Below, in pieces: positions 1-64,000 of a DNA stretch of 64,000 nucleotides (within the stretch, counting starts at the first letter, position 1; every line of letters starts with the position of its first letter). Under the pieces are notes generated by a model that worked only from the letters and a program-made list of their open reading frames with translations, had not been told where the DNA came from and did not search any database. The stretch is taken from sequence record NC_049340.1; one strand, written 5' to 3'. A program made the position numbers and the translations under genes.

Positions 1-1
1 G

Positions 2-1021
2 GATATTTCGACAAAAGCAACTGAATTAAATACTAAATTAGAAGAGGCTAAGAAAACTGTTATTGATGGTGTTAAGTCTAGTGAAAAGGTTAAGACTGCT
101 GTTAATGCATTTAAAACCGAGCAGGAAAAGATACCAACATTAGAAAGTGAATTATCTGAGTTAAATACAAAGTTAACAACAGAGAATAGTGTACTAACTG
201 GTATTCGTAATGAGTTAAGTGTTGCATCTGATATTGAGGATAAATTAACCAAACAGAAAGAAGACCTACAAGAAATTAAAGATGGTATTCAGAAACTAGA
301 AAATACTTTGGAAAATCACAAAGGCGATTTAAAGAAGTCTAGATTTAATGTTGAACATAGAAAAGAAATTGATGATAAGCGTGAGTTAAGGAGGATTCAG
401 AAAGAAGATTTAGATAAACTTAATAACCAAATTGAAGCTAGTGGTAGAGAGTTATTATTGGTTGAAAATAGTATTCAGAATACGGATAAGGCAATCAATT
501 CCGCAAGAAATTATAAGTTGGTTGATGGTTCGTTGAAGCTATATAAGAGGATGCTTGGTACAAATGGATTACCACAGTACATTTTCGCACACATAATTCC
601 TATATTTAACAAGAACCTAAATGAATTATTAGAGGATGTTGATTTTAGATTAGAATTTAATGTGGATGATTTAGTATTATATTTCCATGACCTAAAGAAA
701 AAGAGTGTACGTCCTGTAATGTTTATTAGTGGTATGGAATCATCCTTTGCAGGTCTTGCATTAATTGATGTGATGAGGCGATTAAATAACGCTAAAACAA
801 CAAAGGAAATATTCATTGATGAGATTAGTGGACAGATTAATAGCGGTAAGGATGTTACATATGAAGCCAAGAACTACCAACAACTATTAATAAAGTTCTT
901 GAATAAGATTTCTAGACACTCGAATGTTTATATCATTGACCATGTATTAACATTTCCTAATGCTAGAATATTAGAAGTTCAACCAACATCAAAAGGTTCG
1001 GTAGTAAAAATCTTAGATTAG
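2..1021 (+). CDS. SbcC/Rad50/T4 gp46-like recombination exonuclease ATPase subunit (5'-truncated by the window edge)
   Basis: Frame is open from base 2. A coiled coil is followed by an ABC signature-like ISGME, Walker B IFIDE, D-loop and H-loop YIIDH. Confidence 0.85.
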   Translation, partial: DISTKATELNTKLEEAKKTVIDGVKSSEKVKTAVNAFKTEQEKIPTLESELSELNTKLTTENSVLTGIRNELSVASDIEDKLTKQKEDLQEIKDGIQKLENTLENHKGDLKKSRFNVEHRKEIDDKRELRRIQKEDLDKLNNQIEASGRELLLVENSIQNTDKAINSARNYKLVDGSLKLYKRMLGTNGLPQYIFAHIIPIFNKNLNELLEDVDFRLEFNVDDLVLYFHDLKKKSVRPVMFISGMESSFAGLALIDVMRRLNNAKTTKEIFIDEISGQINSGKDVTYEAKNYQQLLIKFLNKISRHSNVYIIDHVLTFPNARILEVQPTSKGSVVKILD

Positions 1022-1031
1022 TTTTGTATAA

Positions 1032-1058
1032 GTGCGCAAGGTTTTATATCTTGCGCAC
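1032..1058. other. Intergenic inverted repeat (hairpin)
   Basis: gtgcgcaag-N9-cttgcgcac directly after the SbcC stop codon; no U-tract. Confidence 0.6.
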
Positions 1059-1074
1059 ATTAAACAGCATTAAT

Positions 1075-1257
1075 ATGAAATTAAGTTATATAATAAATCT
1101 AGGTCGATACGAAAATAAAGAAACTGGTAAGGCTTATAACATCAAAAAAGGTAAGAATAAGTTACGTGGTACTGACCACATTTTCTATTTATATAGAGGT
1201 TCTAGGATTTTTATTAATGATTCCGATTTTTATACAAACTATAAAAAGTTAAATTAA
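1075..1257 (+). CDS. Hypothetical protein
   Basis: ORF track; ATG at 1075 preferred as start. Confidence 0.6.
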   Translation: MKLSYIINLGRYENKETGKAYNIKKGKNKLRGTDHIFYLYRGSRIFINDSDFYTNYKKLN

Positions 1258-1258
1258 T

Positions 1259-1516
1259 ATGGCACGTAGAAAGTGGATAGGAACAATAACAAGGGATTTA
1301 AGGTCTGCTGGTAATGCAATTAGTGACTTACCACCTGAATTTATTAAAGGACAAACAGTAACTGTTTGGAAGAAACGAAGATATGAAACTGACATACATG
1401 ATAAATTATCATGGACAGGTGGGTATGAATATCATTACTCGGATGAGAATGGTAAGGGTCTTGTGAGAACACGAGATTTTCTATTAGAAGAATTTGATGA
1501 ACCTAATTTAAGATAA
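1259..1516 (+). CDS. Hypothetical protein
   Basis: 85-aa ORF tightly packed with its neighbours. Confidence 0.65.
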   Translation: MARRKWIGTITRDLRSAGNAISDLPPEFIKGQTVTVWKKRRYETDIHDKLSWTGGYEYHYSDENGKGLVRTRDFLLEEFDEPNLR

Positions 1517-1517
1517 T

Positions 1518-1994
1518 ATGGGATGTCACATATGGTTTAGTACACCGTTGGATAAACAACCAACATACGAAGAAGCAAAGGAGTTTGTTATTGGTGAATA
1601 TGCTACATTGATAGATTATACTAAGAACGAAATTGAACTATTTGGTGAAGATTTTAAACCTTATGGTATGCCTAATAGTGATGCAAAGTTTTTATTAAAA
1701 TTATTCGAACGCCAATTAAGAATGATAGAGGCTGGATACTGTAAAGAAGCTGTACTAAATAAATTTGCTGAATTTTCAGATGGTGTTTATAAGATAGAAA
1801 ATATATTATACAAAACATTAGATGGTATTCACGATGTATTTAGAGTTGGTGGATACCCATCAGATATTCTAAGAGATTATGAGCAAGTATTAACCTTTTG
1901 TAAAGGTCGTTCGGTTGACCTAACAGCAGAACAAAGAGAAACTTTAAAACAATTTTACAAAGATTACCCAAGTGGTATAATAACATTTGAATAA
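1518..1994 (+). CDS. Hypothetical protein
   Basis: 158-aa ORF with phage-typical codon usage. Confidence 0.75.
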   Translation: MGCHIWFSTPLDKQPTYEEAKEFVIGEYATLIDYTKNEIELFGEDFKPYGMPNSDAKFLLKLFERQLRMIEAGYCKEAVLNKFAEFSDGVYKIENILYKTLDGIHDVFRVGGYPSDILRDYEQVLTFCKGRSVDLTAEQRETLKQFYKDYPSGIITFE

Positions 1995-1995
1995 T

Positions 1996-2496
1996 ATGAA
2001 ACAATTACAAGAGATATTAACACATAGTGATACTGAACGTTTAAAAATGGTGTTTGGTAAAAGAACCAAAGATGTTACTGATTGGTTATTTAAAAATGAT
2101 GAGGTTGTAACAATAGTACCTACAAATAAATCAGGTGTTATTGGATATGATTGCTTTATCAAAGAAATTAACCTAAGACCAAATTCAATAGAAATTAACT
2201 ATGATATTTTAGATTCAATATTATCAGGTGATGAATTAAAATTTGGATATAACACAACAAATCAATCAACACATAACCTATCAATTGGATATAATGCATG
2301 TACAATTATGTTACCTGATAGTATTCCATTATATAAACCATATATTAATTTGGCTTGGTGTCCAATGAAAGATATAACCACATATGAACTAGCTAGATGT
2401 ATGACATTCATAAACGTACCTGTTTTTAAAACTAGTTTTGATGAACTATCTGAGGAATGTAAAAGGCACTTTAAAATTGTTGGTGATGGAAATTAA
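1996..2496 (+). CDS. Hypothetical protein
   Basis: ORF track 1987..2496; ATG at 1996. Confidence 0.7.
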   Translation: MKQLQEILTHSDTERLKMVFGKRTKDVTDWLFKNDEVVTIVPTNKSGVIGYDCFIKEINLRPNSIEINYDILDSILSGDELKFGYNTTNQSTHNLSIGYNACTIMLPDSIPLYKPYINLAWCPMKDITTYELARCMTFINVPVFKTSFDELSEECKRHFKIVGDGN

Positions 2497-2956
2497 GAAA
2501 TATACTATATTAGGTATGATGATTAAGTACCTAAACGAAAATGATTTTGTGATTAGACAGGAGTTAATTTATTACATCAAACACAATCACGATTGTAACA
2601 TCACAGGAACAATAGACAATTTCAGAAACTACTTCACACAAGCTGGATATTTGGAAAAGATTGGTAGAGGTAAATATAAAGTTATAAAGAAACCTAGTTA
2701 TGACTTAACAACAACACAACTTAGGAAAGAAGCATATCCTAACTATATTCCTTGGAAAGTGTTGAGTGAAATGGAAGATTTATTTACGGACTTTAGTATT
2801 GATTACACCCAAGATGTTATATTATTAAATGATTCTCATCTTAGTGTTATAATGAATCCAAAAACAAAACACAAAAGATTTTTAGGTTATAGTATAAGAA
2901 GTGTTGCAGAATCTTATGCAAGGAATAAAAATAAGACAATAAAATTTGCACAGTAA
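2486..2956 (+). CDS. Hypothetical protein
   Basis: ATG at 2486 overlaps the previous stop region. Confidence 0.7.
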   Translation: MEIKKYTILGMMIKYLNENDFVIRQELIYYIKHNHDCNITGTIDNFRNYFTQAGYLEKIGRGKYKVIKKPSYDLTTTQLRKEAYPNYIPWKVLSEMEDLFTDFSIDYTQDVILLNDSHLSVIMNPKTKHKRFLGYSIRSVAESYARNKNKTIKFAQ

Positions 2957-2976
2957 TTTTAATGTTTATATATTTG
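2945..2976 (+). promoter_or_regulatory. Bacteroidota-type sigma-A promoter
   Basis: TTTG (2945-2948), 20-nt spacer, TATATTTG (2969-2976). Confidence 0.75.
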
Positions 2977-2999
2977 TCAAACAAAAAAGAGACAGAGAT

Positions 3000-3161
3000 A
3001 TGAGCAATGAAATTTATGAATTAGCAAATCAACTAAGTGACAAAGAGGTTCAAGAAAAGTACAACAACCTACCAAACTATCAGAAACAACAAGTAGATAC
3101 TTTATTTAGGTTGGGAGATAGTTTACAACTAGCATATGTTACTGTAATAGAAATGAGTTAA
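3000..3161 (+). CDS. Small hypothetical protein
   Basis: ATG at 3000 just downstream of the promoter. Confidence 0.6.
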   Translation: MSNEIYELANQLSDKEVQEKYNNLPNYQKQQVDTLFRLGDSLQLAYVTVIEMS

Positions 3162-3187
3162 AGCACCGTAGGTGCTTTTTCTTTTTT
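3161..3187 (+). terminator. Intrinsic terminator
   Basis: aagcacc-gta-ggtgctt followed by a T-tract. Confidence 0.8.
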
Positions 3188-3266
3188 ATAATACATAGAT
3201 AAAGCACAAGTAATGTGCATAGTCAAGTAAGTACTTAAATAAATTTATAAAAACAAACATTAACTC

Positions 3267-4457
3267 ATGGGATTATTAGACCACGTAAATGAAGCATTCG
3301 GAATTATATCTGATGCTAAGAAGCCACAAGAGGGCGATAGTAAAGAATATAAAGCGTTCTTTGCAAAAAAATTAAAGAAATATGGTGTTAAGTCACCTGA
3401 TGAATTACCAGCAGATAAGAAAGATGATTTCTTTGATGAGATTGATAGAGAATGGAAATCTGATGCTGAGGGTTCAAACGAAAATTTAAACGAGGGTATT
3501 AAAATGAATAATTTAGATTGGGGTAAAACCACTGCTGAGAGAAATGCGAACCAAGATAAATATAATTCATTAAAATCAGATGCAGAAAAAGAAGCATTTT
3601 TGAAAAAGTTAAAAGGTATGAATGAATCTTTAAACGAAGCTAAGTCACCAGTAAAGGTTGATATGAAAGCTGTTGAAAAGGAAGCTAAATTTTACTTCAA
3701 TGCATTAGAGGGTGATTATAACATTGTTGTTAGTTACTTCCCTGATTTCAAAGGAAAGAATGGTGGTTATATGGCTGACTTCTTTGACCCAAAAGATAAA
3801 GACGATAATAAATTAGGTTACCAAAAGAAAAACAATTACTGGAACGTTGCAATATTTTCTAAACAAGGTAAATTAATATCTAAATTAGATTCAGTAAACG
3901 AATCTAAACGTAACCTATTATCATTTGTTAGTGAGTCATTAGATTATAATGCACGCTTAGAAGCAATGAAAAAACGTAAAAGTGATATTCAATTATCTGA
4001 GGCTAAAGATTGGGGAACATTAGAAATTTCTGATGAAAATGATTTAATCAAATTAATCAAGAAGATTGCTAAGAAGTCTAAGACATTCTTAAAGAAAATT
4101 ACCAATGTTATAAAGGATTCTAAAGCTAATAAAGTTGTTGAAGAATTATCAAATGGTTATGTTATATTAAATAGATATGGTGAAGTTTATGAAGCTGTTT
4201 GGTATAATAATGCAGTTACAATATTAAAAGATTCTGTTGTTGTTGAATCATTATCAGAGGCTGTTTTTAAATCAAATTTAACAAATGAAAATTTTATTGT
4301 ATCTGATTTGGTTAATGAAAATAAAAATAGTAAATTTGTAATAGGTCAGCCATTAAGATATGGAGGTATGGAAACTGTTGTTTGTGGAATATCAGAAAGT
4401 GGATTAACACTTGATATTGATGGTGAGAAAGTAAATATTAACCAAAAAGAATTATAG
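3267..4457 (+). CDS. Putative head-internal/prohead core-like protein
   Basis: EYKAFFAKKLKKYGVKSPDEL..KKDDFFDEID motif and many NE/ES/EA junctions typical of protease-processed head proteins. Confidence 0.5.
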   Translation: MGLLDHVNEAFGIISDAKKPQEGDSKEYKAFFAKKLKKYGVKSPDELPADKKDDFFDEIDREWKSDAEGSNENLNEGIKMNNLDWGKTTAERNANQDKYNSLKSDAEKEAFLKKLKGMNESLNEAKSPVKVDMKAVEKEAKFYFNALEGDYNIVVSYFPDFKGKNGGYMADFFDPKDKDDNKLGYQKKNNYWNVAIFSKQGKLISKLDSVNESKRNLLSFVSESLDYNARLEAMKKRKSDIQLSEAKDWGTLEISDENDLIKLIKKIAKKSKTFLKKITNVIKDSKANKVVEELSNGYVILNRYGEVYEAVWYNNAVTILKDSVVVESLSEAVFKSNLTNENFIVSDLVNENKNSKFVIGQPLRYGGMETVVCGISESGLTLDIDGEKVNINQKEL

Positions 4458-4461
4458 AGAT

Positions 4462-5571
4462 ATGTTTAAGCCAAGTAAAGAAGTTTTAGAATTAGCAAGT
4501 AAGACAAAAAAGTCTGTTGAAAATGCTAAGAATGCTGATAACATAAAAAAACAATTATTAAAAGAACGTGAAGACGTAATTGATATTTATGTTAATGATG
4601 TTGCACGACAAATAAAATCACTAGGATTTAATACTAGTGTAGAATCAGATATACCACAAGAGTATAAAAGACTAGATATATCATTCCCAAAATCAGAATT
4701 TGGTGGTGTAGTTACCTTTAAATACGAAGATGATGTAAATGCTGTGGTAAATATTGCGTTTAGTGCATATGCCAAACATAAAGTTGATTCAGAAATAGAT
4801 TTTGATTTTTTTACACAACAATCAAAATCAAATAAAGATATGGCAAAGATTGTTGAAAATTTTGCTGATGTTGTACTTAATGTATCAAAAATTTATGGCA
4901 TTGTTGACACAACATTCAATGATAAATCTTCTGTAATTTCAAAAAAACTTAAAGAAATTGACTCAGAAATTGACACACTACGTGGTGGACTTATGGATGA
5001 TGGTATTTATATTATGCAACGTGAATTGATGGAACGTGTTGCATTAGAAGTTTATAGTCATATAAAGAAAACTAAAACATTTATATTCAATCCGAAAAAA
5101 GGTACTGAATTGATGGGTGATGTTAATTCAAATAAAGGTTTTTATTTTTCAATGGATGGTCAAGCAGATACATTCGGTGAAAGATTTAGATTTGTTCAAT
5201 ATGGTGCAACTGATAGAGCATATTTAAGTGTTGTTGAAGATTTTGCAAATATTGATGGTATTCATCGTGCAGGAACGGATAAAAAATATCAACCATTATT
5301 TATTGAACGTGGTGGGTATAGTGCATCACCAATGGAAAAATTTACTGTACAGAAATTGGGTAAAAATTTCAAGGGTGTTGCTGTTGGTTCTAGTTCTGAT
5401 GATGTCGTTTCTAGTGAAATTAGTATGATTACACCAAAAAAGACAGTATCAATGAATATAACAGATGAACCAATTGATAATGTATTTATAGCTAAAGGTG
5501 GTTTACTAGGTATTCTAGCACTTTGGACTAATGAATTAGATTCATATAAAAAGTTATTTGTTAATAATTAA
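4462..5571 (+). CDS. Hypothetical protein (possibly virion-associated)
   Basis: 369-aa ORF probably co-transcribed with 3267..4457. Confidence 0.75.
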   Translation: MFKPSKEVLELASKTKKSVENAKNADNIKKQLLKEREDVIDIYVNDVARQIKSLGFNTSVESDIPQEYKRLDISFPKSEFGGVVTFKYEDDVNAVVNIAFSAYAKHKVDSEIDFDFFTQQSKSNKDMAKIVENFADVVLNVSKIYGIVDTTFNDKSSVISKKLKEIDSEIDTLRGGLMDDGIYIMQRELMERVALEVYSHIKKTKTFIFNPKKGTELMGDVNSNKGFYFSMDGQADTFGERFRFVQYGATDRAYLSVVEDFANIDGIHRAGTDKKYQPLFIERGGYSASPMEKFTVQKLGKNFKGVAVGSSSDDVVSSEISMITPKKTVSMNITDEPIDNVFIAKGGLLGILALWTNELDSYKKLFVNN

Positions 5572-5632
5572 ACAAAAAATCCGAGGAAATTCCTCGGATT
5601 TTTTGTTGTTTTAAAATAAAGTTGTATATTTG
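5571..5632 (+). promoter_or_regulatory. 37-bp palindrome (terminator-like) fused to a sigma-A promoter
   Basis: aacaaaaaatccgaggaa-a-ttcctcggattttttgtt (5571-5607); TTTG 5602-5605, 19-nt spacer, TATATTTG 5625-5632. Confidence 0.8.
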
Positions 5633-5653
5633 AACTATTAAATAGAAACAGTT

Positions 5654-5869
5654 ATGGCAAGTATTATTAAAATAAACGGCAGAAAGATAGTTGATAATCC
5701 TGATTACATTGAAGTAGATGGTGTAAGGTATGATAAGCCATGTAATGGTAGTGTTAGTATCAATAATGATAGTATATCAGTTGGTAAATTTGATTTAATA
5801 AATGGTGAATGGGTTAATCAATCGTTATTCACTAAAGCTAAGAAATATTTAAAAATAATAAAATGGTAA
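5654..5869 (+). CDS. Hypothetical protein
   Basis: 71-aa ORF after the promoter. Confidence 0.65.
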   Translation: MASIIKINGRKIVDNPDYIEVDGVRYDKPCNGSVSINNDSISVGKFDLINGEWVNQSLFTKAKKYLKIIKW

Positions 5870-6069
5870 ACGAGGCGTTAAAACAATCATTATATAATCA
5901 AGTTGTACAGATTATGAACAAAGAATGGTCTATAACAAACAACGGTGTACAAAAACAATTCGAGAAGTTTGTGGTACATTTAGAAAAAATAATGACACAT
6001 CCTAGAATTATTAATCAATTTACGCTATCTTTACAGAAGTTTAAAAAAAGATACTGGTACAGAAACTGA
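5863..6069 (+). CDS. Hypothetical protein
   Basis: 68-aa ORF with overlapping start. Confidence 0.55.
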   Translation: MVNEALKQSLYNQVVQIMNKEWSITNNGVQKQFEKFVVHLEKIMTHPRIINQFTLSLQKFKKRYWYRN

Positions 6070-6125
6070 GCATCACTTAACGAGAATTGATGAGTGATTG
6101 AAAAACAACCTAAAAACTATTAAGA

Positions 6126-6527
6126 ATGAATAAGCTAATTGCTGTATTAGAAACAACATCACCATCATATTTACATAAAATTATTGGTACTAATGGTGAT
6201 AGTGATTTATTAAGATGTTCTACAGAACCTGAACGTTTGTTTGGTGTGGCAACATCAATACCTATTCAATCATATCATGTTTATATTGTTTCTGATTGTG
6301 AAATAAAGGTTGGTGATTTATATATTAATTTTGAAGATTATTATACAGAATCAACACGAATTAAAACAGCCACACAAAAACCATCAGGACAGTATTGTTA
6401 TAAACTGTATGCAACATCAGACATTTCTGTAAAGGGTGTTAAGCAATTAGACCATTCATTCTTTGAAAAGAAGATAAACATGGATGAAGTTCGACAATGT
6501 ATGACTTCACATAACCAATTAAAATAA
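6126..6527 (+). CDS. Hypothetical protein
   Basis: 133-aa ORF. Confidence 0.7.
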   Translation: MNKLIAVLETTSPSYLHKIIGTNGDSDLLRCSTEPERLFGVATSIPIQSYHVYIVSDCEIKVGDLYINFEDYYTESTRIKTATQKPSGQYCYKLYATSDISVKGVKQLDHSFFEKKINMDEVRQCMTSHNQLK

Positions 6528-6532
6528 TAAAA

Positions 6533-6892
6533 ATGACAAGAGATTTAGAAAAACCGTACACAGAGGAAATTAATTACGAAAAAGTAAAAGGTTTTGAAAA
6601 GTGGTTAAAGGATTCATATGGAATGTCCATTAGTGGTGTTTTTAAGTTTAGTATTCAACGATTATGTAGACAAACCATACTACAGAGATTCTTTAGAGAA
6701 GTTCATAAAATACATGTTGATGTTTATAGAAGTGCTATGGGTTGGCAATGTAATTTAGAAAAGGCTGAGTGTGGTACACACATGCATATAGTATCTGATT
6801 CAAATGATGATTTGGATGGTATTGAGTACGAAGATGCACAACAACAAGGATTATTAAATATAATTGGATTAAAATGCTTGTATATTAAATAA
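6533..6892 (+). CDS. Hypothetical protein
   Basis: 119-aa ORF. Confidence 0.7.
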   Translation: MTRDLEKPYTEEINYEKVKGFEKWLKDSYGMSISGVFKFSIQRLCRQTILQRFFREVHKIHVDVYRSAMGWQCNLEKAECGTHMHIVSDSNDDLDGIEYEDAQQQGLLNIIGLKCLYIK

Positions 6893-6944
6893 GTTTTGTA
6901 TATTTGTTGTATAAATGAGAATCATTAACGATGGCGAAGCCATC
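6877..6944 (+). promoter_or_regulatory. Sigma-A promoter plus conserved GATGG..CCATC leader hairpin (copy 1)
   Basis: TATATTTG 6899-6906; gatggc-gaa-gccatc 6930-6944. Confidence 0.7.
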
Positions 6945-6962
6945 TAGTTAAAAACATTAGAC

Positions 6963-7205
6963 ATGAGTAAGACAAAAATAGTAGTAGCAAACGAGAACAC
7001 ATTATGTTATATAATTCCTCAATTACCTAATAGTTTACAGGTTTTATCACCAAGCATTATAAGGGGTTCAACAATGCAAGATTTTGGGTCATATCCAATC
7101 GAAAATTACGAAGTTCGCTTGGCTACCAGCAAAGATTTTGAAACTTACAGAGTATGTGAAAATGGTTATAGAGAAGATGTTGAAAATTACGAATATAACA
7201 GATAA
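6963..7205 (+). CDS. Hypothetical protein, paralog of 7971..8228
   Basis: Shared K(I/L)VV..E(N/H)TL.YI.P..P and (V/I)RLA...DF motifs. Confidence 0.7.
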   Translation: MSKTKIVVANENTLCYIIPQLPNSLQVLSPSIIRGSTMQDFGSYPIENYEVRLATSKDFETYRVCENGYREDVENYEYNR

Positions 7206-7410
7206 TGTACATACTTATATCAATTAGTGGTAATGACTATAGAAGAGAAGTCCTAGTAAGGTATCTAAAAGAAAATCTAAACTGGTAGACCATATTAAAG
7301 AGAATGGTTATTATTTCAGTAAGAAACTTAACCGATACATAGATGATAAAAACACTAAAGATGGTGGTAGTGGTGTTGACTATGTAATAGAACAAATAGA
7401 AGAAATTTAA
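7205..7410 (+). CDS. Hypothetical protein (apparent 1-nt deletion near 7248)
   Basis: Adding one A in the aa run joins MYILISISGNDYRRE to SPSKVSKRKSKLVDHIKENG...EEI*. Confidence 0.45.
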
Positions 7411-7437
7411 ACAATTATTAATTATAAATACATACAA

Positions 7438-7704
7438 ATGAAAAAACGTTTATTAGTTATTTTTGCAATTATTGCAATGTCATTAACATCATGTACCGAT
7501 GCTACTCGTGCTAAATGGGGTGGTTATGGTTCTGAGTTCAAAGTTGAGTTAGTTAACTGTGATGGTACAATTACACACTCATGGATTAGTAGTGGTAAAG
7601 TATTAAGTGAGCAATCAAGTGATGGTTATTACTTCAATGATAAAGAAACTGGTAGGATTATTGAAGTTACTGGAACATTAATCATATCAAAATATAAAGA
7701 CTAA
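7438..7704 (+). CDS. Predicted lipoprotein
   Basis: Signal MKKRLLVIFAIIAMSLTS followed by a lipobox Cys. Confidence 0.7.
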   Translation: MKKRLLVIFAIIAMSLTSCTDATRAKWGGYGSEFKVELVNCDGTITHSWISSGKVLSEQSSDGYYFNDKETGRIIEVTGTLIISKYKD

Positions 7705-7708
7705 ATAA

Positions 7709-7882
7709 ATATTCCCGAAATGTCCGTGAGCAATCGAAGTACAAGATTGTGAATTAACCGACAGTAGCCTAGTGCGCAATAGGTGTGTAGTAAATGTAAG
7801 GAATATATAATAACACATGCTAGTGTAGTACTTAATTATCCAAGTACTTTCGAATGCACTATTGGAATAGAATAGGTGTTAT
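7709..7882 (+). ncRNA. Candidate structured non-coding RNA (two multi-stem domains)
   Basis: Nested stems: 7709-15/7800-06, 7721-24/7760-63, 7731-35/7745-49, 7768-71/7780-83; 7810-16/7876-82, 7821-27/7855-61, 7828-33/7842-47. Confidence 0.45.
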
Positions 7883-7885
7883 TTT

Positions 7886-7946
7886 AAAAAATCCTGAACA
7901 TTTTTTGTTCAGGATTTTTCTATTTAAAATATAAGTGTTATATTTG
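7886..7946 (+). promoter_or_regulatory. Terminator-like inverted repeat plus sigma-A -7 box
   Basis: aaaaatcctgaaca-ttttt-tgttcaggattttt; TATATTTG 7939-7946. Confidence 0.7.
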
Positions 7947-8288
7947 AATAGTCAAACAAAAAGAGATAACATGAACAACAATAAAGATTTCGATTTCCGT
8001 ATTAAATTAGTAGTAATAGATGAACATACTTTAGGTTATATCTTCCCTGAATATCCTGATGAATTTCATATACTAAGTAAGAATTGTGAATCACCATATA
8101 GAAGTGGTGATAAGTATGTTATAACTCACGAAAATATTAGATTGGCATGTGAACAAGATTTCGAAAATTTCTATACAGTTTTCGATGGTTACAATAATCC
8201 TGCTAGATATATTTACGATAACAAGTAAATAAATTTGCGTGGGAACTTTAAAAGTGTTATATTTGAATAGTCAAACAAAAAGAGATAA
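7933..8288 (+). repeat. 37-bp perfect direct repeat containing promoter and leader (7933-7969 and 8252-8288)
   Basis: aagtgttatatttgaatagtcaaacaaaaagagataa occurs twice, flanking one gene. Confidence 0.9.
7971..8228 (+). CDS. Hypothetical protein, paralog of 6963..7205
   Basis: ATG at 7971 after the leader; motifs shared with 6963. Confidence 0.7.
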   Translation: MNNNKDFDFRIKLVVIDEHTLGYIFPEYPDEFHILSKNCESPYRSGDKYVITHENIRLACEQDFENFYTVFDGYNNPARYIYDNK

Positions 8289-8291
8289 ATT

Positions 8292-8519
8292 ATGTTAACA
8301 GTTGAATTAGGTAATATAGGTTGCGAAAAACAAGCAAAGAAAATCAAAGAAAAATTACAAGGTAAAACTTACTTCAATTTTGAGGTTGATTATTGTGCAT
8401 ACATGGGTAATTATCCTGTATCAGTTTCTAGTGACATTAACAATAATAATAGTGGTAACGAATACACTTTAGAAGAATTTAAATATATGTTAATGTTCGT
8501 TATGGCATGTGAAATGTAA
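8292..8519 (+). CDS. Hypothetical protein
   Basis: 75-aa ORF after the repeated promoter. Confidence 0.65.
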   Translation: MLTVELGNIGCEKQAKKIKEKLQGKTYFNFEVDYCAYMGNYPVSVSSDINNNNSGNEYTLEEFKYMLMFVMACEM

Positions 8520-8539
8520 GAATAAATAAAAAATAATTA

Positions 8540-8579
8540 AAAAATCCCATTGTTATGTCAATGGGATTTTTTATATTTG
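8540..8579 (+). promoter_or_regulatory. Inverted repeat overlapping a sigma-A promoter
   Basis: aaaaatcccattg-N6-caatgggattttt; TATATTTG 8572-8579. Confidence 0.7.
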
Positions 8580-8602
8580 TAGAGTCAAAAGATAAGAACA
8601 TT

Positions 8603-11600
8603 ATGTTATATAAAAACAGTAATCAAGTAATACCACAAGAGGCAAGAAAAGATATCAATAATAAAATTCTTCACTTAATTGAGACAGGTGATTTGCAAGG
8701 GTTGAGTCGAGAAGATATTTATAATGCATATACAGGTGATGGTGGTTTACATGGGTTAGAGTTCAAAAATTACAATTCATTCTACGATTATACAGAGGCT
8801 AAGAAACAGGTTGAGAATGGTCAATTTTTTACGCCAGCAACTACTGCACAAGATGTAGTTGATACTTTAATGGTTCAACCAAGTGATTTAGTTGCAGACC
8901 TTACGTGTGGTCATGGTTCATTCTTCAATTACCTACCAACTCAATCAAATATTTACGGTAGTGATTTAGATAATAAAGCTGTAAGAGTTGCTAGATTTCT
9001 TTACCCAAAAGCAAATATAAAGAACCAAGACATTAGAGAATATGAACCAAATGTAAAGTTTGATTCAATCATAATCAACCCACCATTAATTTAAAGTTTG
9101 GTGATATGAGTTCTCAAATGTATGTTTGTCAAAAGTCTGCTGAGTTAATGAAACCACTTTCTTTGATGGCTTTAATTGTTCCTAAATCATTTTTGAATGA
9201 TGAAATGATTAATAAAAAGACATTGAGCGAATGAATGAGTATTTCAATTTCGTTGGTCAGTATGCGTTAAATCCGAAAGAATTTAAACAAATGGGTGTTG
9301 ATTATTTCGAGACAAAAGTAATGTTCTTCCAAAGAAAATCAGAATTTGTTGATGATGTTCCTTTTATTAATATCTACAATGAACGTGATTATATTAAGGC
9401 TAGTATAGGCGATTTAAGAGCAGTTAAATCAACTTTAAAGGCTAAGACCCTTTCAGAGATTAAAAGCGATGATTCTGACTTCTCATATAGAGTTAAGAAG
9501 TATTTATATGAGTTTAAAACACACAAAAACTTACAATACTATTCTTCAAAGGCTGAGGCGTTAATTGAAAAATTCAATACTCAAAATAAACCTGAGGGGA
9601 TGGAGTATAAAGAATGGGATAATATTAAATTAACCGAGGCTAAAGTATTAGCAACATTTAAGCGAGTTATGAAAAACGCTTATATAGTTGACCGTGATGT
9701 TATCCGAGTTGTTAAGCAGAACCATACGTTCAAAATCAAGCCATATAGCGGTAAAATGAAGCACGTAATTTCAAAAAAGGTATCAAACCCTCATATGAAT
9801 ATTTCACAGCTTGTAGCGTATCGTGGTGAGTTTGAAAAGTTCCTAACCGCATGTAAAGTTTTAAACTTAGATACTACAGAATTAACAAAGGTTGTTAACC
9901 GAAAGTATAAAGATTATTTACTACACAACGCAAGCATTAAGGATATACAACCTAGTAAAGAAATTAAACGTTTTGTAAATAGCTTTAAGTTTATTTCCAA
10001 AGGTAAAGTTTGTAAACTAACCAAAATTCAAAAAGAAGATATCGGTAAAGTTTTAACTAGAAAACACACACTACTTGGTTGGAGTATGGGTGGTGGTAAA
10101 AGCGTTGCTTTGTTGTGTATGATTAAATATATAAATAAACACAAATTATCTAAAAATGTTTTTGTGACTGCACCAGCAATTGCATTGGATTTAACATTAA
10201 AGAATTTTTTATCTCATAATGGTGTTGATTTTATAGAAATAAAAAACGCTAACCAACTTAAAAATATTAAAGATGGTAAAGTAGTTTTAATGACTTTGGG
10301 AAGACTTAGTATGTCTAAGGATTCTGTTAAAGAGTTTGTTAAATCAAAGAGTAACAAAGTTAGTATTTTGTTTGATGAGGTGGATGAAATAAAAAACAGA
10401 TTATCTAAACGTTCACGAGCAGTTATTAATGCTTTTCGTAGATGTCACCGAACATTTTGTTTTACTGGAACACCAACAAGAAACAACATAAATGAGATAT
10501 ATGCTATTTTAGAATTAATGTATAATAATTCACATAATATGATGTGTGAAGTGTCTTCTATTTATACACAAGACAAGAAGAGTAAAGAAATAAAAAACAA
10601 ACCAAATAATAAAAAACAATTACCGTTTGATGCATACTATGGGTTTGGTTTATTCAAGTCTTGTTTTTCACCATCAAAAACAACAGTATTTGGTATAAAG
10701 AAAGACACCCAAAATATATTTAATACTGATGAGTTAAAACGAATTGTAGAACGCACAGTTATTATTAGAAGTTCTGAGGAACTAATGGGTGATAAGAAAA
10801 TTATTAAATCACACTTTGTTCAACCAAATTTAGCGGAACGTGAATTACAGGAGACTATAATGAAAGAATTTCATCAAATATGTTATACATACTTTAGGTC
10901 AACTGGAAATAGTAGAAAGGAATCATATCTAAGAATCATCAGAATGATTAATTTATTGATTAAGAGTTGTACAGCACCACATTTAATGAATGATTGGAAC
11001 GGTCAAGGATTACCAACTAAATATTCAAAGGTTCTTAAAATGATTGGCGAAAGACCAAATGAACCAATTATGATTGGGTGTGTAGGTATACCAAGTACAC
11101 AAAGTTATTATGATGAAATAAAAAATAAGTATCCAAACAGACGTGTGTATTATGTTGATGGTACAATACCTTTTAAAAAAAGAAAACAAATAGTAGATGA
11201 ATTTAACAACTCAGATAATGCAATATTAGTAAGCAACCAAGCATCATTAAAATCAAGTGTTTCTATAGAGAAATGTAATACTGTTATAATACCATCTTTG
11301 CCATGGAATTATGCTTCGCTTTCACAATACTTCTATCGTGCAATTAGATTTGATTCTGAACATAAAACAGAGGTTCATTTAATTACATATACTGATAGTA
11401 TTGACTTAAATGTATTACAACTATTATTAAATAAAGAGAAGATTAATAATTTCATTAAAACTGGTGATGAATCAACAGATGAAGAAGTAAATGAAGAGTT
11501 TGGTGTTGATGGTGATGTATTAGGTAGTGTTATTGAAAAATATTACGATGAAGAGGGTGGTATGAGATTTATGTTAGGTTCTGAATCAAAAAGAGTGAGT

Positions 11601-11603
11601 TAA
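8603..11603 (+). CDS. N6-adenine DNA methyltransferase fused to an SNF2-like SF2 helicase (about 1000 aa; two apparent 1-nt deletions at 9086-87 and 9214-18)
   Basis: GQFFTP, DLTCGHG (motif I) and NPP(F); helicase GWSMGGGKS, LFDEVD, TGTP, QYFYRAIRF. Restoring one T and one A fuses ORFs 8555..9094 and 9231..11603. Confidence 0.8.
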
Positions 11604-11604
11604 T

Positions 11605-12371
11605 ATGAAAAATGATTTTATAATAGATAGGGTTGGTGAAAGATATTACACAAATCAAGGATATGAAATAGAAATAATAAGATATAATGGGTATTATGAT
11701 ATATCGGTTAAGTTTCTATCAAGTGGACATGTTGTTGAAACAACATATACATCAATAAAAAATGGAACTATAAAAAATTTGTTACATAAAACGGTAAAGG
11801 GTGTTGGTTGTTTTGGATATGGTGAATATAAATCTAGGAATAAAATATATGATACATGGTTTCATATATTAACTAGGTGTTATTGTGAAAAAACTCATAT
11901 AAAACAACAACATATATTGGATGTAGTGTTGATGATTATTGGCACAATTATCAAAAATTTGCTGAATGGGTGGATGTAGAATATACAAAAAAATGTATCA
12001 AAATTGATAATAAAATGTACCTTGATAAAGATTTGTTGGTTAAAAATAATAAGATTTATTCAAAAGATACATGTGTTTTTATACCAAATGATGTTAATGT
12101 TTTAATAACAAATAGACGTAACTTTAGAGGCTGTTTACCTATAGGTGTAACTACATCAAAAAATAGGAATAAATATAGAAGTCAGATAAATATATACGGA
12201 AAACGTATTGGTTTAGGGTATTTCGATACACCATTTGATGCATTTAATGCATATAAAGAAGCAAAAGAGAATCATATAAAAGACATTGCTAATAAATATA
12301 AAAATGAACCGTGGATGTTAGATAAATTGTATAATGCTCTTATGACATACGAGGTTGAAATAACGGATTAA
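11605..12371 (+). mobile_element. Free-standing HNH-type homing endonuclease with C-terminal AP2-like domain (apparent 1-nt deletion near 11908)
   Basis: Joined frame reads KQPTYIGCSVDDYWHNYQKFAEW; DKDLL..NKIYSKDTCVFIP..VN; AP2-like YRSQINIYGKRIGLGYFDTP..AF.AYK.AK. Confidence 0.75.
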
Positions 12372-12373
12372 TT

Positions 12374-12404
12374 TTTGTAGTTTAAAATATAAGTGTTATA
12401 TTTG
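12374..12404 (+). promoter_or_regulatory. Sigma-A promoter
   Basis: TTTG 12374-77, 19-nt spacer, TATATTTG 12397-12404. Confidence 0.75.
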
Positions 12405-12425
12405 TAGAGTAAAAATCGAAACAAT

Positions 12426-12707
12426 ATGCAAGTAGATATAAAAAATAGTAACGGTATGTACACATACATTTTAGAATGTTCAACAGGCACATGCGCTAAA
12501 TCACATTCAGAATGGATTGAAGTTATAGAAACACCATTAACGAAAGATGATATTGAATTTATGATTCTAGAGTCTAAAGATGATTGTGGTGATTATAAAG
12601 TATTTGGGTCTTATTTTAACTATTATCAATTATTCACACTACATGGTTGGTTATTAAAAAGAAAGCGTTCAATAACAGATATAAATCAGTTAAGAAATGA
12701 AGATTAA
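12426..12707 (+). CDS. Hypothetical protein
   Basis: 93-aa ORF after the promoter. Confidence 0.65.
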   Translation: MQVDIKNSNGMYTYILECSTGTCAKSHSEWIEVIETPLTKDDIEFMILESKDDCGDYKVFGSYFNYYQLFTLHGWLLKRKRSITDINQLRNED

Positions 12708-12873
12708 AAATATCAAATCAAATAAAAGATATTCAGCCTTGGGTACATGTGGTATGAGTAACGGTATTTTATTTGAGGGTGAATTAACAAGTATTGATAG
12801 TTGGGGTGCGTATCTTAAATGTGATAGGGTATTATACACCTATGTAATAAAGACAAACTAAAAGAAATTTAAT

Positions 12874-13710
12874 ATGGACATACTAAGTAAATTAAATTCA
12901 ATAAAAGTAGAAAACTCTTCAAGGATTCCAGTTGATTTATATGATAAACTAACAACATTTAGTGATGTTATGTTGAATGGAATTGACAATGTACAAAAGC
13001 ATTTAGATTACCTTAATGTATATGACCAATGTTCAGAAAAGTATTTTGATAAAACAATTAGTGACCTTGAATATAAAATAAAGTCCTTTAAGATAAACTT
13101 CATAACAGACTGTATTAATTCAATCGAAGCTAGATATTTTATCATGGTTAAGCGATTACACCATAGATATTCTTCATATTCTACTGATTTATTAAAGCAA
13201 TTTAAAAACGAGACACCAACCATTGAAAGTATCTTAGATATTGTATTTGAATATACAGAGGGTGTATCATTGGAAGAGTTCGAAAAGAAAAGAGCAAAAG
13301 AAAAGTTCTTTAATGAACTTGATGACCGTTGGCAAAAACCATTAGCAACATTTACAAAGAGTGGTGTTGTAACATTACCTGAGTATATATACATTCATAA
13401 TGATGGGTATATTCATTCTAATGGTCGTTTTAGAAGTTGTGATGTATATGATATAAAATTACTATATCGTGTATTAAATCTGTTCGAGAATGATTCCATT
13501 GAATTATGGGATGATAAACAAAATATAAATGAATTTGAATATGATAACTATGTTAATCCACTTGCTGGTAAAACAGTAATTGAGAATGATACGTTATTAT
13601 CCGAGTTCAACATAAGTAAAAAAGGAACAATTAAATTAAGATTCAAAGAAAAGGAAAATGCTAATAAGTTTTTTCACTTCTTTAACCTACACAAAACCAC
13701 AAATAGATAA
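12874..13710 (+). CDS. Hypothetical protein, paralog of 14009..14935
   Basis: N-terminal ILSKLNSIKVENSSR and C-terminal ISKKGTIKLRFK..NANKF match the paralog. Confidence 0.75.
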   Translation: MDILSKLNSIKVENSSRIPVDLYDKLTTFSDVMLNGIDNVQKHLDYLNVYDQCSEKYFDKTISDLEYKIKSFKINFITDCINSIEARYFIMVKRLHHRYSSYSTDLLKQFKNETPTIESILDIVFEYTEGVSLEEFEKKRAKEKFFNELDDRWQKPLATFTKSGVVTLPEYIYIHNDGYIHSNGRFRSCDVYDIKLLYRVLNLFENDSIELWDDKQNINEFEYDNYVNPLAGKTVIENDTLLSEFNISKKGTIKLRFKEKENANKFFHFFNLHKTTNR

Positions 13711-13711
13711 C

Positions 13712-13928
13712 ATGAAAAAAATTAGTATTACTTATCACATTATTAGTATTATCAACAGCATGTGACCCAATTACAGAGCATGGCAAAGAAATGCAAAAAA
13801 TGGAATTAAAGGAACGTCAACTGGAATACTTAGAAAAGTTATATCGTATAAAAAGTGACATAAACCACAAACTATTAATGAAAGAATTGGATAGTTTGGA
13901 AAATGATATTCTAAAAAAGTATAAATAA
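13712..13928 (+). CDS. Predicted lipoprotein (apparent extra A in run 13715-13721)
   Basis: Corrected frame: MKKLVLLITLLVLSTA-C-DPITEHGKEMQK...KKYK*. Confidence 0.55.
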
Positions 13929-13930
13929 TA

Positions 13931-13990
13931 TTGTGTATTAAAAATTCATTTCTTATATTTGTAGGGTAAAACGGTGATGGTTAAACCATC
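13931..13990 (+). promoter_or_regulatory. Sigma-A promoter plus GATGG..CCATC leader hairpin (copy 2)
   Basis: TTG 13931-33, 20-nt spacer, TATATTTG 13954-61; gatggt-taa-accatc 13976-13990. Confidence 0.7.
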
Positions 13991-14008
13991 CATTAAAAAC
14001 AAAATAAA

Positions 14009-14935
14009 ATGAGTTTATTAGACAAATTTAGTGCAGTTGAAGTAAAGAATGTTAATAGATTAAATGAAGAAGATTTAGAGTATGTTAACAAAAAAAGTTC
14101 TGAATATAAAAGAATCCTAGAATATAACAACAAATTACATTCAGCATTAAAGACCGTTCTTGATTCAAATATTGATGAATATAAAGAAATTTCATTCCAC
14201 ACAAAACCTTATCACACTTATGTACATAACAGCAATGATAGTTTAGGTTTAATTAGAAAAGATATATCGAACTTACATTACCATTATATTGGTGATATTG
14301 TTGGTTACTTTACTAAGAAGTATAATATTACTTGTGATGCTGAAAATTTCGAAATCATACCAAACTATAAGAGAAGCGATTTATATAACCACAAAGCGTA
14401 TCCTGAGTATTCTTATCACGGTTCAGAAAAGAGGTTCGAGAATATAGAAAATGTTGTTGTTGATTATAATGATATTATTGATTATTTATTCAAACACACA
14501 GACATGGTAAGTTTCGACCAACACAAAAAAGAGTCAAGTGTTGCATTATTAAAAGATATGTACCGTGCAGATTCACACCGTGCAGATATTAAGGTAGCAA
14601 AGAATGGTAGTGTACAAATGCCAACATTTATGTCATGTCCTGAGTATCGTAAATTCGAGAGTGAGAATACAAATAAAGTAACATCACTTAGTGTGGTACT
14701 TGAACAAGTTTATTATGAATGTGGTTCTATGTTCAACGATAAGCTATCACCAAGCGCATTTAAAGACACTTTTTGTGTTGGTAAACCATATAGCCCAAAT
14801 ATTTCTGAACAGCACTCAAAACACGTTGTTGGTGATGATATAGTAGAGTATTACCACTTAAACCAAAGCGGTGCTTTAAAAATCAAGTTCAGAAACGCTC
14901 AAATTAGTTCAAAGTTCATTAATAAAATTAAATAA
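14009..14935 (+). CDS. Hypothetical protein, paralog of 12874..13710
   Basis: N-terminal MSLLDKFSAVEVKNVNR and C-terminal LNQSGALKIKFRN..ISSKF. Confidence 0.75.
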   Translation: MSLLDKFSAVEVKNVNRLNEEDLEYVNKKSSEYKRILEYNNKLHSALKTVLDSNIDEYKEISFHTKPYHTYVHNSNDSLGLIRKDISNLHYHYIGDIVGYFTKKYNITCDAENFEIIPNYKRSDLYNHKAYPEYSYHGSEKRFENIENVVVDYNDIIDYLFKHTDMVSFDQHKKESSVALLKDMYRADSHRADIKVAKNGSVQMPTFMSCPEYRKFESENTNKVTSLSVVLEQVYYECGSMFNDKLSPSAFKDTFCVGKPYSPNISEQHSKHVVGDDIVEYYHLNQSGALKIKFRNAQISSKFINKIK

Positions 14936-14974
14936 CGCGATACATAATTAAAATAAAATTTGTATATTTGCTTT

Positions 14975-15699
14975 ATGAAAGATAATAATTCACACAAAAT
15001 ACCATTTAAAGATTTACCAAAAAAAGCTGTAAATGGTACTGTTGTTTTTAATAATGTTTTTTACACAATAACCGCAGTAAATTCTGTTGAGTTCGTTGCT
15101 AGAAGGGTAAAGATGTTTTCACCAATTTAACAAAACATTTACACCCATATGGTAAAACTGGAATGATTGATAAGTTTGGTAAGGATGTACCTTTCTTTAT
15201 TTTCAAAAAAGATACACCGAGAAAGGATACACCAAAAGAACAAATAGAAGGAACGCCATTTAATGAGGTTGTTACCACAAGTGTTGAATCAATCAGAAAA
15301 GCTAACCTAACAAACCACATTGTACAAATTGGTGATTCTAAAGAGGGTGGTTTTGTTACTGCTGATAATGGTACTGAGGTTATTGTTAAGTTAAAGAATG
15401 GATTATTAAGAAGAATTAATAAAAGTTACCTACACTATCAAAAGGTGTGGTATACAAAAAAGAATTACAAAAGGTTGTGGTTTAAGTATATTTCTAACCA
15501 AGAGTTACCATACAACGAACCAAAACTACAAACAAAGGGCAATCCATTTAAAGAATATAAAGAACTATTATCAAGGTTTGATAAAGATTATATTATGACT
15601 GATGACCCACGTGTTAGAAAGTATCAAGAACAAATACATGACCAAATGAATGTTCTTTGGAATAAGTTAACACCAAAACAAAAACAAAAATTAAGTTAA
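14975..15699 (+). CDS. Hypothetical protein (apparent 1-nt deletion near 15122)
   Basis: MKDNNSHKIP...KMFS joins the 15163 ORF when one base is restored. Confidence 0.55.
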
Positions 15700-15714
15700 C
15701 ACCATCAACATATT

Positions 15715-15843
15715 ATGAAAGAAAATACTTTACATATAAACAAACCTTCTAAGGCATTATTGTCTTTTCTAGATAAGCTTAAGGAAGATAAAAGAAAGAC
15801 TAAAGAAGATTTAAGAAATAATAAACATCTTTATTTTAAATAA
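15715..15843 (+). CDS. Small hypothetical protein (42 aa)
   Basis: MKENTLHINKPSKALLSFLDKLKEDKRK...YFK*; below the ORF-track length cutoff. Confidence 0.45.
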   Translation: MKENTLHINKPSKALLSFLDKLKEDKRKTKEDLRNNKHLYFK

Positions 15844-15861
15844 AACTTCTTTTCTTTTTTA

Positions 15862-16136
15862 ATGGATAAAATTTTCCCTTTACCTCATCTAAGGTTAATA
15901 AATATCTGATTAAATTCAGTGTTTTTGTAGGAAATCACTCATCAAACATTCAAGTAATTGATTTAGTTTTTGAGCTTGTAGAACAGAAAGAAGAAAATAT
16001 TTCTTTTGTTGATTTGTTTAAAATTTCTAAGTTGATATTGAACTATCTATTGACACATGATGTCGTTCTTTATTATTATTGTGATACAGAATTAGGGTTT
16101 CCAAAACAATTATACAAATGGAAAATCTATTATTAG
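15862..16136 (+). CDS. Hypothetical protein (apparent 1-nt deletion near 15880)
   Basis: Corrected frame: MDKIFPFTSSKVNKYLIKF...VVLYYYCDTELG...YY*. Confidence 0.4.
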
Positions 16137-16372
16137 GAGTAGTTATTATTTTTATTTCTGAGTATTTATATTCAGTATACCAAAAGAAACAAAATGATAA
16201 GCGTGATGAGGCGTTAGTTAGTATTATTGAAAATATTATGACTGATGAAACGCTTGACCTTGATACAAAAATCTCAAAATCTTTTGAGTTATGTATACAA
16301 AAAGGTGAAGTATCTTCTATGGCTTATGAAATGATTGATATATTTAGTAAAACCGTTAACCAAAACAAATGA
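16118..16372 (+). CDS. Hypothetical protein with N-terminal transmembrane segment
   Basis: Hydrophobic N-terminus LLLGVVIIFISEYLY. Confidence 0.6.
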   Translation: MENLLLGVVIIFISEYLYSVYQKKQNDKRDEALVSIIENIMTDETLDLDTKISKSFELCIQKGEVSSMAYEMIDIFSKTVNQNK

Positions 16373-16659
16373 CAGAAGTAACAAACTTCAATGATGAAGT
16401 AAAAAACAATGAGAAGCCAGTATTAGTTGATTTTTATGCTAATTGGTGTATGCCATGTAGAATGTTAATGCCAGTTCTTAGTACAATTGATTCTGATGAA
16501 TTTGATGTTAAGAAAGTAAACATTGAAGACCATGCAGATGTTGCACGAGAGTATAATGTACGTTCAATTCCTTCTTTAATTTATATTAAAGATGGTGTGT
16601 CATATCCTATTCGTAGCAGAACCAAACAAACAATATTAGAAGAAATCGAAATGTTATAA
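16369..16659 (+). CDS. trxA: Thioredoxin
   Basis: PVLVDFYANWCMPC active site and YNVRSIP. Confidence 0.9.
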   Translation: MTEVTNFNDEVKNNEKPVLVDFYANWCMPCRMLMPVLSTIDSDEFDVKKVNIEDHADVAREYNVRSIPSLIYIKDGVSYPIRSRTKQTILEEIEML

Positions 16660-16718
16660 AAAATTGCACCCATGGGTGCAATTTTTTTTGTTTATCTGAA
16701 ATACTTTCATTATATTTG
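16658..16718 (+). promoter_or_regulatory. 30-bp perfect palindrome abutting a sigma-A promoter
   Basis: aaaaaattgcacccatgggtgcaatttttt (16658-16687); TTTG 16687-90, 20-nt spacer, TATATTTG 16711-18. Confidence 0.8.
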
Positions 16719-16880
16719 TCATATAAATAAAAGATATGGTAACAATTTATAACGTAGAAGTAGTTTCTGATTGGGTAAATAACCCAATAGAGGTTATGCA
16801 AAAATTCTTGATAACGCAATCAAGGAAGTAAATAAAAAAAGTAACAATACAATTAGATTAACCGTAAAAGATATAAAGTA

Positions 16881-17365
16881 ATGAGTGTAGATACAAACTT
16901 ATATGTAAGAGTAACCGAAGAATCAAAACTAAAGGTATTACAAACAGTTAATAAAGCCGTTAAGGATGGTATTTAGCTGGAAAGCGTAAAGCACATAAAG
17001 AATCTAAATATAGCGACAAATCAATGTTATGTTGGATGTTCCGTGATGAAGTAAAACCACTATGGAAAGGTGTGGAAACATACACATATAACTTTGAAAC
17101 ATTCACCATCAACTATAAATTTAATGGCGAACATAGGTCTATATTTTTATGTTTTTCACATTCATATAAAGATGAAATTGGTGATTTTGAAAAGTTATAT
17201 GTTAGTTTGGGTATGTCAGGTAATACAAGACTTCCAGTATTTGGTGCAATTATTGAGGCACTAAGAGAAGCTAAATACGAACAATGGTTCATCAATAATG
17301 ATTGTGATGATAACACACCACCACATTTCGTAGATGATAACTTTAAAATTTCTGATTATGAATAG
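16881..17365 (+). CDS. Hypothetical protein (apparent 1-nt deletion at 16972-74)
   Basis: MSVDTNLYVRV...KDGI joins the 17024 ORF when one T is restored. Confidence 0.55.
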
Positions 17366-17726
17366 ATGGTTCAAAGACTTCCAAACAAATAATACATTTG
17401 ATAAAATATTCACATGGGTTGTTGTATTAATAATAATGGTTGTTGGTTTAGTTGTAATTACATTCTTTAAAAAGGATGATTTATACTACGAGAACACTTT
17501 TATATTTGAAATACAATATACTGATGGTATGGTAGGTACTGATACAATAAAAACGGTAACAGTATATAGGAATGGAATGCACCACTTTTATAATGGATGT
17601 CTATATGTAGAGGAATCATATGCAGGTGGTCAAGGGAATAAACCAACATCTAAAATATGTGGTGTTAGGCGATATAAATTAGTTAGACGAAATTCAAAAA
17701 TAATACAAAATGTTACAAAAGATTAA
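17358..17726 (+). CDS. Hypothetical membrane-anchored protein
   Basis: Transmembrane segment IFTWVVVLIIMVVGLVVITFF. Confidence 0.65.
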   Translation: MNRWFKDFQTNNTFDKIFTWVVVLIIMVVGLVVITFFKKDDLYYENTFIFEIQYTDGMVGTDTIKTVTVYRNGMHHFYNGCLYVEESYAGGQGNKPTSKICGVRRYKLVRRNSKIIQNVTKD

Positions 17727-18150
17727 AAAGTTCTTTAGGCAGTTATTTATGACTGATATTGAGCGAATGTTTGATGACCGTAGATATGTTGTTAAACTTG
17801 TGAGCAAGTTAATTAAGGATAAATTCATTATTTTAGGCACACTATATAAGATGGATGATAACTTTAATTTAACAATTGATAATTTATTACTTGATGAAAT
17901 TAGGGTTACTTTTATTAACAAAGATGGTGTTGAAATTACATTAAGATGGTACTATAATTCATTTGGATTTGTTGGATACTTCTTTGAGCAACCAAAATCA
18001 CATGAAGTACTAAGACAAATTGATAATATGGAAACATTGAGGTTCTTGGTTGATTCATTATATAACACCGTTACAAAACATACGGAAGAGTATCTAAAAA
18101 AGGAAGTTGGTAATTGGGCAAAGTCAGGGTTATTAAGTAATAAAATATAG
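17710..18150 (+). CDS. Hypothetical protein
   Basis: 146-aa ORF. Confidence 0.7.
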   Translation: MLQKIKKFFRQLFMTDIERMFDDRRYVVKLVSKLIKDKFIILGTLYKMDDNFNLTIDNLLLDEIRVTFINKDGVEITLRWYYNSFGFVGYFFEQPKSHEVLRQIDNMETLRFLVDSLYNTVTKHTEEYLKKEVGNWAKSGLLSNKI

Positions 18151-18154
18151 TTAT

Positions 18155-18181
18155 GGCGCACTTCGTGCGCCTCTATACATA
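18155..18181 (+). promoter_or_regulatory. GC-rich triloop hairpin followed by an ATACATA motif
   Basis: ggcgcac-ttc-gtgcgcc (18155-71) with no U-tract; ATACATA 18175-81. Confidence 0.5.
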
Positions 18182-18209
18182 TACAAAGACATTTAATGCA
18201 CTATAGACA

Positions 18210-19703
18210 ATGATAAGACTTTCACAAGTAACGGCATTTGAGATAAATAATTCGGAGGATTTCGCAAGGGATTTAGATTCTCAACCAAAGTTATATTTAT
18301 ATGAACAGAATGTAAATACTGGTAGGGTTGATAAATTATTCATACAAGATGATTCCAGTACAACATCAACTAAAAGAAAATATTCATATGCACCATTTTG
18401 GCGTAATACTTTATTAGGAACAACAAATTTCTTTCCTGAGCAAAGTACAATGAATGTAACAAATTATCACACCAATGCATTATTACAAACAGTATTGGGT
18501 AAGGCTACATTACCAAACATGGAATATAAAGTATGTTATTTATATTTCAGTAGAGGTTTTTTAGCGGATGCATCAATAATTGGTAATGCTATTAGGTTGT
18601 TTGTTAGATTATCTAACGGTACTGAGGTTACTTTAGCATCTATTGCTGATTTTAAAAATGATAGTTTAGTATCGGCAGTTCCGAATAAATTATTTGAGAA
18701 TCAGATATTCGCTGAGGCATTAAAATTTGAGATACCTGATGTTGATTTTATTCTTAATTCAAACAACGTTGATATTGTTGCATTAAGGACACGTTTGTTT
18801 GGTACTGAACGACCATCAAAAATACACATTGAATATTCTGCATTTACTAACGACACACAGGATGTTTATATTGATAATTCAAAGAACTTTACAAGGTTAA
18901 ACTTTTCTGCTATAAATCAACAGACCATTGATATAGGATTATCTAATGAGGCATTATTCGCAAAGGTTGAGTATGGTACTGATAATTCGTTTTTACAATC
19001 ATCAATAGCACATCAAAAGTATTTGGTAGAACTATATTTAAATACGTTAAAGGAAAGTGGTGCATCATATAAGGTTGAACATGTATATAGTATTAATGTT
19101 TATAATAGTTCAAATGCTGTAATCGAAACTAAGCAGGTTGTTTTACGTGACCCAGTTAATAAGTTTAATACTGTTCAATATAGACCAGTTGTTAGTCCAA
19201 CGGCTGACCACATGAATGTTGAATTAACGGTTAGGATAGAGAATGAACAAACAGGTGTTGTTATTAGAAGAAGTACATCAATGGTTGTAACATCTTCTAA
19301 TATTTCAAAATTCAAAACGGCATCAACATTTACGTTAAGTAATTTGAGTGTTGATAGTGTAACCAACAAAACGACAAAAGAGGTTAAACAAATTGTTCAG
19401 AGTTCGGAAGTTCCTAATTTCGTACAATTAACAAAGAATGTATATGTACAGGTTCAAAGTACATCTGACAATCTTAATTTATTGAATGCTGAATTTACTG
19501 CTAAAATTAATGTTACGTTAAATGTTACAGCACAGTCAAGAACATTCTTAAAGATTGATAACTTGGTTATTCAGAATGAGGGTTCTGATTTAACTACTTA
19601 TAAAATACCAGCAATAGCATATCAAACTAAATCAACATCATATTTGATATTGGATGCTAACGGAAATGTAATAACACAAGGAAAATTAACAAAAACAATT
19701 TAA
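18210..19703 (+). CDS. Putative virion structural protein (tail/baseplate-like)
   Basis: 497 aa, S/T/N/V-rich and beta-strand-like; preceded by ATACATA rather than a host-type promoter. Confidence 0.45.
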   Translation: MIRLSQVTAFEINNSEDFARDLDSQPKLYLYEQNVNTGRVDKLFIQDDSSTTSTKRKYSYAPFWRNTLLGTTNFFPEQSTMNVTNYHTNALLQTVLGKATLPNMEYKVCYLYFSRGFLADASIIGNAIRLFVRLSNGTEVTLASIADFKNDSLVSAVPNKLFENQIFAEALKFEIPDVDFILNSNNVDIVALRTRLFGTERPSKIHIEYSAFTNDTQDVYIDNSKNFTRLNFSAINQQTIDIGLSNEALFAKVEYGTDNSFLQSSIAHQKYLVELYLNTLKESGASYKVEHVYSINVYNSSNAVIETKQVVLRDPVNKFNTVQYRPVVSPTADHMNVELTVRIENEQTGVVIRRSTSMVVTSSNISKFKTASTFTLSNLSVDSVTNKTTKEVKQIVQSSEVPNFVQLTKNVYVQVQSTSDNLNLLNAEFTAKINVTLNVTAQSRTFLKIDNLVIQNEGSDLTTYKIPAIAYQTKSTSYLILDANGNVITQGKLTKTI

Positions 19704-19707
19704 AGAT

Positions 19708-20109
19708 ATGAAACCATTATACGAATCAATAACAGAAATTTTTTCAATCAATAATGATTTATTATTGATTGAGTGCGCATTATCTTCTGTATCATCTACT
19801 ACACAAGTAAATGAAAGTTATAATGTTGAACTAACTGTTGAGCAAATTGTGGAAATTCTTGAAAGTGCTGAACCAACATTGGTTTATGAGAATATTAAAG
19901 CACGTGCTCCAAAATTAAAAGGCAAGGCTGAAAAGGCTAGAAAAAATAAGGCAAAATTAATGTCTGCTGTTATGAAGAACAAAGAGGTTCAAAATGCAGT
20001 AACAAAATTAAGAACATTAATTGGTAGAGTTGCAAAGAGTATGAGTTCTGAAACAGGTGTTTCAGCAAAACAAGTAACCAAGGCATTAGACTCAAAATTA
20101 AAAATTTAG
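19708..20109 (+). CDS. Putative head-internal protein
   Basis: N-terminal MKPLYESITE, internal VNES, basic C-terminus. Confidence 0.45.
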   Translation: MKPLYESITEIFSINNDLLLIECALSSVSSTTQVNESYNVELTVEQIVEILESAEPTLVYENIKARAPKLKGKAEKARKNKAKLMSAVMKNKEVQNAVTKLRTLIGRVAKSMSSETGVSAKQVTKALDSKLKI

Positions 20110-20127
20110 TAACACATTGTTATATAC

Positions 20128-20157
20128 AAAGGCAATCGGAATATTCCGATTGCCTTT
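20128..20157. terminator. 30-bp perfect palindrome, probable terminator
   Basis: aaaggcaatcggaatattccgattgccttt followed by AT-rich sequence. Confidence 0.7.
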
Positions 20158-20173
20158 TAATTATTTATATAGT

Positions 20174-21225
20174 ATGAAGAAACGTTTATTAGTTAGTTTT
20201 AGTGGTGGTGAAACATCAGCACATATGGCACAATGGCTAAAGAAAATAAATCAGATGAATATGAAATGGTTTTTGTTTTTGCTAACACAGGTCAAGAAAA
20301 TGAAGAAACACTAGAATTTGTTAATAAATGTGATGAAGAGTATAATTTAAATGTTGTTTGGATTGAGGCAAAGACAATATGGGGTGTTCGTGCATATGGA
20401 AAGAAATACTACTTTAATGAATTAATGGATTATGAAAGATTCTTGAATAATTTTTATATCCATGAATTTGATTCTGTTGAGTTCTATAAGAATAAAATTT
20501 GTAAGGAAACCAAACAAAAGATTCCACAATATAGGAAATGTATTGAAGCAATACGAGCAGGAACAAGACATACCGTAGTTGATTATAAAACAGCAGATAG
20601 GGGTGGTGGTGTTTTTGAAAGAATGATACAAAAATACATGATTCCTAATAAACAAAATATGATTTGTACTAGGGAATTAAAAGAACGTCCTATACGTTCA
20701 TATGCTAGGTCAATTGGATGGTTAAATGGAACTTATGAAACTGCAATAGGTATAAGAGTTGATGAAATAGATAGGATTAGTTCAGAAAGATTAAAGAATA
20801 AACTTATATATCCATTGGTTAACATGAAACCAATGACAAAGAAAAATGTAAATTATTTTTGGTCATTACAGAATTTTAGATTAAATTTGAAAGGTTACCA
20901 AGGGAACTGTAAAACCTGTTGGAAGAAGTCTTTTAGAAAGTTAGGAACAATAGCTAAAGAGACACCAAAATTTTATGATTTCTTTGGTGAAATGGAACGG
21001 AAATATGGACACTTTGTATCTGAGGGTAGAAAGAGTGCAAAAACATTAGAAGTTCCTTTAAGATTCTTTAGAAGTGGTTATACAGTAGATATGGTTCTTG
21101 ATATACCTAATGACACAAACTTCAAAGATGCATTTGATGATAGTGTAGAATATGATGAAACGCTAACGGATGGTACTTTACTTGATATAAGTAATGGTTG
21201 TTCCGAAAGTTGTGAAGTCTTTTAA
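20174..21225 (+). CDS. PAPS-reductase-family (PP-loop) protein (apparent 1-nt deletion at 20239-41)
   Basis: VSFSGGETS PP-loop, FANTGQE, C-terminal GNCKTCWKK and CSESC cysteines. Confidence 0.8.
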
Positions 21226-21236
21226 ATAAATAATAT

Positions 21237-21614
21237 ATGTTAAAAAGCAAAAACGAAAACGAAAATGTTGTTGAGGTAACAACATTTTATGCAAATATAT
21301 ATGTTGGTTTGCGTGAACAATATACAGAAAATATATACAATATAAATGATGTTAATAATGTTGTTGATTTTTATATTAAAGCAATTGGTGGTGATTGTGT
21401 AACAATCACACCAACACAATATAGGTATTTAGATGGGTTTGATGATGGTGTTATTGTTGGATTTATTAACTATCCAAGATTTGAAAGGTCGAATGAAGAA
21501 ATAACACAAAGAGCATTAAAACTTGGTGAATTACTTATGAAAACATTAAAGCAAAATAGAGTAAGTGTAGTAACACCGACAAAAACATTTATGTTAACCA
21601 ACAAAGAATTATAA
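21237..21614 (+). CDS. Hypothetical protein
   Basis: 125-aa ORF. Confidence 0.7.
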   Translation: MLKSKNENENVVEVTTFYANIYVGLREQYTENIYNINDVNNVVDFYIKAIGGDCVTITPTQYRYLDGFDDGVIVGFINYPRFERSNEEITQRALKLGELLMKTLKQNRVSVVTPTKTFMLTNKEL

Positions 21615-21617
21615 AAC

Positions 21618-21833
21618 ATGGCAATACATTTAATAGAAGAACCAGCAGAATTACATGAACAATTTCGTGTTTATGAGAAGTGTTTCTTTGGTTGTGGAAA
21701 CTCAACCAAATATTGGCATGCTGGAACAAATCAACCTGTATGTAAATCGTGTGCAAAGGTTAGGAAAACATCTGAGTTACCTAAATGTACACCTGATTAC
21801 AAACCTAAGACAAAAAAAGAGTATACAAAATGA
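21618..21833 (+). CDS. Small Cys-rich (Zn-binding-like) protein
   Basis: CFFGC ... CKSC. Confidence 0.6.
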   Translation: MAIHLIEEPAELHEQFRVYEKCFFGCGNSTKYWHAGTNQPVCKSCAKVRKTSELPKCTPDYKPKTKKEYTK

Positions 21834-22110
21834 TAACACTAGTAGTAAACAATAAAAAACGAATCATACGTGATAAGTTATATCATATCACACCGAGAAT
21901 GATTTACATTGCACGTATAAGAACTATAACATAGAAATAAATGCACAAGAAACTGGTGGTTATTATATTCGTGTTGTTGATTTGGGTGCAGAACACTTTG
22001 CAACAGTTGTAGATGGTTATTTTAACGACTTTAATTCAACAAGGGATAATAAGTATCAGACAATAGAAGATTGTCTACGAGAAGCGATAGAAAACATAGA
22101 AATTAAATAA
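21830..22110 (+). CDS. Hypothetical protein (apparent 1-nt deletion at 21893-94)
   Basis: Restoring one C gives a continuous ORF to TAA at 22110. Confidence 0.45.
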
Positions 22111-22120
22111 ACATAATAAG

Positions 22121-22441
22121 ATGAGTGAAGAATTTTTAAGTGCATTAAAACATGTATCAAAAACAGTAAGACCACGTACTAAAACATCAGTAGTTTTAAA
22201 GATGGTTGAAGAAGTTGGTGAATTAAGTACAGAAGTTGCAATTAGTGATGGATTATCATATAAAGAACGTGGTAAAGATGGTGTAGTTGGTGAAGCTGTT
22301 GATGTTATTTTATGTGCAATGGATTTGATTGTTATGGAACAGCCTAACATAACACAAGACGAATTAATGGAAGTAATGTACAGAAAGGCTAATAAATGGC
22401 AAAGGTCGTGTACAGATAACCACAAAATTGATAAAAACTAA
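22121..22441 (+). CDS. MazG-like nucleotide pyrophosphohydrolase
   Basis: KMVEEVGEL ... GEAVDVILCAMD acidic motif. Confidence 0.8.
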   Translation: MSEEFLSALKHVSKTVRPRTKTSVVLKMVEEVGELSTEVAISDGLSYKERGKDGVVGEAVDVILCAMDLIVMEQPNITQDELMEVMYRKANKWQRSCTDNHKIDKN

Positions 22442-22445
22442 TATT

Positions 22446-23086
22446 ATGGAATATATAAAAATAACTCAATTTAATGAGTGTGATTTATTCACTACAAAAG
22501 GTGATTCAATAAAAATTGAATCACATATAACACGAAACCAATTAAAAGAGTTATCAATTATCGGAATTGAGTATCCTAAACAAACAATATATAATTCTAT
22601 TCAGAATGAATCTTTTTTAGTAAGTATAAAGGAATTATTAGAAAACGCCATTGTTAGTGATGAATTTCAATGGACTAAGGATTTAAATGGATTGAAGATA
22701 TTAACCATGTTTGGTATTGATAATAATAGGAAAAATGTTATTGCTAGTAGTGGTTTTGGTTGCTGGATTAGTGAGTTCTTAGATAAAAATCCACAATCTA
22801 CGATTAGGTTAACAAATGATTTTAAAAAATCTACAAAATTAGAATTTCAGCCACTATATAAGTTTGGTGTTTTAGAGTGGGGTGATAGAAAAATAAACAT
22901 TTATATTAATGCATATATGAAATTTAATGATAATGAGTTATATTTCACCGACAAAATAAATGTTTCTGAAGTTGTGGATTGTTGGTTGATGATGATTCAA
23001 AAAACAATAGCAAGATTATAAAAACTACTGGAAGATTTATTTCTAGACCAAAAGGTGATATAATTCAGGTTGATTGTGCGGAATAG
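22446..23086 (+). CDS. Hypothetical protein (apparent 1-nt deletion at 22984-85)
   Basis: ORF 22428..23021 extends to TAG at 23086 when one G is restored. Confidence 0.6.
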
Positions 23087-23108
23087 ATAACACATACATA
23101 CTAGACTA

Positions 23109-23132
23109 AAAGTGCGGATTTATCCGCACTTT
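23109..23132. terminator. Intergenic hairpin
   Basis: aaagtgcggat-tt-atccgcacttt. Confidence 0.65.
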
Positions 23133-23161
23133 GTTTTATTACACAAAATTAAAAACAGGAT

Positions 23162-26100
23162 ATGAGCGAAGACCGCAAAATACTTTTACCATCGGCATTA
23201 TCTACATACGAAAAAGAGCAACAACAGCAGTTAAATTTTGAGGATTTAGCACGTACTGATATGCACTTTAGATTGCGAACAGGTGCTGATATTCTTATTG
23301 AGGAAAACGGCATACACATACAAAATCCATTTAAGTTTTCACACACGGATATTTATAAATGGTCAGAGTCTCAGAATGAAAATATTGATGTTGTATTACA
23401 AAATTACAGTTCATATTTCGAAAAGGTAAAGGCTAGATATGATGTTGAAAAACGTCTTACTTATAGACCATATATCACTACAGATGGGTTTACAAATAAT
23501 TTAGATGTTAGTGGATTAACACAAGGTCAGAAAATAGATAAGATTTATCAATTCAATAAGGATAGAATTGATTTACTTAGAAAGACTGATGATAGTTTGG
23601 ATGCACAAGCAGAAATTGACCACCGTAGAAACAATATTTTCGAACTTCTATACCATAAACACGGAAAGGATTTAGATAACTTGTTATTGAAGTTATATGG
23701 TGATGATTTAGCAATTAGTAATCGTGTTACCATTCTACAGAATTATCGTGAGCGTGATGCTAAACCAAATCCAAAGAACCCTAGTGAGATTTTACCAGCT
23801 AACTATTCACATGCACAAAGAACATACACCATTGGTGAAATGATTGAAATATTACAATCACCAAAGTTAAATGAGCTTGATAAATCGGATAGGTTATTAG
23901 TTATACCTAACATAACAGGTAATCGTGTGGTTGGTGATATTGCATATGTTAATTGGAGTGGTATGCAGGTGTTTGATATTGACTTGAAATTTTCACCAAC
24001 ATTTATAGCAAATGGTTCTAGTGCTGGTGAAATTCGTGATATATTATTCGAGAAGTTAAAACACTATCCATGGTTTATGGGTATTACATTATCTTCGAGT
24101 GGTCGTGCATTGCACTTATATACCAAAGTATCAAAACCACATAACATATTTAAAACACCTGAGCATAATATTGATATTTCTAAGTATTGGTACAGAATGT
24201 CATATGTACAGAAGTATTGTGCAATATGTTACGTTTTATTTCATCATTGTGATATTGATGTTTATGATGAGAATGAGCGTAAAGAAAAGGTGGTTGATAC
24301 GGCAATGGCAAGGGTTCAACAAGGTATTGCAATGAACCATGACCCTAATGGAAAATGGAACAATAATTTTATTGATTTACCACCTCAATTATTTTACCAC
24401 TTACCACCTGAACAGGGTTTGAAAGATTCTGATTGGTTGGATTTACCACACGTAACAAATGCATTTAAGAATTGGTTTTATGATAATGCTGTTAATGATG
24501 AGGAAAATGAGGAAGTAACTCAGAGGGTTGGTAGTATGAAAATTATTGCTGATGATTCATATAAATTGGGTGATATTTCACAAATTGATATGGATTCTTT
24601 GGGCAAGGGTGAGAAGTATAGTACTCGTTGGCGTGTATGTAACACTCTTATTGCATCATATGGAGATACACCACAAGCAAAGGAATTAGCATATCATATT
24701 TTACAGGTTGGTAAAAGTTCATCTGAGTCTCAGGTTGATGCCTTTTTACGTTCTGCTGTAATGAACCGAAAGGAAGCTGATGTTTATATGATTAAACAAC
24801 TTAGAAAGTTAGGTTTACAGATTGCATTAGATGAGGAAACAACACAACAATTATCTGATGATAATATGGAACGTGTTCGATTTATGGTTGAGAAGTCAAA
24901 CTATGCATTTAGGCAACACATGCCTAATCATTTAGTTAATTTGGCTGATGGTGAGTATTTGGGTATGCGAATGAATCAGATTGTTAATTCATTCGACCAA
25001 TTTAAAGTTAATGTAATTGAATCTGCACCGAATACTGGAAAGACTGAATTTTTCAAAGCACTTGCACGTAAGAAAGCTGTTTGTTTAGTTATTCCATTTA
25101 CGTCTGTAATTGAATCTAAGGTTATTTCTGATGAGTCAATTTGTGAATTGTTTGATGCTTATTATGGTGATATTTCGGTATATGATATTAAGAAAGGGCG
25201 TAGTGCGGTAATGACGATTGATAAGTTTAGTAAGCTACCTAAGAGTAAGTATAAAATGTTTGATTACATTGCAATTGATGAATCACATTTATTATTTACA
25301 TCCACATATAGACTTCCAGTAGTATCAATGACAGTTGAGAATATTAGAACCAACTTACTAAAGGATGTTTCAATGGTTAAGAACTCAATGTCAAGTGTTA
25401 TGAGTGTTCAGAGTTTGTTGAATTTTGTTGAGCAAGAGGAAACAACAATTGAACTACCTAAGATAATTTTAATGACAGGTACTATTACTGCTGAGTTGGA
25501 TTATTTTAAACACTATGATATACTTAACTATATTAAGGTACAAAAGAAACACCCACACCATAAGAAAGCTGAATTTGTTTTATCTAAATCAGCACAAACT
25601 AGGGATTTATTAATTTTTAAGGAAATTTCTGAGGTTCTTGGTAGAGGTGGTAAAGTAATACATCCAACAAATAATGGTGATGGTTATGCAAATAAAGTTG
25701 TTGAATGTGTACAACACATACTAGGTAGAAAAGTTAAGTGGGAATATTATAAACGTGCAAATACTGATGAAACATTTTTAGAGCGTATTAACACAGATAC
25801 CACAGTAGATGATTTAGAACTATTATTTTGTTCTGATTATTTATCGGTTGGTATTGATATTAAAGATGTAGATGATTTTGAGTTTATATACTCTTCTGAT
25901 TTTACTGCTGAAAGTATTGAGCAGTTTAATAATAGACTACGTTCAACTAATATTAACAGTAAGATATTCTTTGATGTATTAGATGCTGATGGTCAACAAA
26001 AGCCTAATATTATGAACCTACAGCAAATTGAATATAAGGCGAATGCTGAATTTCAGAATATGATATCTGATGAGGAAACAATTGCCAAGATTCAACAACA

Positions 26101-27172
26101 TGTTGGTGCTAAGTCACAATACTATGCAGTAATTGGCGAAATGTTCTCAAAGTATTTTGTTCAGGATATGTTTGGTAATATTAAATATGTTAAATCAGCA
26201 TTCGAGATTGAACAATTTGAAAACGCATACAAGAACATTGCTAGGTCATTACTTTACATAAAGACTAGTATGGAATTGAAATATCAATATGAAGTAAGTG
26301 TATCATTCAAAGAAGAACTTTCCGAAAACGAAATTGAGAAGTTTAAAGAAATACAAAAGGTAGCTAAATCTGAATATGATTTACAGAAATCTAATAGTAT
26401 GTTACAGATTATTGACTTTGTTTCATCTGATTCTGTTTATGATGTAATTTCAAAAAGGGATTATAAATTATTAAAGATAAATGATGAACTTGAAGAAGAT
26501 GAAATAGGTTTACATTTGGGGTATAATTCTGATGAGGATTCATTTACAATATCATATAACAGAAAACATAAAGTTATGTTAGAAGAAAGTATGAAGATTG
26601 CGAGTAAGTTAAGGAAATTGTATTCACATAACACAGTAAAAGCAATTTTGGTTAGTTGTACATCACAGACTAGTGGCATTATTAGACGAATTGATGTATA
26701 CCGATATATGGATTTAATGAAGTTAATGTTTGTTGATAAAAAGCAAACGCTATCAATGAATACTGCTGAGTTATTATCAACTGCATACACATTTATATTT
26801 CCTAGTGAGGGTAAACAAAAAATTGAACGTTGGGAATATGAAGAAATGAAAATGCAAATGAAACATAAAATTGATGAAAGTGTTTTTAATATTGCTGAGA
26901 CTGAATTTAAATCAACTAGACGAAAGGAAAATGTTGATGGATTAATTAATAAGTTTGTTGATACATTATTCATTAAAAGAGTTGGTAGAGAAAATGTTAA
27001 TATTGAATTTAGAAAGATATTTCCATTTGATTCAGAAACAATAAATGAGCGTGTAAAACAGGACACAATATTCAATCAATTATTAAAAGATGATTATACT
27101 GAAATTGACCCTAATGAGGTGCATGATGTTTCATCAAATCACATAAATGATGATATACAATTTATGGTTTAA
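23162..27172 (+). CDS. Primase-like (VirE-N/BT4734-type) domain fused to an SF2 helicase
   Basis: WSGMQVFDIDLK..LSSSGRALHLY; Walker A SAPNTGKT, IAIDESH, LMTGT, LSVGIDI; 1336 aa. Confidence 0.65.
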   Translation: MSEDRKILLPSALSTYEKEQQQQLNFEDLARTDMHFRLRTGADILIEENGIHIQNPFKFSHTDIYKWSESQNENIDVVLQNYSSYFEKVKARYDVEKRLTYRPYITTDGFTNNLDVSGLTQGQKIDKIYQFNKDRIDLLRKTDDSLDAQAEIDHRRNNIFELLYHKHGKDLDNLLLKLYGDDLAISNRVTILQNYRERDAKPNPKNPSEILPANYSHAQRTYTIGEMIEILQSPKLNELDKSDRLLVIPNITGNRVVGDIAYVNWSGMQVFDIDLKFSPTFIANGSSAGEIRDILFEKLKHYPWFMGITLSSSGRALHLYTKVSKPHNIFKTPEHNIDISKYWYRMSYVQKYCAICYVLFHHCDIDVYDENERKEKVVDTAMARVQQGIAMNHDPNGKWNNNFIDLPPQLFYHLPPEQGLKDSDWLDLPHVTNAFKNWFYDNAVNDEENEEVTQRVGSMKIIADDSYKLGDISQIDMDSLGKGEKYSTRWRVCNTLIASYGDTPQAKELAYHILQVGKSSSESQVDAFLRSAVMNRKEADVYMIKQLRKLGLQIALDEETTQQLSDDNMERVRFMVEKSNYAFRQHMPNHLVNLADGEYLGMRMNQIVNSFDQFKVNVIESAPNTGKTEFFKALARKKAVCLVIPFTSVIESKVISDESICELFDAYYGDISVYDIKKGRSAVMTIDKFSKLPKSKYKMFDYIAIDESHLLFTSTYRLPVVSMTVENIRTNLLKDVSMVKNSMSSVMSVQSLLNFVEQEETTIELPKIILMTGTITAELDYFKHYDILNYIKVQKKHPHHKKAEFVLSKSAQTRDLLIFKEISEVLGRGGKVIHPTNNGDGYANKVVECVQHILGRKVKWEYYKRANTDETFLERINTDTTVDDLELLFCSDYLSVGIDIKDVDDFEFIYSSDFTAESIEQFNNRLRSTNINSKIFFDVLDADGQQKPNIMNLQQIEYKANAEFQNMISDEETIAKIQQHVGAKSQYYAVIGEMFSKYFVQDMFGNIKYVKSAFEIEQFENAYKNIARSLLYIKTSMELKYQYEVSVSFKEELSENEIEKFKEIQKVAKSEYDLQKSNSMLQIIDFVSSDSVYDVISKRDYKLLKINDELEEDEIGLHLGYNSDEDSFTISYNRKHKVMLEESMKIASKLRKLYSHNTVKAILVSCTSQTSGIIRRIDVYRYMDLMKLMFVDKKQTLSMNTAELLSTAYTFIFPSEGKQKIERWEYEEMKMQMKHKIDESVFNIAETEFKSTRRKENVDGLINKFVDTLFIKRVGRENVNIEFRKIFPFDSETINERVKQDTIFNQLLKDDYTEIDPNEVHDVSSNHINDDIQFMV

Positions 27173-27204
27173 TATACATATAAAGAACCTAAACTTATAC
27201 AGTT

Positions 27205-27402
27205 ATGACTAAAATTAGGATATTTTTAGTTGTATTATTATCAACCTTTTTATTCGCTTCGGTAATACCTAAGCAAGATGGCAAAGTTATCCAAACTATA
27301 GGAGGCGTTGAGTTCACTAAATGTGACTTGGAACGCATTGCAACAAAAGTAACTACTGCATCTATATACTACCACAACGACATAAATAGGGTTAAGAAAT
27401 AA
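27205..27402 (+). CDS. Small secreted/membrane protein
   Basis: Signal-peptide-like N-terminus MTKIRIFLVVLLSTFLFA. Confidence 0.55.
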   Translation: MTKIRIFLVVLLSTFLFASVIPKQDGKVIQTIGGVEFTKCDLERIATKVTTASIYYHNDINRVKK

Positions 27403-27405
27403 TAC

Positions 27406-27433
27406 AAAGAGTGGCGCAATTGCGCCACTCTTT
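27406..27433. terminator. 28-bp perfect palindrome, probable terminator
   Basis: aaagagtggcgcaattgcgccactcttt. Confidence 0.7.
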
Positions 27434-27478
27434 CCGTTTCATACAATACATTGTTTTATACAAAAAATTATTAACTGA

Positions 27479-29059
27479 ATGCAACCAATATTATACTACA
27501 TACAACAAAGGCATCGTGATAAGGCTATTATGGATATATCATCCATTGATGGTTTAGAAATTAGAACATTAGATGAGTATCTAATGAGGTTTCCAATATG
27601 CAAAAAACTTGTATATGAGTATTTAAAGAAAACACCAGTTTCGGTAAATATTTCATACTTACATAATTTATTTAAAAATCAGGAGTCCTTTGATTGGTAT
27701 TTATCCGAGGCTATACAAAATGATAGTGTAGCCAAAAGGGTGGTTGATAAAATAGTATATGACCCATACACATGGGATTATGGTATTAGGGATATTCAAA
27801 ATACCATATTTGATAGTAAATACTTATTATTGGATATACATCGAAAGAGAGCGAAGAAGTGTGTTGATATTTATTTAAGGGCGCAAGCTACACACTATTC
27901 AGCACATATAACAAAACTTAGAGGATTTGATACTAAACAAAGGCATGATGAGTTTTTCAAAAAGCGAATGGATATAACAAGGGATATGTTTGAAAATTAT
28001 ATCTTAAAGGATGTTGATTTGCCTGAAAATTTATATGTAAATTATATGTTTGATTTTATTGAAATCTATGATTCAAAAACTCGAATTACATTTAGACATA
28101 CAATAAAGTATGATATGGATAATGATATTAAATTGATTTATCATTTAAATTTAAAGGGTCAAAAAGATTCTGATGGTATGGTTCGTGCAAACCCAACAAA
28201 GAAATCAACAACCAAGGTTCGTGATGTCTTGAAGTTTATTAGAAGATATCCAGCAATATTTAAGATGTTAGATAATATTGATAATTACGGTAACAGGATT
28301 CTTAAATATCATTTGGATTTAAAACAGTTGAAAAAAGATTATGAATCAACATATGAACAGGCAGTTGCCAGCTTAACATCAATATTAGAGGAATTTAAGG
28401 GTGATGTTGGGTATTTAAATAAGTATTATTTGGGCATGTTATTTGTACACCCAAATTCCGTAGAGGCTAATTGGTTTAGAATTGGTAATAATGATTCATT
28501 AACATTAGTTAAGAAAACATATTATCAAGGTAAAGATGATGCAACCGATAATATAAAAGATTGGATACCATCATTTATAAGAACTCAAAACTATAAATGT
28601 AAGTCTTTAGATGATATGGCAAGATACTTGATAGATTTAGGTTTTATGAATGTATATTACTTAGACCGTGAACCTGAAATGAATGAATACTTTTTACTAT
28701 CCATGGGTAAAATAGACCATAGATATACAATGTTATTCCTAATGTCAACATGTAAAGAGGGTACTAGGATTCTAGAACCATATTTAAATAACCGTTCACA
28801 AAAAAGAGTTATAAAGGATTATGAGTCTATGTTGACTACTAATTCACCAGTTCCATACATAAAACCAAATGATGAGGACTTAAATAAAGGTAAATTTATG
28901 TCACGTATTGAATATGAATATAAGCAACATTGGCAACATGATTTTAAATTAAATAGAAATAGAAATCTAACATTAATTAAAAAATTAATGTTAGATTTTT
29001 CTAAGAAATATAACAAAGTATTGAACTTAGATAAAACTAAACAGAATGAAAAGAATTGA
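27479..29059 (+). CDS. Hypothetical protein
   Basis: 526-aa ORF; no motif recognised. Confidence 0.8.
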   Translation: MQPILYYIQQRHRDKAIMDISSIDGLEIRTLDEYLMRFPICKKLVYEYLKKTPVSVNISYLHNLFKNQESFDWYLSEAIQNDSVAKRVVDKIVYDPYTWDYGIRDIQNTIFDSKYLLLDIHRKRAKKCVDIYLRAQATHYSAHITKLRGFDTKQRHDEFFKKRMDITRDMFENYILKDVDLPENLYVNYMFDFIEIYDSKTRITFRHTIKYDMDNDIKLIYHLNLKGQKDSDGMVRANPTKKSTTKVRDVLKFIRRYPAIFKMLDNIDNYGNRILKYHLDLKQLKKDYESTYEQAVASLTSILEEFKGDVGYLNKYYLGMLFVHPNSVEANWFRIGNNDSLTLVKKTYYQGKDDATDNIKDWIPSFIRTQNYKCKSLDDMARYLIDLGFMNVYYLDREPEMNEYFLLSMGKIDHRYTMLFLMSTCKEGTRILEPYLNNRSQKRVIKDYESMLTTNSPVPYIKPNDEDLNKGKFMSRIEYEYKQHWQHDFKLNRNRNLTLIKKLMLDFSKKYNKVLNLDKTKQNEKN

Positions 29060-29404
29060 AAAATAATAAATAAATTTCCATCACTTACAGAATCAGAAAT
29101 TTATTTAATCCGATGCAATTCACATAAGTATTGTAAACCAAAAGAATTGGAAGCAATATTACACTATTATACTGTATTAGATATTAGTGGAAAAATCTGT
29201 AACATGGATGATGACTTGGTTAACAATATATTTATTGCTTGTGAACAATCCTTTAATGATTGTGAAGATGAAGTAAAACACGATACATTATTAACAAATG
29301 AAATTAAGACATGGTTAATAACTAACGGATATGATAATATTGTTTTAAATGTTGGTATGTTACATTGGTTAACTGATTTGATAAATTCTAATATAGATTG
29401 TTAA
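29046..29404 (+). CDS. Hypothetical protein (apparent 1-nt deletion at 29059-63)
   Basis: MKRIEK joins IINKFPSL...EAILHY when one A is restored. Confidence 0.55.
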
Positions 29405-29435
29405 ATACTAAAAACAATTATACAAATATTAAACT

Positions 29436-30079
29436 ATGGCAGGAGGTCGCTCAATAACAGAAACACAAACAAATATACTTGGTCAATTTCAAAAAGTTCT
29501 AAGGTCACAAGTACATGATGACATTATAACACAATCAATAAGTCGTGGTAAGAAGAACATAAAACCTAAACAAGAGTCTGATGCTAGAACATTCGAAAGA
29601 ATACAAACAAAACAAGCGTTAGAGGCTACAAAAAGACAAATGATTATAGACCAAACAGCAATGGATAGAAATAGACATTCTCTATTAAATTCTGTACTTG
29701 ATATTTTTGGTATTGAGTGGTTAAAAAACCAAACAATTGATGCTGAATTGATGGAAGAGTTTAAAGGAAAAACTTACACCATATATAATTCGGATAAATT
29801 GAAAGTTTATTTTGAAATTAAACAAATTTTAAAATACAATGTTAAGTGTTTTATTCATATTGAACAAAACAAAGAGATATTCGTAAAGGCTGATGACTTC
29901 GAAACAACTAGAAGAACCATAAAAGCTAATAAGGTAATTAATGATAGTTTAGAACTTAAACCAGCATTGGGTGATATTTTTGAGTTCAGAAAACCTTACT
30001 AAAACCATTTAATGAATTAATTAGTTCGTATGGTATTGAAGATGATAATGCACAGAAAGAAGATATTTGGAAATTTTAA
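29436..30079 (+). CDS. Hypothetical protein (apparent 1-nt deletion at 29994-95)
   Basis: ORF 29436..30002 extends to ...EDIWKF* at 30079. Confidence 0.65.
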
Positions 30080-30089
30080 CATTTTTATG

Positions 30090-30120
30090 TTTGTAGTTAA
30101 AAAATAAGTTTTTATATTTG
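30090..30120 (+). promoter_or_regulatory. Sigma-A promoter
   Basis: TTTG 30090-93, 19-nt spacer, TATATTTG 30113-20. Confidence 0.7.
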
Positions 30121-30344
30121 TATCGTGATTTACAGGGGAGTTAATCATGTTAATAAAATTAATAACATAAAAGGGGTATAAAATTAAAACGATTAAATTA
30201 TTTTAAAAAAGTTGGTGAGTTTTTAGCTGAATGTGGTAAAGGTGCTTTTTACGCACTTAGAAAATAAGTTAAAAATTACATAACAAAGATTAGAGCGCAC
30301 CTTATACGGTGCGAATTTTTACACAGTAATATATTATTTATAAA

Positions 30345-32348
30345 ATGAAAGAAGATAACCACCCAAACACAGCATCCGATATGGAAACTATGACCAATGA
30401 ATTTGGTGTTCCTGAACAGGATGAAAAACTTGGAAAATTGAAAACCGATGTTTCGGAATCAAGAACTGTTAGTTCATATTCTCGTGAAGAGTTTATAACA
30501 GCATTTAAGAAGACTGTTGCATTTTTTAAAAATATCGAGGGTATTGATATTAATAGGATGCGAACACAATTCGAATATGTTAAAAGAACCGTAGATGCAT
30601 TTGGTGATGGTAGAGAAAGTGTAATTTTCATAGCACCAACTGGATTTGGTAAGTCTTTCTATGCGTATGCAATAACAAAGTTATTTGAGTTTTTAGATTC
30701 AGGTAATAGTTCATATATACTTACACCAAATAAGTTCCTACAGGAGCAATATGAAAAGGATATAAAAGGATTTGACCTAAGTACATACAAAATGTTAAAG
30801 GGTCAAGCAAACTATACATGTACGGTAAATAAAAAACCGTTTACAGAACGTGAGTGTGGTGATGATTCAGTTTCCAATGTTATTAATAGTGGGAAGTGGA
30901 AAGGTTGTGTAGGAATATGCCCATACATCCAAGAAAGAATTAAAGCAATTAGAGCAAAGACAACTGTATTTAACTATAACTATTGGTTAACAACATTAAA
31001 TAACGTATATCCAATATTAGGTGATAGTTCGCCATTTAAACCAAGGACATTAACAATATTTGATGAAACACATACATTAGGTAACATTGTTCAGGATATG
31101 TTTGCTGTTGAGTTTAGTTTGAATAGTATCATTAGACGTTCACGTGCATTCTCACAAATGTTAATTAACCAAAGTGGATGTGAACTAAATATTGTTGATG
31201 AACTGAATATGATTGTTGATGCATTCGAAAGTATTAATTCAAACATTGATGCTAATGAATATGTGTATGAAAAATTAATGCAATTATATAAAGGACTTAC
31301 ATCACTATTTAAAAAGTATGATACTGAATTGGGTAGACTTTTAGATAAGTTACCAACGGATTTAGATGATAAACCTATACTACAAGACGTACACAAAGAC
31401 TTAATTAAGTTTAATGAAACTATTATAGAGTGGAATGATAAACTTGGACAGTTAATTGATGTTTATGCTAAATTTGGTAAAGAAACCATTGTAGCATCAA
31501 TTGAAGAAATTACAGATGATAAAGTTAAAGTGATACCTGAGTTTGGTTCTATATCTAAGACTAGATTAAAGTTACAATGTACTAATGAAAGTGAGTTATG
31601 TAAAATGGCTGTACACGAAAAATCAGACTATAAAGTTTTCATGTCCGCTACATTAGGTGATATGGATGCATATGCTGAACAAACAGGTATTAAAAACTAT
31701 GCTAAATTAGAAGTGCCACAGATATTCAATTACGACAAATCACCAATATATAGTGTTACACCAATGCTATCTATGAACTATAGAAATAAGGCACAGAACA
31801 AACCTGCTATGGTTCAAAGAATCCTCAAAATTATTGACCATCACGAGGGTCAACGTGGATTAATCCACACAGGCAATTTTGAGTTGATGAGGGCGTTACA
31901 AGAAACTGGACACCCTAGAATAATTACATACACCAATTCGGATGAGAAATCAAAGATTTTAGATATCTTAAAGAATAGTGAAGATTGTGTAATTGCCGGG
32001 CCAAGTCTCGTAGAAGGTGTTGACCTTAAAGATGACCTATGTAGATTCATGGTGTTTATGAAAGTTCCGTTCCTTTCAATGGGTGATAGACTTACTAAAA
32101 AGAAAATGGAAATTTATCGTAAGTGGTATGGGTGGAATGCGATGTCAAATGTATTACAAGGACTTGGACGTGGTATTCGTAATGATAAAGATTGGTGTGT
32201 TTCATATTTACTAGACTCATCATTTCAATCATTTTTCCATAATAACCCAGCACCTAAATGGGTTGAGGATAGATTTAAATTAATGGAATCAACAAATATT
32301 GGTGTTGAGTATGACCCTGATGCAGAATTTGATAATATAGAATGGTAA
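30345..32348 (+). CDS. DinG/XPD-family SF2 helicase
   Basis: APTGFGKS, DETH, MSAT, EGVDL..DLCRFMVFMKVPF, QGLGRGIR; Fe-S-like Cys pattern. Confidence 0.85.
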   Translation: MKEDNHPNTASDMETMTNEFGVPEQDEKLGKLKTDVSESRTVSSYSREEFITAFKKTVAFFKNIEGIDINRMRTQFEYVKRTVDAFGDGRESVIFIAPTGFGKSFYAYAITKLFEFLDSGNSSYILTPNKFLQEQYEKDIKGFDLSTYKMLKGQANYTCTVNKKPFTERECGDDSVSNVINSGKWKGCVGICPYIQERIKAIRAKTTVFNYNYWLTTLNNVYPILGDSSPFKPRTLTIFDETHTLGNIVQDMFAVEFSLNSIIRRSRAFSQMLINQSGCELNIVDELNMIVDAFESINSNIDANEYVYEKLMQLYKGLTSLFKKYDTELGRLLDKLPTDLDDKPILQDVHKDLIKFNETIIEWNDKLGQLIDVYAKFGKETIVASIEEITDDKVKVIPEFGSISKTRLKLQCTNESELCKMAVHEKSDYKVFMSATLGDMDAYAEQTGIKNYAKLEVPQIFNYDKSPIYSVTPMLSMNYRNKAQNKPAMVQRILKIIDHHEGQRGLIHTGNFELMRALQETGHPRIITYTNSDEKSKILDILKNSEDCVIAGPSLVEGVDLKDDLCRFMVFMKVPFLSMGDRLTKKKMEIYRKWYGWNAMSNVLQGLGRGIRNDKDWCVSYLLDSSFQSFFHNNPAPKWVEDRFKLMESTNIGVEYDPDAEFDNIEW

Positions 32349-32394
32349 AAAATCGGAAACACGTTTTGTGTTTCCAATTTTTTGTTTATATTTG
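32347..32394 (+). promoter_or_regulatory. Palindromic promoter element (near-identical to 61850-61897)
   Basis: aaaaaatcggaaacac-gtttt-gtgtttccaatttttt; TTTG 32365-68, 18-nt spacer, TATATTTG 32387-94. Confidence 0.75.
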
Positions 32395-32411
32395 CAATAA
32401 ATAATCCTATT

Positions 32412-32600
32412 ATGAAGAAAAAAATATACAGAATAATAAAATTAGGTGACTGCTGGCACTTACAGGAAAGTAATTTCAGAAAACCATTTTATAAGAAGCG
32501 TAAGTGGTTAACAGTCTTCCCATATTCACGTAACCGTGATGATGTTGTTGATTTATTTTCAGATATATTAAAGATTAATAAAAATTCAATTTTAATATAA
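32412..32600 (+). CDS. Small hypothetical protein
   Basis: ATG at 32412 after the promoter. Confidence 0.6.
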   Translation: MKKKIYRIIKLGDCWHLQESNFRKPFYKKRKWLTVFPYSRNRDDVVDLFSDILKINKNSILI

Positions 32601-32890
32601 TGGAAGATAATAAATATTACTATCAATACTTTACGTTAGACTTTGATAAAATATCAAAGGCTGAACTAGGACATTGTATTAGTATTTTATTTTATAGTGA
32701 AGAACACTCAGAGTTATATGCCCAAGAAATTTCATATCATATTCTTGGTAACTATATAATGTGGTCTGATGGTTCAACAACATTATATTTCACTAAAAAA
32801 TATTTAAGAATAAATGGTCATAATTTTTTCTCTAATAGTGATATTGGATTAATGTTTTCAAAAATTAAAAATTATATATATGCGAAATAA
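32600..32890 (+). CDS. Hypothetical protein
   Basis: 96-aa ORF with coupled start and stop. Confidence 0.6.
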   Translation: MEDNKYYYQYFTLDFDKISKAELGHCISILFYSEEHSELYAQEISYHILGNYIMWSDGSTTLYFTKKYLRINGHNFFSNSDIGLMFSKIKNYIYAK

Positions 32891-33512
32891 AAAATACAGA
32901 CGTAAATCATACATCTTATTCCCACACAAAGATGCTAAATTTAAGCAACGAAAATTCAATAAACTAACAGACCTAAAGAAATACTTATTCAAGCAAGGTT
33001 TCGATGCACTAGGTGCTGAAATTTCAATATCTAAGAAAGACTATTCATCATCTTGTTTTGGTGGTGTTGATATGTACTGTTGGGTTGACCGTATTGGTAA
33101 ACTAAAACTATTCAAAGCCAATGGTAGAGGTTCTAAAATGAAAAAGTTTGGTAAGGTCAGTAAAGCAGATAAGAAGTATTATGCATTCTTTGATAAGTTT
33201 ATGAAAATTATGTGTAAACCTGATGAAGAGGTTGCCACGGATAGAAATTTACTTAAATTACTTGTTTGTATGAAACGAATGGGGTTTGTATCAAAAGAAA
33301 TCAATTCTGATGATGATATGTTCGATTATTATACAAACGTAATGGATTCATACACAATTGATGAATTAGCTGTAGAAAACTTCGGTTATTGGTCAGACCG
33401 TTGTGGATATTTTAGAAAACAGATTATAGTTGATATGATTGTTCGTGATAGACCTCACATAGTTGAGCAATTTAATGAAGTTGTTAATAGTAAACGTAGG
33501 TTTAGGTTATAA
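32880..33512 (+). CDS. Hypothetical protein
   Basis: 210-aa ORF. Confidence 0.7.
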   Translation: MRNKKYRRKSYILFPHKDAKFKQRKFNKLTDLKKYLFKQGFDALGAEISISKKDYSSSCFGGVDMYCWVDRIGKLKLFKANGRGSKMKKFGKVSKADKKYYAFFDKFMKIMCKPDEEVATDRNLLKLLVCMKRMGFVSKEINSDDDMFDYYTNVMDSYTIDELAVENFGYWSDRCGYFRKQIIVDMIVRDRPHIVEQFNEVVNSKRRFRL

Positions 33513-33529
33513 GGGTGCTACGCACCCTT
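33511..33529. terminator. Triloop hairpin
   Basis: aagggtgc-tac-gcaccctt. Confidence 0.6.
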
Positions 33530-33706
33530 TATGAGTGTTCAGGTACGATATTTAAGACACTTTTATTATAAAAAGGTATTAGGAGTCCAATTGAATATTT
33601 TAAAAGCTAATAATCACACACATATGTTAAATTAATGTTAACATGAAAATTTATTTTGCATATTAAAAATAATGTTGTATATTTACAAAGTAAAAATGAT
33701 TAAGCA

Positions 33707-34058
33707 ATGGCAACAATTAAAAGACATTAGAATTTAACAATTTAGAAGAGTTCAAAAACATAGTTCAGAACATAGAAATTAATGAGGGTGATATAATCAC
33801 TTGTAAGTTACCTAAAGGTTGTTACTATGAGCAACTAATATTAGAACATGAACACCAACACAATTTAATGCTAGTGATGATGGTTATTGTTGGTCATTAA
33901 AAGATAACTGGCATAGAACACGTAGTGTACACACGAATTACCCAATGAAAGATACTAACTATGTTAAGATGTTCAAAACAAAAGGTGGTGCTATAAGAAG
34001 ACTGTTTAAATTTCTTTCATGGCATGAAAACAATAATGTAAACAAATTCATAATTTAA
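33707..34058 (+). CDS. Hypothetical protein (two apparent 1-nt deletions)
   Basis: Reconstructed as MATIKKTLEFNNLEEF...YVKMFKTKGGAIRRL...; missed by the ORF track. Confidence 0.4.
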
Positions 34059-34063
34059 TTAAG

Positions 34064-34699
34064 ATGAAAACATATATTTTAGTAAAAAATAAGAAATCAG
34101 GGTTATTAGGTATTTTTGAGAAAACTACCGTTGATATTTCAAACAATGATTTTGAAGTATTTGGTGAGGTAACCAAAGATAATTTTACAATCTATTCTGC
34201 ATATCTAGACATTGATTCAGTATTAGGTAATAAGATTAAAAGTCAATCATACCTTAGGGAACTGTGTTCCGAAATTGAAGAACAAAAAAATATTGAAGAA
34301 TGTCATAGATTGTTCAAGTTAACAGAAAAATATACACCACTAGTTGATGCTATATTTAAGAATGTTAATAATACTGATGATGGTAATTACCGAATTGGGT
34401 TAAATGAAGTTGACTGTGATTCTAAATATGGTATTAGATTTGATATTTGCGTTGGTACGGAAAATACAACACCAATATCATTTATTTACTCGGTTGAATT
34501 AAAAAATGGTCATGTAACAAAGCATCCATTTTATCTTTGTGATGATTACCATTTTGAAATTATTGATGGGTTATTAGGTATAAATACTGTTGAGCCAGCA
34601 GATGATAACTTCAATAACTGTATAAAGTCTTTGATTAAAAACAAAAACAAGATAAAGGATTTGCTATCTAGTGCAGTAAAAGAGTTTTTCAATGGATAA
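34064..34699 (+). CDS. Hypothetical protein
   Basis: 211-aa ORF. Confidence 0.7.
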   Translation: MKTYILVKNKKSGLLGIFEKTTVDISNNDFEVFGEVTKDNFTIYSAYLDIDSVLGNKIKSQSYLRELCSEIEEQKNIEECHRLFKLTEKYTPLVDAIFKNVNNTDDGNYRIGLNEVDCDSKYGIRFDICVGTENTTPISFIYSVELKNGHVTKHPFYLCDDYHFEIIDGLLGINTVEPADDNFNNCIKSLIKNKNKIKDLLSSAVKEFFNG

Positions 34700-35021
34700 G
34701 AAAATATACGATACAATTAGAAGAGAATTAAAACGAAATAATCCTGATTTATTATTGCGTGATGTTCCATCAGCAGATGATATTTCAATTGATGAGATTG
34801 CTCAGAAGTTCCAAACACATTTAATTAATGTTGGTGATACACTTAGTATTGTTAGTGATGCTAGTCTTTATATTTCAAAATCATATGCAAATGGGATAAT
34901 AACACTTAGTAAGTATGTTAGTGTTATTCGTAGTTTCTTCAATGATGTAACAAAAGCTAGAAATAGTGATGATATATATGATGCATGTATTAGACATTTA
35001 ATTTTAGCAACATATCATTAA
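34692..35021 (+). CDS. Hypothetical protein
   Basis: 109-aa ORF. Confidence 0.7.
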   Translation: MDKKIYDTIRRELKRNNPDLLLRDVPSADDISIDEIAQKFQTHLINVGDTLSIVSDASLYISKSYANGIITLSKYVSVIRSFFNDVTKARNSDDIYDACIRHLILATYH

Positions 35022-35022
35022 A

Positions 35023-35070
35023 AATAAATTGGAAATCCTTTGTGGTTTCCAATTTATTATTTTATATTTG
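35023..35070 (+). promoter_or_regulatory. Palindrome-embedded sigma-A promoter
   Basis: aataaattggaaa-N10-tttccaatttatt; TTTG 35039-42, 20-nt spacer, TATATTTG 35063-70. Confidence 0.75.
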
Positions 35071-35074
35071 CAGT

Positions 35075-35311
35075 ATGAAAAACAGAACTAAAAGAATTAT
35101 ATTATTCATCGTACTATTAATCACATACCTATCAGGTGTGTGGTTTGGTAACGATAATAGGTACTATTACTTATTAATGTTACCTCTACCGATATTCGCA
35201 ATATTCCTTAGATATGTTGATACATTAAAAGGAACTTTAACGGAATTTGATATTTTAAAAATGTCATGGAAAGATAGATTAAAAATTTGGTTAATAAAGG
35301 TATTAGGATGA
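35075..35311 (+). CDS. Small membrane protein (two transmembrane segments)
   Basis: IILFIVLLITYLSGVWF and YYYLLMLPLPIFAIF. Confidence 0.65.
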   Translation: MKNRTKRIILFIVLLITYLSGVWFGNDNRYYYLLMLPLPIFAIFLRYVDTLKGTLTEFDILKMSWKDRLKIWLIKVLG

Positions 35312-35682
35312 TAGATTTATATAAAAAGACATTAAAGGCTTATGATAGCCATGGAACTATTATTGTTGGTGTTGAATTTGATGATACGGTATTCCCATAC
35401 ACACCATCAACAAAGGAACGATGTGAAATTGTCGTTGAACAGTTAAAGAAACTAAAAAATAACTATAATGTTACTTTATGTTTGTTTACCGTTTCGGACA
35501 AATCTTCGTTAAAGTATAAGGAACATATAATGGACTTATACGGTATTAAACCTGATTTTATTAATGAATCACCTATAAAAAATTGGGTTATTTGTCCATC
35601 AACATACTTTAATATCTATATTGATGATAAGAGTGGTATAGACGAAATGATTCACCTTTTAAAAATGTTAAATAACAAATAA
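35308..35682 (+). CDS. HAD-superfamily hydrolase-like protein
   Basis: IIVGVEFDDTV (motif I with E in place of D) and IYIDDK (motif IV). Confidence 0.7.
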   Translation: MIDLYKKTLKAYDSHGTIIVGVEFDDTVFPYTPSTKERCEIVVEQLKKLKNNYNVTLCLFTVSDKSSLKYKEHIMDLYGIKPDFINESPIKNWVICPSTYFNIYIDDKSGIDEMIHLLKMLNNK

Positions 35683-35685
35683 ATT

Positions 35686-37203
35686 ATGCAGAAATTAGAC
35701 AAAGCATTTAGATTAAATTCAGCTTATTATTCAGATGGATATAAGATTGGACATAAACAAATGTTAGCACCAAACACAGACTTTTTATATGGAACATGGA
35801 TTCCACGTTCTGTTAAATATGCACCAAAGGGTGTTAGTAAAGTTGTATCAGCAGGACATCAGTTTGCATGGCGTTGGTTACACTCAGAGTATCAAGAAAA
35901 CTTCTTTAATACACCAGTAGAGGATGCAATTAAATTTGTTGAAGATTTAAACATGTACTTAAACTTACCTTATAATGGTGAACACTTTATTGAGTTACAT
36001 AAATTAGGGTACTTACCAATTAGAGTAAAGGCATTAAAAGAGGGTGTTGAGACAAATCCAAACATCCCACACCAAACATTTGTTAATACAAAGGCTGGTT
36101 TTGCATGGTTAACTTTATACTTAGAAACAATTGTATCAGCATTATCATGGAGATTTTCAACATCAGCTACTATTGCATTACAATATAAAAGAAATGCATT
36201 AAAAGCGTTCAACGAAACTTGTAAAGAGGCGTTACCAGTATTACCATATCATTGTCACGATTTTTCAGCAAGAGGTTTAGACCCATTTACAATGATGGCA
36301 AGTGGTTTAGGTTTTGCAACATCATTTAGAGGTTCTGATACATTAGCTGTTATACCAAGTGCTAGATACTTCTATGATGAACCTGAAAATGAAGTTGTAA
36401 TTAATTCTGTAAATGCATCAGAGCATAGTGTATCAACAACAAAAATCTTTACTGTTGGTGAAAAGCAAATGATTATTGATTGGTGTAAAGAGTTTCCTAC
36501 AGGAATCTTATCAATTGTAGCAGATACTTTTGATTTATTCAAATTAATTACAGAGTACTTAACAGACCCTGTTGTTAAACAAGCTATTTTATACCGTGAT
36601 GGAACAGTTGTAATTCGTCCTGATAGTGGTGACCCTGTTGATATTGTATGTGGTAAGAATACTGGTAGATTAGCAGGAATGTATGGTGAAGCACAAAGAG
36701 ATTTCCCTGATTTAAAAGGTGTTGTTGAATTACTTGGTGACATCTTTGGAACAACTACAAACGAACAAGGTTATAAAGTATTAAATCCTAAAATTGGTTG
36801 TATCTACGGTAATACTATCACCGTAGATAGACAAACAGCAATCTACGAAAGATTAAAATCTAAAGGGTATGCATCTTGTAATATTGTTTTCGGTGTTGGT
36901 TCTTTCACATTAGGATACCAAACTAGAGATAGTTTAGGGTTTGCTTGCAAAGGTTCATGGTTTGAGTGTGATGGTAAAGGTCATAGTATTTACAAAGACC
37001 CAGCTACCGATGATGGTACTAAAAAATCATTAAAGGGTAAAGTTGCTGTTCATTATTCATATGCTGATGGATATGTTGTACAAACAGAATGTACAGATGC
37101 GGAAGAACAAAAAGGTGAATTACAAGTTATTTACGAGGATGGTAAATTCTTCAACCAAACAACTTTAACAGAAATTAGAGAAAATATTGATAATATTTTA
37201 TAA
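35686..37203 (+). CDS. nadV: Nicotinamide phosphoribosyltransferase (NAMPT)
   Basis: SDGYKIGH, HDFSARG, ASEHS, SIVADT, VIRPDSGDP, GVGSF, KDPATDDGTKKSLKG. Confidence 0.92.
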   Translation: MQKLDKAFRLNSAYYSDGYKIGHKQMLAPNTDFLYGTWIPRSVKYAPKGVSKVVSAGHQFAWRWLHSEYQENFFNTPVEDAIKFVEDLNMYLNLPYNGEHFIELHKLGYLPIRVKALKEGVETNPNIPHQTFVNTKAGFAWLTLYLETIVSALSWRFSTSATIALQYKRNALKAFNETCKEALPVLPYHCHDFSARGLDPFTMMASGLGFATSFRGSDTLAVIPSARYFYDEPENEVVINSVNASEHSVSTTKIFTVGEKQMIIDWCKEFPTGILSIVADTFDLFKLITEYLTDPVVKQAILYRDGTVVIRPDSGDPVDIVCGKNTGRLAGMYGEAQRDFPDLKGVVELLGDIFGTTTNEQGYKVLNPKIGCIYGNTITVDRQTAIYERLKSKGYASCNIVFGVGSFTLGYQTRDSLGFACKGSWFECDGKGHSIYKDPATDDGTKKSLKGKVAVHYSYADGYVVQTECTDAEEQKGELQVIYEDGKFFNQTTLTEIRENIDNIL

Positions 37204-37209
37204 AATATT

Positions 37210-37347
37210 TTTGTAATTCAAAAACTATTTGTATATTTGAACTCAATAGTTAAATAATTAAAAACACAAGTATTATGAAATAGTTTTTAAAGTTACATAA
37301 AAAATGAAAAAAACCTTTGACATGTCGCAAAGGTTTTTTTATATTTG
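37210..37347 (+). promoter_or_regulatory. Two tandem sigma-A promoters; the second -33 box lies inside a palindrome
   Basis: TTTG 37210-13/TATATTTG 37232-39; aaaaaaacctttg-N8-caaaggttttttt with TTTG 37316-19, 20-nt spacer, TATATTTG 37340-47. Confidence 0.7.
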
Positions 37348-37366
37348 TCGTATAAAAGAGATAATC

Positions 37367-37519
37367 ATGTTAAGTAAACTATTCAAATTATTTTATCCAA
37401 CTAAGTTACGTAATCGAGAACAACAAATAATGTACTACGCTAGTAAAGAAATTGAAGCTGACTTAAATGGTAAAAAGAAAGAATCTAAGCACTACGAAAA
37501 CAAACTAAAGACTATCTAA
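37367..37519 (+). CDS. Small hypothetical protein
   Basis: ATG at 37367 downstream of the promoter. Confidence 0.5.
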   Translation: MLSKLFKLFYPTKLRNREQQIMYYASKEIEADLNGKKKESKHYENKLKTI

Positions 37520-37520
37520 T

Positions 37521-39449
37521 ATGAAACAAGAGTTAGTAAATAAGTTAAAAGATTATATTGACCTAACATCTAATATTGTTGGGTTTGACTTCTATGGTAC
37601 ATTAGATAAGACTGAACGTAGAATAAATCTAGCAACATATTCAGTAGAAAAAGAGTTAACCAAAGCATATAAGAGGTTTGAAGAGTCTCAATATGAACTT
37701 ACAGCACATCATTTAAAATTAGCTATACAAGAGGCTGGTGATTTTAGATTAAATGCACACTTAGGTTCATTGGAAGAAATTAACCAACTAGAGGAACTGT
37801 TACAAACAACCAAAGATGTTTTGTATGGTTCATTATCAGAAGTTATTAATAATACTAGAAAGTCCATAGCTAAACACTACTACGATGAATCACAATTCAA
37901 TATTACCTTAGATGAATTAAGTGATAAGGTTAACATATCAATGGTAAGTGAATTGATTGATGAATTAATGTCAGGTAATCTTATCAAGACATATGTTATT
38001 AAAGGTTCTGAAAATATCAATGCAGATAACGTACAATGGCTTAATAATATATTGGTGACTGAAAACCTAACCAATACATTAGATAGTCTTAAATTGATGC
38101 ATACAGAGCCAAATTTAGCACGTATTATACCGATTCTATCATATAACACTAGAATAGAATTATATTCGTTCTTTTCTATTGCAGTAGTTAGTGAAAACGG
38201 TGTTGTATTATTATCAGATAATACAGAATTTGATAACCCACATACTGCAACAGCATCTAGGAATCCATATCGAAGACGTGAAGAGAATTTTGAAAGATTA
38301 TCATTTCCTTACGACATTATATGGGATAAGAAATTAGGTGAGTATCAAAAGTTACCAATGACAAATGGAAATAACTTTGCGACTTGGCAAATACCATTAA
38401 ACACCATTTATTGGGATTCAATGATATTTATGAAAATGTTAGTTCAATGCTATGTTAATATGTCCAAGGATAAAACTGTTGGTAATATAAAACACGTAGG
38501 TACGTTTGAGCAACAATTAAATACATTGTCACTACCACCATCAACAAAATTAACTGATGATGGTCATTATAAAAAATTGAACTCTAAATGGAGTGGTGCG
38601 GAACAACACATAAAGGATATTGAAGAGTATTTAGAGTTATTTTCATCAGAACCAAGTGGTGCATTGGTTGAGGTTAATACAACCTTGGTTACATCAACAA
38701 AGGATTATAACCCAAATATGTTGGTAACAAAACAAAAAGCACATGAATTAGTTGAGTATTATTCGAGAGAAAAGAAACGTTCAGAAGTACAAAATGTGTA
38801 TGATGAGAGTAAGAAAAACCCAAGTAATCAAAGGTGGTATAGTCAATATTCATTAGATATAAAGAATTGGTTAATGGATGGTTTGCGAGATAATTTAGAT
38901 ACAATATTAAAGTTAGTCTATAGTGGTAATAAAGTTTTTATGGAATTACCATCAACAATTGATACACATTGTAATTTTGGTGGTGGTGTGCCTCAATATA
39001 CTAAAAAATATGTTGAGTTAACATCATATTCTAGTTATGCTGATGCTTGGTTAAATGAGGATATGTACTGGTGTATTTATAATGATGAACAAACAGCTAA
39101 GAGGTCTGTTATGTTCAGTATTAAACACTACTGGCAGATGATGGAGTTAACCAACACACCAAATAGAAAAGATTTACCTAAATCTTTAGCGATGTATAAG
39201 TGTAGTAATTTAATACCTTATGTTGGTAATACTATATTAAGAGACACCGACCCATTAATGCGTTTATATGACCCAGCATCAAAGGCATTTTCAAACGGTA
39301 TTGATGTTATGTTTAAGGTTAGTGGACGTTCGGATAATAAACTAAAGAAAAAATACTTTAAGTATGATAAGTGTATTAAAATGTTAGATGGTACATTTAT
39401 GAATATGGAAGAGTTTATCACAAAATATAAAATAAAAAATGAAAAATAA
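37521..39449 (+). CDS. Hypothetical protein
   Basis: 642-aa ORF; no motif recognised. Confidence 0.8.
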   Translation: MKQELVNKLKDYIDLTSNIVGFDFYGTLDKTERRINLATYSVEKELTKAYKRFEESQYELTAHHLKLAIQEAGDFRLNAHLGSLEEINQLEELLQTTKDVLYGSLSEVINNTRKSIAKHYYDESQFNITLDELSDKVNISMVSELIDELMSGNLIKTYVIKGSENINADNVQWLNNILVTENLTNTLDSLKLMHTEPNLARIIPILSYNTRIELYSFFSIAVVSENGVVLLSDNTEFDNPHTATASRNPYRRREENFERLSFPYDIIWDKKLGEYQKLPMTNGNNFATWQIPLNTIYWDSMIFMKMLVQCYVNMSKDKTVGNIKHVGTFEQQLNTLSLPPSTKLTDDGHYKKLNSKWSGAEQHIKDIEEYLELFSSEPSGALVEVNTTLVTSTKDYNPNMLVTKQKAHELVEYYSREKKRSEVQNVYDESKKNPSNQRWYSQYSLDIKNWLMDGLRDNLDTILKLVYSGNKVFMELPSTIDTHCNFGGGVPQYTKKYVELTSYSSYADAWLNEDMYWCIYNDEQTAKRSVMFSIKHYWQMMELTNTPNRKDLPKSLAMYKCSNLIPYVGNTILRDTDPLMRLYDPASKAFSNGIDVMFKVSGRSDNKLKKKYFKYDKCIKMLDGTFMNMEEFITKYKIKNEK

Positions 39450-40008
39450 ATTAGAATTAGAATTAGTTAGCAAGTGTTGGGAACTTAACTTGGATAAGAT
39501 TCTACACGGTGACCACTACAATATTGGTGATTTTACTGTACATACGGATGTTAAAAATGAGAACCGAAACGATGCAAAAACAAAAATTATGAAAGATATT
39601 CATTGGCTTTGTGGACTTAATTTAAATGATAATGATGAGACAGAAGTTACATACTTAAATATTCCTATAAAGAGGTGTAAAGTTGGTGATAAGTTTTTAT
39701 TTGAGGGTGAACCTAAATCAAAATATCAAATAGAAGAAATTCTAAAGGAACGTAAGCGAATTGATGAGTTGAAAAAGTTTGCTGAGGACAACAAAGGTAA
39801 GTTCTGCTACATACAAAAATACGACTACTATAAACCAAATAGAAGTGGTTATACACAATATAGAACAAAGGCTGGTGTTTATGAAGTAGCTGATGCGGTT
39901 GATTCTGCAATTAAATGTAGAGATTTATCATTAGTTCTTATTGATATAGATGAACACAATAAGAATATACTTGAAGAAATTGAAGACCTTAAAACAAGAT
40001 TATTATGA
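39439..40008 (+). CDS. Hypothetical protein
   Basis: 189-aa ORF. Confidence 0.7.
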   Translation: MKNKLELELVSKCWELNLDKILHGDHYNIGDFTVHTDVKNENRNDAKTKIMKDIHWLCGLNLNDNDETEVTYLNIPIKRCKVGDKFLFEGEPKSKYQIEEILKERKRIDELKKFAEDNKGKFCYIQKYDYYKPNRSGYTQYRTKAGVYEVADAVDSAIKCRDLSLVLIDIDEHNKNILEEIEDLKTRLL

Positions 40009-40323
40009 GAACGGTAACAATAGTACAAGTTTGGAATGAATTTGACATGAGTAAAAATGATACGTACCCAAAATCTGCTGGTAAGTATCTAGTTGATATA
40101 TTTCACAGCGTTATATACAGAAATGTATAAAAACGTTATTACAAATTTCAATGGCATAAAACATTATTTATTATGTCATTTACTACATCAGAAAACCCAG
40201 TTCAATTACATACCTTAGAGAAAGGTACGCGTTTTGTTAAATCATTTAGGGGGTTTTTGCGTCTTTTTCATTTTAAACATTTTAAATATCTTTTATTTTT
40301 TCTTTATTGCTGTGTCTTCTTTG

Positions 40324-40713
40324 CTACTCATTTTCTTCTTTTATTATATTCGAACTTCCTAGTACTTCCATTGCTTCTTCATCTGATATGCAGTGCGCTA
40401 TTCCTATTACTTCCCCATCTTCGTCAACTTCTATATATGTATAAGTTTCTTTTATTTCGTATGTATATACATCTTCTTCAATTATTTTCATCCCTTCCTC
40501 TAGGTCTTCCTTTTCTATTATATATTCTTCTCTAGATATATCATATATTCCTCCTTCTATTTCCACGTATTCATCCCCGTGTTTTCCCTCGTGAAACTCG
40601 TTAAACATTATTTTTGTGAATGTTTTTCTTGCTTCTTTGTAGTTTTCTTCTTCTATCGTGTTTATTAACTTAGGTTCTTGCCCCTCTCTTTTTTTGTAAA
40701 TGTTGTAAATCAT
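40324..40713 (-). CDS. Highly acidic hypothetical protein; the only credible minus-strand gene
   Basis: 129 aa with about 30 Glu and 7 Asp versus 14 Lys/Arg; has its own promoter; atypical codons (GGG/GGA, ATA). Confidence 0.8.
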   Translation of the reverse strand: MIYNIYKKREGQEPKLINTIEEENYKEARKTFTKIMFNEFHEGKHGDEYVEIEGGIYDISREEYIIEKEDLEEGMKIIEEDVYTYEIKETYTYIEVDEDGEVIGIAHCISDEEAMEVLGSSNIIKEENE

Positions 40714-40738
40714 CTTTGTTTATTTTTTGTTTCTTCTA

Positions 40739-40769
40739 CAAATATAGTTCTTTTATTGCATATATGCAA
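40739..40769 (-). promoter_or_regulatory. Minus-strand sigma-A promoter
   Basis: Reverse strand: TTG, 20-nt spacer, TATATTTG (top strand caaatata 40739-46); palindrome ttgcatatatgcaa spans the -33 box. Confidence 0.75.
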
Positions 40770-40881
40770 CTTTTATTTGTTAAATATTGCTTAAATGCTT
40801 GTTTTTCTTTTTTTAAGGTGTTTTTTGTAAATTTGTTAAATATGAAATATGGTAAGGTACATACAGACAGTATTATAATGG

Positions 40882-40923
40882 TTAGTTCTAAAACACGGTG
40901 GTACCACCGTGTTTTAGAACTAA
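40882..40923. repeat. 42-bp perfect palindrome
   Basis: ttagttctaaaacacggtggt|accaccgtgttttagaactaa. Confidence 0.9.
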
Positions 40924-41162
40924 AAAGGTCGTAATATTAACAATCTTGTTAACTGGTTTTCAAAATTGTCTTATTATAAATGGTTGAAAATTTTTGAATT
41001 TGAAAAAGGGAATGTTGGTAAAAAATATTTTTATCATACTTCTACAGGGTCTTATGGTTTTTGTTGATTTAAAAAATCTTATGAAGATAAGATGAATAGT
41101 GTTCCTGAGAAACACAAAGGATTTTTGCGAAATCAATTTAAACGATTATATGGTAATTAGGA

Positions 41163-41231
41163 TTTGTGTATGCAAATCATTTTTCTTATATTTGAATAAT
41201 CAAATTTTGAACAACCATACATATATAAATA
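41163..41231 (+). promoter_or_regulatory. Sigma-A promoter followed by ATACATA and TATAAATA
   Basis: TTTG 41163-66, 20-nt spacer, TATATTTG 41187-94; ATACATA 41217-23; TATAAATA 41224-31. Confidence 0.65.
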
Positions 41232-41240
41232 AAGAACACT

Positions 41241-41549
41241 ATGAGCAACGTAAGATATAAATCATTAATGGAGTCTGTAAAAAATTCTTTCTTTAAGGAA
41301 GAAATTAAAGATTTTTATCCGTATTTATGGGAAGATATGGAAACTTTAATTAAGCCATTATTAGATACTAGATATAAAGTAACTTATGATAAGAAAAATG
41401 ATATATTTTTTATTTATAAGGGTGGTAAAGAAGTTATCAGATATGATAGATATGATATGATTTTATATACTGATATTCCAAAGGCTGATATTTTTATGGA
41501 TGTTCAGTATAACAAGAAATTAGATAAACTTAAAAAACATTTCAAATAA
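41241..41549 (+). CDS. Hypothetical protein (possible head-packaged protein)
   Basis: N-terminal MSNVRYKSLMESVK. Confidence 0.65.
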   Translation: MSNVRYKSLMESVKNSFFKEEIKDFYPYLWEDMETLIKPLLDTRYKVTYDKKNDIFFIYKGGKEVIRYDRYDMILYTDIPKADIFMDVQYNKKLDKLKKHFK

Positions 41550-41552
41550 GAT

Positions 41553-42110
41553 ATGAAGTCAAAGACATTACGTGAGTTTGCTAGTGATGAAATCAAAGCA
41601 ACGTTAAAGGAAGAGGGTGTTATTAAGAGAATTAAGAAAGGTTCATCAAGATTAAAGAAAGCTGGTAGTAAAGCTGTAAAAGGTGTTAAGTGGTTAACAT
41701 CCGAGAACATTAACGAGGCTGTTGTGTTTAGTATTAAAGGTATTGGTGAATACTCTTTTATGGTATTTGATGCTGATGATGTTAAGACCGCAGAGGCACA
41801 GGAAGTTGCTCAAATGTTAAGTGTTTCTGTTGCTGATGTGGTTGGTGTTAGTTCAAAAGATAATCCAACACAATACACAAAGATAAGTAAGTTAATTACC
41901 AGCGCACAATTTAAAGAGGCACAACGTTCAGAATTGTATGAGGATTTAACTTGTAGTGGTATTCTTACATGTTTCCGTACAGGTGTTAAGATTCCTGTAG
42001 TATTTTCATTCTATGATAATGGAAACAATGTACCTACTGCTATTGTATTTTGTGCAGTTAATGATAAGCAAAGTTTAAAACAAATATTAAATAACACACC
42101 ATACGTGTAA
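41553..42110 (+). CDS. Hypothetical protein (possible head-packaged protein)
   Basis: N-terminal MKSKTLREFASDE and internal ENINEAV. Confidence 0.7.
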   Translation: MKSKTLREFASDEIKATLKEEGVIKRIKKGSSRLKKAGSKAVKGVKWLTSENINEAVVFSIKGIGEYSFMVFDADDVKTAEAQEVAQMLSVSVADVVGVSSKDNPTQYTKISKLITSAQFKEAQRSELYEDLTCSGILTCFRTGVKIPVVFSFYDNGNNVPTAIVFCAVNDKQSLKQILNNTPYV

Positions 42111-42167
42111 CAAGTTCACCGAAATCTGCCGTTTACTGGGATTTTTGGTTTTTACTCGACAAGGTGG

Positions 42168-42196
42168 AAAGGGATGGCATTAGCCATCTCTTTCTT
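42168..42196 (+). terminator. Intrinsic terminator
   Basis: aaagggatggc-atta-gccatctcttt then cttaattt. Confidence 0.6.
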
Positions 42197-42255
42197 AATT
42201 TACATATACATTGTTTAATACATATAATATAAACTTAAATAAAATTATACAAATT

Positions 42256-42528
42256 ATGGCAAAATCAAAAACACGTAAAGGACACCGTAAAAGAGTTGCT
42301 AAAAGAAATACACAAGTAAAGGCAAACACGAATAGATTATTCAAAGAGTTTGAGAAAAATATGGAACTTGCAAAGACTCAAAGAAATTTAGAGCGTGAGT
42401 ATACAAAAGAAATTGCCAAGGAAAATACTGCTGGTGAATCAGCAGATGCTTTAAAAACAACCGCACCTGATATTGGATTAGATACTACTAGTGCAATGTT
42501 AAACGCTATGAAAACAACAATAGACTAA
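42256..42528 (+). CDS. Hypothetical protein with basic N-terminus
   Basis: MAKSKTRKGHRKRVAKR. Confidence 0.7.
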   Translation: MAKSKTRKGHRKRVAKRNTQVKANTNRLFKEFEKNMELAKTQRNLEREYTKEIAKENTAGESADALKTTAPDIGLDTTSAMLNAMKTTID

Positions 42529-43305
42529 ATGGATACACAAGACTTACTTAAACAAATAAAAAAAAAGTCTTGGATAATACATACCGAATTAAAAAACGAG
42601 GGTCGAACAACTTTATCAACGTATAAGATGTTCGACCTTTTAAGTAAACCAAAGGATTGGGAAGATATCGCTAAATGCGTATCAGAAAATCCAAACCATG
42701 AACATTTCGGTAAATCAGTTCAAGATATTTTGGATACATGGCAATCCAAATCAAAGAAAGGTGCAGACCGTGGAATGACATTAGATAGGTATATAATAGC
42801 TAAGATTAATGGTATTACATTGAATGTTTCAACAATGGATGAAGCAGAACAAAAGAAATGTAAGCAATTTGATTTGTGTTATGATAGTATGTTATCAAAG
42901 ATTCCTATTATTGGTCAAGAGATTTGGTTAAATTCACGACTTGGGTTAAAGGTTAGATTAGATGCTTTATTCACAATACCAAACTCAAAGAATCAACCAA
43001 GCGCATTAATTATTGATTGGAAGAACAACGAGAACATTTCAATGACAAATAAGTGGCAGATGATGCAAGGAACACTTAAAGGTATTGAAGAATGTGACAT
43101 CAACAAAATGACCCTACAAACACACATATACAGATATATTTTAGATGAGTATGGAATTTTTAATGATATTAGAACACGAGTATTCCAATTCACAACCGAA
43201 GAATATAAAATACATAAAGAATCATTTATGTATGATAAGGACTTAATCGAAAGGACTGTTAAATATTGTTTTAAAGAATTAGAAAGACGTGAGAACAAAG
43301 GTTAA
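42529..43305 (+). CDS. PD-(D/E)XK (Cas4/RecB-like) exonuclease
   Basis: QEIWL...VRLDALF...IIDWK...QTHIYRYIL. Confidence 0.8.
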   Translation: MDTQDLLKQIKKKSWIIHTELKNEGRTTLSTYKMFDLLSKPKDWEDIAKCVSENPNHEHFGKSVQDILDTWQSKSKKGADRGMTLDRYIIAKINGITLNVSTMDEAEQKKCKQFDLCYDSMLSKIPIIGQEIWLNSRLGLKVRLDALFTIPNSKNQPSALIIDWKNNENISMTNKWQMMQGTLKGIEECDINKMTLQTHIYRYILDEYGIFNDIRTRVFQFTTEEYKIHKESFMYDKDLIERTVKYCFKELERRENKG

Positions 43306-43629
43306 TCACATTAGAAATGTATATGATGTTTATATAGGTCGTGCGAGATATTGTGACCGACTAAATAATGACCCAATCACATACGATACTGATTTAAATT
43401 ATCTATCAAAAATTGGATACTTCTCTAATCCATATAAACTAGAACCAAACGCACCCTTGGTGCTACACTTCCGCAATTCAGAAAGTATTTTTATCATAGG
43501 TTGAAAACTGATGATGTATTTAAACATCATATATACCAACTAAAAGGAAAACAACTAGGGTGTTTTTGTTCACCTAGTACATGTCATGGCTCAATAATAT
43601 GTGAATATTTGAATAAAATTTATAAGTAG
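43289..43629 (+). CDS. DUF4326-like protein (apparent 1-nt deletion at 43454-56)
   Basis: DVYIGR..FSNPY; corrected C-terminus LKGKQLGCFCSPSTCHG. Confidence 0.7.
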
Positions 43630-43631
43630 TA

Positions 43632-43655
43632 AATCCGCACCAGTTGGTGCGGATT
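43632..43655. terminator. Intergenic hairpin
   Basis: aatccgcacca-gt-tggtgcggatt then ctttattt. Confidence 0.65.
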
Positions 43656-43704
43656 CTTTATTTGATACTACATTGTTTAATACTTAAAAATAATATTTAT
43701 ATAA

Positions 43705-44679
43705 ATGATAGATTTACCAAAAGATGAAAAACTAGTAGTTATTATCAATGGTCGTCCAACAGCAGGAAAAGACAAATTTGTTGAGTATGTGAGTTCTAAT
43801 TCAGATATGATAAACAAAAAAGTCGGTAATTATAGCTCTGTTGGCAACGTAAAGGCATCTGCATCAATTTTAGGATGGGATGGTACAAAGACTGATGATA
43901 ATAGAAATGCACTTTCCGAACTTAAAGTAATTAGTGAATCGTTATGGAACGGAACTACCAATTATATGTTAAATATGATTGAGAATAATAACAACCACAT
44001 TACATTCTTACATATTCGTGAGATTGAAAGTATTAATAAGATGGTTGGTGTATGTAATGAAAACGGATATAAAGTTATTACATTATATGTTGACCGTGAT
44101 GTTGAAGTAACTGCCGATAATGAGGGTGACTGTGATGCATTATATCCTGAGTTATATCCATATGCACATATTATTGATAACAATAATACATTATATGACT
44201 TAGAAAACAAAGCAAAGAATTTCTTATTATTTGTTAGTGATTTAAGTAAGATTCCAACACAAACAAAGATTGAATTAAAAGACCCTAAAGAATTAGATGT
44301 TGTTTATGTGTCTTTGAGTGGTACATTTGATACTTATGGTGAGTTATTAAATGCGTGTGGTAATATTAATGTAATTAAAGAGAATTTAGCTAGATTTTCA
44401 GGTGCTAAGATTATCAGCGAACATTGCGACAACAGACACGAAATTATGCAACGTGAATGGAAGTTTCCAGTAGATTTTCCACACAATGAATTACCTAGAT
44501 TCGGTTCAGTTGGTGTATTTGATTATGACTCTAACTGGAATAGTTTAGTAGGATTGTTGAGACTTTCTGAATATGATGGGACAGTTTATCTAAATGACCG
44601 ACAAAAGACCTTTGAATGTGTTGCATTACACATACACAACACAAAGGATATTGAAGATATTGACTTACCAAATATGTAA
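43705..44679 (+). CDS. P-loop nucleotide kinase-like domain plus unknown C-terminal domain
   Basis: VVIINGRPTAGKD; FLHIRE; IIDNNNTL.DL, as in phage dNMP-kinase-like proteins. Confidence 0.65.
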   Translation: MIDLPKDEKLVVIINGRPTAGKDKFVEYVSSNSDMINKKVGNYSSVGNVKASASILGWDGTKTDDNRNALSELKVISESLWNGTTNYMLNMIENNNNHITFLHIREIESINKMVGVCNENGYKVITLYVDRDVEVTADNEGDCDALYPELYPYAHIIDNNNTLYDLENKAKNFLLFVSDLSKIPTQTKIELKDPKELDVVYVSLSGTFDTYGELLNACGNINVIKENLARFSGAKIISEHCDNRHEIMQREWKFPVDFPHNELPRFGSVGVFDYDSNWNSLVGLLRLSEYDGTVYLNDRQKTFECVALHIHNTKDIEDIDLPNM

Positions 44680-44683
44680 TAAA

Positions 44684-45154
44684 ATGAAACAAACAAAAAT
44701 TATTTGTGGTTTCCCTGGCGTGGGTAAATCACACCTTTATCGAAACCAAATGAAATATGGTTTAAAGATTCTAGATAGTGATAGTTCAACATTTGATAAG
44801 ACAGAATTTCCTGATAACTATATCAAACACATCAAAGAAAATATTGGTAAAGCTGATGTTATTTTAGTATCATCACACAAAGAAGTTCGTGATGCATTGG
44901 TTGCCGAGAAATTACCACATTACTTTGTACATCCTTGTATTTCTATGAATATGGTTTATAAAAAACGCTATGAGGATAGAGGAAGTGATGAAAAATTCAT
45001 CAATCTTATAATGAATAATTGGGATACTTGGATTCGTGAAATACTTGATGAAGAACCATCAATATATAGAACTAATATTAAAATTGTCTATGATACAATG
45101 ACAAATGTTGTTACTAGTTTATTTAATATTGAAACCCCAAATGATATTGAGTGA
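44684..45154 (+). CDS. Small P-loop kinase/ATP-binding protein
   Basis: IICGFPGVGKS ... LDSDSS. Confidence 0.75.
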   Translation: MKQTKIICGFPGVGKSHLYRNQMKYGLKILDSDSSTFDKTEFPDNYIKHIKENIGKADVILVSSHKEVRDALVAEKLPHYFVHPCISMNMVYKKRYEDRGSDEKFINLIMNNWDTWIREILDEEPSIYRTNIKIVYDTMTNVVTSLFNIETPNDIE

Positions 45155-45428
45155 AGACCACATTAAACAACATGGTTTTGAATCAGCACTAAAGGCATAT
45201 AATGAAGATGAACTATTAGAACTTTTAAAGAAATCAGTATATGATTTAAATCTAACATTACATGAGGTTAATAATAGAGGTATGTTTGTTACAGTAGCAC
45301 AAACCACACAACATTCAGAAAGTCCTAAATACCGACACGATATAACAGAAATTAGAAATATTAAATTAGTATCACTTGATAAAAATTTATACAGAAAATC
45401 ACCACTAAACAAATCAAATGAAAAATAA
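45141..45428 (+). CDS. Hypothetical protein
   Basis: ATG at 45141. Confidence 0.6.
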   Translation: MILSEDHIKQHGFESALKAYNEDELLELLKKSVYDLNLTLHEVNNRGMFVTVAQTTQHSESPKYRHDITEIRNIKLVSLDKNLYRKSPLNKSNEK

Positions 45429-45870
45429 TAAATTAAAACATTTTACGGATGCTGTAACAGCATTCCACACAGCATTTAACGCACCAGTATCACACGAACC
45501 AACATTAATTACAAAAGACCGTTCGGATTTACGTTTTGAATTAATGCGTGAAGAGAATCAAGAATATGCGGATGCGGTAAAGGATGGTAATTTAATTGAA
45601 GTTGGTGATGCCCTTGGTGATATGTTATACATTCTTTGTGGTACTATTATCGAACATGGAATGCAACATAAAATTACTGAGGTGTTTGATGAGATACAAG
45701 CATCTAATATGTCTAAGTTGGGTGAGGATGGTAAACCAATCTTACGAGAAGATGGTAAGATTTTAAAGGGTAAGAATTACTTTAAACCAAACATTGCACA
45801 ATTCTTTGAGAGTATATATGTAAAGGAACTTAGATATTTATTAGATGGTAGGATTGCAGATAACAAATAA
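45418..45870 (+). CDS. MazG-like/PRA-PH-like nucleotide pyrophosphohydrolase
   Basis: LMREENQEY..EVGDALGDMLY..EIQASNMSK..REDGKILKG. Confidence 0.85.
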   Translation: MKNNKLKHFTDAVTAFHTAFNAPVSHEPTLITKDRSDLRFELMREENQEYADAVKDGNLIEVGDALGDMLYILCGTIIEHGMQHKITEVFDEIQASNMSKLGEDGKPILREDGKILKGKNYFKPNIAQFFESIYVKELRYLLDGRIADNK

Positions 45871-45921
45871 TTCACTATATTTGTCATGTAAATGTGAAAC
45901 ATTAGTGATGGCTACGCCATC
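45853..45921 (+). promoter_or_regulatory. Sigma-A promoter plus GATGG..CCATC leader hairpin (copy 3)
   Basis: TATATTTG 45876-83; gtaaatgtgaaacattag, then gatggc-tac-gccatc 45907-21. Confidence 0.7.
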
Positions 45922-45942
45922 TAATAATTAAAACACCGAGTT

Positions 45943-46218
45943 ATGGCAAGCGACAAATTAATAACAATAAGAAACAAAGAGTACGTTATTTTAGCAGAGA
46001 AACCAAATAAGTATGAGAATCTTTATAAAGGTTGTGATACTGAGGTTTTGTTAGGTATACGTGGTAAGCGTGGTAATTTATTAAAAACCCTTTACACTTC
46101 TGCATATGATGCTAAAACTGGCAAAACGTACATTCCGCTTGCATATCCATTTGCAACACTTCAAGAAATAATAAATTCTGAAAATAGTTGCGGTTGGAAT
46201 ATTTTAACAAAAAACTAG
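45943..46218 (+). CDS. Hypothetical protein
   Basis: 91-aa ORF after the leader. Confidence 0.7.
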   Translation: MASDKLITIRNKEYVILAEKPNKYENLYKGCDTEVLLGIRGKRGNLLKTLYTSAYDAKTGKTYIPLAYPFATLQEIINSENSCGWNILTKN

Positions 46219-46286
46219 AAATTCTTTTGGATTTCTAGTTTTTATTATTTATATTTGTAAGGTAAATGAGTGATGGTTAACCCATC
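46210..46286 (+). promoter_or_regulatory. Palindrome-embedded promoter plus leader hairpin (copy 4)
   Basis: aaaaactagaaat..atttctagttttt; TTTG 46226-29, 20-nt spacer, TATATTTG 46250-57; gatgg-ttaac-ccatc 46272-86. Confidence 0.7.
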
Positions 46287-46303
46287 CATTAAAAATAAAA
46301 CAG

Positions 46304-46630
46304 ATGAAAAATTTATTAGTATTAAACGTAGTTAATGTTGCAGAAGAAACAAACATAGCTAACATGTTAAGATTAGATGTTAGTTATAATAATGTTAATT
46401 TAGGTTCTGTGGTTTTGTTTGATTTTAGTAAAGATTTTGATAGATTAGAATCATCATTAAAAGACTTATTAACACTTAGTGATAACGAGATTCAAGAACT
46501 TTCATACATAAATTGTGAGAATACTTTATCTATTGAACAAGGTGTATTGACCATTGATGATGACAATACAGGTGATATAAATAAGGTAACACTAAAAGAC
46601 GTAACCACAATATTTATAAACAAAAACTAA
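46304..46630 (+). CDS. Hypothetical protein
   Basis: 108-aa ORF. Confidence 0.7.
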   Translation: MKNLLVLNVVNVAEETNIANMLRLDVSYNNVNLGSVVLFDFSKDFDRLESSLKDLLTLSDNEIQELSYINCENTLSIEQGVLTIDDDNTGDINKVTLKDVTTIFINKN

Positions 46631-47061
46631 TGAAAAAGTTCACCAATTATGCTAAGTTAATCGTTGAAGATTTACGTGAATTATCAAAGATAAAGACTAA
46701 ATTAACTGTAAATACTATTGTTTATAGTTCTGCTCATGGTGATGAGCGAAAGTCTAGAGATTTAAAGAATTTGATTGATGATTCAGAAATTATAAAATCA
46801 ATTCAACGTGCATTTCCAAAATTACATGATTCTATATTGAATGGTATTTTAAGGGTTGATAGAAATCCACCAAAAACAAAAGGTAAATACAATCCACCAA
46901 CGGATACTATTTTCGGAATCACAGATACAAAGAATGATTTAAATATTGTGGCAACCTTAGCAAAGAGTGAGGATTATAAAACAATTAATGCGGTTATCAT
47001 TACCGTAATTAAAAAGAAAGGTTTTGTATTTAAAAATTTAGCCGTACAAATAGAAGTTTAA
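46630..47061 (+). CDS. Hypothetical protein
   Basis: 143-aa ORF; N-terminal MKKFTNYAKLIVE, SAHGDER, C-terminal ITVIKK. Confidence 0.7.
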   Translation: MKKFTNYAKLIVEDLRELSKIKTKLTVNTIVYSSAHGDERKSRDLKNLIDDSEIIKSIQRAFPKLHDSILNGILRVDRNPPKTKGKYNPPTDTIFGITDTKNDLNIVATLAKSEDYKTINAVIITVIKKKGFVFKNLAVQIEV

Positions 47062-47080
47062 CGTAAATAATTTATTCAGA

Positions 47081-47509
47081 ATGGAAATTACTATAAAAAA
47101 TTTAAAATTAGTTGATTCAATAATTACACAAAAACTAACAGAAGACCACATAAAAAACACAGTATCTACTGTACTATTACAGGGTATTAAAAATTTACAA
47201 TTCACATACGAAAATGAATTAGGCGAAACATATTTAGAAAGTGTTGTGTTAAATTTCGAAGTTGTTCGAGATAATGATGGTGATTTTAGAGTTGTTTTTG
47301 ATGATAATTTATATTTATTTGATGATACAAATAGAAGAAGTCTAAATGGCATTTATGTAGTACCAGTTATTGACTCAACATTCAGTAAACTAATGAAATA
47401 TTCTTTTGTTGATGGTGCTGAAATTAGATTTTATGAAATATTCCATTCAAATCTTAGTGAATTTATTAATGGTATGGTTGGGGTTAAAGTTACAAACGAT
47501 GACATCTAA
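47081..47509 (+). CDS. Hypothetical protein
   Basis: 142-aa ORF. Confidence 0.7.
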   Translation: MEITIKNLKLVDSIITQKLTEDHIKNTVSTVLLQGIKNLQFTYENELGETYLESVVLNFEVVRDNDGDFRVVFDDNLYLFDDTNRRSLNGIYVVPVIDSTFSKLMKYSFVDGAEIRFYEIFHSNLSEFINGMVGVKVTNDDI

Positions 47510-48101
47510 ATACACCGAGGTTAGATTATTCTTTGAAATACCTACAGAATTTAATAAGGTAGAAACCCATCGTGTTTTATTAAAACTAAATGTAGTTTTA
47601 GAATCTAATTCGGATGCAGATAACCACCTTTCTGATATAAATAAAAAATGGATTATTGATGAGTTAAATTTCTATGATGGTATAAATAATTGGGATGTTT
47701 ATTCAACAAAGGTTGTTGATGGTCACCTAGAGGAAGAAAGTGCCTCATTTATCATACGCAAGACCAAAAAACAGATGTTAGCAGAGAAGTTATTAGCAGA
47801 GAAGAGAAAAGAACATTCTACTGTATTAAAAACCAAGCCTAATTTTGATGGTGAGTATGTTATATTTGGTTCATATAAGTATGATTTATACACTTTATCA
47901 TATCTTTGGGGTCGATATACTAGAAACGAAAAATATAACGATAATGGGTTGTATTTGGGTAAGCGTGATCGAACAGAAGTTATTGAAGAACCAAAACTAA
48001 CTGCTGGTATATTTATATTCTGTTATGATGGGTATAGATACGAAGTTAAAATAAATAGATATATTGCACATTCGGTATATAAAGTCGAAGAGCAATATTA
48101 A
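47499..48101 (+). CDS. Hypothetical protein
   Basis: ATG at 47499 overlaps the previous stop region. Confidence 0.65.
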   Translation: MTSKYTEVRLFFEIPTEFNKVETHRVLLKLNVVLESNSDADNHLSDINKKWIIDELNFYDGINNWDVYSTKVVDGHLEEESASFIIRKTKKQMLAEKLLAEKRKEHSTVLKTKPNFDGEYVIFGSYKYDLYTLSYLWGRYTRNEKYNDNGLYLGKRDRTEVIEEPKLTAGIFIFCYDGYRYEVKINRYIAHSVYKVEEQY

Positions 48102-48110
48102 AAATAATTT

Positions 48111-48188
48111 AAAAAGCATTTGGAATATCCAAATGCTTTTTGTATTTTGTATAGTAAATGTGAAACATTAACTATGGTGAAAGCCATC
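48111..48188 (+). promoter_or_regulatory. Palindromic promoter plus leader hairpin (copy 5)
   Basis: aaaaagcatttgga-ata-tccaaatgcttttt (48111-41); gtaaatgtgaaacattaac, then atggt-gaaa-gccat. Confidence 0.65.
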
Positions 48189-48207
48189 TAATAATTAAAC
48201 AGACGAT

Positions 48208-48936
48208 ATGTTAAATATAGGTTTTTCTAATAAGTATTTTACCCTGTGGGATGTTTGTGAATCAACCGAATATAATTCTAATGGGTTACCATATAAAACT
48301 ACAAGTTATATGTATATCCAAAACTTATCCATTGATAAAGATTCTGCTTTAAATAAAGCATATAATTTAGGATGTAAATCTAAAATTGTTGACTATTCAT
48401 TAAAGGGTACTAAGGGATGGATTACAAAAGAAAAATTATATTCAGATATACCAAAACATTTAGCACCATTTTTTATGTTTGGTAAATACTGTGATGAGAA
48501 TATTTTTGATTGTACAGACTACAAGTATTTATATTGGTACTATTCGGAAACTAATAACATTCCAGCTAAAAAAGTTCTATTGAATAATGGATATTTTGAA
48601 CATAATGGGGATTTATTATCTGAATCTGAATATAATAAAATCAATAAACTAAATAAAATTATATCAAATATTGGTGATACTATCATAATAACGTGTGATA
48701 GAAATTTAAAAGTTGATGATGATTATAACGCATATGGATATTTTGAAGTATCAGATGATATAAAATTACCATTTTACTTTAATGATTTCAAAGTATATGA
48801 TTATCGTGGTATTGAGTATGCATTACCAACAATAAACGGTGCTGGAAAGAGGATAAAAAACAAACAATTAGAAATTAAAGTATCGGAAGTAACTTCTGAT
48901 GTTGATATAATTGTTGAATCATTTAAAATATTTTAA
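48208..48936 (+). CDS. Hypothetical protein with FGKY-type domain
   Basis: FMFGKY...DYKYLYWY motif. Confidence 0.65.
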   Translation: MLNIGFSNKYFTLWDVCESTEYNSNGLPYKTTSYMYIQNLSIDKDSALNKAYNLGCKSKIVDYSLKGTKGWITKEKLYSDIPKHLAPFFMFGKYCDENIFDCTDYKYLYWYYSETNNIPAKKVLLNNGYFEHNGDLLSESEYNKINKLNKIISNIGDTIIITCDRNLKVDDDYNAYGYFEVSDDIKLPFYFNDFKVYDYRGIEYALPTINGAGKRIKNKQLEIKVSEVTSDVDIIVESFKIF

Positions 48937-48943
48937 GAAATAA

Positions 48944-48975
48944 TTTGGATATTCCAAATACTTTTTGTATTTTTG
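48944..48975 (+). promoter_or_regulatory. Sigma-A promoter with TTGGA-N3-TCCAA palindrome
   Basis: TTTG 48944-47, 20-nt spacer, TATTTTTG 48968-75. Confidence 0.7.
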
Positions 48976-49007
48976 TATAGTAATAATTAAACAATAAATA
49001 AAATCTT

Positions 49008-49799
49008 ATGAATACGTACAATTACTTAAAAGATATGCCTATTTCAGAGGTGTATAATCGAGTGGCTAAAATTGATTTTAGCCACTTCACAAAACAATGT
49101 TCAAATAGACCAAAAGAACTTGGATACACTAGTGTAAACGAGTATAACGATGAACTTAAATACTTGGTTAAATTGTCTTGGTGTCTAGTTTATGAAGCAC
49201 TAGGGCTACCATGGGGTAACAACATCAATATTAAATCACATGGCAGATTTGGTGACACAAATTTCAAAACACGAATAGAACCATCTGTAAGTGGTGAGTT
49301 AGTTAATGTTGCTGTAGTTGATTATTATTTGATGAACTTATATTCAATGTTATTAATTAATGCATATGGTATTGAGTATGGTATACCACATTTTGGTGAA
49401 GTTTATGAGTTGATGGTTAAATTACGTAAATATTCTAAAAAGATTGAATATTTAGGTGAAACTGGCAGAAACTTAACATATGATTTGAAGTGTTTAATTA
49501 ACGCATCATATCTATACATCACACATCATAAATTTCAAATTGAAAGGTATGGTAAAACAACAAATAACATATTTAACGACTTATATAATGAGGTTATTGG
49601 TGATGTTTTGAAGAAATATAAGAATGATGTTTTGATAATGGATATTGACCATATTGTTTTAGTTAATGGTAGTGAGGGTCATATGAAGTTAAAGCAGATT
49701 ATAAAGGATAACAAAATAAAGTATCGTAAGAAAGTTTATAGAGCGTTCGAATATATTGTATACAATAAAATAGATAGGTTTAATAACAAAAAGAAATAA
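49008..49799 (+). CDS. Stand-alone divergent family-B DNA polymerase palm/fingers-like protein
   Basis: EPSVSGELVNVAVVD..MNLYS (motif A), KCLINASY (motif B) and IMDID (motif C) in correct order. Confidence 0.5.
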   Translation: MNTYNYLKDMPISEVYNRVAKIDFSHFTKQCSNRPKELGYTSVNEYNDELKYLVKLSWCLVYEALGLPWGNNINIKSHGRFGDTNFKTRIEPSVSGELVNVAVVDYYLMNLYSMLLINAYGIEYGIPHFGEVYELMVKLRKYSKKIEYLGETGRNLTYDLKCLINASYLYITHHKFQIERYGKTTNNIFNDLYNEVIGDVLKKYKNDVLIMDIDHIVLVNGSEGHMKLKQIIKDNKIKYRKKVYRAFEYIVYNKIDRFNNKKK

Positions 49800-49801
49800 T
49801 C

Positions 49802-50920
49802 ATGTCACACGAAAACGACCCATTTAAAATAAAAAATTATAAAGTAGTAAGAGGTCATAGAGAGTTTGATATTTTATTCGAAACTGTTGTTGGTTCTGTA
49901 GCATATGGAACAAACGTTGATGGTTCAGATATTGATATCAAAGGAGTGTTTTTACAACCACTTTCAGACCAATTATTATATGGTAAAATCCAACAAATTG
50001 TTGTTGATAAGGATACTGTTTATTATGAACTTAGTAGAGTTATTGAATTAATTTCAGTAGGTAATCCAACAATGTTAGAGATGCTGTTCATGCCGAATAG
50101 ATGTATTAGATACATGACCAAAGAATTTAGAGAAGTGATGTATAATGATGATACAAGACGTTCATTTATTACTATGAATTGTCGTAAAAGTTTCTGTGGT
50201 TATGCATACCAACAAATAAAAAAGGCTAGTGGATTAAATAAGTTGATGAACTTCGAAAAGGATGGATACTTTTCTGAACCTAAGGATGTTCTTGATTTTT
50301 GTTATGTATTTAACGATAGATTAGGTATTACAGAACCTGTAAAGGACTTATTATACAGAAGAAATCCACACGCAAGAAAGCAGGAAAATTATGGTCTTGT
50401 TAAGTGTAACCATACCATTAACACATTCTTTGTGTATTATTTCAATGAGTCAATGGAAAAGCGACCTAGTGGATTTATTGGAAGTGATTCTAATGAATTA
50501 AGAACATCATTAGTACCTAAGGGTATGCAGGTTGATTTTATTGTTCAATTTAATCATGGTGCATATAAAGAACACAAAAAGAAACACAAACAATATAAAA
50601 CATGGATAAAGGAAAGAAATACACAGAGGTATGTTGATTCTAAAACCCATGGACAAAAGATTGATGGTAAGAATTTATTACATTGTGTTAGATTGATTGA
50701 AATGGGTCGAGAACTAGCAGAACAAAGATGGATGAACGTTGAACGCCCAAATGCAAAAGAGTTAATTAAAATTAGAAAGGGTGAGGTTAATTTGAGTGAA
50801 TTATTAGATAAGTCTGAGAAACAATTGAGAGAGGTTGAAGATGTTTTCAGGGAATCTAAATTACCAAAAAACGTTTCACCAAAGTTAGTAAGAGATATTA
50901 AAACAAAATTTTATTTATAA
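49802..50920 (+). CDS. Pol-beta superfamily nucleotidyltransferase (phage Nuc-transf type)
   Basis: VGSVAYGTNVDGSDIDIKGVF; GNPTMLEML; KNLLHCVRL. Confidence 0.85.
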   Translation: MSHENDPFKIKNYKVVRGHREFDILFETVVGSVAYGTNVDGSDIDIKGVFLQPLSDQLLYGKIQQIVVDKDTVYYELSRVIELISVGNPTMLEMLFMPNRCIRYMTKEFREVMYNDDTRRSFITMNCRKSFCGYAYQQIKKASGLNKLMNFEKDGYFSEPKDVLDFCYVFNDRLGITEPVKDLLYRRNPHARKQENYGLVKCNHTINTFFVYYFNESMEKRPSGFIGSDSNELRTSLVPKGMQVDFIVQFNHGAYKEHKKKHKQYKTWIKERNTQRYVDSKTHGQKIDGKNLLHCVRLIEMGRELAEQRWMNVERPNAKELIKIRKGEVNLSELLDKSEKQLREVEDVFRESKLPKNVSPKLVRDIKTKFYL

Positions 50921-50922
50921 TC

Positions 50923-51578
50923 ATGCCAAAAGTAGGAGTAGTTAAATTAGATGAATTTGGCGAGTACACAGGTCAATCAACTTTTAGTGGTACAGCATCA
51001 ATACCTATTCATTACAGTTTTCAAAAAATAAATTTTATTTCAATAGTGATGATTTAACTAAGATAGGTATTGACCCAATAACATCAACAACATCAGCTAA
51101 ATCACGTGATGGTGCAATTGCTTTACTAGAGTTTGAGTTAGGTAGAGCATCAAACAAAGAAAAGTATTTATGGTTTAATGTTGTATTTAATCTTGATAGT
51201 AAACTAGAAACCAATGAAGTTTCTAAGAAAATAACGGATTATGCTTATGGTAGTCGTGTAAACTCTTCAATAATTGAGTTTTCTTATGGTAAGTGTTTAA
51301 AGGCTATCACACCACATGCAAATGAACTTATATACATTAAAACCGATGATAATTTCGTTGAACTTAAACGAAAGTCAACTATTTATCAACAACGTAATGT
51401 GTTCATAAAATACACCCAACAAAGAGAAGAGTTCCTAAAAAGCATTGTTGATGGAATCCAAACAATAAATGATAAGTTATTAACGTTTTTTGTTGATTGT
51501 GAAAGTGAAGAGCGTGTTGCAGAACAAATAGACATTATAGAAAATTCAAAAAACTTATTAGGTGCAGGAAGTAAGTAA
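50923..51578 (+). CDS. Hypothetical protein (apparent 1-nt deletion at 51023-28)
   Basis: Restoring one A gives a continuous ORF of about 218 aa, missed by the track. Confidence 0.55.
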
Positions 51579-52407
51579 CATACTAAATAAAACATTAGAT
51601 GAGGTTATTGAATGGTATATATCAAGCGATATCTATACCGATGATATTTCAGAACTAAGAGATAACAAACCAAAAATAACCTCATCTAAACAAAAACCAT
51701 ATGGTAGCTATAATCGAAGAAAACAATTAATAACAATTTGTAGTGATTTTCTTTCAGTTGTTATTAAAAAACCACAGGTTGATATTGACTTACACTCATA
51801 TTATTTACCTAAATTGGGTAGGTATATAGAACATGCATATATTTCAAATAAATCTGCTTTATTTGTTATTGTGTTACATGAAGTTGGACACCACATACAA
51901 AACCTTAGAAGAAAGTCAATATACCAACAATACATTCACAGAGTATCGTGGCTTAATGATAGAACATATTCGAATGGTAAAAGTATTAAAACTATAGAAT
52001 GTGAAACAACATATAATGAACTTGTTTGGTTTGAGTTATCAGGTAATGTTATTTACATTCAAGAAATATCAAACGATAGAGATAAAGTAAGAGAAATATT
52101 CAAAAACAGTTCTTTGAAAATTGAACCATATGTTTGGAGTGGTACTAAATCACCTAGAACAAAAACTAAGTGGTGTTTAGAATACTATTGTTTACATCAT
52201 AGTAATCTAGAACTTTTATCCAAAGGTTTTATAAAGTATAAGGATGAAGTATGTGAATGTAAGATTTACAAGAACAATAGTAAATCAAACAGTTCATATG
52301 TATTTCACATGCCAGCAAAGAGTATTGTTATAAAAAACATTAGGTATAAAAATATGTCAATAAATAAAACTATAGGAAGTGTGATAAAAAATTTGCACAC
52401 CAATTAA
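51562..52407 (+). CDS. Hypothetical protein with HEXXH zinc-metalloprotease-like motif
   Basis: IVLHEVGHHIQ. Confidence 0.55.
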   Translation: MQEVSNILNKTLDEVIEWYISSDIYTDDISELRDNKPKITSSKQKPYGSYNRRKQLITICSDFLSVVIKKPQVDIDLHSYYLPKLGRYIEHAYISNKSALFVIVLHEVGHHIQNLRRKSIYQQYIHRVSWLNDRTYSNGKSIKTIECETTYNELVWFELSGNVIYIQEISNDRDKVREIFKNSSLKIEPYVWSGTKSPRTKTKWCLEYYCLHHSNLELLSKGFIKYKDEVCECKIYKNNSKSNSSYVFHMPAKSIVIKNIRYKNMSINKTIGSVIKNLHTN

Positions 52408-52423
52408 ATTAGTTTTATATTTG
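52392..52423 (+). promoter_or_regulatory. Sigma-A promoter
   Basis: TTTG 52392-95, 20-nt spacer, TATATTTG 52416-23. Confidence 0.75.
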
Positions 52424-52432
52424 CATATAATT

Positions 52433-52783
52433 ATGAAAGAAATGAAAACTATTTGTCATAAAGCAGAGTTAGAGTGGGGTGATGTATACACATTCGTTGA
52501 GGTTAACGGAACAGCATCAGCTAGAGCATATACATTTAAGGATGGTGATGATGCAATATATCTAGAAGCATTATATGTTAATGATTCCGTTAGGCGAAAT
52601 GGTTATGGTAAGAAGTTACAAGAACTTCGAGAGGAACTTGGAAGAACCTTAGATAAAAGTAAAAGTATCTTATGGGTTGTTAAGGGAACATGGCAGGAGG
52701 AATGGTATAAGCGAAGAGGTTATACATTACTTGCAGAGCGTGTTGAAGATTCCAATACAATTTGGATGAGTAAGAAAATATAA
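52433..52783 (+). CDS. GNAT-family acetyltransferase
   Basis: LEALYVNDSVRRNGYGKKL (acetyl-CoA-binding motif A); WYKRRGY. Confidence 0.8.
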   Translation: MKEMKTICHKAELEWGDVYTFVEVNGTASARAYTFKDGDDAIYLEALYVNDSVRRNGYGKKLQELREELGRTLDKSKSILWVVKGTWQEEWYKRRGYTLLAERVEDSNTIWMSKKI

Positions 52784-53147
52784 TATAACATTGTTAAATA
52801 CATAAAAATTCCAGTAATTTATTTAAGAACACAGGATGGTAACAACATAATTGAAACCTCGGTAACAAAAAATTCGGATGGTATTGTTGACTTATAAACA
52901 GCACCATATATACAAAATTATTCATTCTTTTTATTAGGTTGTGTAGTTGGTGTAGAGAACCAAACAGCGTTCATTACATATATTGAAAATCTATCAGAAA
53001 TTCGTGGATGGTTATGGGAAGATTATTATATGAGAAATAAAGATGCTAAGACCAATAAGGAGGTTGTAACACAAAAAATCATTGAACAATATGAAATTGT
53101 TGCAAAGAGATTCAATTTATGTGTGGTAACTGATTAATAAAATACTA

Positions 53148-53403
53148 TGGAATTAGAAATAAACGGTGTTAGATATGAAGAAATTCAAATAGAGCCTAAA
53201 AAAGAATGATTTCTTCTATGTATAAGGTTTTGATGATGGCTGCAATGTTTGTTGGTATGGCAGGTTATGGTAATAGTAAAACACTAAATGTAAACATCAT
53301 TAATGAATTTTAACTAATACAACAAAAGAAAAGTAAATTATCACGTAATGAGCGTGATTGGGTTGTTGACCAATTCAACAAAAGATTTAAGCGAGTATCA
53401 TAA
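53148..53403 (+). pseudogene. Hypothetical gene with an apparent frameshift and an in-frame TAA (probably sequence errors)
   Basis: MELEINGVRYEEIQIEPKK / RMISSMYKV...NEF*LIQQKKSKLSRNERDWVV. Confidence 0.4.
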
Positions 53404-53437
53404 ACATTTATTATTAACATTTAAACATTTATTAAAC

Positions 53438-53971
53438 ATGCAAAAAGCAATTATTATCATTTTATTTACATTAGTAACCGCATTAGGTATTGGTTATGTA
53501 GTAATGAACATTAGTTATGGAAACCAAGAACAACGCCTAAGAAACTCTATTGAGAATAAAATTGAGGCAAACCAATCACATTTTTCAAAGATGCAAAATA
53601 TCATTTTCGGAAATGCTGAGGTTGCTAAGAAGTATGCTGAGGATTTCAAAAAGATTTATCCTGATTTAATTGCAGGTAGATATTCAAAGCACCAAGGAAA
53701 AATGATGCAATGGGTTCAAGAATCTAATCCGAATTATTCTACTAAACTATTAGAGAATGTACAAGTACAAATAACAGCACAACGTGAATCATTCCATACT
53801 ACACAAACACAATTATTAGATTTAAAACGTGTACATGATGACTTACTAACCACATTTCCTGGTTCATTCTTCTTATCTGATAAAGAGCAAATCAACGTAC
53901 CAATCATTAAGAATGCTGGTGTAGAGAAAGTATTTGAGACAGAAACCGAACAACCTAAATCATTATTTTAA
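53438..53971 (+). CDS. LemA-like membrane-anchored protein
   Basis: N-terminal transmembrane segment, SYGNQEQRL, helical body, ending ...LTTFPGSFF. Confidence 0.6.
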   Translation: MQKAIIIILFTLVTALGIGYVVMNISYGNQEQRLRNSIENKIEANQSHFSKMQNIIFGNAEVAKKYAEDFKKIYPDLIAGRYSKHQGKMMQWVQESNPNYSTKLLENVQVQITAQRESFHTTQTQLLDLKRVHDDLLTTFPGSFFLSDKEQINVPIIKNAGVEKVFETETEQPKSLF

Positions 53972-55068
53972 TGGAGTGGGGTTCATTATTGCTACCGATT
54001 TTTTTATCAGTAGCTTGTTTTTTTCTATACAAACATAAACTTGTTTGGTTTGAAGTTGTACTACCTATATTAGCTAGTTTAATAACCATGTTAATATTTA
54101 AGTGGGTTGCTGTGGGTAAGTTGACAGAAGATGTTGAGTTCTACACAAACTATCCAACAGAAGTTAGATATTATGAAAGATGGAATGAGTATATACACGT
54201 AACATGTACACGTACAATATCATGTGGTAAGGATTGTACAACAACCGTAACATATGATTGTTCATATGTGAGGAATTATAGTGAATATTGGGGAGTATAT
54301 CTTAATGATGGTTCTAGCTATTATATTTCACAATCAACATATAATTACTATGTTAGATTATGGAAAGCAACACCAAAATTTGTTAATATGCATCGTGATT
54401 ATCATTCTATTGATGGTGATATGTACAAAGCTAAATGGAATGGTGATTTCAATACAATTGACCCATGGGTTCGTAAACACACCTACGAAAATAAAGTACA
54501 GGCGGTTAATTCTGTAATGAAATTTAGTGAACTATCTGAGGAACAAAAGAAAGGTTTATATGATTACCCACCAGTTAAGAACAATGAGCAGGATGCGTGT
54601 TTAGGTTGTAATATTTCTGATAATGATTTTCTAAATAAATTGAATGCTGTTTATGGTAGGTCAAAGGAAATTAGAGTTTTAGTATTGGTATTTGATAATC
54701 CTGATATAAGTATAGCTGAGTTACAGCAATCATTTTGGAAAGGTGGTAATAAGAATGAGTTAGTTGTTTGTTTCGATAAGAATAATAAATGGGCAAAGGC
54801 GTTCTCATGGTCTGATGATAAGCTATTAGAAACTGAATTGAATATTTTATTCCGTGATAGTTCATTGACAACAAAACAAAAGATAGCAAAGATGTATAAA
54901 TTAATCCCAACTAAATGGAAGCGTAAAAACTTCTCGGATTTTGATTATATAAAAATTGATTTAACACCTAAACAATTGATATATCTATACATCATAACAT
55001 TTATTATTAGTCTTGGTTTTTTGTTATGGGGAATCCATAATGATATTGATGAAGATACATTTTATTAG
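53971..55068 (+). CDS. Membrane protein with a TPM-like extracytoplasmic domain
   Basis: Two N-terminal and one C-terminal transmembrane segments; VLVLVF..AELQQSFWKGGNKNELVV. Confidence 0.55.
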   Translation: MEWGSLLLPIFLSVACFFLYKHKLVWFEVVLPILASLITMLIFKWVAVGKLTEDVEFYTNYPTEVRYYERWNEYIHVTCTRTISCGKDCTTTVTYDCSYVRNYSEYWGVYLNDGSSYYISQSTYNYYVRLWKATPKFVNMHRDYHSIDGDMYKAKWNGDFNTIDPWVRKHTYENKVQAVNSVMKFSELSEEQKKGLYDYPPVKNNEQDACLGCNISDNDFLNKLNAVYGRSKEIRVLVLVFDNPDISIAELQQSFWKGGNKNELVVCFDKNNKWAKAFSWSDDKLLETELNILFRDSSLTTKQKIAKMYKLIPTKWKRKNFSDFDYIKIDLTPKQLIYLYIITFIISLGFLLWGIHNDIDEDTFY

Positions 55069-55070
55069 AT

Positions 55071-55376
55071 ATGAATAACAGAATATACCCAAAATTTAAA
55101 GCAACAAATGAATTACTTGATAAATTACCTAACAAGTATGGTGAACTTGGTCACCCTAATAGAAATACTATAGATTTATCTAAAGTAACTCATATAATTA
55201 AAAGTGTAAGTAAAAAGAAAAATAAGCTACCTAGAAAGAAAAAGAAAGCATTTATCAAAAAGTATGGTATATATGAATATAGACTTAAATTCAAACCATC
55301 TATTGCATATGATATTGAGTTCTTTGATACTAAACATGGCAAACTTGCAAGAGAACTTTATAATAAAAAGAAATAG
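55071..55376 (+). CDS. Hypothetical basic protein
   Basis: 101-aa ORF; YGELGHP motif. Confidence 0.6.
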   Translation: MNNRIYPKFKATNELLDKLPNKYGELGHPNRNTIDLSKVTHIIKSVSKKKNKLPRKKKKAFIKKYGIYEYRLKFKPSIAYDIEFFDTKHGKLARELYNKKK

Positions 55377-55486
55377 GTTGTTCAATACGAAGTTTTGGAC
55401 ATTTATCGGAAGATAATAAAACCATAAAAGATTGTCATATTATATCGGTTGATTTATTACCAATATCTGAATTATAAAATAATTAA

Positions 55487-55526
55487 AAAAAGCATTTGGA
55501 TAATTCAAATGCTTTTTGTAGTTTTG
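55487..55526 (+). promoter_or_regulatory. Palindromic promoter (near copy of 48111-48149)
   Basis: aaaaagcatttgga-taa-ttcaaatgcttttt; TTTG 55495-98, 20-nt spacer, TAGTTTTG 55519-26. Confidence 0.75.
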
Positions 55527-55550
55527 TCTAGTAATTAAAATAGATTAAAA

Positions 55551-55799
55551 ATGAGTAATAACCCTGAATATAATTTAACATTCATTGAAGCCTTTGAAAA
55601 GGTTATCTATAATGGTACATGTGTGCGTGGTGAGAACTTCAAAAAAGGTGTATATTTAAAATGTTCTGATAGAGGTGAATTAGTAACAGTAGATGCTAAA
55701 CATTTTTATAAAGCCACACCACACCCTTGGATTGATTCATTAAAGAATCAGAAGTATAGAGAATTGAGCGTAATGACATTAAAAGAATTAAGTAAATAA
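55551..55799 (+). CDS. Hypothetical protein
   Basis: 82-aa ORF after the promoter. Confidence 0.65.
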   Translation: MSNNPEYNLTFIEAFEKVIYNGTCVRGENFKKGVYLKCSDRGELVTVDAKHFYKATPHPWIDSLKNQKYRELSVMTLKELSK

Positions 55800-55801
55800 A
55801 G

Positions 55802-56914
55802 ATGAATATACAAGAAGTATTAAATAAGTCTCTTGAAGAGCGTAAAGAAATTTTCAACAATGCTAAAGTAGCATATTATGAAACAGACTCACCAATAATG
55901 TCTGATTCTGATTATGATTTGTTAGAAGAGTCTATCATTACAGATTCACATGATGATATGTTTATTGGTGTTAATTCAAGACACAATAAAGCCGAACACA
56001 GAAATAAAATGTTATCATTAAAAAAGCATAACATTAATATTGATGGGTCTGATACAGATTCTGTATTACTTGAAGCATTCAATAAATTGGGTGGTGGTAG
56101 ATACACATTAGGTTTATCAATGAAGTATGATGGATTGGCTGTTGATGTAGATTTTGAAAACCGAACACTAAAACAAATTGCAACTCGTGGTGATGGTAGT
56201 ATGGGAGTTAATAGAACAAATAAACTAAGACATATTATTGATAACGACCCATCTTGGCAAATGTTATTTGATAAGTTTGTTACAGGTAATGTTCGTTGTG
56301 AGTGTATAGTTGATTACCCAACATTTGAAGAACATTATATAGATAGTGGTAAGAAACATCCACGTAATGTAGCAAGTGGATTAGTTGGTGATGAGAATCT
56401 TGAAGCTGGTGTAGGTCATTTAAGATTGGTTGCGTTAGAGGGTATTGATTCTAGTGGCTTAATTATCACATCAAGAACATTAGACATGTATTTGACTGAT
56501 GTTAGAAATGAAATTAACAATATTGAAACATATGAAGACCTAAAACAAGTGTTCCAATCATTTAAAGAACGTAGACAGGACTTCATAGAACCAACAGATG
56601 GTTTAGTACTTTCAAAGTCATCAACCAATATGGAATTTAAACATGATGGTAAGTATCCTGAACATGCATTGTGTATTAAGTTCAGTTCACCAAACTTTAA
56701 AGCTACTGTTACTGATATTGAATGGAATTTACAAAAGACAGGTAGATATGTACCTAAGGTATATTTCACACCAATTACCGTTGATGGTAGAGATATTGTA
56801 AAGGCTAGTGGACACAACCTAGATTGGTTAGTTAGAAATAACATCAAGGTTGGTAAAGAAATTACTATACAATTATCAGGTGACATCATACCATATATTT
56901 TGACAGATGTATAA
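55802..56914 (+). CDS. ligA: NAD+-dependent DNA ligase, minimal (Ia + adenylation + OB domains)
   Basis: YYETDSPIMSDSDYDLL, MLSL, KYDG, TRGDG..G, PTDGLV, ASGHN, GDIIP; ends after the OB fold. Confidence 0.88.
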   Translation: MNIQEVLNKSLEERKEIFNNAKVAYYETDSPIMSDSDYDLLEESIITDSHDDMFIGVNSRHNKAEHRNKMLSLKKHNINIDGSDTDSVLLEAFNKLGGGRYTLGLSMKYDGLAVDVDFENRTLKQIATRGDGSMGVNRTNKLRHIIDNDPSWQMLFDKFVTGNVRCECIVDYPTFEEHYIDSGKKHPRNVASGLVGDENLEAGVGHLRLVALEGIDSSGLIITSRTLDMYLTDVRNEINNIETYEDLKQVFQSFKERRQDFIEPTDGLVLSKSSTNMEFKHDGKYPEHALCIKFSSPNFKATVTDIEWNLQKTGRYVPKVYFTPITVDGRDIVKASGHNLDWLVRNNIKVGKEITIQLSGDIIPYILTDV

Positions 56915-57248
56915 CGATAAGCAACAATGGTATTTAAATAGCAGAGGACTCTTTACACTTGAACTAGGTAAAGAGTACTTTGTTACTCATAAGGCATCAC
57001 CAAATATGGTAGTTCGTCTTAGATTAGTAAAGGTAACACCAAAAGGTTTTAATTTACTAAATGTACTAACAGGTAAGTGTGTATTATATCCACATATTTA
57101 CCCATATAAAAAGAATGATTCGTTTAATGGTTATGATAACCCTATGAAGTTTTGGTTAAATAAAAATTGGCAATTTGTCAAAGTTACTGAAAAGAACGAA
57201 CATATAGTAGTAACAACAAGTAAATATATAAGTAACAACTATGTTTAA
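56907..57248 (+). CDS. Hypothetical protein
   Basis: 113-aa ORF overlapping the ligase stop. Confidence 0.7.
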   Translation: MYNDKQQWYLNSRGLFTLELGKEYFVTHKASPNMVVRLRLVKVTPKGFNLLNVLTGKCVLYPHIYPYKKNDSFNGYDNPMKFWLNKNWQFVKVTEKNEHIVVTTSKYISNNYV

Positions 57249-57663
57249 TTTATTCAAACGAAATAAGACAAAGGGTTTAAAAACTAACCTACTTAGAAAA
57301 ATAAGGTCACATAAATTTAAATACTATCCTGAGGATAGATTGATTATTATATCTGATAAAAATTACAATGAGGTTTTTAGATTAGAGAAAATAACCATAC
57401 CAACAAACAAAAGAAACTATAGTTTCTCAGGACAATTACATGGTATTATCATTTATTTTGATGATTATTATGATTTTATGAAATATATTTACTATTATAT
57501 TTTATGTCCTAATACTGATATATTCGATATAGCAACCAGCTATTCTAGTACTAAAAAGTTACATAATGTTGTACATAGATTATATCATTATAATAAGTAC
57601 TATAAAAGGGTTAAGAAAGCATCAATAATAAATAATGAAACACCTAAGCGTTTATGGAAATAA
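57241..57663 (+). CDS. Hypothetical protein
   Basis: 140-aa ORF. Confidence 0.65.
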   Translation: MFNLFKRNKTKGLKTNLLRKIRSHKFKYYPEDRLIIISDKNYNEVFRLEKITIPTNKRNYSFSGQLHGIIIYFDDYYDFMKYIYYYILCPNTDIFDIATSYSSTKKLHNVVHRLYHYNKYYKRVKKASIINNETPKRLWK

Positions 57664-58693
57664 GTGCTAAAGAAATTAAATTGAGTGGTAGTGTTTTATA
57701 CATACCAATATACTCTATGCGTGATAAAAAAACTGGGCAATATATTCCATCAATGGATGGTAATATAAACAGTATGCTACATAGATTATATAATAATAGA
57801 CATGATGTAAATGAGGTGATGATTGCTATACCAAATATTAAGAAATTAAATATTGGTGAACTTGAAAAACTCAGAAAATCTATTAAGTCTATTGGTATAA
57901 ATAATGTTGATTATTTGCCGTTATCATGGTTATATGGTTCTAGTGTAGGTAATACAAGATTAAAGGCATTAGCATTTGAAGATAAATTCGATACGGAATA
58001 TATAGAGCCTACCGTTACTGTTTGTGAATTACCAATTGATATTAAATCTAATACCAAGGTTTTTTATAATTATAATTGGAATGCTGTTGACAACACAAAT
58101 GATTTATTAAATCTTAGTTTCAACGTGAGGTTGAGTTATCGAAGAAACATGATACATTTTTATTCTCAGATATTCAATATAGATATTGGGCTAGTAGGAT
58201 TAGTCAAATAAAGGACATTAAAAGTAAATTTTGGAGGTCTATCGACATTTATTCTAGTGAATTATTTGAAGAAATATCACAAACAGAAATTGATAATTTC
58301 ATGGATGGGATATCAAAAAAAGAACTTAACTTCTTTAATAATATATTACCGAAAGAAGATATTGTATTTTATCCGATGAGGGTTGATGACCCTAGATATG
58401 ACTTCAAATGCATATTGGATTATGTTGAAGAGAGTAATAAACTAATGGTTATAACAAACCCAACAAATATTGAAATAGAGTATAATCATCATATCATTGA
58501 TTTATCTGATAGTGTTAATAAAAGAGGTTTATACTTTAAGATATTATCCAAGTTAAAATCATCTGATAGAATCATACATGCGTGTGATGATGTACACATA
58601 TCATTATTTGAACAATTATCTTTAAGTGAGGCTGATGTTACATTTAACGACACTATGCACATTTTAGATATTGATACATATATAAAATCCTAG
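57654..58693 (+). CDS. Putative DNA glycosyltransferase (GT-B-like; apparent 1-nt deletion at 58118-20 joins two track ORFs)
   Basis: Joined ORF of about 346 aa: VLYIPIYSMRD..G.Y....DGN and IVFYPMRVDDPRY; cluster context. The fold call is an inference. Confidence 0.45.
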
Positions 58694-58699
58694 ACCAAA

Positions 58700-58830
58700 C
58701 TCTACTTAAATCCACGATACGAACCCCCGAAATAATGGATAAGTTTTAACCTTAAATATTAGCATATGATTAGTTTATGGGGGTTTACTAAATCTATGCA
58801 AATTTGTTCCACAACCTACTACGGGGAACT
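58700..58830. ncRNA. Candidate structured RNA (loop-loop/pseudoknot)
   Basis: Stems 58710-14/58736-40, 58762-74/58787-99 and 58806-10/58825-29; loop aaccccc (58722-28) is complementary to loop gggggtt (58779-85). Confidence 0.4.
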
Positions 58831-58832
58831 TC

Positions 58833-58892
58833 AAAACACACCGAATTTTTTCGGTGTGTTTCTTGTTTATATAATATTTTTGTTTATATTTG
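58833..58892 (+). promoter_or_regulatory. Hairpin plus sigma-A promoter
   Basis: aaacacaccgaa-tttt-ttcggtgtgttt; TTG 58863-65, 19-nt spacer, TATATTTG 58885-92. Confidence 0.7.
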
Positions 58893-58912
58893 CAGTATCA
58901 AAATAATAACAG

Positions 58913-60478
58913 ATGAAGAAACCACACATTATTATATTAGCTTGCGGTAAGGCAACAAGACTATTACCGATACACAATAATAACTACCCAAAGTTATTAT
59001 GTAATGCAGGTACTAAAACAATAATGGAACGTATTTTAGAATCACAACCAATTTATAGAAAAAGAACTATTGTTGTAAATAATAAACAATATTATATGCA
59101 ATTATTAACTTATTTAAAGTTGATTGGTATTGATGATGTGAATGTTGTTTGTTTAAAAGATGGTGGTACAAGTACACACGATGACTTGAAGTTATTCATC
59201 CAAGGTGAATCCGAACATGATTTTGATGATGTAATTCTTACATGGTCTGATATAATGCCAAAAAAGATATATGATTTGCGTGGTGTGAACTTTAAAAATA
59301 ATGTTATATTCACAGACACTAATCCAAGACATAGATACAATGCATCAAACAATACAATAGAGCATAGACCTTTACAAGATGGTAATGTTGTTGGGTTATA
59401 TTTTATAAAGAACTTATTAGATTTTATAAATCCTAATGATTATCCATATGGGTTGGATGTTATTGATATTTTCAAAGACCGTGATTTTGATACAATTGAA
59501 GTTCCTTTCCATGACCTTGGTGATGTTGATAAGTATACCGAATTTATATCACATGAGGACATTTCAGCACGTTTCTTTAATAAATTGACCATATACCCTA
59601 ATGAAGTGTTAAAGTGCGCTAAAAATGATATGGGTAAGTCTATAATCAACCGTGAGGGTGATTATTATGAGCATATAAAAGGTACGCAAGCAGGTGAAGT
59701 ATTCCCTGAACTAATTGAACGTGATTCGGATTATGCAATAATGTTAAAGCGTGTATTAGGTCATACTATTTATGATTATATTTTATGGTATGGTGATGTT
59801 AATCACAAAGATTATGAACTAGCGCATAGGTTAATTGGTATGTTTAAAAATAACATTGATAAACTACACAACAGTAGTTCACATTCATTAACAAAAGAAG
59901 AAATAACATCAGCAACAGGTATTGAATATTATGCTAGTGTTATTGAGAGGTTAAAAAAGGTTAATAATTTAATACCAAATGTTACAAATGTTAATGGTAT
60001 TGATGTTAGTTTTGCGGAAGTTGTTTACCATATTCTACCTGAATTAAGAACTAGATTATGTGATGAGTTCAAATTCATTCATGGTGATACAAACACAACA
60101 AATGTGATGATAACTGATAACAAAGAAATTAAATTGATTGACCCACGTGGACATTTTGGTGGTGTTCCGTATTATGGTGACCCTAACTACGACCATGCAA
60201 AGTTTTTATATGGTTTGAGTGGTTATGATGTATTTAATTTAACGGCTGATGTTCGTTATACATACTCGAACGGTGAAATATGGTTTGAAGATAACTTCGG
60301 ATATGATTTAGATAAGTTAACAAATGACACCAAACTAAAATACTTAGTTGGTATATGCTGGTTAAAGCTACCATTATATACAATAAATAATTTAAACAAA
60401 GCTACTATTGCATACGCTAAAGGTATGCAGATGGTTACAAAATACGGAAAACAATTATTAATAGAATTAAATAACTAG
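58913..60478 (+). CDS. NTP-transferase (sugar nucleotidyltransferase-like) fused to an APH/choline-kinase-like phosphotransferase
   Basis: IIILACGKATRLLP..PKLL, ILTWSD, DLGDVDKY; kinase IHGD....NV, LIDPRG, YDHAK. Confidence 0.8.
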   Translation: MKKPHIIILACGKATRLLPIHNNNYPKLLCNAGTKTIMERILESQPIYRKRTIVVNNKQYYMQLLTYLKLIGIDDVNVVCLKDGGTSTHDDLKLFIQGESEHDFDDVILTWSDIMPKKIYDLRGVNFKNNVIFTDTNPRHRYNASNNTIEHRPLQDGNVVGLYFIKNLLDFINPNDYPYGLDVIDIFKDRDFDTIEVPFHDLGDVDKYTEFISHEDISARFFNKLTIYPNEVLKCAKNDMGKSIINREGDYYEHIKGTQAGEVFPELIERDSDYAIMLKRVLGHTIYDYILWYGDVNHKDYELAHRLIGMFKNNIDKLHNSSSHSLTKEEITSATGIEYYASVIERLKKVNNLIPNVTNVNGIDVSFAEVVYHILPELRTRLCDEFKFIHGDTNTTNVMITDNKEIKLIDPRGHFGGVPYYGDPNYDHAKFLYGLSGYDVFNLTADVRYTYSNGEIWFEDNFGYDLDKLTNDTKLKYLVGICWLKLPLYTINNLNKATIAYAKGMQMVTKYGKQLLIELNN

Positions 60479-60482
60479 ACAT

Positions 60483-61187
60483 ATGACACAACAGATGATT
60501 GAAACCTATAAGGAGTTTGTAGGTTTATTTAAATACTTTCCAACAGATGCTAGATTAACATTTGTTAGACATGGTGAGACTGATAATAATTTGAATAATA
60601 TTATTCAGGGTGGTGCAAAAACAAACGATACTAAATTAAATAGAAAGGGTATTATCCAATCACATGATTTAGGTAAGAAAATGGATATGGAAGTTTTTGA
60701 TTTTACATTTACTTCACCATCTGTTAGAACCAAAGAAACTTTTGAAATTTTACGAAAGTATTTCTTATCACAAAACGAACAACAATTCGAATTACCTACA
60801 TTAACTGAGTTTGATTTTGGTGATATGGATGGTAAATTAAAAGATGATACTGAATATTATACTTTAATTGATTCGATGTTTGCTAATAAGAAAACAAATT
60901 TATCAATTGATGGTTCAGAAACATTAGAGCATATGTTTGAACGTTGTGCAAAATCAATTAGAGCAATGGTTAAAATTATTGCGGAACAATTCGAACAAAA
61001 GAAAGCAGAGTTACCAAAAGATAGACCATTGAACATTTTGATTACAGGTCATGGTATGTTTATTGGATTCCTTTTAAATATTTTAATAAAGAGGTCAATA
61101 GGTATGGAATATAAACCAAATAATGGTGATGCTTACACCTTAATTATTGGTGAAAGTGGTAAACATAAATTAGATGCTTATGTTTAA
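60483..61187 (+). CDS. Histidine phosphatase (phosphoglycerate-mutase family)
   Basis: FVRHGET, TSPSVRTKET, LTEFDFG, ITGHG. Confidence 0.88.
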   Translation: MTQQMIETYKEFVGLFKYFPTDARLTFVRHGETDNNLNNIIQGGAKTNDTKLNRKGIIQSHDLGKKMDMEVFDFTFTSPSVRTKETFEILRKYFLSQNEQQFELPTLTEFDFGDMDGKLKDDTEYYTLIDSMFANKKTNLSIDGSETLEHMFERCAKSIRAMVKIIAEQFEQKKAELPKDRPLNILITGHGMFIGFLLNILIKRSIGMEYKPNNGDAYTLIIGESGKHKLDAYV

Positions 61188-61851
61188 TTATAGGTCATTT
61201 AATGATGCCTATCATGGAATAAAACACTATATAAAAACACGGTATGAATATGAATATGATGGCAGAAATGGTAAAGTATATGAAGTTATTGGATTATCAT
61301 ATCGTGTAGATACTGTTTGTACATTTCCATTAATTAAACATAATACATCAATAACACGTGAGTACTGCCGTGACTTCTATTCTAAGTTATTCATAAACGC
61401 ACCAAGTGATACTGATATTAAATGGTTCAAGGAAACTTATAAGGATAATGTAAAAACATTTTTAGATAATCCTAAGGGTCTTTCTGATGGATTTAATACA
61501 ATTTATGGTAATAGGATTAGTAGACAATTACCAATTGTTAAGCGTGAGTTATTAAACGAGAAAGGTTCACGTAGAGCAGTAATAAAAATATTATCCGAAA
61601 CTGATAATGTTTTATTGGGAACTGATGAGGTTATTGAATATCCATGCATAGATAGTATATCTTTGTTTGTTCGTGATGGTAAATTAAATGTACATACACA
61701 TATGCGCTCAAATAATATGGGTACTGTTGCAGTATTAGATATGTACTTAATAGGTAGATTACAATCCCAATTGGCTAATGAGTTAAATTTAAAAACTGGT
61801 GTATTTTCATGTTCGATTGCATCAGCACATATTTTTGAAAAAGATTTATAA
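61174..61851 (+). CDS. Thymidylate-synthase homolog, predicted dCMP-specific (dCMP hydroxymethylase/hydroxylase-like)
   Basis: SRRAV, EYPC, VRDGKL..HMRSNN, SAHIF; Asp at +11 from the RS motif, as in T4 gp42 (canonical TS has Asn). Confidence 0.75.
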   Translation: MLMFNYRSFNDAYHGIKHYIKTRYEYEYDGRNGKVYEVIGLSYRVDTVCTFPLIKHNTSITREYCRDFYSKLFINAPSDTDIKWFKETYKDNVKTFLDNPKGLSDGFNTIYGNRISRQLPIVKRELLNEKGSRRAVIKILSETDNVLLGTDEVIEYPCIDSISLFVRDGKLNVHTHMRSNNMGTVAVLDMYLIGRLQSQLANELNLKTGVFSCSIASAHIFEKDL

Positions 61852-61897
61852 AAATTGGAAACACTTTTTTGTGTTTCCAATTTTTTGTTTATTTTTG
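61850..61897 (+). promoter_or_regulatory. Palindromic promoter upstream of the phage sigma gene
   Basis: aaaaattggaaacac-N6-gtgtttccaattttt; TTTG 61868-71, 18-nt spacer, TATTTTTG 61890-97. Confidence 0.7.
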
Positions 61898-61925
61898 CAT
61901 CATACAAAATTAAAGACGGAATCAT

Positions 61926-62768
61926 ATGTTAAGAAGAACCAAGAGTAATGTTTTATTAAGCAAAGAATTTAGAAAATTACAAAGAACACCTAAACACGAA
62001 TCTGATAGAATCAAATACAAAAATAAATCATATATACCTAGTGATGTTGTAAAATTATATTCAACAAATACAGATGATTTTGAACCAACCGAAGAAAACA
62101 GAGAACATTTATTAATTACATTATTTCCTTTGATTAATGATATTTCTTTTAGAATATGTAAAAGACATGGGTTTAGAATAGAGTATGAAGATTGTATTAA
62201 TCAAGGTATGATTGGTGCTTCAATAGCTACTGATAGATACATCAAAAAGTCTAAAGTTAAGAAACAAGTTGCCAAGTTATCATCTTATGCATATCCATAT
62301 ATTGATAAGTATATTAATGAGTTTTGTAGAGAGCATTCAAATCCATTATCATACGGAACAACTCAATGGATTGAAGCCAATGAAACAACAAATGTTAATA
62401 GTGGTGATGCACCTATAAGTACAGATGATAGTGTTTCTTCTTACTTTGATGTAGCACCTACTAAATTACTTCAAGATGTACAAGATTCTGAATATACAGA
62501 AAGAATAGATAAAGCGATTAAATACGCTCGCATGTTATTTGGTGGATTAACACCAGTCCAAAAACAAATAGTATCAATTAATTTCGGCATTACCGAAGAC
62601 TCAAAGACACCAAAAGAAATTGCTAAACAACTTAGTATGCGTATTAAGGATGTTGAGTATGAACTTGAATGTTCAGTAGAACAAATGAAAGAAGTTTTCA
62701 CAGACCCTGATGAAATTATTGAAGTAATTAACACTATTAAGAACACTAACATTTCTAAATTCATATAG
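61926..62768 (+). CDS. Sigma-70-family RNA polymerase sigma factor (regions 2 and 4)
   Basis: YEDCINQGMIG..A.DRY..KLSSYAYPYI; LTPVQKQIVSINFG..TPKEIAKQL helix-turn-helix. Confidence 0.82.
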   Translation: MLRRTKSNVLLSKEFRKLQRTPKHESDRIKYKNKSYIPSDVVKLYSTNTDDFEPTEENREHLLITLFPLINDISFRICKRHGFRIEYEDCINQGMIGASIATDRYIKKSKVKKQVAKLSSYAYPYIDKYINEFCREHSNPLSYGTTQWIEANETTNVNSGDAPISTDDSVSSYFDVAPTKLLQDVQDSEYTERIDKAIKYARMLFGGLTPVQKQIVSINFGITEDSKTPKEIAKQLSMRIKDVEYELECSVEQMKEVFTDPDEIIEVINTIKNTNISKFI

Positions 62769-62769
62769 T

Positions 62770-63071
62770 ATGAGATATTTTATTACTGAGGCTGATATAC
62801 TACATATACAACCAACAACGGCACGAAACATAATTAAAGTACATGATGAATATTTAATTGACCTAGACAATATTCATTCTATGTCGATGGATTATGATGA
62901 ATCAACATCAGTAAAAATAATAATAAAAGGTTATATACTTTTATTAAAATATTCCACAAAAGAGGTGTTGAGAGAACATTAATACCTTGTAATGATATGG
63001 AGCATTTAAAACAGACATTTGATAAGCTACATAATGCGTGGATATACAATAATTTAGAGGACATCAATTAA
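62770..63071 (+). CDS. Hypothetical protein (apparent 1-nt deletion near 62945)
   Basis: ORF 62770..62982 extends to TAA at 63071 when one A is restored. Confidence 0.5.
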
Positions 63072-63112
63072 AAATCCGAGGCAACGCCTCGGATTTTTCT
63101 TTTAAATACATA
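63071..63112 (+). terminator. Intrinsic terminator followed by ATACATA
   Basis: aaaatccgaggc-aac-gcctcggatttt plus T-tract; ATACATA 63106-12. Confidence 0.75.
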
Positions 63113-63128
63113 CAATAAAGACTATATT

Positions 63129-63665
63129 ATGCCAATAACAATAACACTACCTACTGGTACAATCACATTAAAGCGTGGTAAGGTATCAGAAGACCAAGCA
63201 TCATTAATACAGAACCATAATTTAAATGCTGAGGAAATTGAAAAGTGGTTAAGAGATATTAAAGTAGCATTAGAGAAGATTGCTAATGAAGCGAATACAG
63301 GTACAACAACATCTAGTTCAATAACTAAATTTGAGATACATATACCAGTAAATTTAACGGATGGTCAAGAGGTTACGGATTCTAATGGATTTAAGGTTCG
63401 TAGGTTTGGTGTTCCTAGTGGTGGTACATCTGATTCACTAGAATATATTATAACTGATACAAACACTACAAGAAACACAAACTTTCAAAAGGCTATTGGA
63501 TTAACTACACGTTTATTAAACGGTAGGATAGTATATCCAACATTAATACCTAATTTAACTAATTTAAGGGTTGTTTTTGCACACAAATCTGAAATGGCTA
63601 GTACACCAACACATACAGGTTCAGCAACAACAGACCCTAACGTAAAAGTAATTTCATTCATATAA
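63129..63665 (+). CDS. Putative virion structural protein
   Basis: T-rich 178-aa ORF after the ATACATA motif. Confidence 0.5.
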   Translation: MPITITLPTGTITLKRGKVSEDQASLIQNHNLNAEEIEKWLRDIKVALEKIANEANTGTTTSSSITKFEIHIPVNLTDGQEVTDSNGFKVRRFGVPSGGTSDSLEYIITDTNTTRNTNFQKAIGLTTRLLNGRIVYPTLIPNLTNLRVVFAHKSEMASTPTHTGSATTDPNVKVISFI

Positions 63666-63668
63666 GAC

Positions 63669-64000
63669 ATGGCAAAGGCGACAGTACCTATTTTAAAAGG
63701 ATTAAGGACAGAGGGTGGTACAATGTACACTCTTTCATCATCAATGAATGATGCAATATTATTATTCTCTAACACAAACATACAAATGAACTTTTCGAAG
63801 TTTGCTTGTTTAAAATTACCTCAATGGGCAAATGTTACAACACAGAGGATATATCGTGACCCAAATGATTTAAAATCAACAAACGATACACCAGCATCAG
63901 ATGACCCAAATACGTTTTTTCCAAAGGCGTATATTCAGAATTATATGGAAAATTTCTTATCACATGTTGATGAGGTTAGAACCGACAATGATTTTTCTAA
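63669..64000 (+). CDS. Putative virion structural protein (3'-truncated by the window edge)
   Basis: MAKATVPILKGLRTEGGTMYTLSS...FSKFACLKLP; open to the window end. Confidence 0.55.
   Translation, partial: MAKATVPILKGLRTEGGTMYTLSSSMNDAILLFSNTNIQMNFSKFACLKLPQWANVTTQRIYRDPNDLKSTNDTPASDDPNTFFPKAYIQNYMENFLSHVDEVRTDNDFS

Follow-up and report, generated by a model that had tools for sequence, protein, structure and literature searches.

A candidate pathway for glycosylated 5-hydroxycytosine DNA in Tenacibaculum phage PTm1

Introduction

An arabinosyl-5-hydroxycytosine pathway (Afh genes) has been described in Escherichia phage RB69, Acinetobacter phage DLP3 and E. coli phage HY126 (Lee et al., NAR 2026, PMC13326640; Mahler et al., Cell Host Microbe 2025). 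D169N is the diagnostic residue of its 5hodCMP synthases, which have the thymidylate synthase (TS) fold, and all of the nine diverse D169N homologs chosen for testing made 5hodC (Lee et al. 2026, PMC13326640). The same study finds that the TS homolog of Shewanella phage Thanatos makes 5hodC, assigns the RB69 gp46:47 / DLP3 gp79 family as DNA arabinosyltransferase 1 and gives 3c4q, 3mbo and 6kih among the PDB matches for the RB69/DLP3 arabinosyltransferases. Sugar-coated 5-hydroxycytosine in place of DNA cytosine lets a phage escape host nucleases.

The window analyzed here, a stretch of 64,000 nucleotides, is 100% identical to Tenacibaculum phage PTm1 (AP019524.1) and covers positions 62001-126000 of that record, so that a window position equals the record position minus 62000. 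PTm1 is a 225-kb jumbo myovirus outside Straboviridae, and its host is a marine flavobacterium. A first-pass annotation of this DNA proposed that four adjacent genes form a cytosine hypermodification cluster. The four genes are present on the plus strand where it had placed them (Table 1), and three of them are homologous to arabinosyl-5-hydroxycytosine genes of RB69, DLP3 and HY126. The cluster probably encodes a PTm1-lineage form of the pathway by which phages exchange their DNA cytosine for glycosylated 5-hydroxycytosine.

Table 1. Positions of the candidate pathway genes and associated features in the window
Feature	Position	Strand	Evidence
Second MazG-like pyrophosphatase (ORF-115), alternative dCTPase candidate	22121..22441	+	phrog_1247 E=1.4e-23
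MazG/PRA-PH-type NTP pyrophosphohydrolase (ORF-142), candidate dCTPase	45418..45870	+	PF01503 E=3.6e-14; phrog_671 E=3e-37
Two small overlapping ORFs (ORF-161, ORF-162) that travel with GT1	56907..57663	+	49% and 37% identical to two small ORFs at L011:75-873
GT1 N-terminal piece (ORF-163; annotated ORF continues out of frame to 58211)	57654..58121	+	phrog_3891 E=3.9e-7, profile positions 3-121
GT1 C-terminal piece, other frame (ORF-164 is the ATG-started part, 58301-58693)	58118..58693	+	phrog_3891 E=5e-4, profile positions 188-228
Terminator-like hairpin between GT1 and ORF-165	58834..58861	+	12-bp stem, then T-rich tail
AfhE-like bifunctional enzyme (ORF-165): N-terminal sugar-1-P nucleotidylyltransferase and C-terminal APH/choline-kinase-like sugar kinase	58913..60478	+	phrog_4098
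Histidine phosphatase (ORF-166)	60483..61187	+	His_Phos_1 E=9e-23; RHGE and GHG motifs
TS-fold dCMP 5-hydroxylase candidate (5hodCMP synthase; ORF-167)	61174..61851	+	9iqu/9iqc; RB69 gp48; L143E, C146, D169N, N177D
Terminator-like hairpin closing the three-gene unit	61850..61885	+	15-bp stem and T tract

Results

The TS homolog ORF-167 matches the Pfam family Thymidylat_synt (E=9.6e-9), and its best solved structures, at E=3e-42, are of a Mosigvirus-type enzyme. The PTm1 record annotates it as 'thymidylate synthase and pyrimidine hydroxymethylase'. Separately, PTm1 encodes a canonical ThyA with RSCD...N, and ORF-167 is therefore not needed for dTMP synthesis. In the alignment, the motif RSNNMGTVAVLD places Asn at the E. 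coli D169 position and Asp at the N177 position, and Cys146, L143E, D169N and N177D are all residues of RB69 gp48. The Asp, 11 positions after the RS motif, had been taken as a sign that dCMP is the substrate, a view that the alignment upholds. The Asn at +3 had been correctly observed and left without interpretation; this residue is the one published as diagnostic for 5hodCMP synthases, and it tells against the T4-like hydroxymethyl reading of the first-pass annotation. By these residues, ORF-167 is a candidate flavin-dependent dCMP 5-hydroxylase (5hodCMP synthase) and not a T4-type hydroxymethylase, and the modified base of PTm1 is most likely 5-hydroxycytosine.

A T4-like pathway, in which ORF-167 would be a folate-dependent dCMP hydroxymethylase and 5-hydroxymethylcytosine would then be glycosylated, is extremely improbable. 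Like T4 gp42, ORF-167 does carry N177D and is acidic at position 143, and the annotation in the record agrees with such a role, but the assignment is not supported: D169, retained in gp42, is Asn in ORF-167, the W80/W83 segment of ThyA and gp42 is gone, and identity is 22% to gp42 (and to E. coli ThyA) versus 38% to RB69 gp48. A search of the PTm1 genome with the T4 beta-glucosyltransferase (BGT) as query also found no homolog.

The split gene at the start of the cluster had been proposed to encode a glycosyltransferase, which the searches bear out. Its pieces at 57654-58211 (frame 0) and 58118-58693 (frame 2) match phrog_3891 colinearly and are two parts of one gene, GT1. The same family includes RB69 gp47 (E=1.9e-95) and RB69 gp46, and a search of the PTm1 genome with gp47 recovers the N-terminal piece (E=2.5e-4). 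Intact relatives, 344-356 aa long, match the N-terminal piece as far as residue 154 and the C-terminal piece from there on; the former is 39-42% identical to their N-terminal halves, and the latter shares 37% identity with residues 154-351 of intact P0002 (E=2e-34). Between them, the two pieces retain each of the 17 family positions with a conservation of 85% or more. A profile of the intact relatives matches RB69 gp47 (E=1.4e-11) and gp46 (E=1e-11), both with 97.4% probability. The AlphaFold model of P0002 (pLDDT 92.7) predicts a GT-B fold for this intact metagenomic relative, matching the GT-B enzymes MshA (3c4q), BshA (3mbo) and 6kih and, among viral models, Acinetobacter phage KARL-1 (E=1.8e-14) and RB69ORF047c. 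By sequence comparison, GT1 is a homolog of RB69 gp46:47 (DNA arabinosyltransferase 1).

The frame of GT1 is interrupted in both PTm1 and the related phage PTm5, at different sites. The first-pass annotation had read the gene after repairing one T. Alignment against PTm5 and the intact relatives puts the break in PTm1 not at the T-run near 58155 but at about 58118-58124, and reading through the T-run would give about 12 wrong residues. Over 10 kb, the two phages differ by three single-base indels, two of which are inside GT1, while the third, at 61892, is in the T tract just past the closing hairpin. The second transferase, which is GT32-like, is intact in PTm5 but interrupted in PTm1. Glycosylation may therefore be off in the stocks. 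It is accordingly possible, if somewhat unlikely, that the pathway is partly off in the sequenced isolates, with a working hydroxylase, truly frameshifted transferases, idle sugar-nucleotide genes, and PTm1/PTm5 DNA that carries bare 5-hydroxycytosine or a mixture. The breaks private to each phage, the split second transferase and the absence from PTm1 of an isomerase gene present in its relatives fit such an account, but the conserved GT1 residues and the catalytic motifs of ORF-165 and ORF-166 are all kept, so any loss would be very recent. Moreover, the PTm1 and PTm5 records often differ by single-base indels in other regions too, with about 9 in 45.7 kb; several are in homopolymer runs and one splits a homing-endonuclease gene, a pattern compatible with sequencing error. 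Lee et al. (2026, PMC13326640) report that sequencing errors had split the same two genes of RB69.

The two genes after GT1 had been proposed to make an NDP-sugar, which is still their most plausible role. ORF-165 (521 aa) matches phrog_4098 over its full length (E=1.3e-75, residues 5-511), with weak NTP_transferase and kinase matches in Pfam; RB69 gp53 and gp52 are two halves of that family. A tblastn search returns 370 records at 98% coverage, about 27% identity and E of about 1e-35, and the full-length homologs are mostly in Mosigvirus, Acinetobacter and Serratia phages. The motifs GKATRL, HGDTNTTN and IDPRG are common to ORF-165 and RB69. As judged from these matches, ORF-165 is homologous along its whole length to RB69 gp52:53, the equivalent of AfhE in HY126, in the arabinose-5-P kinase/UDP-arabinose pyrophosphorylase family. 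The closest solved structures to ORF-166 are TIGAR (3dcy) and the CobC alpha-ribazole-5'-phosphate phosphatase, which act on a sugar bisphosphate and a furanosyl-5'-phosphate. No homolog of RB69 gp51 was found in PTm1, and ORF-166 is proposed to do the work of the HAD phosphatase AfhF.

The cluster is also seen in metagenomic relatives of PTm1. Two contigs (L010 and L012) have the order GT1, SIS isomerase, AfhE-like gene, His_Phos_1 phosphatase and TS homolog, with proteins 34-43% identical to their PTm1 counterparts, and a KpsF/GutQ-type SIS isomerase lies between GT1 and the AfhE-like gene in every sufficiently long related contig. In L010 and L012, this protein shares 30% identity with the arabinose-5-P isomerase of RB69. 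No arabinose-5-phosphate isomerase was found in PTm1, nor any SIS remnant in the 220-bp gap between GT1 and ORF-165, which contains a hairpin and is where the relatives have the gene. The two small ORFs upstream of GT1 have no family matches in Pfam or PHROG searches; their L011 counterparts are upstream of an intact GT1, with a 290-aa HExxH-family gene and a 38-aa ORF in between. The relatives also hold extra LicD-like, GT32-like and GT25-like genes not seen in RB69 or DLP3. For the PTm1 cluster itself, homologies, active-site signatures and conserved gene order can be read directly from the sequence.

Because the relatives' SIS isomerases are homologous to the RB69 enzyme, they suggest that arabinose 5-phosphate is the metabolite that enters the pathway, and the sugar of PTm1 is probably arabinose. 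With ORF-165 only about 27% identical to the characterized Straboviridae enzymes and ORF-166 from a phosphatase superfamily other than that of AfhF, the sugar could differ: it is conceivable but unlikely that the two activate another pentose or a hexose, giving a so far undescribed glycoside of 5-hydroxycytosine. Both the extra genes of the relatives and the 5-hydroxycytosine with hexoses in Rhizobium phage RL38J1 (Lee et al. 2026, PMC13326640) would suit that outcome, against which stands the constant position of the isomerase.

It is very improbable that the sugar-nucleotide genes and GT1 instead glycosylate a target other than DNA, such as the unusual head fibres or the host surface, the TS homolog being adjacent by coincidence. 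PTm1 does bear head-fibre-like appendages, and polysaccharide-modifying glycosyltransferase clusters are frequent in jumbo phages, but the gene set adjoins a D169N TS homolog in both RB69 and the metagenomic relatives, GT1 and TS homologs are neighbours in Acinetobacter phage AB-Navy71, and the GT1 homologs RB69 gp46:47 / DLP3 gp79 are assigned as DNA arabinosyltransferase 1 (Lee et al. 2026, PMC13326640).

Proposed pathway

From these features we infer all of the chemical steps, along with the sugar identity and whether GT1 works in the sequenced stocks. ORF-167 would begin by hydroxylating dCMP at C5 to give 5hodCMP, using O2 and flavin, not methylene-tetrahydrofolate, by analogy with RB69 gp48. 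Kinases would then take 5hodCMP to the triphosphate, for which the phage polymerase would be responsible for entry into DNA; a candidate kinase is encoded by a thymidylate-kinase-like gene outside the window (PTm1 record 182.6-183.2 kb). In the sugar branch, the kinase domain of ORF-165 would phosphorylate D-arabinose 5-phosphate at C1. PTm1 does not encode the isomerase of its relatives and so would obtain this substrate from the Kdo pathway of its host. ORF-166 would remove the 5-phosphate, as the HAD enzyme AfhF does in coliphages, and the N-terminal domain of ORF-165 would make UDP-arabinose. Finally, GT1 would attach to 5-hydroxycytosine in DNA the sugar, which may be lengthened by the GT32-like transferase encoded at another genome locus. 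No clear dCTPase was identified in PTm1 among its generic MazG-like proteins. Speculatively, ORF-142, which has no BLAST-level similarity to T4 gp56, might serve in the pathway as one, or else ORF-115, which has no Pfam match.

Comparison with known systems

In T4, as proposed for PTm1, dCMP is modified before replication by an N177D TS homolog and the new hydroxyl is glycosylated on DNA after replication. T4 differs in that gp42, with D169 and the folate-binding Trp segment, makes a hydroxymethyl group, and in that host UDP-glucose and unrelated alpha/beta-glucosyltransferases are used without sugar-activation genes. RL38J1 (Pootjesviridae) is closer, since its D169N TS homolog, 37% identical to ORF-167 over the C-terminal half, leads to 5hodCMP and glycosyltransferases decorate the base (Lee et al. 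2026, PMC13326640); unlike PTm1, it uses galactose/glucose and a UDP-galactopyranose mutase and has no AfhE-like fusion, phosphatase or SIS isomerase. Thanatos belongs to Straboviridae, is T4-like and infects a gammaproteobacterium, and no histidine phosphatase is described for this phage. It resembles PTm1 in having a marine host, a TS homolog, a pentose on its cytosine and, in TH1_060, a 561-aa fusion of nucleotidyltransferase and phosphotransferase.

The RB69, DLP3 and HY126 systems share with PTm1 the D169N/N177D/L143E 5hodCMP synthase, the full-length AfhE-type fusion, a GT-B transferase of the gp46:47 / gp79 family, a thymidylate-kinase-like gene in the PHROG of RB69 gp45 and a clustered gene order, which in the PTm1 relatives includes the SIS isomerase. 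PTm1 differs in having a His_Phos_1 phosphatase in place of the HAD phosphatase (AfhF / gp51 / gp81), a GT32-like extra transferase with a DXD motif where theirs is GT-B (gp3, gp76/77), no isomerase of its own, no U32-peptidase-like gene (gp50), a cluster split over two loci, and protein identities of only 25-38%, as well as in its jumbo, non-Straboviridae lineage and flavobacterial host. A literature search found no paper connecting Tenacibaculum or Bacteroidota phages with a glycosylated-5-hydroxycytosine pathway, and the PTm1 cluster is the first candidate found for one in a Bacteroidota phage. The first-pass idea of a sugar-modified cytosine holds, while its suggestion of an unusual sugar is not supported: because three of the four genes have RB69/DLP3/HY126 homologs and the relatives' clusters hold an arabinose-5-phosphate isomerase, base and sugar are probably the known ones and would be new for this host group only. 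The chemistry would then be that published in 2025-2026, and what is probably new is the host phylum and the phage lineage in which it occurs.

The gene cluster of Tenacibaculum phage PTm1 probably encodes a glycosyl-5-hydroxycytosine pathway of the kind known from phages RB69, DLP3 and HY126. Around the cluster, 10 kb of sequence are 100% identical to PTm1 (AP019524.1; 224,680 bp; host T. maritimum) and 99.97% identical to its sister phage PTm5. The four adjacent genes claimed in the first-pass annotation are present, tightly packed on the + strand, and three of them (ORF-165, ORF-166 and ORF-167) form a unit flanked by terminator-like hairpins. Window positions are obtained by subtracting 62000 from record positions.

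Features of the PTm1 cluster and of related loci (window positions unless a record or locus is named)
Feature	Position	Strand	GenBank label	Remark
ORF-153	51562-52407			281 aa; invariant HExxH motif (LHEVGHHIQNLRR)
NAD-dependent DNA ligase	55802-56914			370 aa
GT1, N piece (ORF-163)	57654-58211	+	hypothetical	frame 0
GT1, C piece (includes ORF-164)	58118-58693	+	hypothetical	frame 2, open
Terminator-like hairpin	58834-58861
ORF-165	58913-60478	+	guanylyltransferase	AfhE-like fusion
ORF-166	60483-61187	+	histidine phosphatase
ORF-167	61174-61851	+	thymidylate synthase and pyrimidine hydroxymethylase	TS homolog
Terminator-like hairpin	61850-61885
Sigma factor-like protein	61926-62768		hypothetical	280 aa
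Dihydrofolate reductase	PTm1 record 160507-160734 (L007:31507-31734)		dihydrofolate reductase	75 aa
Second pathway locus	PTm1 record 181714-183234 (L008:2714-4234)			outside the window; GT32-like DXD glycosyltransferase and thymidylate-kinase-like protein
Canonical ThyA (ORF-285)	PTm1 record 199563-201146 (L008:20563-22146)			527 aa
MA9V-2 trio	OR513085.1 record 184054-187693 (L003:7110-10749)			fusion 29% identical to ORF-165
RB69 gp50	L009:4511-5680			U32-peptidase-like
Extra cluster genes in metagenomic relatives	L012:4542-5402; L013:38-2301			LicD-like (E=6.9e-8); GT25-family transferase

Two further genes lie close to the unit. The protein encoded directly past the second hairpin matches a PHROG of RNA polymerase sigma factors (phrog_351, E=3e-11). 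The short DNA ligase consists of adenylation and OB domains only; the zinc finger, HhH and BRCT regions found in bacterial LigA are absent.

Proposed base modification

ORF-167 belongs to the thymidylate synthase (TS) family (PF00303, E=9.6e-9) and contains the motif quoted for it in the first-pass annotation. The catalytic cysteine (E. coli C146) is kept, with EYPC aligned to APCH of ThyA. The D169N exchange is seen as RSNN in ORF-167 and in the metagenomic contigs L010 and L012, whereas PTm1's own ThyA has RSCD. Eleven positions after the Arg that opens the RS motif stands Asp (N177D, the mark of dCMP specificity), and Glu, three positions ahead of the catalytic Cys, provides an acidic residue at L143. 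A ten-residue segment of ThyA that includes the folate-contacting W80/W83 is kept in T4 gp42 and missing from RB69 gp48, ORF-167 and two metagenomic relatives.

Aligned residues of TS family members (E. coli numbering)
Protein	143 region	169 region	177
E. coli ThyA	LAPC	RSCD	N
T4 gp42	DFMC	RSND	D
RB69 gp48	EYPC	RSQN	D
PTm1 ORF-167	EYPC	RSNN	D

ORF-167 is 38% identical to RB69 gp48 (E=8.5e-51) versus 22% to T4 gp42 and E. coli ThyA. With tblastn, RB69ORF048c comes up at 38% identity and 96% coverage of the protein, and further homologs are found in T4-like phages of Acinetobacter, Serratia and Klebsiella. The top solved structures (9iqu, 9iqc and 9ir2; E=3e-42) have a sequence almost identical to RB69 gp48. 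RB69 gp48 and DLP3 gp80 carry flavin and convert dCMP to 5-hydroxy-dCMP with O2, and D169N (E. coli numbering) marks the 5hodCMP synthase subfamily, all nine of the diverse D169N homologs chosen for testing having given 5hodC (Lee et al., 2026; PMC13326640). A separate canonical ThyA with the motif RSCD…N is encoded by ORF-285 (Pfam E=3.8e-82). Given the residue signature, the missing W80/W83 segment and the canonical ThyA elsewhere in PTm1, ORF-167 is best read as a predicted 5hodCMP synthase and not as a hydroxymethylase. Asn at 169 and the absent segment speak against a T4-type dCMP hydroxymethylase, an enzyme that has Asp at 177 as well.

Some T4-like phages (the Entb_45 and Serratia LC53 matches) have a chorismate-mutase-domain gene adjoining the TS homolog, and the RB69 cluster holds the U32-peptidase-like gene gp50. 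U32-family proteins include prephenate-dependent RNA hydroxylases. Such neighbours might hint at a route to 5-hydroxycytosine that needs no oxygen. Both the chorismate-mutase-domain gene and the U32-peptidase-like gene are missing from PTm1.

The canonical ThyA of PTm1 spans all of the 266-position Pfam profile and, at its length, must therefore contain an insertion of ~200-260 residues. This may be an intein or homing element, much as in the RNR and DNA polymerase genes, which the genome annotation shows as split. The annotated dihydrofolate reductase covers positions 2-69 of a 159-position Pfam profile and is another truncated or frame-broken gene of the record.

Proposed sugar activation

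For ORF-165, Pfam yields only marginal matches to NTP_transferase and kinase families and a PDB sequence search is empty, while phrog_4098 matches the whole length (residues 5-511, E=1.3e-75). RB69 gp53 and gp52 correspond to two halves of the same profile (positions 1-219 and 219-559) and represent a single gene split by a sequencing error (Lee et al., 2026; PMC13326640). ORF-165 shares the architecture of AfhE-type enzymes (RB69 gp52:53, DLP3 gp82), an N-terminal nucleotidyltransferase followed by a C-terminal APH/choline-kinase-like domain, with homology over the full length; motifs of both domains align with RB69 (GKATRL; HGDTNTTN; IDPRG...YGDPNYD). Full-length homologs are found by tblastn in 370 phage records at 98% coverage, nearly all in phages of arabosyl-5hoC groups and one in Chryseobacterium phage MA9V-2. 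In HY126, AfhE phosphorylates arabinose 5-phosphate at C1, the HAD phosphatase AfhF strips the 5-phosphate and AfhE then forms UDP-arabinose (Lee et al., 2026; PMC13326640). A SIS isomerase gene stands beside ORF-165 orthologs in contigs L010 and L012 and in MA9V-2, which points indirectly to arabinose 5-phosphate and UTP as candidate substrates of ORF-165.

At the position of AfhF, PTm1 has instead a His_Phos_1 protein, ORF-166 (E=9e-23), which carries RHGE and GHG motifs and is not a member of the AfhF family. An AfhF-type HAD phosphatase (RB69 gp51, DLP3 gp81) is not detected: with RB69 gp51 as query, tblastn of the PTm1 genome yields no match (E<=1). The solved structures nearest to ORF-166 are TIGAR, a fructose-2,6-bisphosphatase, and CobC, an alpha-ribazole-5'-phosphate phosphatase, and these activities are chemically close to the removal of the 5-phosphate from a furanose bisphosphate. 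We propose that ORF-166 takes the role of AfhF. IMG/VR scans with ORF-166, both as a single sequence and as an alignment, return PTm1 alone, and among isolated phages and IMG/VR this phosphatase is found only in PTm1 and PTm5. The exchange of a HAD for a histidine phosphatase at one pathway position would be a clean case of non-orthologous displacement, and ORF-166 is a second enzyme to try on arabinose 1,5-bisphosphate.

A split gene for a predicted glycosyltransferase

The two pieces of the glycosyltransferase GT1, each searched on its own, match phrog_3891 colinearly. Used as the query of an exhaustive HMMER search, the N piece retrieves intact proteins of 344-356 aa at 39-42% identity; aligned with one of these, P0002, the N piece extends to residue 154 and the C piece covers residues 154-351. 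RB69 gp47 and gp46 are likewise two halves of phrog_3891, a single gene assigned as arabinosyltransferase 1 (Lee et al., 2026; PMC13326640). The link between GT1 and RB69 comes from PHROG HMMs and profile comparison, in which a profile of 26 intact GT1 relatives matches gp47 (hhalign probability 97.4%, E=1.4e-11) and gp46 (97.4%, E=1e-11). Homology to DNA arabinosyltransferase 1 (RB69 gp46:47, DLP3 gp79) thus extends over both halves. In Acinetobacter phage AB-Navy71, P0002 also matches, at 94% coverage, the gene that adjoins the TS homolog.

Other searches are silent. Pfam and NCBIfam give nothing meaningful for the two pieces and the 26 intact relatives, tblastn of the pieces against 50,697 phage records returns PTm1 and PTm5 alone, and a PDB search with the GT1 profile yields only chance antibody matches. 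The evidence for a GT-B fold comes from the intact protein P0002: its confident AlphaFold model (pLDDT 92.7) matches GT-B enzymes that include 3c4q, 3mbo and 6kih, and Foldseek gives probability 1.00 to AviGT4, MshA and BshA. Entries 3c4q, 3mbo and 6kih are among those found for the RB69/DLP3 arabinosyltransferases (Lee et al., 2026; PMC13326640). The top viral-model matches, a protein of Acinetobacter phage KARL-1 (E=1.8e-14) and RB69ORF047c, also have probability 1.00. A tblastn search of the PTm1 genome with T4 b-gt gives no match (E<=1). GT1 is a predicted member of the DNA arabinosyltransferase 1 family, and would transfer its sugar to 5hoC by analogy with those enzymes.

An uninterrupted GT1 frame occurs in metagenomes and in neither isolate, the PTm5 gene being broken at another site. 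Over the 10 kb, PTm1 and PTm5 differ by three single-base indels (~58036, ~58122 and 61892), the first two inside GT1. The C-terminal GT1 frame of PTm5 is open from ~58028, and its first part repeats 28 residues of the PTm1 N piece without a difference, so the two records combine into one ancestral frame of ~346 aa with a separate break in each. In the first-pass annotation the frame had been repaired by one T at the T-run near 58155; the relatives place the junction (…LSF-K-REVEL…) at 58118-58124 instead. A programmed frameshift is unlikely because the breaks lie at different sites, the junction has no slippery heptamer and the relatives read through.

All 17 family positions conserved at >=85% are retained in the PTm1 pieces, so the break is either very recent or a sequencing error. 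Most differences between PTm1 and PTm5 are single-base indels; elsewhere (L008 versus L015) there are ~9 of them in 45.7 kb, several in homopolymer runs. Some of the indels split genes, among them a Hef-like homing-endonuclease gene in PTm1. The deposited RB69 sequence has the same kind of split artefact in two of its pathway genes (PMC13326640). The frequent indels and the RB69 precedent make a sequencing error a serious possibility. If the pathway is of the glycosyl-5-hydroxycytosine kind, the case for a transferase that functions in actual phage stocks is evenly balanced. Should the breaks be real, the two sister phages could serve as a natural test of the sugar's contribution beyond that of the hydroxyl group.

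Conserved context and a second locus

Contig L010 has the order GT1, SIS, an 82-aa ORF, AfhE-like, His_Phos_1 and TS, and L012 the order GT32-like, thymidylate-kinase-like, GT1, LicD-like, SIS, AfhE-like, His_Phos_1 and TS; in L013 and L014, GT1 is followed by SIS. The contig proteins are 34-45% identical to their PTm1 counterparts, the TS homologs read RSNN…D, and the SIS proteins share 30% identity with the RB69 arabinose-5-phosphate isomerase (gp55; DLP3 gp83). At the site of the relatives' SIS gene, PTm1 has a 220-bp gap with a hairpin and no remnant of the gene, and five SIS queries give no match in PTm1 at E<=1. If the pathway runs, arabinose 5-phosphate would therefore have to come from the host. 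RB69 gp51, gp55, gp45 and gp50 and T4 gp56 and b-gt have no significant tblastn match in the PTm1 genome.

The GT32-like and kinase-like genes of the second PTm1 locus are homologs of the L012 pair, which lies directly upstream of GT1. The kinase-like protein shares its PHROG with RB69 gp45, and the GT32-like transferase, split in PTm1 by a one-base difference, is intact in PTm5 (ORF-255). Clusters of the metagenomic relatives also contain LicD-like and GT25-family genes and a 389-aa protein with weak GT2/GT47 matches; these extras hint at decorations more elaborate than, or different from, that of PTm1.

In L010 (two paralogs) and in L011, GT1 is immediately preceded by homologs of ORF-153. 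ORF-153 has no family in Pfam or PHROG, and is rejected as an extra transferase on account of its invariant HExxH and its AlphaFold model (pLDDT 78), which weakly resembles small metallopeptidases (selecase). In MA9V-2, a Bacteroidota jumbo phage, genes for DHFR, a KpsF/GutQ isomerase and the AfhE-like fusion stand side by side, and no TS, GT1 or histidine phosphatase homologs are found within the ~70 kb examined.

Comparison with known systems

Given a glycosyl-5-hydroxycytosine pathway, arabinose is slightly favored as the sugar. It is rather improbable that the glycoside of the PTm1 lineage differs chemically from the Straboviridae arabinosides and that ORF-166 is perhaps phosphopentomutase-like and not a simple phosphatase. 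Such a difference could lie in another sugar or linkage, or in an extra phospho-substituent for which the relatives' LicD-like and GT32/GT25-like enzymes would be responsible. Arabinosyl-5-hydroxycytosine chemistry itself was already published in 2025-2026, and the searchable literature on it yields no mention of Tenacibaculum or Bacteroidota phages. PTm1 adds a new host phylum, a phosphatase without homology to AfhF, another set of accessory transferases and the lack of an isomerase.

If the reading is true, glycosylated 5-hydroxycytosine DNA, so far described for phages of Proteobacteria, would also occur in a jumbo phage whose host, a marine flavobacterium, is a fish pathogen and a target of phage therapy. 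DNA of this type withstands many restriction enzymes and looks different to defence systems, with effects on host range, sequencing and cloning of the phage. Compared with T4, PTm1 lacks a b-gt homolog, and its ORF-167 lacks the D169 and the W80/W83 segment of gp42. Compared with RB69, DLP3 and HY126, PTm1 has a His_Phos_1 protein in place of the HAD phosphatase AfhF and does without the isomerase.
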